A stretch of 34,410 bases of DNA from Bacteroidota bacterium (GTDB lineage: Bacteria > Bacteroidota > Bacteroidia > Bacteroidales > PXBB01), in NCBI GenBank assembly GCA_022708385.1, contig JAKIYU010000001.1, forward strand, positions 1 to 34,410, read 5' to 3'. Position numbers and translations under genes: made by a program. How positions within the stretch are numbered: the stretch's first letter is position 1; each line of letters opens with the position of its first letter. Under the pieces are notes generated by a model. That model saw nothing but the letters and a program-made list of their open reading frames with translations. It did not search any database and was not told the origin of the DNA. This document shows positions 1-34,410 of the stretch, in pieces.

Positions 1-427
1 AATAGGCTTTGTTGATTTTATTAATCCCGCCTATTTTATTTAATGGTAAACGTACTACGCGCGACTGGTCGGCAATAGCTTGAAGTATGGATTGACGAAT
101 CCACCAAACGGCATAGGAAATAAATTTGAATCCTCTCTTTTCATCAAAGCGCTGAGCCGCTTTCATAAGGCCTAGGTTGCCTTCGTTTATAAGGTCGGGT
201 AAACTCAATCCTTGATTTTGGTATTGTTTTGATACAGAAATCACAAAACGCAGATTCGACTTAGTAAGCAGTTCTATAGCAGCGGCATCCCCTTCTTTTA
301 TCCTTCTGGCCAGCATAACCTCCTCCTCGGGAGTAATCATCTCAATCTTGCTTATTTCCTGTAAGTACTTGTCGAGGGAGGCTGTTTCCCTGCTTGTTAC
401 TTGCTTGGAAATTTTTAACTGTCTCAT
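1..427 (-). CDS. rpoD: Primary sigma-70 family RNA polymerase sigma factor. About 142 N-terminal codons are present; the 3' end runs off the left edge of the window.
   Basis: Absent from the ORF track because there is no stop in the window. My minus-strand translation from ATG 427..425 reads [142 protein letters not shown]. The NLRFV...GL....DLI.EGN.GL..A..RFD...G.KF.tYA.WWIRQ pattern is sigma-70 region 2. Confidence 0.85.
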
Positions 428-585
428 TTTTTTAAAGATTAAGTATGCTAAAAGACGAAACTGTTAAATAATAGTTGCTTAATGTCAATATATACTATAG
501 AAATTTATATGTAAGACACCAACATTATGCAAACTTTTTGTAATTTCGTTGAAAGCATTAAACCATTCAATAATTCACTTGACAA

Positions 586-1851
586 ATGGAATTCAGAAAG
601 CACCAGCCCCCAATCAAACCAATAGATAAGGTGGTATTACCCGTACCGGAAGAAATGATGTTGGGAAAAATCCCTGTATATATTTTTCCTTCGGATAACA
701 ACATACTCAGGCTGAAAATTTTTTTTAAAGCGGGCACGTGGTATCAGAAAAAACCCTTGCAGGCATTTTTTACAAATAAGATGTTATGCGAAGGAACCGT
801 TAACTTTAGTTCGGAAAAGATTGCCGAACATATTGATTTTTATGGCGCAAAATTAAACTTTGCAGTTGATGATGACTGGGCTACTGTAACCTTGCTTGTG
901 TCGCTTAAAAATTTCGGACAGGTGCTTCCCGTATTGGCAGAGATGATTTTTCAACCGGTGTTCCCCGAAAAAGAATTTAAAGTTCAAAAAGATATTACAT
1001 TTCAGAATTTTATAATTAACAACGAAAAAGTGGCCACACTTGCCCGGAATTATTTTCTTGAAACGCTCTATGGCAATTCAAATTATTATGGCTACAGAAC
1101 TAAAAATGAGGATTTTAAAAATATCGAAACAGAGACACTAAGCGCTTTCCATAAGCAACATTACCTACCGGAAAATGCCATGATAATTTTAACAGGGAAG
1201 TTGGGTACATCAGAAATAAATTTGCTGCAGAAATATTTTCTTGTAGAAAGTACAACCAAAACCCAAACAACTTCCTTTACGCTCCTGTTTAAATCTGGAG
1301 ATAACAGAAAAATATACATACCAAAAAAAGATGCTCTTCAGGCTGCTATAAGGATAGGCAAAGTATTGTTTAACAGGACACATCCCGACGATATGGGTTT
1401 CAGATTTTTGAACGTAGTTCTTGGCGGGTACTTTGGGTCGCGGCTGATGAGTAATATAAGGGAGGATAAAGGCTATACCTATGGCATTTATTCTAGTCTG
1501 GTCTCAATGCAGCAATCAGGATATTTTTCTGTGTTTGCCGAAGTCGGTGCTCCCGTTTTCAAAAAAGCAACACATGAAATATATAACGAAATAAAAAGGT
1601 TGCAGGATGAAAAGATTGGTGAAGATGAGCTTGAAACTGTAAGGAGTTATATTTTAGGAAACTTTTTAAGAAATATTGATGGCCCTCTTAATTTCTCAGG
1701 AATATTTGAAAATGCGCTTTTATATGGCTATGATGTTAACTATTTTAATGAATATTTAAAAACTGTAAAAACGATGAACGCCAACACGCTGCTTGGCTTG
1801 GCACAGAAATATTTGGATGCCGAAAGCATGTATGAGGTTGTGGTAGGCTAA
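586..1851 (+). CDS. M16 (pitrilysin/insulinase) family peptidase-like protein, probably the non-catalytic type
   Basis: 421-aa ORF with M16-like segments (e.g. GSRLMSNIREDKGYTYGIYS). No HxxEH zinc motif occurs anywhere in the ORF. No obvious signal peptide. Confidence 0.65.
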   Translation: MEFRKHQPPIKPIDKVVLPVPEEMMLGKIPVYIFPSDNNILRLKIFFKAGTWYQKKPLQAFFTNKMLCEGTVNFSSEKIAEHIDFYGAKLNFAVDDDWATVTLLVSLKNFGQVLPVLAEMIFQPVFPEKEFKVQKDITFQNFIINNEKVATLARNYFLETLYGNSNYYGYRTKNEDFKNIETETLSAFHKQHYLPENAMIILTGKLGTSEINLLQKYFLVESTTKTQTTSFTLLFKSGDNRKIYIPKKDALQAAIRIGKVLFNRTHPDDMGFRFLNVVLGGYFGSRLMSNIREDKGYTYGIYSSLVSMQQSGYFSVFAEVGAPVFKKATHEIYNEIKRLQDEKIGEDELETVRSYILGNFLRNIDGPLNFSGIFENALLYGYDVNYFNEYLKTVKTMNANTLLGLAQKYLDAESMYEVVVG

Positions 1852-1880
1852 ATATGTTTTGTTGTATGAAACTTTTTTCA

Positions 1881-1888
1881 TAATTTTG
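1881..1888 (+). promoter_or_regulatory. Candidate Bacteroidota sigma-A -7 box (TAATTTTG, matches TAnnTTTG)
   Basis: Exact match to TAnnTTTG, with its last base 77 nt upstream of the ATG at 1965. The identical octamer recurs upstream of ileS and of tRNA-Glu. Confidence 0.4.
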
Positions 1889-1964
1889 TGTTATAATATC
1901 GTAAACAATTTGTTAAGCAACGGCCTGTTATTAATACGTCTCGTACTGGTTCAATGTCATAAAA

Positions 1965-4900
1965 ATGAAATTTAATCACATCAAATATTCACTTGTAATT
2001 TTCATACTCCTTATTAGCAGCATCGCAGCTGAAGCCTCACATTACATGGGAGGTGAAATTACCTGGGAGTGTCTTACAAACGGACAGTATAAATTTACCA
2101 TGCGGGTTTACAGGGAATGTAATGGTATTCAATTCAACGCAAGTGAACTGATTACGGTTTATAATCATCCCACAGTTTCAAGTATTCAAATGACAAGGAT
2201 TTCGCAGATAGATATATCTCCGCAGTGCAATGCCATTGGCCCTCATATTACCTGTGCCAATGCACCACAGCCTAATATGGGCGCAATAGAAGAGCAAATT
2301 TATGTGTCTGCTCCTATCACTTTGGCTGGGGTACCCCCTGCACAGGGATGGATTTTTGCCTGGGGTTCCTGTTGCAGAAACCCTTCTACAAGTATTACAA
2401 ATGCTGCCAGCCAAGACTGGTTATTGAGAGCTATCATGTACAGTTATACACCTCCGGGCTCAACAACACCCAATAATGCCAACCCTTGTTTCGACAATTC
2501 TCCCATTTTTGCCGAACGCCCTTCAACCGTTATTTGCACGGGTTATCCCTTTACTTATAATCACAATGCATCCGACAAAGAACTCGATTCGCTGGCTTAT
2601 ACATGGGCTCCGCCCTTAACCGATTTAAATACACCTGTAAATACATGGGCAGCCGGCTATTCTTACAACAGCCCTTTGCCTGGAACTATACATAACCCCA
2701 ACAATGTGCCAGCTACTGTAAATCCCTATACAGGGGAAATATCTTTTACTTCCTATACCCAAGGGGCTTTTCAAACGGTAGTAAAGGTTACAGCCTATAA
2801 ATGCGGGCAAAAAGTAGCTGAGATATTCAGGGAAATGCAAATAGTATTATTGGCGTGCGGCAATAACAATCCCCCTGTCGTAACTGCCCCATTTCAAGAC
2901 CCTATTACCTTGCAATATACATCTTATATTGATACTGTTTATGCCGGGGCTCTTGTAACTTTTCCAATGTCGGGAACCGACTTTGAATACCTGCCCAATG
3001 GGCAGCCGCAAACAATGACTATTAAAGCATCAGGAACGCAATTTGGAACCAATTTTTCAAGCACTACTTCGGGCTGTCTTAACCCACCCTGTGCCGTGCT
3101 TACACCACCTCCTCCTATAGCAGGGCAGTTCGGTGTGCAAACAAACTTCTCGTGGCAAACTACCTGCGACCACCTGGTAGGCATTATGGGTTGTGGAAAC
3201 ACATCTAATGTTTACAACTTTCTTATAAAGGTGCAGGACGATTTTTGCCCGGCACCTGCCATAAATATCAGAACCATTACTATTGTGGTTCTGGCACCTC
3301 CTGTGCTTGATGCACCCAAACTACGCTGTGCGTCGGTTCAACCCAATGGTGATGTAACTTTAAGCTGGATCCCCCCTGTTGATAATTTCAACAGCTTTAA
3401 CAGCTACCTTGTTTACTCAGCTGCCAGTGCCGCGGGACCTTATACTTTGGTGGATACAGTACACAATATAGCAACTACTTCTTATACTCATACCGGTGCA
3501 AATGCACAAACTGCCAGTGTATTTTATTATATAAAAACACTGTCGGGATGCGGCGGCGCACCTTTTGTTTTATCCACATCATCTGATACTTTACAAACTA
3601 TACTTCTCTCAGCCACCAATTCAGGTAGTGGTGCTGCCCTGCTCGATTGGAATGCGGTACATAATCCTTTGCTGCCCACATCACACACATGGTATCACAT
3701 ATATAGGGAATATCCTCCGGGAACATGGGAATTGATTGATTCTACACAGGCGCTAAACTATACCGAGAACATAACTCTTTGCAATGCCGATATAAACTAC
3801 AGGGTGGAAATAGCCGATTCTTCGGGATGTGTTTGCGTGTCGTCTATTGATGGTGACCTTTTTCAGGACCTTACAGCCCCTGCCGAACCTGTGCTGGATT
3901 CGGTAAGTCTCGACCTGAGCAGTGGCAAGGCAGTCCTCGGCTGGACAGCTTCAACATCGCCCGATGCCGACGGCTATGTGGTGTATATTTATTCAGGAGG
4001 TATTTGGAATCCTATTGATACAATATATGGCGTAAATAACACATTTTACACTTATGCAAATTCCAATGCAGCCTCAGGCTCTGAATCTTATACCATTGCA
4101 GCTTTCGACAGTTGCATGAATATAAGTCCTATGGTGGATGAGCAGCACACCCTGTTCTTATCTGCACAACAGGATGTTTGTGCAGGGACTATCACGCTGA
4201 GCTGGAATCCCTACATCAATATGACACCCGCCTTAACAGGTTACCAGATATTGGTAAGCGAAAACAACGGCCCCTTAACACTGTTAAGCACCAATGCAGC
4301 AGGCGCAACAACTTATACCCATAGCAACCTGAATGCTTCATCAACTTATTGTTATCTCATCATGGCCTATAACGATGATGGTAAAACCTCCACTTCGAAC
4401 AAAGTGTGTATTGAAGCCATAGAACCTGAACAGCCGGAATTTGTTTACCTGAAATCGGCTACAGTTGTAAATAATTCTTATGTAGATGTGGCATTTTATG
4501 CGGATACATCGGCCTACATTTCTGCGTATAAGATACTCAGAGCCGACAATGCTTCCGGCCCTTATACACAGTTGACTGTTGTGCCCGGATCTAACCAGCC
4601 TGAACTAACCTATTCCGACCATTCGGCTATTGTTACTTACAGCAGTTATTACTACAAAGTGGTCGTGGTGGATACCTGCGGAAATGAAGCCCTGACCTCC
4701 AATATCGGGCGCACTATATTACTGATTGGCGAAAGCCAGGGCGACATGACCAACGAGCTTAGCTGGAACGATTATGAAGCCTGGTCGGGGAACGTGGAAT
4801 CTTATACCATTTACCGTAAAAACGGGTCTAATTTCCAACCGCTGATTAACATACCTTTCGGTACCAACAGCTATGTTGATAATGTGTCGAATTTTACCAC

Positions 4901-5279
4901 CACCGACGGGAAGTTTACCTATTATGTGGTGGCCAACGAAGCGCCCGGCAACATATACAATTTCATGGAAACCAGCACCTCCAACCACACCACGGTGAAA
5001 CAGGTATCCAAGATTTTTATTCCCAATGCCTTTGTGCCCAAGGGCTATAACACTGTTTTCAGGCCTTTTGGTGTTTTTGTGGACAACACCGACTATAGTT
5101 TTATCATCTTTAGCCGCTGGGGGCAGATTATCTTTGAAACCCAGGACCCCAACGAAGGCTGGGATGGAACTTACGAGGGCGAAGATGTGCCTTTTGGTGT
5201 TTATACTTACCTTATCCAGTTCCGTAACCCCGACGGCGTGCTGATACAGAAAAGAGGCACAGTGTCTTTGTTGAGGTAA
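1965..5279 (+). CDS. Large secreted multi-domain adhesin-like protein with a T9SS type B (gliding-motility-associated) C-terminal sorting domain
   Basis: 1104 aa with signal peptide MKFNHIKYSLVIFILLISSIAAEA. It has several FN3-like repeats, each carrying an (L/I)(S/D/G)W motif (DVTLSWIPP, AALLDWNAV, AVLGWTAS, ITLSWNPY, NELSWNDY). The C-terminal tail is IFIPNAFVPKGYNTVFRPFG...FSRWGQIIFE...GWDGTYEG...GVYTY...GTVSLLR, typical of the type B CTD. Confidence 0.8.
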   Translation: MKFNHIKYSLVIFILLISSIAAEASHYMGGEITWECLTNGQYKFTMRVYRECNGIQFNASELITVYNHPTVSSIQMTRISQIDISPQCNAIGPHITCANAPQPNMGAIEEQIYVSAPITLAGVPPAQGWIFAWGSCCRNPSTSITNAASQDWLLRAIMYSYTPPGSTTPNNANPCFDNSPIFAERPSTVICTGYPFTYNHNASDKELDSLAYTWAPPLTDLNTPVNTWAAGYSYNSPLPGTIHNPNNVPATVNPYTGEISFTSYTQGAFQTVVKVTAYKCGQKVAEIFREMQIVLLACGNNNPPVVTAPFQDPITLQYTSYIDTVYAGALVTFPMSGTDFEYLPNGQPQTMTIKASGTQFGTNFSSTTSGCLNPPCAVLTPPPPIAGQFGVQTNFSWQTTCDHLVGIMGCGNTSNVYNFLIKVQDDFCPAPAINIRTITIVVLAPPVLDAPKLRCASVQPNGDVTLSWIPPVDNFNSFNSYLVYSAASAAGPYTLVDTVHNIATTSYTHTGANAQTASVFYYIKTLSGCGGAPFVLSTSSDTLQTILLSATNSGSGAALLDWNAVHNPLLPTSHTWYHIYREYPPGTWELIDSTQALNYTENITLCNADINYRVEIADSSGCVCVSSIDGDLFQDLTAPAEPVLDSVSLDLSSGKAVLGWTASTSPDADGYVVYIYSGGIWNPIDTIYGVNNTFYTYANSNAASGSESYTIAAFDSCMNISPMVDEQHTLFLSAQQDVCAGTITLSWNPYINMTPALTGYQILVSENNGPLTLLSTNAAGATTYTHSNLNASSTYCYLIMAYNDDGKTSTSNKVCIEAIEPEQPEFVYLKSATVVNNSYVDVAFYADTSAYISAYKILRADNASGPYTQLTVVPGSNQPELTYSDHSAIVTYSSYYYKVVVVDTCGNEALTSNIGRTILLIGESQGDMTNELSWNDYEAWSGNVESYTIYRKNGSNFQPLINIPFGTNSYVDNVSNFTTTDGKFTYYVVANEAPGNIYNFMETSTSNHTTVKQVSKIFIPNAFVPKGYNTVFRPFGVFVDNTDYSFIIFSRWGQIIFETQDPNEGWDGTYEGEDVPFGVYTYLIQFRNPDGVLIQKRGTVSLLR

Positions 5280-5284
5280 GTGAT

Positions 5285-6910
5285 TTACAGCTTAACAAAT
5301 TTTCTTGTCCATCTTTGCTGCTGCGTTTCAACGCATATATAATACATTCCCGGAGCGAAAAGGGCAGCGTTTATTTTTATTTTGTTATTGCTCTTGTCCA
5401 GTTTGATGGGGATTTCATAAACTAAAGCTCCACAGAAATTGTAAATATTTATTTTTCCTGATTGAAAGTTTTCTGTGGTAGAAAAATTAACTTCAAAAAC
5501 ATCATTTACCGGATTTGGATACAGTTCAAAATAAGAATTTTTGTTTTCTTGTGTGGGTTTTAAACCGACACCGGTTTCCTGGAGGCGCATGAAAATTAAA
5601 TCATAATTTCCATTACTTGAATATAAGCTATCACCAATTTGCACTTCTGATTCATACATTAAGCCACAAAGTAATGAACCATCTGGCAGAACATTAACTT
5701 CAATAGTGTTAACTTCATTATTTGAAAGTGTTTCTTTTGAATTTAGAACTTCTGTCCAATAATAAATACCTTCTTTACTGAATTTTGAAATAAAGAAAGA
5801 ATATTTACTTGAGTCGGATGTGTAAAACAGGTTGTTTCCTAATCGAAATTTATATTTAAAAAGTCCATAAACAAAAACATTGTTATTATCTGTTGTGCTT
5901 TTAATTTCAGAAAAATTCGAATTACACATATTTAATTGAGGAATAACAGGATGAGGACATTCTTTGAACCCTTTAAATTTATGAGTCCATTCAATTTCGA
6001 AGTCACTGTTCATCTTAATTAAGTGTAAATTATTACTTGTTATGCTATCATTTTGATTTACCGTAAATAATGTGTCATTACCCAATATTGAAGTATAAAT
6101 ATTATTATCGTTGCTAATATGAATAGCGTCATAATCAAGAGAAAAATCCTTCACATGAAGCATCAAGGTATAATCGTTATCGTATTTAATAAGTCTTTTG
6201 GTATATGGAGATGGTGCGGTGGTATAATGATAGAAGTTTCCTGATTGATCTGTTTTGAAATTTATTAATACTGTCGTTTCAAGAGAGCGAAAAAAATCAG
6301 TTAATTGTCCTGAACTGTCAAGTTCTAGGACATAATATTTCCTATGAAATCCACTTTGTCTAATCGTATCATTATTTGGTAATACAATGTATGAGTAGAG
6401 ATTAAGAGCAAGATAAAGTTCCTCATTTTTTATGTCTAATGCAATATATTGGTTAGGATCTGTTCCGAAATCAGGTTGTGCAGTAATATATTCTTTACAC
6501 CATTGTATATTTCCCGAATAATTTATCTTAGCAAGTTTGTTTTTTAAACCCCAAGTGCCATGAGGCATTGAATGTGAAAAAATATAAATATCATTATTTG
6601 TGGTTGTTCTTAAAAATTGAGGTTTAAAATCTAATGAACTGTCAGGTTTTGACAACCAAATTAAATTACCATTTTGAGAAAATTTGGCAACAAAAGAACC
6701 ATTAACATAAAAAGTATCAATAAATACTCCTTTCAAATATCCTGCAATAATAATGTTCCCTTCGTTGTCAATTTGAATACAATCTTTTCCAAACCAGTCA
6801 TTTTCGGTGCCTCCGTAGTTTTTTATCCAAATAGGTTCTAAATTCTGTGAGTAGAGGGAGCTACATGTTAATATGAATATACAAATGGAATTATATAAAA
6901 GTGTTTTCAT
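5285..6910 (-). CDS. Secreted protein with a T9SS type A (Por) C-terminal sorting domain; paralogue of 6928..8532
   Basis: 541 aa with signal peptide MKTLLYNSICIFILTCSSLYSQ. It is collinear with the next gene (IWIKNYGG/IWVKSLNE, NGSFVAKFSQNGNLIWLSK/NGGFIAKFTPDGQLIWCTK, SFFISKFSKEG/SFFISKFDNQG). The C-terminal ~83 aa are YFELYPNPVNDVFEVNF...GMYYICV, a type A CTD pattern. Confidence 0.75.
   Translation of the reverse strand: MKTLLYNSICIFILTCSSLYSQNLEPIWIKNYGGTENDWFGKDCIQIDNEGNIIIAGYLKGVFIDTFYVNGSFVAKFSQNGNLIWLSKPDSSLDFKPQFLRTTTNNDIYIFSHSMPHGTWGLKNKLAKINYSGNIQWCKEYITAQPDFGTDPNQYIALDIKNEELYLALNLYSYIVLPNNDTIRQSGFHRKYYVLELDSSGQLTDFFRSLETTVLINFKTDQSGNFYHYTTAPSPYTKRLIKYDNDYTLMLHVKDFSLDYDAIHISNDNNIYTSILGNDTLFTVNQNDSITSNNLHLIKMNSDFEIEWTHKFKGFKECPHPVIPQLNMCNSNFSEIKSTTDNNNVFVYGLFKYKFRLGNNLFYTSDSSKYSFFISKFSKEGIYYWTEVLNSKETLSNNEVNTIEVNVLPDGSLLCGLMYESEVQIGDSLYSSNGNYDLIFMRLQETGVGLKPTQENKNSYFELYPNPVNDVFEVNFSTTENFQSGKINIYNFCGALVYEIPIKLDKSNNKIKINAALFAPGMYYICVETQQQRWTRKFVKL
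5541..5592. repeat. 52-nt segment identical to 7175..7226 (copy 1), inside otherwise diverged paralogues
   Basis: ttgttttcttgtgtgggttttaaaccgacaccggtttcctggaggcgcatga is present in both genes. It encodes MRLQETGVGLKPTQENK just N-terminal to the T9SS CTD. It contains a 6-bp hairpin, aaaccg-acac-cggttt (5562..5577). Confidence 0.9.
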
Positions 6911-6927
6911 GCGTGCTGTGTTTTAAT

Positions 6928-8532
6928 TTAATAAACAATAAGTTTTTTGATATTTGACTGATTATTAGCTTGTACCTTAACAAAATACAAACCAGTATTA
7001 AGTTTTGATATGTCAAGAATTATGGTTTGATTAGAGTTTTTATAATTTTCTTTTAATACACACCGACCTGTTATATCGAATATTTGTATTGTAAATTCTT
7101 TATTATTTTCTAAGTTAATATTAATTAAAACACTGTTATGTGCCGGATTGGGATACACCTCAAAATAAAAAGTCTTGTTTTCTTGTGTGGGTTTTAAACC
7201 GACACCGGTTTCCTGGAGGCGCATGAGTAAAGAACGAACAGTTCCGTTGCACATATAAAGACTATCACAAATCTGAACTTCTGATTTGAAGACTAAAAAA
7301 CAAATTAATGAACCATCATCTGAAATTTTTAAATCAAATGATGAATAATTTAAAATGTCAACATCTTCATAAGATTCAAATATCTCTGTCCAAAAATAAT
7401 TTCCTTGGTTATCAAATTTACTGATAAAAAAAGATATTTTACTTGAATCTGGTGTGTAAAAACTACTCCCCTCAATAGAAAATTTATATTTAAAAACACC
7501 ATAAACATAAATGTCATTGTAATTAGAAATAATTTTAACTTTCCCAAAATCAGTTAAACATCTTAAAATACTTGGAAGTTGGGGTAAAGGACATTCTCTG
7601 TATCCTTTAAACTTTTTTACCCATTCTTGTTCAAAAACATTATTATATTTGACAATAAATAAATTGTTATGTGTTATCGTATCATTGAAGCTAAATCCAA
7701 AAGATGTATCAGAACCTATTTTAGAAGCATAGACATTGTTTTCATTGTCTAATGAAAAGTTTTCATAATAATATTGAAAATCTTTAACATTCAACATTAA
7801 ATTATAATTATAGTTATATTTGATTAATCGTGATCCACCATTAGGTTTTGAGGTTAAAAAATAATTGTTGCTATTTTCATCAATTTGATAATCTTTTAAA
7901 ACGCTTTGTTCTATTGGAGTAAAATTTCCTGTTAATGCCCCATTTGTATCAAATTCAAGGATGTGATATTTGTTACTTGCATGAAGTGTATCACCAGATG
8001 GTAAAACAAGATATGCTATGTCTAAATACCAAGCAAGATAAATTTTTTCTAACCCACGAATTTCTAAACTCACCATTTCTGATTCATAAAAAAAACCTGA
8101 GTTTTTATATTTGAATGTTTTAACCCATTGTTTTTCTCCATTAGAATTTAGTTTTATCAGTGCAGTGGTAATAAAGTCCAGATTATAATCTATTCTTGAA
8201 AAAACATAAACATTATTATTAATATCAATTTCCAAAAATTTTGGGTCAAGATTTAAAGTTGAATCAGATTTTGTACACCAAATTAATTGACCATCAGGTG
8301 TAAATTTAGCAATAAAACCTCCATTAACACTAACAGTATCAATATAAGATGGAATACTGGCATAAGCTCCAACTATAATATTCCCATCTGAATCTATCTT
8401 TAAAAAATTTTGTTCTCCCCAGTTGCCTGTTATTTCATTCAAAGATTTAACCCAAATCCGTGATAAATTTTGTGCATAACTAAAATTGATGCTAACAAAT
8501 AAAGTAAAAAGAATATATATTATTTTTTTCAT
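6928..8532 (-). CDS. Secreted protein with a T9SS type A C-terminal sorting domain; paralogue of 5285..6910
   Basis: 534 aa with signal peptide MKKIIYILFTLFVSINFSYAQ. C-terminal FYFEVYPNPAHNSVLININ...GLYFVKVQ...KKLIVY. It lies 17 nt from the downstream paralogue and 9 nt from the upstream fragment. Confidence 0.75.
   Translation of the reverse strand: MKKIIYILFTLFVSINFSYAQNLSRIWVKSLNEITGNWGEQNFLKIDSDGNIIVGAYASIPSYIDTVSVNGGFIAKFTPDGQLIWCTKSDSTLNLDPKFLEIDINNNVYVFSRIDYNLDFITTALIKLNSNGEKQWVKTFKYKNSGFFYESEMVSLEIRGLEKIYLAWYLDIAYLVLPSGDTLHASNKYHILEFDTNGALTGNFTPIEQSVLKDYQIDENSNNYFLTSKPNGGSRLIKYNYNYNLMLNVKDFQYYYENFSLDNENNVYASKIGSDTSFGFSFNDTITHNNLFIVKYNNVFEQEWVKKFKGYRECPLPQLPSILRCLTDFGKVKIISNYNDIYVYGVFKYKFSIEGSSFYTPDSSKISFFISKFDNQGNYFWTEIFESYEDVDILNYSSFDLKISDDGSLICFLVFKSEVQICDSLYMCNGTVRSLLMRLQETGVGLKPTQENKTFYFEVYPNPAHNSVLININLENNKEFTIQIFDITGRCVLKENYKNSNQTIILDISKLNTGLYFVKVQANNQSNIKKLIVY
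7175..7226. repeat. 52-nt segment identical to 5541..5592 (copy 2)
   Basis: Direct comparison of the two stretches base by base. Confidence 0.9.
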
Positions 8533-8541
8533 TTTTTATAA

Positions 8542-8943
8542 TTAATAAACAATAAGTTTTTTAACATTTGTTGCATTGAGAGATTGAATATTAACGAAAT
8601 ATAGCCCTGCTTTAAGTTCAGAAATATCCAAATTAAATCTGCATTGTTCAGGTATTATATCTTTTTTTTGAAGCACAATACGACCGGAAATGTCAAATAT
8701 TTGTAAATTAAAATTGTTACAAAATTCGGTATTAAAAGTGATTGCAATAGTATTTGCTGATGGATTTGGTGTTATATAAAAATCTAAATTATTTTCGTTT
8801 AATTTACTTATATTCATTGGAGAATAGTAAGCATAAATTGAATAAGCAAAATCTAAATCATCGAGTGGTGGATAAAAACCATAATTAGAAATATCATATA
8901 AATATCCTTTAACAGTAATATTTTGATTATCACACCCAACCAT
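8542..8943 (-). CDS. Short protein that is little more than a T9SS type A C-terminal domain; probable truncated paralogue or gene remnant
   Basis: 133 aa. The C-terminal part, DFYITPNPSANTIAITFN...LQIFDISGRIVL...GLYFVNIQSLNATNVKKLIVY, is close to the CTD of 6928..8532 (same KKLIVY end). There is no signal peptide. The frame stays open upstream to 9021 but contains no ATG there. Confidence 0.5.
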   Translation of the reverse strand: MVGCDNQNITVKGYLYDISNYGFYPPLDDLDFAYSIYAYYSPMNISKLNENNLDFYITPNPSANTIAITFNTEFCNNFNLQIFDISGRIVLQKKDIIPEQCRFNLDISELKAGLYFVNIQSLNATNVKKLIVY

Positions 8944-9129
8944 AAAACTATCAGGCCAAACAAATCCTGTTGACGTGTCATAAATTTTTGGTTTTAATAA
9001 ACGTAAAGATAAAATAAAAAATTAAAAAAACAAATTATTTATTCAAAAAATCATTATAGAACTTATAAAAGAATATGTATATGTGAATTTATTTAAATTC
9101 GCATAAATTATATTTAAAAAATAAGAAGG

Positions 9130-10524
9130 CTATTTTTTAAAAAACAGCGAGTCAAGTTGCCGGTATATATTCTCGCTGGGTTTAAGCGCCGGGGCATTTA
9201 CGATATAACCTTCGGTATCGAGCAGCACAAAATAAGGCAGTGTTTTAACGGCAAAATTATCGGTGATGTTATAATTGAAAGCAAAGTGCAGGAGCGGGAA
9301 ATCGAATTTGCTTTTATCGGTTAAATAATACATGTTGAGGGGTTCCAAATCTATTGAAATGCCCATGATCTCGAGCCGCCCGTTGTATTTTCGTTTCAGG
9401 TCGTTAAGGAGGCCCATCTCCGACAGGCACACAGTGCACGAGGTATTCCAGAAGAAAAGGTACACGTAACGGCCTTTGAACTGCGATAATTTATAGGGTT
9501 GAAGCTTCTTGTCGGTGAGCGTAAAATCTGCTGCCTGTGTGCCTTTGGGATAGCCCGAAAGGTATTTGATGACCATGCGTGCCGTAAGCGCATTGTGGGG
9601 GTACCTGCTTTTTTCGGCCAGGGTGGTAAGCAATGATATGATATTTTCTTTTTTAAGCCCGGGAAGGCCATAAAGCTCACGCAGCCCTTTAATGATAACC
9701 ATTTCGCGCAAAGGTTCCTGCAGCAGGTTGCTGTCCTTGCTTAGCGTGTCGAGCAGTGCGGGATAGCTGCAGCTTTCGTTAATGACGTATTCAACAGAGC
9801 TGAATTTGACCGGGTGCGACAGGTCGGTAAAGTACATTTTAAAGTACTGATTGAAAAACTCCATATAAGCCTCATTATGCGTAAGTACAGGCTTGTTGAG
9901 GAAGTATTTTTCGAAAAGTTTTGAGGGAGAAGTAACGTAAAGCGATTCTTCAAACAAAGCGGTTTTATACATTCTGTAAACCCGGAAGTATTCATTTTTA
10001 TACGCCCCAAAAAGGCTGTCGGAACGTGACTGAAAAAGGCCAGTCAGCATTTTGACTTTTTTCCCTATAATAGCAGCCGCATTTTCGTTTACAAATGCAT
10101 TGAGGAGGCTGTCGAAGCTGAAAATCAGGTTGTTTAATTCGCCGGGCCCGGCATTGAGTATTTGATAGTTCAGATACACAGGGTTCAGGTAAGGATTGGA
10201 GGATTCTTTGTACTGGCCAGGCTTAAGGGTGTCGAAAAGCAGTCTGTAGACTTCGCCGGGCACCGCATAGAGCTGGGCTGAAAGGAAATCTATTCTCAAT
10301 GTGAGCAGGGAGGTGTCGTCTAGCTTCAGGCGGATGCTGAATTGCTGGTTATTGTCCACCGGCGCTTGTGCCAATAAAATTTCGTTGTAAGTAAGCAGGT
10401 CGGTACAGGTGTATATTCTGATACTTTTCCGGGCTGCACCGGGAGCAGTACCTGTGATAAGGACTTCGCCTGCGGATAGTGGCAAACTGAAAACGACAGC
10501 AAGCAATAAAGGCATTAACCTCAT
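9130..10524 (-). CDS. TlpA/ResA-like thioredoxin-fold thiol:disulfide oxidoreductase with a long N-terminal domain
   Basis: 464 aa with signal peptide MRLMPLLLAVVFSLPLSAG. The C-terminal thioredoxin-like region has a CxxC motif (YLFFWNTSCTVCLSE) and a ...LPYFVLLD... strand. Confidence 0.7.
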   Translation of the reverse strand: MRLMPLLLAVVFSLPLSAGEVLITGTAPGAARKSIRIYTCTDLLTYNEILLAQAPVDNNQQFSIRLKLDDTSLLTLRIDFLSAQLYAVPGEVYRLLFDTLKPGQYKESSNPYLNPVYLNYQILNAGPGELNNLIFSFDSLLNAFVNENAAAIIGKKVKMLTGLFQSRSDSLFGAYKNEYFRVYRMYKTALFEESLYVTSPSKLFEKYFLNKPVLTHNEAYMEFFNQYFKMYFTDLSHPVKFSSVEYVINESCSYPALLDTLSKDSNLLQEPLREMVIIKGLRELYGLPGLKKENIISLLTTLAEKSRYPHNALTARMVIKYLSGYPKGTQAADFTLTDKKLQPYKLSQFKGRYVYLFFWNTSCTVCLSEMGLLNDLKRKYNGRLEIMGISIDLEPLNMYYLTDKSKFDFPLLHFAFNYNITDNFAVKTLPYFVLLDTEGYIVNAPALKPSENIYRQLDSLFFKK

Positions 10525-10591
10525 AAACCTTAAATTTTCTGTATTGAATTAAACGCCATGCGTTGGTGATTATTATAAATTCAGAGTGAAG

Positions 10592-11050
10592 TTAAATTTT
10601 TACGGCTTTCGGCACAAAAGGGCTGATATCGCCGCCGTGCCTGGCTATGTCGCGCACAATGGAGGAGTTGAGGGATGTAAATTCGGGCGTGGTGAGCAGA
10701 AAAATGGTTTCGATGGGGGGGTAAATTTGCTTATTGATTTGGCCTATACTGCGCTCAAACTCGAAGTCGGCCGAAGTGCGCAGGCCACGAAGGATATAAT
10801 TGGCTTTGATTTTTTTACAGTATTCAACTGTAAGGCCACTGTAGCTGGCAATCTCAACCTGTGTGTATGCGGCAAAGGTTTCCCTGAGCCAGCCGATGCG
10901 TTTTTCGAGAGGGAAATAGGCACTTTTCTGGGGATTTTCGCCAATGGCAATAATAATTTTATCGAAAAGCGGCAGTGCCCTTATTACAATGGACTCGTGG
11001 CCTTTAGTAAGCGGGTCGAATGAGCCTGGAAAAACTGCTGTTCTGTTCAT
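10592..11050 (-). CDS. coaD: Phosphopantetheine adenylyltransferase
   Basis: 152 aa. The N-terminus AVFPGSFDPLTKGHESIV is the PPAT nucleotidyltransferase signature (GSFDPxTxGH). Also RGLR..SDFEFE and ISSS.VR-like motifs (LNSSIVRDIARHGGD). Confidence 0.92.
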   Translation of the reverse strand: MNRTAVFPGSFDPLTKGHESIVIRALPLFDKIIIAIGENPQKSAYFPLEKRIGWLRETFAAYTQVEIASYSGLTVEYCKKIKANYILRGLRTSADFEFERSIGQINKQIYPPIETIFLLTTPEFTSLNSSIVRDIARHGGDISPFVPKAVKI

Positions 11051-11113
11051 ATTTAAGGTATTTGTGAATGCAAAGTTAGTTTAAATAATGTAAAAGATAG
11101 TGTGTTGAAAAGC

Positions 11114-11812
11114 CTACATCAGACCGTTGTCGGCAAAGCTGTAGTACGATTCTTCGCCGCTGACGATATGGTCGAGGACTTTGATGCTAAGGATATCGCC
11201 AGCTTTTTTAATTTTTTGTGTAAGCTCAATGTCGTTGTTGCTTGGGTTGATATTGCCGGAGGGGTGGTTGTGGCAAAGCACAATAGCTGATGCATTGCAT
11301 TCGAGGGAGGATTTAAAGATGCGGCGGATATCCACTGTGGCTTGCGATAGGCCACCTTCACCGATGAAGGTTTTATTGATAATTTTATGGGCTGTGTTGA
11401 GGTTTATAACCCAGAACTCTTCGTAGGCTTTGTCGCTCATTTCGGCCTGCATATATTCGTAGATGTCCTTGCTGCAGGCAATGTTTTTTTTCTGTAGGGC
11501 TTCGGCCTGACGCCTGCGGCGGCCTAATTCGAGGGCGGCGGCCAGGGTAATGGCTTTAACGGTGCCCACGCCTTTGTATTTTTTCAGGGCACTTATGTCG
11601 AGCTTGGATAATTCGAGCAGGTTATTGGAAACGTCGTTCAGTATCCGGCGGGCGAGGTCGAGGGCGCTTTCGTTGGCAGAACCGGAAGCCAGCAGTATGG
11701 CCAGCAATTCGGCATCGCTGAGAGCATCGCGGCCTTTGAGAAGGAACTTTTCGCGGGGGCGGTCATCTTCGTGCCAGCTCTTTATGGGGCGTTTGGGGTT
11801 AGCATTTTCCAT
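11114..11812 (-). CDS. radC: RadC-like JAB/MPN domain protein (UPF0758)
   Basis: 232 aa. LSDAELLAILLASGS (HhH-like N-terminus) and the JAMM motif LCHNHPSGNINPSNNDIELT. Confidence 0.88.
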   Translation of the reverse strand: MENANPKRPIKSWHEDDRPREKFLLKGRDALSDAELLAILLASGSANESALDLARRILNDVSNNLLELSKLDISALKKYKGVGTVKAITLAAALELGRRRRQAEALQKKNIACSKDIYEYMQAEMSDKAYEEFWVINLNTAHKIINKTFIGEGGLSQATVDIRRIFKSSLECNASAIVLCHNHPSGNINPSNNDIELTQKIKKAGDILSIKVLDHIVSGEESYYSFADNGLM

Positions 11813-11840
11813 GTTAAAAGATTGTGAGGAATAAAATTAA

Positions 11841-11880
11841 AACAAAAAAACCTGTTTCACAGCGTAAAACAGGTTTTTTT
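11841..11880 (-). terminator. Rho-independent terminator downstream of rpsT (symmetrical A-run / hairpin / T-run)
   Basis: aaaaaaacctgttt-cacagcgt-aaaacaggttttttt. The stem is ACCTGTTT/AAACAGGT. On the minus-strand transcript it is followed by UUUUUUUGUU, starting 16 nt after the rpsT stop. Confidence 0.7.
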
Positions 11881-11895
11881 AGACAATAATGTTTT

Positions 11896-12150
11896 TTATT
11901 GTAAAGCATTAACCATTTTGGTCAGTTTCGATTTAAGGTTGGCTGACTTGTTCTTGTGAATGATGTGGTGCTTTACATTTTTATCGAGCATGGAAATCAC
12001 TTTCGGGAGCATTTCGGCAGCTTCGTTTTTGTTGGTGGTAGCTCTTAATTTTTTGACTGCGTTGCGCATGGTTTTAGATTTATATCTGTTAAGCACACGT
12101 TTTTTTTCGTTTGTACGGATTCTTTTAAGAGCTGATTTGTGGTTTGCCAT
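11896..12150 (-). CDS. rpsT: 30S ribosomal protein S20
   Basis: 84 aa, very basic. The N-terminus MANHKSALKRIRTNEKKRVLNR is the S20 signature. Confidence 0.93.
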   Translation of the reverse strand: MANHKSALKRIRTNEKKRVLNRYKSKTMRNAVKKLRATTNKNEAAEMLPKVISMLDKNVKHHIIHKNKSANLKSKLTKMVNALQ

Positions 12151-12174
12151 TGCTTTTAAATTTTATTTTTTTTG

Positions 12175-12246
12175 TAGTCCGTAGGGGAATCGAACCCCTG
12201 TTTCCAGGATGAAAACCTGGCGTCCTAACCCCTAGACGAACGGACC
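12175..12246 (-). tRNA. tRNA-Glu, anticodon UUC
   Basis: The reverse complement folds by hand as GGTCCGT-TC-GTCT-AGGGGTTA-GGAC-G-CCAGG-TTTTCAT-CCTGG-AAAC-AGGGG-TTCGATT-CCCCT-ACGGACT-A. That gives a 7-bp acceptor stem (G1.U72 wobble), T-loop TTCGATT, and anticodon loop U33-UUC-A37. The 4-nt variable loop is as in other tRNA-Glu. No CCA is encoded. It lies 24 nt upstream of rpsT on the same strand. Confidence 0.9.
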
Positions 12247-12264
12247 CTTTTGCTTTTGGGACTG

Positions 12265-12272
12265 CAAAATTA
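12265..12272 (-). promoter_or_regulatory. Candidate -7 box TAATTTTG upstream of tRNA-Glu (and possibly rpsT)
   Basis: Plus-strand caaaatta is the reverse complement of TAATTTTG. Its last base is 19 nt upstream of the mature tRNA 5' end. Confidence 0.45.
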
Positions 12273-12312
12273 ATAATTATTTTTTAAATAAAACAAAACT
12301 GTAAAAATATTT

Positions 12313-15225
12313 TTAATACCCAAAAATATCTTTCATTGTAAGAAATTGTACTTCACCGTATTTTTTCAGTTCGTCAATGTTCAACTTGTCTTTTTTCCCA
12401 AGAACAAGCATGGTGTAGTTTTTATCTTTAAGGTACTTTTGCTGGAAGTCTTTAACATCCTGAAAGGTAAGTTTGGGAGTTTTTTCAAAGACGTCCTTAC
12501 GTATGTCGTAAGAAAGCCCCATACGTTTGGCTCTTTCGTAATTGAAGAGGATTGCGGCTTTGGTGATACGCTCGGTGCGTATTTTTTCAACAATGGCATC
12601 TTTGGCGTTGTTAAAGTGTTTTTCGGATTCGGGCATGTTGTTTATTAGGTTGTACATACCTGCAGTGGCTTCAGGAAGTTTATCGTTTTGTGTGCCAATA
12701 AAGGACATAATGAAATTGTTGCGGTCGGGGCGTGATGGTATGCGGTAGTTGCCATAGGCAGTATAGGCCAGGCCTTTGGCTTCACGAAGTTCCTGAAATA
12801 CAATGGACGACATACCGCTGCCGAAATATTCGTTGAACACACTAATTTGTGGAATGAGTGAGGGATTGTACTTATCCGATTTAGACAGCAGAATGATTTC
12901 GACCTGTTTCATGTCGTAATCTACAACAAGCACTTTACCTTGAGTGTTGTCAAGCTCTGCGTACTGCGTTTCTTGCGGGAGGGGTTTCAGCGTTTTCGGT
13001 ACACGGTGGTGTTTATTAAGCAGGTCGGTAAGTTGTGCCGAATTTTGGGAACCGTAGTAAAGAATGCGGTGCTGGTAAGTGTTCAAATCTCTTATCACGG
13101 CAAGCAGATCTTCGGGTTTAAGGTTTCTGAGCTCATCTTCGGAGAGGATATCGGTGAAAGGGTTTTTGGCACCGTAAACGCCATAATTATACATAGCGCT
13201 CCACAGAATGGTGCTTTTTGAAAGTTTGTTGTCTGCTCTTTTTTTAAGGATATCATCCACAAGATTTTTGAGGGCATCGGCATTGGGTTGACAATCACTG
13301 AGGAGGTTTTCGAAAAGTACGAGACCTTTTTCCATATTTTCACTCAGGCCGCTGAGGGTTACATAAATCTGATCTTCGGAACTGCTTACATAGAAAGAGC
13401 AGCCGGTTTTATAAAATTCTTGTTGTACCTGTGCAGGTGTAAGTTTTGAAGTGCCTAAATATTCAAGATAGGAGAGGGCTGTGCCGAGTTTTTTATTGTG
13501 GTTGTTGCCCATATCAAAAAGATAATAGAGTGAAAAAGTAGGAGTTTCTTCATTTTTGAGGTAGCTGACAGCTATGTCGTTTTTGATTTTGAAGGAGGTT
13601 ATATCTTTAACATAATCGAGAAAAACGGGTTCAAAAGGTTCAACAGGGCGGGAAACCATTTTTTTGAAGAAATCGGACTGAGCTTCCCTGTTTATTTTAA
13701 CCGGGGTAATTTCGGGTTTTTCGACTTTGGTTACTTCGGGATTGGGTCCCGTGCGTTTGTAAACCACCACATAATTATTGCCGTAGTTTTTATTAGCAAA
13801 GTCAACAATGTCCTTCTTAGTGATTTTGGAAAAACGTTCTATACGATTTACTTTTTCCTGCCATTTTTGATTGTAAATGAAAGCGCTTATCATACTGTTG
13901 GTTCGGGCACGGTTGCTTTCATATTCGCGTATTTCGTTTAGTTTAAGGTCGTTAATGATAGCTGGGATGAGCCAGTCGGGGAAATCACCTTTTTTAACTA
14001 TTTCAATCTGGTCCAGTAGCAGGTCTTTAACTTCTTCCAGTTTTTGTCCATTTTTGGGACGGCCGTTGAAAATATGTGTGGAATAATCGGCTTTAACATA
14101 AACGGAAGAGCCGGCAGAAAGGACTTTCTGAGCTTGAACAAGATTAAGGTCGATAAGGCCGGCGGTACTGTTGCTTAAAATATAATCCACAATCGTTAGC
14201 TTATCCATGTCGGCTGAGGTGGCGCCACCAAAGCGGTAGGCCATGAGCATGTTTTCGGCATCGGGTCCAGTAACTTCCTTAACAACGGGTTGGGTAATGG
14301 GTTTTTCAACAGGAGAAATATTATCTTTTAAGGGTACTGATTTCAACGTGCCAAAGGTTTGGTCTACGTGTTTTATTACGGCATCGGGGTCAAAATCGCC
14401 AGCCATAATAAGCGCCATATTGTTGGGGACATAGCGGCTATTGTAGTATTCTTTAAGGCTTTTTATGGATGGATTTTTAAGGTGTTCCTGCTTGCCCAGG
14501 GTAGTTTGCTGTCCGTAATTGTGTGTGGGATAAACGCTACTGAGCATGGCTTCGTATATTTTGCGCTGGTCGTTATCGAGGCTCATGTTTTTTTCTTCGT
14601 AAACTGTTTCGAGTTCGGTGTGGAATAATCTGAAAACGGGGTAGGAGAAGCGGTCGAACTCAATGTCGAGCCATTTATCGAACTGGTTGGAGGGGACATC
14701 ATTCACATAAACTGTTTGGTCCACGCTGGTGTATGCATTAGTGCCTTTAACACCCAGCGAAGCCATCATCTTGTCGTATTCGTTGGCGATGGCCAGCGAA
14801 GCAGCGACATTTGAAATGCTGTCTATAATTTTATATATTTCCTTCCTTTCTTTGGGGTCGGTAAGTTTGCGATATTTTTCGAAGAGGTTTTCTATTTGAA
14901 CGAGGTATGTGTTTTCTTTTTCAAAATCCATGGTACTGAAATGCTGTGTGCCCTTAAACATGAGGTGTTCGAGGTAATGCGACAGGCCTGTATTGTCGGC
15001 GGGGTCGTTTTTACTGCCTGTGCGTACGGCTACTGCAACCTGAATACGGGGGGCGTCCTTGTAAACCGACATATAAACCTTGAAGCCGTTATCAAGGGTA
15101 TAAATGCGCACTTTTAAGGGGTCGTTGGGTACAGATTCGTAGGTGTATTTTTTTTGTGAAAACCCCTGCATTACAAAGAGTAACAGTACAGGGAGCATAG
15201 TAAATTTAAAAATGTTGTTTTTCAT
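12313..15225 (-). CDS. Large two-module M16 family zinc metallopeptidase (insulinase-like), secreted
   Basis: 970 aa with signal peptide MKNNIFKFTMLPVLLLFVMQGFSQ. It has an intact HxxEH zinc motif (GLSHYLEHLMFKGT) and a second M16-like half (FQELREAKGLAYTAYG). Confidence 0.85.
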   Translation of the reverse strand: MKNNIFKFTMLPVLLLFVMQGFSQKKYTYESVPNDPLKVRIYTLDNGFKVYMSVYKDAPRIQVAVAVRTGSKNDPADNTGLSHYLEHLMFKGTQHFSTMDFEKENTYLVQIENLFEKYRKLTDPKERKEIYKIIDSISNVAASLAIANEYDKMMASLGVKGTNAYTSVDQTVYVNDVPSNQFDKWLDIEFDRFSYPVFRLFHTELETVYEEKNMSLDNDQRKIYEAMLSSVYPTHNYGQQTTLGKQEHLKNPSIKSLKEYYNSRYVPNNMALIMAGDFDPDAVIKHVDQTFGTLKSVPLKDNISPVEKPITQPVVKEVTGPDAENMLMAYRFGGATSADMDKLTIVDYILSNSTAGLIDLNLVQAQKVLSAGSSVYVKADYSTHIFNGRPKNGQKLEEVKDLLLDQIEIVKKGDFPDWLIPAIINDLKLNEIREYESNRARTNSMISAFIYNQKWQEKVNRIERFSKITKKDIVDFANKNYGNNYVVVYKRTGPNPEVTKVEKPEITPVKINREAQSDFFKKMVSRPVEPFEPVFLDYVKDITSFKIKNDIAVSYLKNEETPTFSLYYLFDMGNNHNKKLGTALSYLEYLGTSKLTPAQVQQEFYKTGCSFYVSSSEDQIYVTLSGLSENMEKGLVLFENLLSDCQPNADALKNLVDDILKKRADNKLSKSTILWSAMYNYGVYGAKNPFTDILSEDELRNLKPEDLLAVIRDLNTYQHRILYYGSQNSAQLTDLLNKHHRVPKTLKPLPQETQYAELDNTQGKVLVVDYDMKQVEIILLSKSDKYNPSLIPQISVFNEYFGSGMSSIVFQELREAKGLAYTAYGNYRIPSRPDRNNFIMSFIGTQNDKLPEATAGMYNLINNMPESEKHFNNAKDAIVEKIRTERITKAAILFNYERAKRMGLSYDIRKDVFEKTPKLTFQDVKDFQQKYLKDKNYTMLVLGKKDKLNIDELKKYGEVQFLTMKDIFGY

Positions 15226-15301
15226 GAGTATGTGTTTTTAGTTTAAAATATTGCTTATGACGCTATTTAATAACAAAATGTTACTGAATTTAAAAAGCCC
15301 T

Positions 15302-15309
15302 CAAAGATA
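15302..15309 (-). promoter_or_regulatory. Candidate -7 box TATCTTTG for the 970-aa M16 gene
   Basis: Plus-strand caaagata is the reverse complement of TATCTTTG (TAnnTTTG), 77 nt upstream of ATG 15225. Confidence 0.3.
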
Positions 15310-15702
15310 TTAATAAACAATTACATATTTGGTTATAGAATTTCCCGAAACATTTCACAATAATTTCATATATATCATATCCAATAAAATAATATAAAGA
15401 CATGGACCAACCCAAAATTGAAAGGATTAACGCCTGATGAAAATACTGATATTAAAAATGAGATATGACTTTGAGGAACTTGCCGGGTTTTACGCCTGTT
15501 CGAATTTAAAATTCACCGTTTCAACCCACTGACCTAACCCGAAGAGCTGTTAGGGGAGGGATTAAGGAGAATAGGAAGAGGGGAACAATGCTCAATAAAG
15601 AAATAAAAATGTCGAATGTTGAATTAAGAAATGACAATGTCGGTGTATTTTTATTGAATAAAGAAAATACCCCATTTATGCTTTTACAATCATAAAAAAG
15701 CC

Positions 15703-15710
15703 TAATTTTG
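15703..15710 (+). promoter_or_regulatory. Candidate -7 box TAATTTTG for ileS
   Basis: Exact TAnnTTTG match, 33 nt upstream of the ileS ATG at 15744. Confidence 0.5.
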
Positions 15711-15743
15711 CATTTTTTCGTATTTTAAAATTGCAAAGGCAAA

Positions 15744-18700
15744 ATGAAGCGTAAGTATAACGAATACAAGCAGTTAAATCTTTCTTTAATCAGCAGGGAA
15801 ATAAGGCAGTACTGGGAGAGTGAAAATATATTTGAGAAAAGTGTGGAGATGCGTAAGGGGCATACACCTTATGTGTTTTACGAAGGACCACCTTCAGCCA
15901 ATGGAAAACCAGGCATACACCATGTGATGGCACGGGCTATTAAAGATATTTTCTGCAGATATAAAACCCAAAAGGGTTGCCTTGTTGAACGTAAAGGCGG
16001 CTGGGATACGCATGGCCTGCCTGTAGAGATAGGTGTTGAGAAAGCTCTGGGCATCACAAAAGAGGACATAGGCAAGAAGATATCCATTGCCGAATATAAC
16101 AATGCCTGTCGCAAGGATGTGATGAAGTTTAAGAGTGAATGGGACGAAATTACCCGCATGATGGGCTACTGGGTGGATCTTGAAAACCCCTACATCACAT
16201 TCGAAAACAACTATATAGAAACCCTGTGGTATTTGCTTAAAAAGCTTTACGATAAAGGCTTACTGTATAAAGGTTATACCATACAACCCTATTCACCGGC
16301 TGCCGGAACAGGCTTAAGTACTCACGAACTGAACCAACCGGGCTGCTACAAAATGGTAAAAGACACTACGGTAGTGGCCCAGTTTAAAGTGATACGCAAC
16401 GAAAGATCGGAATTCCTTTTTAAAGCGACCGACACCCCTGTTTATTTTCTGGCTTGGACAACTACACCCTGGACATTACCCTCTAACACCGGTTTGGCTG
16501 TCGGAGCAGGTATTAACTATAGTTTGGTAAGAACTTTTAATCCCTATACATTTAAACCTATTACGGTTGTTTTGGCAGAAGACCTTTTGGGTACTTATTT
16601 CCCGGAGAAAAATGCCGGTTTGAATGTGGAGGATTATAAAGATGGTGATAAGAATATTCCTTTTAAATTACTGGGTTCTTATAAAGGTAAGGATTTCGAA
16701 AATATCCGCTATGAGCAGTTATTGCCTTATGCACAACCCGAAGAAGGCGACCCTTTCAGGGTGGTAATAGGCGACTTTGTAACCACCGAGGATGGAACCG
16801 GTATTGTGCACATAGCCCCCAGTTTTGGCGCCGACGACTTCAGGGTGGGGCGGCAGTATGGGCTGGGTGCCCTTACTATGGTGGACAAGCAGGGGAAGTT
16901 TACGGCAGAGATGGGCGAGTTTGCCCATCGCTTTGTAAAGGTGGAATATGACCCGGGCCACAACCCCGAAACAGACAATTCGGTTGATGTGGATATTGTG
17001 ATTAAACTCAAAAAAGAGAACAAAGCTTTTAAAGCAGAAAAATACGAACACTCCTATCCCCATTGCTGGCGCACTGATAAGCCTGTGCTTTACTATCCGC
17101 TCGATTCGTGGTTTATAAAGACTACAGCCATGAAAGACAGGATGATTGAGCTGAACAAAACCATAAATTGGAAACCCGAATCCACAGGTACAGGTCGTTT
17201 TGGTAACTGGCTCGAGAACCTTGTGGACTGGAATCTGTCGCGAAGCCGCTATTGGGGCACCCCCTTACCAATATGGGTTGACGAGAGCCGCGAACATATA
17301 ATATGTATCGGCAGTATTGAAGAACTGAAGAATGAAGCATACAAGGCCATAGAAAGAGGCCTTTATGGTTTTGATTACCTGAAAAATATAATTTCGAAGT
17401 ACGAGACTGTGTTTACCGGTGAAGAACTGGCAGATTTTGGCGCGCGTATAGCCTGTATTACAGAAAAGCAGGATGCCACAGGCCTGAAAAAACTGGCTTG
17501 CAAAGTGGTTGATTTTCTGCTCAGGGACCTGCACAGGCCTTATGTGGATGATATTATCCTGACAGCAAGCAACGGCGCCCCTATGCGCCGTGAACCCGAC
17601 CTTATCGATGTTTGGTTCGACAGTGGCGCCATGCCCTATGCCCAGTGGCATTACCCCTTCGAAAAGAAAGAATTTGTAGATAACCATATCGCATTCCCGG
17701 CCGATTTTATTGCCGAAGGTGTGGATCAGACACGCGGCTGGTTCTTTACACTTCATGCTCTGGCTGTTATGTTGTTCGATTCAGTGGCTTTTAAAACGGT
17801 TGTGTCTAATGGGCTGGTGCTTGATAAAGAAGGTAATAAAATGTCCAAACGACTTGGCAATGCCGTTGACCCTTTTCTTGCCATCGAAAAATACGGACCC
17901 GACGCCGTGCGCTGGTATATGATTACCAATGCACAGCCCTGGGACAATTTGAAATTTGACTGGACCATTATTGAAAAAAGCAGTCTGGATAAAAGCTCCG
18001 AAAACGAAAGAGAATGGCTGGAAACTACCGATGAAAACGGAAAGGTATGGATGCACCGCTCGGACAGCATTATTGATGTGCAACGTAAGTTTTTTGGTAC
18101 ACTGTATAATACCTATGCTTTTTTTGCACTCTATGCCAATATTGATGGGTTTTGCTACGAGGAACCCGACATACCTTTAAATCAACGCACCGAAATTGAC
18201 AGATGGATAATTTCTGAACTGAATACCCTTATAAAAGAGGTAGATAATTCCTATGCACAATATGAACCCACACGTGCCGGCAGGCTTATACAGAATTTTG
18301 TTGATGAGTTCCTGAGCAACTGGTATGTGCGTTTGTGTCGCCGTCGTTTCTGGAAGGGAGAGTATTCTGATGATAAGATTGCGGCTTACCAGACCCTCTA
18401 CACCTGCCTGGATGTTATTGCCCGCCTGTCGGCTCCCATAGCCCCGTTTTTTATGGAAAAACTTTTCAGGGACCTGAACCAGGTGACCCGCCAACATACC
18501 GCAGATTCGGTGCACCTTGCCGATTTTCCTGTATGCAATGAAACCCTGATTGACAAAGCGCTTGAAGAGCGAATGCAAATGGCTCAGAAATTTTCCTCGA
18601 TGGTATTATCGTTGCGGAAAAAGCATAATATACGCGTCAGGCAACCCCTTAACAAAATTCTCATACCTGTTCTGAATCCGGTATTTGAAGAACAGCTGCG

Positions 18701-19307
18701 AAAGGTTGAAAGCCTTATTTTGTCGGAAGTCAATGTTAAAAATGCCGAATATCTTTACGACACAACGGGTTTTATAGTGAAAAAAATAAAGCCTAACTTT
18801 AAAACGCTGGGCCCGAGGTACGGCAAAATCATGAAGCAAATTGCTGCTGCTATACAATCTTTTGGAAATAATGAAATTGGGATTATAGAGAGGGAGAATA
18901 CCTACGGCTTTGTTTGTGAAAACCAACAGGTGGTACTGACACAGGAGGATGTGGTTATCTCAACTGAAGATGTACCCGGCTGGCTGGTTACAAGTATGAA
19001 TGGCCTGACGGTCGCACTTGATACTACCATTACGCCTGAACTTAAAGAAGAGGGTATTGCCCGTGAAATTATCAACAGAATTCAGAATTTGCGAAAGGAA
19101 AAAGGATTTGAGGTAACTGATAAGATTAATGTAGCGATACAACATCATGACGAAATAAATTCAGCTATTCATAATAATATTTCGTATATTTGTGCCGAAA
19201 TTCTTGCTGATGATATTCAGATAGTGGAATGTATTCAACAGGAAAGCGCTGACGAAGTGGAAGTAATTGATAATTTGACAACGAAAATAGTTATTGAACG
19301 AAAATAA
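15744..19307 (+). CDS. ileS: Isoleucine--tRNA ligase (type 2, long form)
   Basis: 1187 aa. HIGH-type motif PSANGKPGIHHV, KMSKS motif NKMSKRLGN, the CP1 editing region, and class Ia anticodon-binding helices (RKFFGTLYNTYAFFALYAN). Confidence 0.95.
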   Translation: MKRKYNEYKQLNLSLISREIRQYWESENIFEKSVEMRKGHTPYVFYEGPPSANGKPGIHHVMARAIKDIFCRYKTQKGCLVERKGGWDTHGLPVEIGVEKALGITKEDIGKKISIAEYNNACRKDVMKFKSEWDEITRMMGYWVDLENPYITFENNYIETLWYLLKKLYDKGLLYKGYTIQPYSPAAGTGLSTHELNQPGCYKMVKDTTVVAQFKVIRNERSEFLFKATDTPVYFLAWTTTPWTLPSNTGLAVGAGINYSLVRTFNPYTFKPITVVLAEDLLGTYFPEKNAGLNVEDYKDGDKNIPFKLLGSYKGKDFENIRYEQLLPYAQPEEGDPFRVVIGDFVTTEDGTGIVHIAPSFGADDFRVGRQYGLGALTMVDKQGKFTAEMGEFAHRFVKVEYDPGHNPETDNSVDVDIVIKLKKENKAFKAEKYEHSYPHCWRTDKPVLYYPLDSWFIKTTAMKDRMIELNKTINWKPESTGTGRFGNWLENLVDWNLSRSRYWGTPLPIWVDESREHIICIGSIEELKNEAYKAIERGLYGFDYLKNIISKYETVFTGEELADFGARIACITEKQDATGLKKLACKVVDFLLRDLHRPYVDDIILTASNGAPMRREPDLIDVWFDSGAMPYAQWHYPFEKKEFVDNHIAFPADFIAEGVDQTRGWFFTLHALAVMLFDSVAFKTVVSNGLVLDKEGNKMSKRLGNAVDPFLAIEKYGPDAVRWYMITNAQPWDNLKFDWTIIEKSSLDKSSENEREWLETTDENGKVWMHRSDSIIDVQRKFFGTLYNTYAFFALYANIDGFCYEEPDIPLNQRTEIDRWIISELNTLIKEVDNSYAQYEPTRAGRLIQNFVDEFLSNWYVRLCRRRFWKGEYSDDKIAAYQTLYTCLDVIARLSAPIAPFFMEKLFRDLNQVTRQHTADSVHLADFPVCNETLIDKALEERMQMAQKFSSMVLSLRKKHNIRVRQPLNKILIPVLNPVFEEQLRKVESLILSEVNVKNAEYLYDTTGFIVKKIKPNFKTLGPRYGKIMKQIAAAIQSFGNNEIGIIERENTYGFVCENQQVVLTQEDVVISTEDVPGWLVTSMNGLTVALDTTITPELKEEGIAREIINRIQNLRKEKGFEVTDKINVAIQHHDEINSAIHNNISYICAEILADDIQIVECIQQESADEVEVIDNLTTKIVIERK

Positions 19308-19319
19308 AAAATAAAGGAT

Positions 19320-19721
19320 ATGGAAGAGAGCACTAAGAAAGTTAAGACAAGGTACAGCGATGAGGATTTGCAGGAATTCAAAAAAATAATTCTTGAAAAA
19401 CTGGAAAAAGCCAGAAAGGATTTAGAATTGCTGACAGAGGCCTATACGTCAATAAATGAAAACGACACCAACGATACGGCACATAGCTTTAAGGTAATGG
19501 AAGAAGGTTCGCAGGTATTGTCCAAAGAAGAAAACAGCAGACTGGCTGCCCGTCAGATGAAGTTTATTCGCGATTTGGAGAATGCCCTTATACGCATAGA
19601 AAATAAAACATACGGTATTTGCAGGGTAACCGGAAAGCTGATTTCCAAAGAACGTTTGCGTAGTGTACCCCACGCTACACTAAGTATTGAAGCGAAGCTT
19701 AATCAGAGTTCATCTAAATAA
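19320..19721 (+). CDS. DksA/TraR family protein, cysteine-poor variant
   Basis: 133 aa, 12 nt after ileS. It has an acidic coiled-coil N-terminal part. The C-terminal YGICRVTGKLISKERLRSVPHATLSIEAK resembles the DksA/TraR finger region, but the ORF has only one Cys. Confidence 0.7.
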   Translation: MEESTKKVKTRYSDEDLQEFKKIILEKLEKARKDLELLTEAYTSINENDTNDTAHSFKVMEEGSQVLSKEENSRLAARQMKFIRDLENALIRIENKTYGICRVTGKLISKERLRSVPHATLSIEAKLNQSSSK

Positions 19722-19745
19722 TTTCACGTTTGTAATTTTTTATCA

Positions 19746-20360
19746 TTGAAGAAAGCGCTGTTAGTAGTTTTTTCAGTATTGCTTATTGACCAGACTGTTA
19801 AATTTTGGGTTAAGCTAAGTATGCAGTTGGGGGAAGAGATACCTGTGCTTGGTAAGTGGTTTTATATACATTTTACGGAGAATTATGGTATGGCTTTCGG
19901 CATGCAGTTCGGTGGTGAGTGGGGTAAAATTGTCCTGACATTGCTGAGAATACTTGCCTGTTGTGCTATAGCTTGGTTTATTTATTACCTGAGTAAAAAA
20001 AAGGCTCCCACTGGTTTTATCGTTTCTGTTTCCCTGATACTTGCAGGGGCCATGGGCAATATAATCGACAGTGTTTTTTATGGTGTTTTATTTAGCGACA
20101 GTATGTTTCAGGTTGCTTCGTTTATGCCTGCTGAGGGCGGTTATGCAACGTTCTGGCATGGCAGGGTGGTGGATATGTTTTATTTCCCAATTATAGAGGG
20201 ACATTTTCCACAATGGTTTCCGATATGGAAAGGGGAAGAGTTTTTGTTTTTCAGACCTGTATTTAATGTGGCCGATTCTTCTATAACAATAGGCGTAGCA
20301 TTAATTATTCTTTTTCAGAAAAAGTATTTAAAAAGTCTGCAAGAAATCAAAAAAGATTAA
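19746..20360 (+). CDS. lspA: Lipoprotein signal peptidase (signal peptidase II)
   Basis: 204 aa with a TTG start (no in-frame ATG before the conserved LIDQ.VK region). Motifs NYGMAFG, GAMGNIIDS, VVDMFYF and FNVADSSITIG. Conserved ileS-lspA neighbourhood. Confidence 0.9.
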   Translation: MKKALLVVFSVLLIDQTVKFWVKLSMQLGEEIPVLGKWFYIHFTENYGMAFGMQFGGEWGKIVLTLLRILACCAIAWFIYYLSKKKAPTGFIVSVSLILAGAMGNIIDSVFYGVLFSDSMFQVASFMPAEGGYATFWHGRVVDMFYFPIIEGHFPQWFPIWKGEEFLFFRPVFNVADSSITIGVALIILFQKKYLKSLQEIKKD

Positions 20361-21454
20361 TTATCAGGGGCATCTTTAATCATTTTATAATGGCATCTTA
20401 GTACATCGTGATTTTCGACGTCTCTCAGGTGAATGCCATTTCCTTTGCACCATTTAAATATGTCGCAATCGGCACATAAGCCTTCTTTAGTCCATGCCCG
20501 TTTTCGCATCTGAGAGAACCTGTTTTGCCACACATCCATGAAGTCGTCGGTGTAGATGCTGCCTTGTGTGAAATGTGCCCTGTCTATATTGGGGCAGGCA
20601 CAAATAGAACCATCGGCAAGCACAGAAGCAATGTGAATACCTGCCCTGCAGAAGAAGAAACCTTCGCGTACTTCCGATTCGTAATTACCCAGAAATCCCT
20701 CGCAGCCAAAACTTGTTTCGATAGTCTTTTCCCCCCTGCCTGATTTGATGAAATCAAGCAGTTTGCAGAACTGTTGGTTGGTAAGGCTCAGTTCGGGGTT
20801 ATCTTTAGCTCTGCCGATAGGGCAAATGCTGAACAGCCGCCATTTTTTCAGACCCAGTTCAATAAGAAACAGTTTCAGTTGCTCTAATTCGGTAAAATTG
20901 CGTTGATTGACACAGGTAGCCACATCGAAAACAATTCTGTTGCCTGCGCCAACAGCCAGCTTTATGGCTTCTGTTGCTTTGCGGAAATTATGCGGATTTC
21001 CTCTGAGCCAGTTGTGGCTTTGTTCAAAGCCATCAAGGCTTATAGTCATTGAACGCAAGCCGCTGTTTAATAGTTTTTCAAAACGTTCTTCAGTAAGTGC
21101 ATACCCATTGGTAACAAAGCCCCATGGGAAGCCCAAATTCTTCAGTGCCATACCGCAATCTTCAAGGTCTTTGCGCATCAGGGGTTCTCCGCCTGTAATG
21201 ACTATCATAACCTTATTGGGATTGTAATGTGCTTTAACTTGTTGTGCTACTTTAATAAAATCCTCGTAAGGCATATCTTTAACACGGTTGTCGTGCCGGC
21301 AGTCGCTGCCACAGTGAATGCAACTTATATTGCAACGGAGCGTACATTCCCAAAACAGATAGGAGAGTTCGTGCAGTTGTGCCTGGGCATCGGTATATTT
21401 GCTGAAAAGATTCAGTGCAATCCGTTTGCGTAAAGACGGCTTGTGGTTTTTCAC
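20357..21454 (-). CDS. Radical SAM enzyme with a C-terminal SPASM/twitch-type auxiliary Cys cluster domain
   Basis: 365 aa. CxxxCxxC in ECTLRCNISCIHCGS, a GGEP motif (VITGGEPLMR), and a Cys-rich C-terminus (FFFCRAG...SICACPN...GLCADCDIFKWCKGNG). The GTG start is forced, because the first internal Met lies after the FeS motif. Confidence 0.85.
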   Translation of the reverse strand: MKNHKPSLRKRIALNLFSKYTDAQAQLHELSYLFWECTLRCNISCIHCGSDCRHDNRVKDMPYEDFIKVAQQVKAHYNPNKVMIVITGGEPLMRKDLEDCGMALKNLGFPWGFVTNGYALTEERFEKLLNSGLRSMTISLDGFEQSHNWLRGNPHNFRKATEAIKLAVGAGNRIVFDVATCVNQRNFTELEQLKLFLIELGLKKWRLFSICPIGRAKDNPELSLTNQQFCKLLDFIKSGRGEKTIETSFGCEGFLGNYESEVREGFFFCRAGIHIASVLADGSICACPNIDRAHFTQGSIYTDDFMDVWQNRFSQMRKRAWTKEGLCADCDIFKWCKGNGIHLRDVENHDVLRCHYKMIKDAPDN

Positions 21455-21455
21455 A

Positions 21456-21611
21456 CTATCTGATTTTTTCAGAAGACCTGTAATCGGAAGGTGGACCGTA
21501 TTTGGTTTTTGGCCTGGTATGGCACGAAAACCCCAATAGCAGTAACCCCAAAAGTAATAAAATGGCGTACAGGTTTTTCAAACCGAAAAAGTTTTTTCTG
21601 TTGCCAGCCAT
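21456..21611 (-). CDS. 51-aa lipoprotein-type small protein; candidate rSAM-associated peptide (not in the ORF track)
   Basis: Hand translation of ATG 21611..21609 to TAG 21458..21456 gives MAGNRKNFFGLKNLYAILLLLGLLLLGFSCHTRPKTKYGPPSDYRSSEKIR. It has a basic n-region, a Leu-rich core and a lipobox-like LGFS|C. The stop is 1 nt before the rSAM GTG. Confidence 0.7.
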   Translation of the reverse strand: MAGNRKNFFGLKNLYAILLLLGLLLLGFSCHTRPKTKYGPPSDYRSSEKIR

Positions 21612-21622
21612 GACTGCAGTTT

Positions 21623-21970
21623 TTAGTTGTTCTTCATATTATACGGCACACCATATTTTGTAGTAGGATGGCCGGGTTTATATGGGTTAGGCTTTTTGAT
21701 TTTAGCCAGTGAATCAGCTTTGGCCACAGAATCGACTCGTTTTAGAGAGTCTTCGAAAGCGATTTTTGCTTTAGCAATAGAATCGACTTTGGCAATAGAG
21801 TCGTTTGCAGCATTAGCCCTTGCAATTGAATCATTTGTGCTGTTTTCACAATTTTGGGCTGATGGTGATGTGCATCGCGGAAACAGGAATACACACAATG
21901 CCCCGTATGTAAGAAGGAGCGTGAAAAAAATCCGCGACTTAATGTTATAATAGAATCTGCTGATTTTCAT
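21623..21970 (-). CDS. 115-aa membrane-anchored or secreted repeat protein with a C-terminal TKYGVP motif
   Basis: Hydrophobic N-terminus (IFFTLLLTYGALCVFLFPRC). Six DS(I/V/L)(A/K)(K/R) repeat units. The tail is KPNPYKPGHPTTKYGVPYNMKNN. It ends 11 nt before the sORF start and begins 24 nt after the caspase-like gene's stop. Confidence 0.6.
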   Translation of the reverse strand: MKISRFYYNIKSRIFFTLLLTYGALCVFLFPRCTSPSAQNCENSTNDSIARANAANDSIAKVDSIAKAKIAFEDSLKRVDSVAKADSLAKIKKPNPYKPGHPTTKYGVPYNMKNN

Positions 21971-21994
21971 AGAATTAAATAAAATAAGGTGGAA

Positions 21995-24316
21995 TTATTG
22001 TTTCAGTTTTTTGGTGCTCCACACGTTTTCGACTTCGGGGCTTTTGTTCACCTGTGGTGTTTGGGACTTTTTGTTAACCACGATAGATTGCTGGGAAACG
22101 TTGTTAATGATGTAAGAGCCGAGGTCTCCCAGTGTAGCGGCACCTTTTGATTCCTGAAGTTTTTTGAGGAGGAAGTAAGTGAACATACCGTGTTGTTTTT
22201 CGGTGTAAGGGAAAGCGGTTTCGTCGCCGGAAGCAGCGCTGAATACGACAATGTTACCGGAAAGGTTTTCGGTTTTGGGATTAATTTTCACACCTCTGCC
22301 CTGGGCGAGCATTTGTTCGTTAGTTTCGCGGGAAGCGCCGCTGAAGCAGGCATCGAGGAATACGGTAACGGAAGCTGTTGGGAACTCGGTAAGTTTGGCA
22401 TAGACGTCGGCAAGTTTCACGGCGGTGACGGTGTTTTGCGAGCTGCCGTCAACGGGGAGAATGAAAGCGCTTTTGGTTTGTTCGTCGGGCATACCGTGGC
22501 CGGCGTAGTAGAAGATGATGCTGGCCTGGCCTTTATAGGCTTTGGCCACATCGTTAATCCATTTGAGGGCGTCGAGAATCTGGCCGAATGTGGCGTTTTC
22601 GGCGTAGTGGATATTGTTTGCAGGTAGCCCAAGTGTTTTGGTGAGGTATTGTTTAAAGATACGGGCATCGTTGAGTGCAAATTTTACCTGAATTTCCTTG
22701 GCATACACTTCGTTGCCAATAACCACAGCAAAAGTTTTGTCGTTGGTGCCTGTAGCGGCGGGGATGTTTTGGTCCACATCCGAAACAAAGTCGGGAATGT
22801 CTTCGATAACGATTTTACCTTTAACGGGAGCGTCGTTGTTGTTAGAGGCTACAGTTCTGATAAATCCTTCTTCCTGCAGCACTTTGTTTATTTCTACGGA
22901 TTTGTCCACACTGAAACCATACTTGCCGATTCTTTCAGTAGCAGTTATATTGAATGTGAGTTGTGTGCCGGTAAATTCGCTGTTAACGAAGTACATGTAG
23001 GTAATGGTTTCGTATTTACCTGAGGGAATAGAAGTGAAAGAGGGATTTTTGCGGACGAGGTTGCCTGCATTATCTACAACACCGAGTGGCAAGACGCCAG
23101 TTTGGTTGTTGGCAATAGCTATGCTGACATTGTCGGCATTGCCTTGTCCAACATTCTGGACAGCGAATTTAACGTCAATTTGTTCGTTGATGTCAATCTG
23201 GTTGTTTGGGTTGGCCGAGAGGTTTTCGACAACGGCAAACTTGGCAATAATGAGTTCGGGTTTCTGGAATTCGCGTGTGGGGAATTTAACCTGTTTGCCC
23301 TGTATTTTGACTTTAAATTTGGGTTCAACGACTTCAATTTTAAGTACAGCCTCACCTGTAGTGAGTTCGAGGCCGCCTTTGATGTCGATATTAATGGTTT
23401 GGCTGCCGCCTCCTTTTGCAATAGTGGGGAAGTTGTTTTTTTGTTTGAAAGAGAGGCCTGCCATGTCGCTTGACAGGTTCACATAAACGCCTGAAGCATC
23501 ACCTGCGCCAATGTTTTTGAGAGTAATGGTAAGTTGAGCTGTTTCTTCGGCGTTAAGAAAGTTCTTCGACAGGGTAATTTCCTGAATGGACAGGATGGGG
23601 AGCAAGTCGCTTACAAAGCCATCGTTCTGATTGTTGTCGGGCTGCTTTTGTTGTTGTTGCTGAACAGGTTTGTCTTTCACTTCAGCCACATCCTGATTAT
23701 TACTTTGTGTATAAGAGGGTGAAGCAGAGAAATTGACGCCCAGATCCACATAGTTTTCGCCTTTAGTTTTGCAGGGTGATGAACTGCTGAGTTTGAAATT
23801 ACCTCCCGAAGCATCTATAAAACCGGGTTCTTTTTCGTAAATATTGTTTGAAAGCGTGTAGTTGCTGCTGGAAGTGGGTTTTGTTTTAACAAGTGAATAC
23901 TTAATAGTGGTATTTCCTGAACTGTTGCTATAGGTGTTCATAATGGTGTTTTTTACAACAACATCAGAAACATGATTGTATATTTCATAAGAGTAGTTGT
24001 CGTAAAAAGTACAGTTTGTTACATTGAGGGTGGCATTAGCAGGGAAAAGTGTCCAAAATTTGTTTTCGGTAAAGATGCAGTTGGTGATGTTGCAGGTGGA
24101 GTAGTGTACAGAGAGGCCGCCATAGGAAGCGAGGGAGTTAGGCACGTCGCCGTCCACGTGGTAGGCATGGCTCATTTTACAGAATTCGAGTTCGCTGGTC
24201 TGGTTGGAATTGTCAATGACGATGCTGCTCCATGTACCGTCGCTGCCATCGCGGGTAAAGAAAATGAAGTCGTTTGCCGTTCCTTTTGCAATGAGCTTTC
24301 CTTTAACTCTGAGCAT
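21995..24316 (-). CDS. Peptidase C14 (caspase-like) domain protein with beta-helix and CARDB-like domains; the largest intact piece of a disrupted gene
   Basis: 773 aa. The C-terminal caspase fold has the His/Cys dyad in the canonical context (IIFYYAGHGMPDE and VFLDACFSGAS). The middle has Ig-like repeats (ITLKNIGAGDASGVYVNLSS, VKFAVQNVGQGNADNVSIAIAN). The N-terminus is a right-handed beta-helix-like module. This ORF itself has no signal peptide. Confidence 0.8.
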   Translation of the reverse strand: MLRVKGKLIAKGTANDFIFFTRDGSDGTWSSIVIDNSNQTSELEFCKMSHAYHVDGDVPNSLASYGGLSVHYSTCNITNCIFTENKFWTLFPANATLNVTNCTFYDNYSYEIYNHVSDVVVKNTIMNTYSNSSGNTTIKYSLVKTKPTSSSNYTLSNNIYEKEPGFIDASGGNFKLSSSSPCKTKGENYVDLGVNFSASPSYTQSNNQDVAEVKDKPVQQQQQKQPDNNQNDGFVSDLLPILSIQEITLSKNFLNAEETAQLTITLKNIGAGDASGVYVNLSSDMAGLSFKQKNNFPTIAKGGGSQTINIDIKGGLELTTGEAVLKIEVVEPKFKVKIQGKQVKFPTREFQKPELIIAKFAVVENLSANPNNQIDINEQIDVKFAVQNVGQGNADNVSIAIANNQTGVLPLGVVDNAGNLVRKNPSFTSIPSGKYETITYMYFVNSEFTGTQLTFNITATERIGKYGFSVDKSVEINKVLQEEGFIRTVASNNNDAPVKGKIVIEDIPDFVSDVDQNIPAATGTNDKTFAVVIGNEVYAKEIQVKFALNDARIFKQYLTKTLGLPANNIHYAENATFGQILDALKWINDVAKAYKGQASIIFYYAGHGMPDEQTKSAFILPVDGSSQNTVTAVKLADVYAKLTEFPTASVTVFLDACFSGASRETNEQMLAQGRGVKINPKTENLSGNIVVFSAASGDETAFPYTEKQHGMFTYFLLKKLQESKGAATLGDLGSYIINNVSQQSIVVNKKSQTPQVNKSPEVENVWSTKKLKQ

Positions 24317-25112
24317 ACCTTTGTCGAAACCGCTTGTTGGTGCCTGTTTTGAATTTGACGGTTACACCGGGCTCAATGGTAAGTGTTTTACCTTCAGGTA
24401 CGATGGCTTCACCTTGTATGGTGTAAGGTGATTTTGATTTGGTCCAGGTGCCATACACTTCCTGTTTGTTGGAGATGGTCGAAGAGCCTGAATAGCTCTT
24501 GCTGTTGTTGTCACTGTAATTGCTTTTAGACGCCCCAGAAACCACGGCTCCCATATCGGTGCCATATTCGCCTTTGCCTTTGCATTGTGAGTAACTGCTT
24601 AAAGCATAATTGCCACCGTCAGCATCCTGAAAGCCCGGTCCGTCGCTGTTCTTTATGCAATTGTAATATTTTATGTTGGAGGCTCCGGCTTCATAACCAT
24701 AATTGTCCGATTCTTTTCCAAACGAAAGGTAAGAATTGTAAAAATAGGCACTGTGCTCGCTCAGGCTGTAAAAACAAAGTATTTTTCCCTTGGTGTTGTG
24801 CAGAATGGAACTTTTAACACTAAGTTCCGATTTTGTATGAAAATGAACGGGGTAAAAATAGTTATCGACATTAATCGTTACGTGATTCATATCGAGTTTT
24901 GATTTAAAAAGTGAAACGGCACCCAGTGCATAGATATAATCCCAGCTTGTAATAGCATAGGTATATTCAATAATGCAGTAGTTCAACAGGCATTTGCTAT
25001 CAGTTTCATAAAAAAATAGTACCCCCCAGGTGTCGGAGTTGCCGTAGCGGGTAAAACGTATGGGGTTATTTTCATTGCCATTGGCATTAAGGGTGCCATT
25101 AATGGTCATCAT
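24303..25112 (-). pseudogene. Beta-helix module fragment belonging to the same ancestral gene as 21995..24316, separated from it by a frameshift
   Basis: 269 aa, collinear with the first ~210 aa of the 773-aa ORF (INGTLNANGNENNPIRFTR vs VKGKLIAKGTANDFIFFTR; GPGFQDADGGNYALSSYSQCKGKG vs EPGFIDASGGNFKLSSSSPCKTKG). Its end, ...SPYTIQGEAIVPEGKTLTIEPGVTVKFKTG, continues in another frame as SGFDKGMLRVKGKL. Confidence 0.6.
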
Positions 25113-25363
25113 GCCAGGTCAAATTTGGAATTGGAATAATCGTAATTGCTGCCTGTTTTGAATTTGACCACCACACCGGGGTCTATGGTAAGCGTTTTTC
25201 CATCAGGGACTATGGCTTCACCTTCAACAATGTAGGGTGAACCCTAACGTGTCCAGTTGCCATAAACTTTTGCTTTATCAGAAATATACGTCTGAGATTT
25301 TAAACTGTATGGGAGCAGTAAAATTAATAACGTGCTGATTGTGAGTATTAAACGAGTTTTCAT
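25109..25363 (-). pseudogene. 5' fragment of the same gene: signal peptide plus the start of beta-helix module 1, interrupted by an in-frame TAG
   Basis: ATG 25363 gives MKTRLILTISTLLILLLPYSLKSQTYISDKAKVYGNWTR, then TAG (25246..25244). The same frame continues GSPYIVEGEAIVPDGKTLTIDPGVVVKFKTGSNYDYSNSKFDLA, then TGA. The next ORF starts in the overlapping GCATGATGA. Confidence 0.6.
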
Positions 25364-25392
25364 ATCTGTTTTTTAGGGAATTGTTTAAATAA

Positions 25393-25400
25393 CAAATTTA
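25393..25400 (-). promoter_or_regulatory. Candidate -7 box TAAATTTG upstream of the disrupted caspase-like gene
   Basis: Plus-strand caaattta is the reverse complement of TAAATTTG (TAnnTTTG), 30 nt upstream of ATG 25363. Confidence 0.35.
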
Positions 25401-25499
25401 AGAAAATGTAATCAATTTGAAGCCGCTTAGAAAAAAATTTAACAGTATTAACAATTTTCATAATTTTACAGGGTAAAAAATAAAGTAAAAAAGACAAAG

Positions 25500-27290
25500 A
25501 TGAAAAATACTGCATTTTGTTTAGCATTTTTATTTTTGATGTTAAGTGGTATTAAAGCGCAACAAGGGGTAGCCATAAACAATTCCGGTGCACAGGCTCA
25601 TGCCTCGTCAATGCTCGATGTAAGCAGTACGGATAAGGGCATGCTGATACCGCGTATGACCACCCTACAAAGGGAGGCCATTGCAAGTCCGGCCACAGGA
25701 TTAATAGTTTATGACACCGATTTTGCCCAGTTCTGGTATTTTAATGGTACGATTTGGTCGTCGATTACCGGGGTTTCCGGTGTAACCGGCCCAACCGGCC
25801 CCACAGGTGCTACAGGGCCTACCGGCCCCACTGGTACAACAGGTGTTACAGGAGCAACTGGCAGTACAGGCGCCACAGGCGCTACCGGTGCTACTGGGCC
25901 TCTTGTGCCGGGTACTAACGGACAAACCCTCCGCCATAACGGCACATCGTGGGAAGCCAGTAGCTTGCTGTATAATACCGGTACAAATATCGGCATTGGT
26001 ACTATCGTTCCGACAAATAAGCTGGATGTAATTAATACAACTTCTTTAAATGCTATATTAGGAGCTTATTCATCTTCAATTTGGGGTTATATTGGCTACA
26101 ATCATAGTGGTGTGCTTGGAGAGAGCAACAATACTTTGGGTGCCGGTGTGTTTGGCAATGGGGGCAGCAGTACCGATGGGGTTTATGGCCAAACAAACAC
26201 GGCTACTTATTCAGGTGTATCGGGGCTTAATGCCCATGCCGATGGTGATGGGATAATGGCCATTAATGCAGCCACCAATGGCACAGGCACGGGAAGTGGT
26301 ATAACGGCCTTATCGGCACAGACAGGGGGCGGCGCTTTGTTTGGGTGGAACACCAATACATCAGGTACAGCCGTAGCCGGTGCAGGCAATAATCAGACTC
26401 TTACCTACCTGACCAATGGCAGCGGGGGTGCTTTTAAAGGTACCAACTTCGCCATTGTGGGTTTTGGCGCCAGCGCCACCGATGGTATAGGAATAACCGC
26501 ATCGGGCAATAACCTGGGCATAACAAACTATATCGGCGGGGCAGGCGGCATACTTAAAGGAAATACTGTGGGGCTTTATGGTATCGGGGCAACTGTTTCC
26601 AACGGCACAGGTGTGGTGGGACTCGGCAATAATGTTGCGGGCAGCGTACTTGTAACAGGCAGTGGCGGTGCATTTTCAGGGCAAACTATCGGTGTTTATG
26701 GCTATGCCTCACAATCGGCCAACAACACCTGGGGAGGCTATTTCTCCAATGCCTACGGCGATTATGTTTATGTGGGCGGTCGCGAGTCGAGCGGTACACA
26801 ATACAAGATAATAGGAACCGGCAATGTTAGCACAATAGTAAATACACCCGACAACAAAAAAGTTACTATGACGTGCCCCGAAGCACCCGAAATTCTTTTC
26901 CAGGACTTTGGTACAGGCAAACTGGTTAACGGAAAAGCACATATAGAAATTGACCCTGTATTTTCGCATAATATTCAGGTGGATGAAAAATATCCTATGA
27001 AAGTTTTTGTGCAGCTCGAAGGCAACTGTCAGGGGGTTTATGTAACAAATAAATCGGCCAAAGGGTTTGATGTTATTGAACTAAATAATGGTACCTCAGG
27101 TGTGCCATTTAGCTGGACGGTAGTGGCCAACAGAAAAGATGAATTTGATGCTCAGGGTAATCTGATATCGAAAAACCTAGATACACGTTTTTCTCCTGCA
27201 CCGCTTCCTATGGCTACAGAAAAAAAGACAGCCAAAGAAGAACCGGTGCGTAATGCCGAGCCTAAAAGATTTAAATTAAAATCGAAATAA
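25500..27290 (+). CDS. Secreted collagen-like / tail-fibre-like glycine-rich surface protein
   Basis: 596 aa with signal peptide [21 protein letters not shown]. The N-terminal module is GVAINNSG...[36 protein letters not shown]...WYFNGTIW, followed by 15 G-X-(T/S) triplets. A long Gly/Thr/Asn-rich region then follows with recurring G(V/L)(Y/F/L)G units. Confidence 0.7.
25770..25904 (+). repeat. Collagen-like triplet repeat, 15 x G-X-Y (mostly G-x-T), 9-nt-periodic DNA
   Basis: [45 protein letters not shown], which is aa 91-135 of the ORF. Confidence 0.9.
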
Positions 27291-27375
27291 TTTTTCTATT
27301 AAATAATATTTTTTTTACACCAATAAAATATTTATTTTGATTTTGCGGCTGAATTATTCATTTAAAACAAAAAAT

Positions 27376-28623
27376 ATGATTAATCTAAAGAAAGCGCTCT
27401 TTTTGCTGGCTCTTATACCGGCTATGGTAAATGCACAGGAAAATGTTGATAAACCCGCATTCGGGATTAAGTTTACAGGATTTGTAAAGAATGATGTTTT
27501 TTTTGATACGCGCCAGACGGTTGATATAAGGGAAGGGCATTTTCTGCTTTATCCACAGAATGTAAAAAATGATATCAATCAGAAAGATATCAATGCCACA
27601 CCCAATTTTAACATGCTGGCCATTCAATCGCGGCTAACTGGAAATATTACCGGTCCGGATGCTTTTAAAGCGAAAACTTCGGGTATTATTGAAGGGGAAT
27701 TTTTTGGCCATTCCGATGCCGACATCAATGGTTTTCGTTTACGTCATGCCTACGTTAAACTTAACTGGAATGACAAAACCGAACTTATAGCAGGGCAAAC
27801 ATGGAATCCGTTGTTTATTGTACAGGCCTTTCCTGAAGTTATTTCATTCAATACAGGTGTGCCCTTTGTACCTTTTGCCCGTAACCCGCAGTTGAGAGTG
27901 TCGCATAAATTGGGTAAATTAAACGTTTCTGCCACGGCTTATGCAGAGAGGGATTTTGCCAGTAACGGCCCCAAAGGCGCGAGCAATATATACATGAGAA
28001 ACGCTGCTGTGCCGGGTTCCAACGTATTAGTGTCTTATGCCTGCGGCAGCAATAATATTTTTGGTGTAGGTGGTGATTACAAAATGATAGTTCCCGAAAT
28101 TGAAACTACTAAAGGTTATGTATCCCGTAATTCATTAGGAAGCCTTACGGCCACAGCCTTTTCAAAAATTAAAATTAAAAATACTACATGGAAACTTCAG
28201 GCTACCTTTGCACAAAATGCTCATGACTTGACCATGTTGGGAGGTTATGCTATTAAAAACACAGGTTACGATACATTAACCGACATTAAAGAATATACCA
28301 ATTACCAAACAGGCTCGATTTGGACAGAGCTTTATACGGTAATGGGTAAATATACATGTGGTGTATTTGGTGGCTTTACTAAAAATTTCGGAACAGACTA
28401 TAATATTCTCCCCCAATCTACCATTTATGCCAGGGGTTCTAATATCGCTTATGTTTACAGAGTTTCCCCACGATTTATGGTAACCCAGGAAAAAACTACT
28501 ATTGGTCTCGAAGTAGAATACACAACAGCTGCTTATGGCAAAGCCAATTCACTGGGTGAAGTTGAGAATGCCAAAGAAGTTTCTAACATCAGGGGGCTGT
28601 TATCGTTTATTTATAAGTTCTAG
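27376..28623 (+). CDS. Putative outer-membrane beta-barrel (porin-like) protein
   Basis: I prefer the ATG at 27376 (MINLKKALFLLALIPAMVNAQE, a clean signal peptide) over the TTG at 27337 given by the track. It has alternating hydrophobic strands throughout and a C-terminal ...GLLSFIYKF with terminal Phe, typical of OMPs. Confidence 0.6.
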   Translation: MINLKKALFLLALIPAMVNAQENVDKPAFGIKFTGFVKNDVFFDTRQTVDIREGHFLLYPQNVKNDINQKDINATPNFNMLAIQSRLTGNITGPDAFKAKTSGIIEGEFFGHSDADINGFRLRHAYVKLNWNDKTELIAGQTWNPLFIVQAFPEVISFNTGVPFVPFARNPQLRVSHKLGKLNVSATAYAERDFASNGPKGASNIYMRNAAVPGSNVLVSYACGSNNIFGVGGDYKMIVPEIETTKGYVSRNSLGSLTATAFSKIKIKNTTWKLQATFAQNAHDLTMLGGYAIKNTGYDTLTDIKEYTNYQTGSIWTELYTVMGKYTCGVFGGFTKNFGTDYNILPQSTIYARGSNIAYVYRVSPRFMVTQEKTTIGLEVEYTTAAYGKANSLGEVENAKEVSNIRGLLSFIYKF

Positions 28624-28648
28624 AAAAATAGTTGTTGTTGCGGTTGTT

Positions 28649-28679
28649 GCGGTCGGCGGGGCGGAGCCCCGCCGACCGC
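28649..28679. terminator. Perfect 14-bp GC-rich hairpin between convergent genes
   Basis: gcggtcggcggggc-gga-gccccgccgaccgc. On the plus strand it is followed by atgttttat. It is preceded by a tandem gttgttgcg x2. Confidence 0.6.
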
Positions 28680-28705
28680 ATGTTTTATGAAGCTAACAGG
28701 ATAAC

Positions 28706-31513
28706 CTATTCTGTATCCCCTTCTACAATTTTAATTTCGTTAGCAGTCAATCCATATATTTGATAAACAATTTCATTGATGCGGTCTTCGCAGTAATCAA
28801 TTTTTGATTGTATTTGCTCCGATGTGCTTCTTAGTGTTGTTTGCTGCTTTTCTGAATAGAGAAGCAGAATTTGTTGAACAATTTTTTCTAGTTCAATTAC
28901 TTTTTGTTTTTCAGAATTATCAGGAATAGGTATTTCTTGAAGCTGTACTATTCTAATTTTTGGGAATAATTTTGTGTTAGGAGAAATAAATTGCTTAAAA
29001 TAGAATTCGAGAAATTTTGAATTAAGGATGCCAAGTATGTAATCATATGAGAAATTGAGTTTTCTGATCTTTGCATTATAAATGCTCCGCGTTGTTAAAA
29101 GATTTTTATAATCAATGGTTGCATAAAATTTATTTCCGGTTTCTCGGACAATAATTTTGGGGGACAAAAAGTATGCTTCATTTTTTAAAAAATCATTATG
29201 TGTTTTTCTGCTAATATATTTTATTTTTGTTATGGCATATCTGTTAAGACTACTTCCAGTTATGCATTCTTTTTCTTCGTTATCAAGTAATTTGTTCTTT
29301 CCAATTTCAAGTCCTCTGTGAATTTCAGCTATTTCTCCCAATTTAATTGTACTGACTTTGTTAAACAAATTTAGGTTTTTATTATAAAAGAAATTCTGTT
29401 GTAAGGAAGGTTTGCCTTTTTTAAGTAAAATTATGCAAGTTGGCATTTTTACATTTTCAAATACTCCATCACCCAGTTCTTTAAACTCAAAATTGTAACA
29501 TTGCGTGTTAATTATTGCACGAAGACTTTCATAGCGTACCCCCTTCAGAAATAAACTTGGAACAATAAAACCGATATTTGAATTATCTTTAACAAGACTT
29601 AAACAACGTTCAATGAAAATTGAATATAAATCAGAGTTAGCTGAAAAATGGGTTAGTAAATATGAATGGCTTGCATTATCGATATTACTTAATTGAACAT
29701 AAGGTGGATTTCCAATGATTACATCAAATCCAACATAATTGCTATAAATAATGTCATTTTCGTTAATACTATCAATGTTTGTTTCTATTTCTTGTGCATA
29801 TTCCATAGCTTTTGTAGCATGATACTTTGCTTTTTTTGCTAAAGATAACAGCTCTTGTTTTTTTATATTATCGTTTTTTTTCAAAAATACAAGGGGAAAA
29901 GCTTTTTGCCAGTTGAAAGGCTTAATTCTCTTGTCTTCATCTAAACTGAGTTGATTATCGTAAAAATCAGTGCCTACCAGGCTATTTCCACATTTGATAT
30001 TATTGTCGAGTGTGGGCAATACTCTATCGTTGAAAAGCCTCAGTTGTTGGTTAATGCTTGCTTCTGTTTCGCCTTCCATACATTTTAAAAGCAAACTGAG
30101 TTTGGACACTTCTACTGCATTAACATCTATATCGACGCCATAAATATTGTTTAATAAAATGCGTTTTTTCTCAGTTGTAGTCAGGTTGCCGTCGGGGCGT
30201 AAAACATCTTCTTTCCTGCCTTTAGATGTTGTGTTGCCCTTTAAGTTATTGTAATACTTTTTATGCCAGTCCAATAAATACTGATAAGCGCCTAAGAGAA
30301 AACTGCCACTACCGCAGGCAGGGTCCAGAATTTTTATGTAGCAGACTTCTTTGGGTGTTTTGCCTTCTACAAGTTTTCCAACAGTGTTTTGCACAATATA
30401 ATCCACCACGTACTGAGGTGTATAATAGACCCCGCCTGCTTTACGTACTTCGGGTTTTTCTTCAATTTTTGAGTGATGAGAGGAGGTTATACGAATAACT
30501 TTTCCCAGAAACTGCTCATACGCTGTACCCAGAATTTCAACCGGCAGCACATCAAAAGCATATTCACATTTAGGATAGTAAAGCTCTTCAATAATGTTTT
30601 TAATTACCTTATTATCAATAACGATATTCTTACTAACGGTGTCCTTTTTTAAGTCAAATAATCCGGAATTGTATTTCTCATCGGCAGTAAGAAAAAGATT
30701 ATACAGATTGCTGTAATAATTACCGCTTTTGATGCATTGTGCAATATTATTTTCTGGTTCAACCCCGCGATCTTCGGCTATTCGCAAGAATATGATACGG
30801 TCGATGGTTTGTTGCACCACAAAGTTAATTTCATCTTCATCAAGCACTTTGTTGTTCCAACTAATAGAAGTGGCCAGGTATGTGCGCCAATTGTCGAGCG
30901 ATTGTAAGAACTCTTTGTCAACTGTGGCTGTTCCCTTCTTGTTTGTGTCGCTTTGTACATATTTATCGAAACTTCCTTTCAACACGCGTTCTTTACTGAA
31001 AGTATCCCATAAAAACTCAAACTCTGTGAGATATTCTTCATAAGAGAGGTATTTAATGCGGGCTACAGATGCTTTATCGGTCGGTTTAGGTTTTTTAGTG
31101 CAATCGTAAACAGAAAATTCCTCAAAATCGGTAATAATAGAAATGGGTAGTTTGGCACTCCAGCCATAACGGCGCACCTGATAAGCAGGCTGTATTTCTT
31201 CTTTAACGGAAATATAAGGTTTTTTGGCTTCCACAAAGAAGAGTCTTTTGCCACCAGGTAAGCGGAACGAATAATCGGGGGCTTTTGTAGCTTTGCCTAC
31301 TTTTACTTTGTCCTCATGAATGACTTCACGGTAACTTTCGGCATAACCATTTTTGTTGTCAACATCCCATCCCAATGCTTTGAAAAAGGGGTCAATAAAA
31401 TCTCTACGTGTCAGTGTTTCGTTATAATCCGCTTTTTTGTATGATGCGTATTGCTCTTTAAATCTGATAACCAACTCAGAAATCTTTCCATAAGCTGTTT
31501 CTTTATCCGTCAT
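28706..31513 (-). CDS. Single-polypeptide type IIG-like restriction-modification enzyme (N-terminal PD-(D/E)xK nuclease, gamma-class N6-adenine methyltransferase, C-terminal specificity region)
   Basis: 935 aa. The N-terminus RRDFIDPFFKALGWDV...KAPDYSFRL...RLFFVEAKKP gives D-x13-ExK, an HsdR-N-like nuclease fold. It also has GGVYYTPQYVVDYIV, SAM motif I ILDPACGSGSFLLGA, and motif IV VIIGNPPYV. The C-terminal ~330 aa resemble a TaqI-type specificity domain. No separate M, S or R partner lies next to it. Confidence 0.75.
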   Translation of the reverse strand: MTDKETAYGKISELVIRFKEQYASYKKADYNETLTRRDFIDPFFKALGWDVDNKNGYAESYREVIHEDKVKVGKATKAPDYSFRLPGGKRLFFVEAKKPYISVKEEIQPAYQVRRYGWSAKLPISIITDFEEFSVYDCTKKPKPTDKASVARIKYLSYEEYLTEFEFLWDTFSKERVLKGSFDKYVQSDTNKKGTATVDKEFLQSLDNWRTYLATSISWNNKVLDEDEINFVVQQTIDRIIFLRIAEDRGVEPENNIAQCIKSGNYYSNLYNLFLTADEKYNSGLFDLKKDTVSKNIVIDNKVIKNIIEELYYPKCEYAFDVLPVEILGTAYEQFLGKVIRITSSHHSKIEEKPEVRKAGGVYYTPQYVVDYIVQNTVGKLVEGKTPKEVCYIKILDPACGSGSFLLGAYQYLLDWHKKYYNNLKGNTTSKGRKEDVLRPDGNLTTTEKKRILLNNIYGVDIDVNAVEVSKLSLLLKCMEGETEASINQQLRLFNDRVLPTLDNNIKCGNSLVGTDFYDNQLSLDEDKRIKPFNWQKAFPLVFLKKNDNIKKQELLSLAKKAKYHATKAMEYAQEIETNIDSINENDIIYSNYVGFDVIIGNPPYVQLSNIDNASHSYLLTHFSANSDLYSIFIERCLSLVKDNSNIGFIVPSLFLKGVRYESLRAIINTQCYNFEFKELGDGVFENVKMPTCIILLKKGKPSLQQNFFYNKNLNLFNKVSTIKLGEIAEIHRGLEIGKNKLLDNEEKECITGSSLNRYAITKIKYISRKTHNDFLKNEAYFLSPKIIVRETGNKFYATIDYKNLLTTRSIYNAKIRKLNFSYDYILGILNSKFLEFYFKQFISPNTKLFPKIRIVQLQEIPIPDNSEKQKVIELEKIVQQILLLYSEKQQTTLRSTSEQIQSKIDYCEDRINEIVYQIYGLTANEIKIVEGDTE

Positions 31514-31579
31514 TGTATGCTAACTGTTGAAATTGTTTTTCTTTAAAAAATAATACTCTTTCCGTGAGATATACTTGGA

Positions 31580-34410
31580 TTATCTTACCAGGCTCACCCA
31601 CCCTTTAAGTTGCACTTCTTTATCTTTAAGCTGGTAGCTTTTCGACTTGTAATTAATAACCCAGTAATATGTGCCAGCTGAGGCCGGTGTGCCATTAATG
31701 GTACCATCCCATTTAACATTAATATCGTTGGCTTCAAATACGACCTTCCCCCACCTGTTGAAAACCACCATACTGAAATATTCGAGGTAATTGCCTTCGG
31801 CAAAAAATTCATCGTTTATACCATCGCCATTGGGTGTGAAAACATTAGGAATACTTACGTCAATGCAAGGTTTAATAAGAACCGAATCTGTTGTAATACA
31901 CCCAAAATTATCTACAATAACCCAGTAAATACCGGCCTGTGTTACCTGCATGGCTGGCGCCGATGAGCCGTCCTGCCATACATACGTCTGATAACCACTG
32001 CCGGCATAGAGCATGATATCAGGGGCAGAACAGAAATAAAGGCTGTCGCCTAAGTCAACAACGGGGTATTCGTGTACTGTAACCGTAATATTAGCAGAAG
32101 CGGAGCAGCCTTCATTGCTTGTTCCGTTAACAGTGTAGGTAATACTGTTTGTCGGTGTCGCTGTAACAACGTCGGAGTTGTTTGACGATAAATATGTTGC
32201 GGGGCTCCATGTGTAAGTACCAGCGCCGGATGCGGTAAGTGTAATGGCACTGCCTTCGCAAACGGAAGGAGCAGGGGGCTGAATGCTGATAACAGGATTC
32301 GGGTTCAGGTGTACCTCTATGCTGTCGGTGTCTGCACAGGCACCATTAATAACATTCCATAGAAAAATATAATTGCCATAATTACTTACAGTGACAGTTG
32401 GATTGGCGACATTGGGCGATGGGTTGTAAACAGGCACAGCAGGCCCGCTCTGCAATTGCCAGTTACCTGTGCCGCTTGTGGAAGTGCCATTGAGTGCAAA
32501 TGTTAGAAGGTTACATAACTGAAGGTCACTTCCGGCATTTGACTGGGGCATCTGGTCCACATTAACCTGAATCGTTTCCGAACCTGTGCACCCGTTATTG
32601 TCCGATGCCGTTATCAGATACTGTGTGCTGGTAAGCGGAAAAGCCGAAACCGTACTTCCCGTCGGGGATGATAATGAAGCGGCTGGTTGCCAGCTATAGC
32701 TGCTGCCTCCACTGACTTGTAGCACAACTGTATCGCCTTCGCATATAGTTGTATCGGAAGGATTAACAGACAGTATGAGATTGGGATGCAATTCAACAGT
32801 GGTTGTTCCGGAATCGGCGCAAGCGCCGTTAATGACATTCCATGTATATGTGTACGTTCCATATTGGCTTACTGTAACACCCGGGTTGGGAACAGTATTG
32901 CCTGGTGTGAAGACTGACGTGCCGCTACCCGAGCTTTGTTGCCATGTGCCGTTGCCGTATAACAGCTGTGCGTTAAGGTTGAAATTTAATGTGCCACACA
33001 ATTGCTGGTCAGAACCGGCATTTATTACCGGCATGCTGTCGGTGTTTACAGTTACTACGTTAGAGTAGGCCTGGCCACAGGAATCGGTAACCATTCTTAC
33101 AAAAAAAGTAGTCTGGTTTACGATTCCGGGTTGATAATATATGCTGTCGGCGCCTGTGATGCTGCTCCAGCCTGTGGTGCCCGGTAAATTGGTCGATGTG
33201 GATATATACCATTGGTAAGTCGGGTTGCCACCCGCCCCACCGGATGCTGAATCGATGTTAATGAGAAGCGAAGGAGCGCTGCCTTCACAAATGGTTGTAT
33301 CTGTGCCTATGGTACCGCCGTTCAATTCAGGCAGAACATAAATAGTTATAACATTGGAGTATAAAAAGCCACAACTATCAGTAAATTGGCGTACAAAATA
33401 AGTGGTGTCTGTCAATATGCCAGGTTGCAGGGTGTCGTTCACGGCACCGTTTATAAGTGTCCATTGCCCAATGCCGGGATTATTGCTGGTTTGCGACATG
33501 AACCATTGATAATTGGTATTGCCTGTGCCTCCCGAAGCTGCTTGCCCGCTAAAAATAGGCGAAGGGGCTGAGCCGTAACAAATAATGGTGTCGGTAGAAT
33601 AAATATGGCCGGGATATAATTCCGGCAACACATTAAGTGTTGCAAAAACAGGCACAGACCAGCCGCAGCATACATCTCTCTGGCGTAGTCTTACTATGTA
33701 TGTACCTTCTTGTAAACCTGCAACCTGAGGTGCTCCCTGTAAGGATGAAAATACAACCGTGTCGGGATTTGTCTGATATATTAACCATTCATATTCAAGC
33801 GCCAGTAAATCGGAGGTAAGATATATAATGCTGTCGTAACAGGCTGGTGTATGATTAATGATAATGTGTGGCAATATCCTGTAATCGGTAACACGAATAT
33901 AGGTGTCGAAGTTTCCATTGTTAGCGCCAACAGTGTATGTGCCAATGGAATCAAAATACGTTGTTATACTGTCGTCGGAAAGTGTAAAAGAAGAAGTTGT
34001 GGGATTAATATCATTTATTAAGTGGCCTGGAGGTAGCAATACCCATAGGCCATTTTGTTTTGTCATAAGAATTTCGGAATGGGTACAACCTCTGAAGTTA
34101 TTGTAATTGACAGTAACCGTTGTGGGATTAGGAATGGAAGAGCTGCTGCCGTTTAGGGTAGCATTGCCTCCGAGGGCAATAGGAATAATAATGCCCGAAG
34201 CGCCGTCCTGCCCGCGGCCGCCATCTCCTCCTTTACCACCATTGCCGCCATTGCCACCTAATCCATTTTCAGATTCACAGGTTGTGTTCCCAAGACCATA
34301 AGAACCACCATTAGCGCCGAGGCCTCCTATGGCTCCCAAGCCGCCTTGAACGGGGGGTAAAGCAGGCATATTAATGATGCTGGATGTCAGCAGGCCATTG
34401 CCATAACCCG
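31580..34410 (-). CDS. Very large adhesin-like protein with a T9SS type B C-terminal sorting domain; the 5' end is outside the window
   Basis: The frame stays open upstream of the M at 34369 to the window edge (..GYGNGLLTSSIIN-MPALPP). It has a Gly-rich segment and tandem Ig/PKD-like modules with conserved Cys. The C-terminus is IPNVFTPNGDGINDEFF...FNRWGKVVFE...KWDGT...AGTYYW...GWVSLVR. Confidence 0.8.
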   Translation of the reverse strand, partial: GYGNGLLTSSIINMPALPPVQGGLGAIGGLGANGGSYGLGNTTCESENGLGGNGGNGGKGGDGGRGQDGASGIIIPIALGGNATLNGSSSSIPNPTTVTVNYNNFRGCTHSEILMTKQNGLWVLLPPGHLINDINPTTSSFTLSDDSITTYFDSIGTYTVGANNGNFDTYIRVTDYRILPHIIINHTPACYDSIIYLTSDLLALEYEWLIYQTNPDTVVFSSLQGAPQVAGLQEGTYIVRLRQRDVCCGWSVPVFATLNVLPELYPGHIYSTDTIICYGSAPSPIFSGQAASGGTGNTNYQWFMSQTSNNPGIGQWTLINGAVNDTLQPGILTDTTYFVRQFTDSCGFLYSNVITIYVLPELNGGTIGTDTTICEGSAPSLLINIDSASGGAGGNPTYQWYISTSTNLPGTTGWSSITGADSIYYQPGIVNQTTFFVRMVTDSCGQAYSNVVTVNTDSMPVINAGSDQQLCGTLNFNLNAQLLYGNGTWQQSSGSGTSVFTPGNTVPNPGVTVSQYGTYTYTWNVINGACADSGTTTVELHPNLILSVNPSDTTICEGDTVVLQVSGGSSYSWQPAASLSSPTGSTVSAFPLTSTQYLITASDNNGCTGSETIQVNVDQMPQSNAGSDLQLCNLLTFALNGTSTSGTGNWQLQSGPAVPVYNPSPNVANPTVTVSNYGNYIFLWNVINGACADTDSIEVHLNPNPVISIQPPAPSVCEGSAITLTASGAGTYTWSPATYLSSNNSDVVTATPTNSITYTVNGTSNEGCSASANITVTVHEYPVVDLGDSLYFCSAPDIMLYAGSGYQTYVWQDGSSAPAMQVTQAGIYWVIVDNFGCITTDSVLIKPCIDVSIPNVFTPNGDGINDEFFAEGNYLEYFSMVVFNRWGKVVFEANDINVKWDGTINGTPASAGTYYWVINYKSKSYQLKDKEVQLKGWVSLVR
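32072..33034 (-). repeat. Tandem pair of ~160-aa modules within the adhesin gene
   Basis: Compare MPVINAGSDQQLCGTLNFNLNA...YTWNVINGACADSGTTTVELHPN...ICEGDTVVLQVSGGSSYSW... with MPQSNAGSDLQLCNLLTFALNG...FLWNVINGACADTDSIEVHLNPN...VCEGSAITLTASGAGTYTW... Confidence 0.8.
33041..33622 (-). repeat. Tandem pair of ~97-aa YQW-type Ig-like modules within the adhesin gene
   Basis: Compare ELYPGHIYSTDTIICYGSAPS...ASGGTGNTNYQWF...TDTTYFVRQFTDSCGFLYSNVITIYV with ELNGGTIGTDTTICEGSAPS...ASGGAGGNPTYQWY...NQTTFFVRMVTDSCGQAYSNVVTVNT. Confidence 0.8.

Follow-up and report, generated by a model that had tools for sequence, protein, structure and literature searches.

A hidden 51-codon lipoprotein-type gene abutting a TIGR04133 radical SAM/SPASM enzyme: a probable substrate with a conserved Lys-Tyr-Gly site

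The window studied here, that is the whole analysed stretch of 34,410 nucleotides from the Bacteroidota contig JAKIYU010000001.1 (assembly GCA_022708385.1), carries on its minus strand three consecutive reading frames, encoding a 115-aa protein, a 51-aa peptide and a 365-aa radical SAM/SPASM (rSAM) enzyme (Table 1). A caspase-like (C14, clan CD) peptidase gene lies 24 nt upstream of the two short genes, each of which contains a KYG motif, and lspA, the gene of signal peptidase II, is convergent with the enzyme gene and overlaps its stop by 4 nt. Scans for sigma-70 promoters and terminators gave counts at the chance level, no terminator was found inside the putative operon, and Rfam recognised a single tRNA in the window.

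Table 1. Positions in the window of the three reading frames and of their main features.
Feature	Position	Strand	Remarks
Radical SAM/SPASM enzyme, 365 aa	20357..21454	minus	TIGR04133, 522.6 bits
SPASM region	20393..20704	minus	C251, C269, C287, C327, C330, C336, C354; auxiliary Fe-S clusters
C41-x3-C45-x2-C48 cluster motif (CNISCIHC)	21311..21334	minus	radical-SAM [4Fe-4S]; 76/76 sequences
TAG-t-GTG junction	21452..21458	minus	sORF stop 21456-21458, t 21455, rSAM GTG 21452-21454
sORF, 51 codons	21456..21611	minus	candidate substrate peptide of pre-prolipoprotein type; 17 homologues, coding signature
Core P34-K-T-K37-Y38-G39-P-P-S-D-Y44	21480..21512	minus	K, Y, G, P invariant
K37-Y38-G39	21495..21503	minus	predicted modification (splice) site
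Cys30	21522..21524	minus	lipobox cysteine, 18/18 sequences; predicted diacylglycerol site and mature N-terminus
Signal peptide, residues 1-29	21525..21611	minus	n-region MAGNRKNFFGLKN, h-region LYAILLLLGLLLLGF, Ser29 at -1
115-aa ORF	21623..21970	minus	N-terminal hydrophobic anchor, conserved Cys33, DS.AKADS repeats, C-terminal ...PTTKYGVPYNMKNN
K105-Y106-G107 of the 115-aa protein	21650..21658	minus	second predicted modification site

A preliminary description of this DNA had noticed that the minus strand reads ATG (21611) to TAG (21456), and the translation of this frame, MAGNRKNFFGLKNLYAILLLLGLLLLGFSCHTRPKTKYGPPSDYRSSEKIR* (51 aa), matches exactly the peptide quoted there. As it had also pointed out, the ORF listing of the window holds no ORF of at least 60 aa in the interval 21454-21623, and one nucleotide, t at 21455, parts the TAG of the short frame (hereafter the sORF) from the GTG of the enzyme gene. 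This GTG is the first start after the stop in the enzyme frame, and no in-frame ATG, GTG or TTG occurs between it and CNISCIHC, which agrees with the earlier view of it as the sole start upstream of the CxxxCxxC cluster. The distance of 1 nt between stop and start points to translational coupling. A spacing of 0-2 nt is also found in two related loci (L004 and L006).

The enzyme belongs, as proposed, to the radical SAM/SPASM proteins of TIGR04133 (rSAM_w_lipo), with 522.6 bits for a cut-off of 425 (E = 4e-157, profile positions 1-349 of 350), and this is the only family that it matches above a curated cut-off. Pfam places Radical_SAM at residues 37-195 and SPASM at residues 269-331. The cysteines of the radical SAM and SPASM clusters are invariant in 75-76 of 76 sequences, and so are C37 and C52, which flank the radical SAM motif. 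Neither a signal peptide, nor a hydrophobic N-terminus, nor an RRE/PqqD domain was detected in the enzyme, which should therefore be cytoplasmic. Among solved structures its matches are remote only (BlsE at 1e-14, SkfB and CteB/5v1q). We found 166 relatives of the enzyme in genomes. TIGR04133 and its companion family TIGR04134 (lipo_with_rSAM, 'radical SAM-associated putative lipoprotein') occur as a pair in gut and environmental Bacteroidales, among them Parabacteroides, Phocaeicola, Bacteroides and many rumen MAGs, and also in Fibrobacterales and Treponema. Both are 'hypothetical equivalogs' of NCBIfam with no function assigned. Our literature search found TIGR04133 in no paper, and likewise nothing on rSAM-associated lipoproteins; the one paper that it returned for TIGR04134 is a T9SS review.

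Is the 51-codon frame a gene? An ORF of equal position and orientation is present in five of the nine closest genomes, whose enzymes are 66-75% identical. When six genomes are compared, the sORF frame is the only one open throughout, its differences by codon position (0.51/0.44/0.65) display an excess at the third position, and the indels of the alignment are whole codons. Searched with a profile, 5.8 billion protein clusters yielded 17 homologues, and in the alignment of the 18 sequences C30, K37, Y38, G39 and the following Pro are all invariant. Together with the spacing of 0-2 nt to the enzyme gene in several genomes, these features speak against an untranslated chance ORF in an intergenic spacer. 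Such an ORF would suit the shortness of the frame and its absence from public annotation, and an AT-rich window (40% GC) makes chance ORFs likelier, but we hold it to be highly improbable. Antisense and alternative-frame genes at 21456-21611 were rejected, because those frames are broken in the homologues. The sORF is uncalled in the public record that contains an identical rSAM protein (GCA_002069425.1, MWAN01000002.1), and none of the 5.8 billion protein clusters yielded a protein more than 65% identical to its peptide, so that it is truly 'hidden'. With standard gene callers and a 60-aa ORF cut-off, the central gene of a cassette like this one may go unnoticed. In our judgement the sORF is very probably a real gene and a substrate of the rSAM enzyme.

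The pairing extends well outside the closest genomes. At 73 of the 80 related loci, an exported protein with a YG after the signal-peptide Cys is encoded beside the enzyme, in a co-directional or divergent arrangement and with up to five tandem copies; the short KYG.P frame expected upstream of the enzyme's orthologues is thus borne out in five of the nine closest genomes, and an exported YG protein in these 73 loci. Some of the partners are of a signal-peptidase-I type, with VAA before and QYG.P after the cut, and one is a T9SS-tailed protein. Among 82 unique first sites, only the Y and the G are invariant. The X before them varies (K, E, M, C, Q, L, V, A), a Pro stands at +3 in 51 sites, and an aromatic residue at +6/+7 is common but missing from many, which gives the family-wide logo P-x-x-[KEM]-Y-G-x-P-x-x-x-[YF]. 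The sites may be repeated within one protein, up to five times in that of locus L016.

Apart from these YG proteins, no neighbour of the enzyme is conserved at the 80 loci, where the flanking genes are unrelated (CotH, VIT/Plug, cohesin, histidine kinase, GH3, helicase, OstA). A functional link to lspA, the dksA-like gene, ileS, the caspase-like C14 gene or the 269-aa ORF of the window was rejected, as tblastn found them in none of the 80 loci. The adjacency of lspA, absent beside the enzyme in all of them, is therefore taken to be a coincidence, and a link to the C14 peptidase would, speculatively, be specific to the source genome. The weak generic similarity of the enzyme to AhbD, NirJ and TIGR04053 might suggest that it has an established function unconnected with the lipoprotein genes, which would then be bystanders: anaerobic sulfatase maturation, for example, or an AhbD/NirJ-like heme or cofactor biosynthesis. 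Its only match above cut-off is nevertheless TIGR04133, and the sulfatase maturase family (anSME, TIGR03942) is not among its 25 best families. Grouping of the enzyme with a family of known unrelated substrate, for instance a sulfatase maturase with a sulfatase close by, had been named beforehand as an observation that would tell against the pairing. Neither a sulfatase nor another known substrate lies near the enzyme, and no sulfatase, heme or nir gene was found in the window or in the 80 loci, in which YG proteins alone are conserved. We consider this role extremely improbable.

In the window itself, the 115-aa ORF is the only neighbour conserved beside the enzyme gene. It has eight homologues, in which C33, K105, Y106 and G107 are invariant, and the proteins of this family carry two YG sites each. 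It ends in a TKYGVP motif, with the same KYG.P site as the sORF, so that KYG occurs twice in the window (in the 51-mer and in the 115-aa protein) and two tandem substrates would be present; we propose the 115-aa gene as a second, longer substrate of the rSAM enzyme. The preliminary description had overlooked this TKYGVP ending. In seven of the eight family members the residue at -1 of the conserved Cys is Arg or Lys (Arg in the 115-aa protein of the window), which makes a poor signal peptidase II site, and the term 'lipoprotein' may therefore fail for this partner. Pfam and NCBIfam searches returned nothing meaningful for either the sORF or the 115-aa ORF.

The short peptide had been described as a textbook signal sequence with a lipobox-like end, and its anatomy is that of a signal peptide. 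A basic n-region (R5, K6, K12) precedes a Leu-rich core of 15 residues with a hydropathy peak of 2.8-3.3 over residues 14-28, the invariant Cys follows a small residue in position -1, and the consensus of the signal peptides among the short homologues reads ILLLISGIxLLGFSSC. Counted from Cys30, the mature peptide has the 22 residues announced, a pI of 9.9 and, when unlipidated, a monoisotopic mass of 2605.32 Da. In Bacteroidota an acidic stretch after the Cys is linked to surface export, whereas the residues that follow Cys30 are basic (HTRPK); the earlier designation as a 'surface peptide' is for this reason unsupported. Among the relatives of the CYG class, conservation amounts to 0.65 for the signal peptide, 0.68 for the enzyme and 0.29 for the mature part.

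The sORF resembles TIGR04134 in its signal peptide ending in a conserved Cys, in the YG motif that follows and in its place immediately upstream of the rSAM gene. However, it is devoid of the C-terminal domain of about 100 aa, which forms the bulk of the profile, and its mature part counts only 22 residues. This domain, present in the larger partners only, gives weak CarboxypepD_reg-like Pfam matches, below cut-offs. Against the TIGR04134 profile (150 positions, cut-off 39.8 bits), neither the sORF nor the 115-aa ORF gave a match at E <= 10, and the 57-aa sORF homologue of locus L004 reached 16 bits over profile positions of about 8-41, whereas canonical TIGR04134 partners score 44-140 bits. 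Formal membership of the sORF in TIGR04134 was rejected on these values. Of the TIGR04133/TIGR04134 pair named in the preliminary description, the enzyme half therefore stands above its cut-off and the lipoprotein half falls below its own. The sORF is a minimal variant of TIGR04134 without the domain, and the window departs from the canonical pair: both of its partners, of 51 aa and 115 aa, are atypical, and a canonical TIGR04134 protein is absent.

The missing C-terminal domain would fit a real small lipoprotein that works unmodified as a partner (escort, anchor or immunity factor) of the enzyme or of its actual substrates, the latter being the larger YG proteins only, and so would the four of the nine closest genomes that are devoid of the short gene and retain other YG proteins. 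Yet K-Y-G-x-P comprises the only invariant mature residues of the short family and is the site of all other partners, and two of the short homologues (P0015 and P0017) bear two copies of TKYG.P. Invariance and duplication together imply selection on the site itself, and we find an unmodified partner very unlikely. For the peptide as a substrate, conservation suggests that the modification falls at the YG site, which we regard as likely.

The chemistry had been called unknown, a label that it need not carry. With its invariant Tyr-Gly, the X-Y-G site suggests tyramine splicing, the excision of tyramine at XYG sites by rSAM/SPASM 'X proteins' (PMC11414181, PMC10533398, PMC11626197). The splicing reading is drawn from two observations, namely that an invariant Tyr-Gly after a variable X matches the published definition of a splicease site and that the nearest relatives of the enzyme adjoin XYG substrates. 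Indeed, the five best tblastn matches outside the family all do so: an Agathobacter rSAM enzyme with an upstream ORF ending in GPVMYGTGVRM, the TIGR03913 enzymes of Ralstonia and Burkholderia (substrates TPYGVAIHQ, AAMYGVAIQ and RTLYGPAIQ), a Nostoc TIGR04103 enzyme (853 bits against TIGR04103) and an Aureibacter enzyme (substrate QPYGAGIRE). An XYG neighbour is absent at the lower-ranked relatives (MftC, Clostridium botulinum, Microbulbifer, Rhizobium and Bacillus thuringiensis). In a neighbour-joining tree, small and built from plasmid-borne sequences only, TIGR04133 is split from the rest with the XYG families and one Clostridium enzyme (68% bootstrap). Four XYG enzymes were also put through a reciprocal hmmscan, and each of them has TIGR04133 as its third or fourth best family. 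Since their substrates carry XYG, the enzymes of the TIGR03913 and Agathobacter types may splice as well. The sites resemble each other too: the splicease cores PIRPLYGLPI (PlpA splice tag) and AVAAMYGVVFPG, which are inferred from GYG/LYG tags (PMC10533398), have counterparts in the VPLYGIPV and KYGGPPAGY of the TIGR04133 family, and the core LYGLPPELF of a Nostoc Nif11 precursor is similar to the core motif of the sORF.

The enzyme comparisons are less specific. Against TIGR04103, which we infer to be the PlpX family (IPR026482), the rSAM enzyme scores 112 bits for a cut-off of 725, below the threshold of that family, and in the same hmmscan AhbD, NirJ2 and MftC reach 110-122 bits; by HMM comparison it is thus about as near to AhbD/NirJ-type enzymes as to spliceases. 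This lack of preference favours another radical-SAM chemistry acting on a real substrate at the YG site, for instance a Tyr-centred C-C or C-O cross-link (to Pro or to a downstream aromatic residue), an epimerisation or beta-hydroxylation of the Tyr, or a change at the Gly C-alpha. SPASM enzymes perform many chemistries, the relatives MftC and PqqE act on Tyr, and the frequent Pro at +3 and aromatic at +6/+7 are possible cross-link partners. Y and G are nonetheless the only invariant residues, and with Pro at +3 in 51 of 82 sites and the aromatic often absent, no cross-link partner is fixed. In addition, one sORF homologue reads KYGGP, and its Gly directly after YG rules out a three-residue cyclophane to the C-beta of that residue. 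Splicing, by contrast, specifically accounts for a variable X before an invariant YG and for the XYG substrates of all five nearest relatives. Another chemistry at the site is in our opinion possible rather than probable; tyramine splicing itself we would give about an even chance.

Our best reading, for which we judge the balance to be even, would be splicing at K37-Y38-G39 by a cytoplasmic splicease before Sec export. The order of the genes on the minus strand suggests co-transcription from the 115-aa gene through the 51-aa gene to the rSAM gene, possibly starting from the caspase-like genes further upstream. The cytoplasmic enzyme would bind the unexported precursor through the core P-K-T-K-Y-G-P-P-S-D-Y. 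It would probably also recognise the helical signal peptide, which we propose to double as an enzyme-recognition 'leader'. A SAM-derived radical would then initiate splicing: Tyr38 would lose its tyramine portion (C8H9NO, -135.07 Da), and the carbonyl left behind would be rejoined to Lys37 to give an alpha-keto-beta-lysine-Gly keto-amide, as the invariant X-Y-G and the nearest relatives suggest. The sequence pattern predicts that the modified peptide would next undergo Sec export, lipidation of Cys30 and cleavage by signal peptidase II, so that the product would be a basic lipopeptide of 21 residues anchored in the envelope. Counting against splicing, we know of no precedent for a keto-amide peptide that passes Sec and is lipidated, and in the CYG class the residue X would coincide with the lipidated Cys, a chemically demanding arrangement. 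Modification in the cytoplasm before entry into the lipoprotein pathway has a precedent in the DAG-RiPPs (PMC13056109).

If splicing is true, many Bacteroidota envelope proteins would present an electrophilic keto-amide just past their membrane anchor, spliceotides would come to include lipoproteins that are exported, and the concept of DAG-RiPPs would cover radical SAM as well as MNIO enzymes. Speculatively, the most plausible role of an electrophilic keto-amide with a Lys side chain would be that of a warhead against Ser/Cys proteases or of a reactive handle. Keto-amides are proven protease-inhibitor pharmacophores and bio-orthogonal labelling handles (PMC11626197, PMC10533398). In a bolder version, which we think unlikely, the TIGR04133 system would be the first radical-SAM branch of lipoprotein-pathway RiPPs and would yield envelope-anchored alpha-keto-beta-amino-acid warheads. 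Those of the Lys type (KYG twice), co-transcribed with the C14 peptidase, would regulate or inhibit that enzyme, clan CD peptidases usually cutting after Lys or Arg, or would instead inhibit external Lys/Arg-specific proteases. Besides directing export by Sec, the signal peptide would serve the splicease as its activating leader helix. The present locus has the smallest natural substrate found here, a mature peptide of 22 residues with a single site and with its enzyme gene one base away, and is for this reason well suited to a test by mass spectrometry.

How does the locus compare with known systems? Scott et al. 2022 (Chem) are said to have surveyed 939 predicted splicease systems. The spliceotide systems (PlpX, PcpX, RhaX, RcsX) share with the TIGR04133 locus an invariant Tyr-Gly after a variable X, often then x-Pro, as well as repeatable sites and an rSAM/SPASM gene beside the substrate, and in both cases the enzymes have peptide and protein substrates alike. 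Binary spliceases do without a Y protein, its place being taken by a leader helix (PMC11414181), and the TIGR04133 locus, with no Y or RRE gene, is similar to them. In contrast, its precursors bear Sec signal peptides and lipoboxes where spliceotide precursors bear Nif11 or NHLP leaders, and the enzyme lies outside the splicease family (24-26% identity to a TIGR04103 member). No splicease structure exists (PMC11414181).

Among the closest relatives of the enzyme outside its family (125 bits) is TIGR03913, the 'GDL motif peptide-associated radical SAM/SPASM maturase', whose systems with DUF1842/DUF1843 substrates in Burkholderia, Ralstonia and Aureibacter are also XYG-bearing. Their substrates differ in being helical cytoplasmic proteins or peptides, which have no signal peptide and carry ...SGDL further downstream, and their enzymes are longer (about 490 aa versus 365 aa). 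The anaerobic sulfatase maturase anSME shares the working logic proposed for the TIGR04133 system: a SPASM enzyme, needing neither leader nor RRE, acts in the cytoplasm on a short linear motif of a protein that is later exported by Sec. It differs in belonging to another family and in acting on a C/S-x-P-x-R motif in sulfatases, of which there is none here.

A lipoprotein signal in place of a leader peptide had been called unusual, but it has a published precedent in the DAG-RiPPs (DybA/DybH and relatives), in which a lipoprotein signal peptide replaces the leader of a short precursor (PMC13056109). Their enzyme has no signal peptide and acts in the cytoplasm, and the modified precursor is next handled by Lgt, LspA and Lnt; each cluster comprises two genes, and Bacteroidota are among the carriers (PMC13056109). 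The DAG-RiPP enzyme is a multinuclear non-haem iron oxidase (MNIO) that acts on a C-terminal CPACGMG motif, and the genome mining covered only MNIO neighbourhoods (PMC13056109). The sequence pattern of the sORF would fit an SPII-type signal peptide with a putative lipobox Cys, as in the DAG-RiPP precursors, and the rSAM enzyme has no hydrophobic N-terminus. Unlike in the DAG-RiPPs, the modifying enzyme of the present locus is a radical SAM/SPASM protein and not an MNIO (DUF692), and its site is X-Y-G.

Judged from its sequence, the small ORF that the preliminary description had found hidden on the minus strand is a genuine gene; its product is an exported peptide of lipoprotein type, with predicted lipidation and a mature part of 22 residues that is basic. 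Translation from 21611 to 21456 recovers exactly the peptide quoted there, in a stretch (21454-21623) without any ORF of at least 60 aa. Between its TAG and the GTG (21454) of the radical SAM (rSAM)/SPASM gene there is one nucleotide (21455), and no other in-frame ATG, GTG or TTG occurs upstream of CNISCIHC, so this GTG is indeed the only start before the cluster. The signal-sequence anatomy was likewise found: the N-terminus carries three basic residues, the Leu-rich core spans 15 residues with hydropathy reaching 3.3, and the residue preceding the Cys is small. The residues after Cys30 are basic, which argues against surface exposure, so that the surface location proposed earlier is not supported. 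On NCBI record MWAN01000002.1 (GCA_002069425.1), which carries an identical rSAM protein and the same neighbours, the sORF is absent from the gene calls, in which the 115-aa gene is followed directly by the rSAM gene. An ORF of 53-71 aa occupies the same place and orientation in five of the nine genomes that are closest, with rSAM identities of 66-75%, stopping 0-17 nt upstream of the rSAM start. A profile of these six peptides, the window's included, retrieved 17 homologues in a search of 5.8 billion protein clusters, each either nameless or annotated 'hypothetical', and the 18-sequence alignment has Cys30, Lys37, Tyr38, Gly39 and the next Pro as invariant columns. The sORF frame is the only one open in all six of these genomes, where differences amount to 0.51, 0.44 and 0.65 at codon positions 1, 2 and 3.

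The downstream enzyme matches Pfam Radical_SAM and SPASM, as had been claimed, and reaches 522.6 bits against NCBIfam TIGR04133 'rSAM_w_lipo', whose cut-off is 425, while falling far under the cut-off for every other NCBIfam model. Among 76 homologues, the invariant cysteines are C41/C45/C48 (CX3CX2C), C37, C52, C181 and seven in the SPASM region. It has neither a signal peptide nor a PqqD/RRE domain and on these grounds is expected to work in the cytoplasm. Among solved structures even the nearest are remote relatives only, and the family is still without a functional name in NCBIfam (June 2026) and RefSeq. The suggested pairing of TIGR04133 with TIGR04134 (lipo_with_rSAM) thus held for the enzyme but not for the peptide: the sORF gave no match to the TIGR04134 model, and its homologue in L004, a related locus, reached 16 bits over profile positions 8-41 only (signal peptide and YG motif). 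This makes the sORF a minimal relative of TIGR04134 devoid of the family's domain, and not a formal member; the TIGR04133/TIGR04134 system is already known, though functionally unassigned, and the locus represents a new, minimal variety of it. The initial observation is confirmed and its interpretation supported, with corrections, among them the lack of TIGR04134 membership and a second putative substrate.

This second candidate is the 115-aa ORF directly upstream of the sORF, whose shared site was overlooked in the preliminary description. Its eight homologues have in common an invariant Cys33, K105-Y106-G107 and DS.AKADS repeats, of which two to four copies (DS[IV]AKADS, family alignment A2) separate the anchor from the KYG site; several members bear a second site, xEYG.P. 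The residue before the conserved Cys is Arg or Lys in seven of eight members (FSRC, LTRC, FSKC), a poor lipobox, and for this reason the family may consist of membrane proteins held by a signal anchor instead of lipoproteins. An ORF antisense to this gene contains LYGTPY; we rejected it as a second substrate, because the codons of KYGVPY read YGTPY in reverse complement and the likeness is a coincidence.

Features of the window and of related loci (L numbers)
Feature	Sequence	Coordinates	Strand	Remarks
tRNA gene	window	12175-12246	minus	sole Rfam match in window at gathering threshold
ileS	window	15744-19307		apparent string with the next two
dksA-like	window	19320-19721		
lspA	window	19746-20360	plus	lipoprotein signal peptidase II; NF011369, 267 bits; last of string; convergent with rSAM, 4-nt overlap of rSAM stop
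rSAM enzyme	window	20357-21454	minus	365 aa
sORF, ATG…TAG	window	21611 to 21456	minus	MAGNRKNFFGLKNLYAILLLLGLLLLGFSCHTRPKTKYGPPSDYRSSEKIR
115-aa ORF	window	21623-21970	minus	C-terminus …KPGHPTTKYGVPYNMKNN, same KYG-type site
Antisense ORF	window	21627-21950	plus	107 aa
773-aa ORF	window	21995-24316	minus	C-terminal caspase (Peptidase_C14) domain; ends 24 nt before 115-aa gene
269-aa ORF	window	24303-25112	minus	14-nt overlap with 773-aa ORF
-7 motif	window	25400		Bacteroidetes-type, TAAATTTG; weak evidence
SPI-type, non-lipoprotein members	L004	1951-2409		
	L005	2591-3049		
	L009	696-1157		
	L010	2180-3010		T9SS C-terminal sorting domain
	L012	3602-3982		
CYG-class examples	L027	3513-3902		
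	L062	3828-4025		
TIGR04133/lipoprotein pair	L085	2613-4089		Treponema saccharophilum pTS1
Small unannotated ORF	L083	3713-3919		Agathobacter rectalis NZ_CP143948.1; ends ...SKNLFGPVMYGTGVRM
GDL-motif substrates	L087	560-2125		
	L086	1088-2410		
	L084	2204-2917		

Head to tail, the minus strand carries the 269-aa, 773-aa, 115-aa, 51-aa and rSAM genes, the first two overlapping and the others following after gaps of 24, 11 and 1 nt, with no terminator-like sites seen between them. The 269-aa and 773-aa proteins, both without signal peptide, resemble each other in their initial '...NG...F(T)R.G..D.W' segments; they look like either one gene split by a frameshift (real or an assembly error) or two paralogous modules. 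In its N-terminal part, the 773-aa protein has weak, sub-threshold Pfam matches to DUF5123 and CARDB.

In 73 of 80 genomic loci encoding rSAM enzyme relatives, a gene next to the enzyme, lying either upstream in the same direction or divergently, specifies a protein whose hydrophobic N-terminus is followed by a Cys and then by YG. The main classes of these partners are 'FQA|CYG[TM]P…' proteins of ~125 or 60-76 aa, 'SC-x(2-13)-[KEM]YG.P' proteins of ~150 aa, which are those recognised by TIGR04134 (44-140 bits), and the short and 115-aa types present in the window. Close relatives have up to five partner genes in tandem, among them partners whose signal peptide has a signal-peptidase-I (SPI) type end, '...VAAQYG[AV]P' (VAA|QYG); cleavage after VAA would make Gln-Tyr-Gly the start of the mature protein. 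Exposure of an N-terminal Gln after signal cleavage is the Bacteroidetes 'Q-rule'. As some cassette members are not lipoproteins, the substrates seem to be defined by an XYG site (variable residue-Tyr-Gly) just after the signal peptide, and not by lipidation. None of the 80 related loci has an lspA, dksA-like, ileS or caspase-like gene adjoining the enzyme, and the flanking genes there are unrelated among themselves; only the XYG partners are conserved, so that the rSAM enzyme forms a functional unit with one or several exported XYG proteins. The presence of lspA beside a lipoprotein-modifying cassette is striking, yet belongs to these non-conserved neighbours.

Fifty-three related loci form a CYG class, with signal peptide MKWLHNLLKGASLTTALFVFQA followed by CYG. 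Mean pairwise identity in this class is 65% over the 22 residues before the Cys, 29% in the mature part and 68% in the enzyme; F-5 and Q-2 are invariant, F-3 and A-1 almost so. Signal peptides are not usually so conserved, which suggests that this one also serves as a recognition element. Outside Bacteroidota, the pair was found in Treponema and in a Fibrobacterales MAG (L016), whose Ser/Glu-rich, 169-aa partner carries five YG sites. Across 82 unique first sites, Tyr and Gly alone are invariant; they are preceded by K, E, M, C, Q, L, V or A, Pro stands at +3 in 51, and an aromatic residue at +6/+7 is common, not fixed.

When the enzyme was compared by tblastn with 72,556 plasmid records, the best five matches outside TIGR04133 all adjoined XYG-bearing putative substrates: Agathobacter rectalis (141 bits; unannotated upstream ORF ending GPVMYGTGVRM), the TIGR03913 'GDL-motif' maturases of Ralstonia and Burkholderia (125 bits; TPYGVAIHQ, AAMYGVAIQ, RTLYGPAIQ), a Nostoc TIGR04103 enzyme (116 bits; Nif11 precursor …ALYGLPPELF) and Aureibacter (113 bits; QPYGAGIRE). 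Lower-ranked MftC, Clostridium botulinum, Microbulbifer, Rhizobium and Bacillus thuringiensis enzymes had no such neighbour. In a neighbour-joining tree TIGR04133 is monophyletic (100%), and 68% of bootstraps set it, the XYG-associated enzymes and one long-branch Clostridium enzyme apart from the rest. Reciprocally, each of the four XYG-associated enzymes that were compared has TIGR04133 as its third or fourth best model, about level with AhbD.

The Agathobacter ORF is followed after 80 nt by an rSAM/SPASM gene with nearly equal scores on TIGR04103, TIGR03913 and TIGR04133, and then by an MFS transporter gene; this human gut Firmicute thus possibly has a cluster of spliceotide type that has gone unrecognised. 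The DUF1842/DUF1843 substrates of TIGR03913 all have X-Y-G (or Y-A) ~12 residues before GDL (TPYGVAIHQAIADGDL, AAMYGVAIQSAAASGDL), a feature that the NCBIfam name omits.

Tyramine spliceases are rSAM/SPASM enzymes that excise C8H9NO from X-Tyr-Gly, giving an α-keto-β-amino acid; their substrates are both peptides and proteins, and some have no separate Y/RRE protein (PMC11414181, PMC10533398, PMC11626197, PMC10849128). We predict, with about even confidence, that the present locus is a lipoprotein-type spliceotide system. The cytoplasmic enzyme would bind the unexported precursors via the XYG core and probably also via the signal peptide, given the conservation seen in the CYG class and the leader helix needed by binary spliceases (PMC11414181). 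The 115-aa protein would lose tyramine at K105-Y106-G107 and the 51-mer at K37-Y38-G39, after which Sec, Lgt, LspA and Lnt would process the peptide to a lipid-anchored 21-residue product with α-keto-β-lysine. DAG-RiPPs show that precursors can indeed be modified in the cytoplasm and then enter the lipoprotein pathway (PMC13056109). If splicing occurs, a directly testable shift of -135.07 Da is expected at KYG. More speculatively, the keto-amide could be a protease-inhibitor warhead; in the Rheinheimera system, unspliced peptides are inactive (PMC11626197). The adjacent caspase-like C14 peptidase would be a tempting target, given the Lys at the warhead position, but its adjacency to the enzyme is not conserved elsewhere.

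The substrate side provides strong evidence for the splicease reading, and enzyme relatedness moderate evidence, because of the 68% bootstrap value and the HMM scores about level with AhbD. Scott et al. (2022) reportedly mined YG frequency beside all rSAM/SPASM genes and predicted 939 systems, among which the TIGR04133 family may already be listed. The window enzyme falls outside the characterised splicease family, whose published target definition is the YG-after-variable-residue pattern found in TIGR04133 partners. The PlpA splice tags GGPIRP[L/G]YGLPI and GAVAAGYGVVFPG (PMC10533398) resemble the partner motifs VPLYGIPV, APEYGVPY, KYGGPPAGY and KYGPPSDY, as does the core …ALYGLPPELF of the Nostoc Nif11 precursor, beside a true TIGR04103 enzyme.
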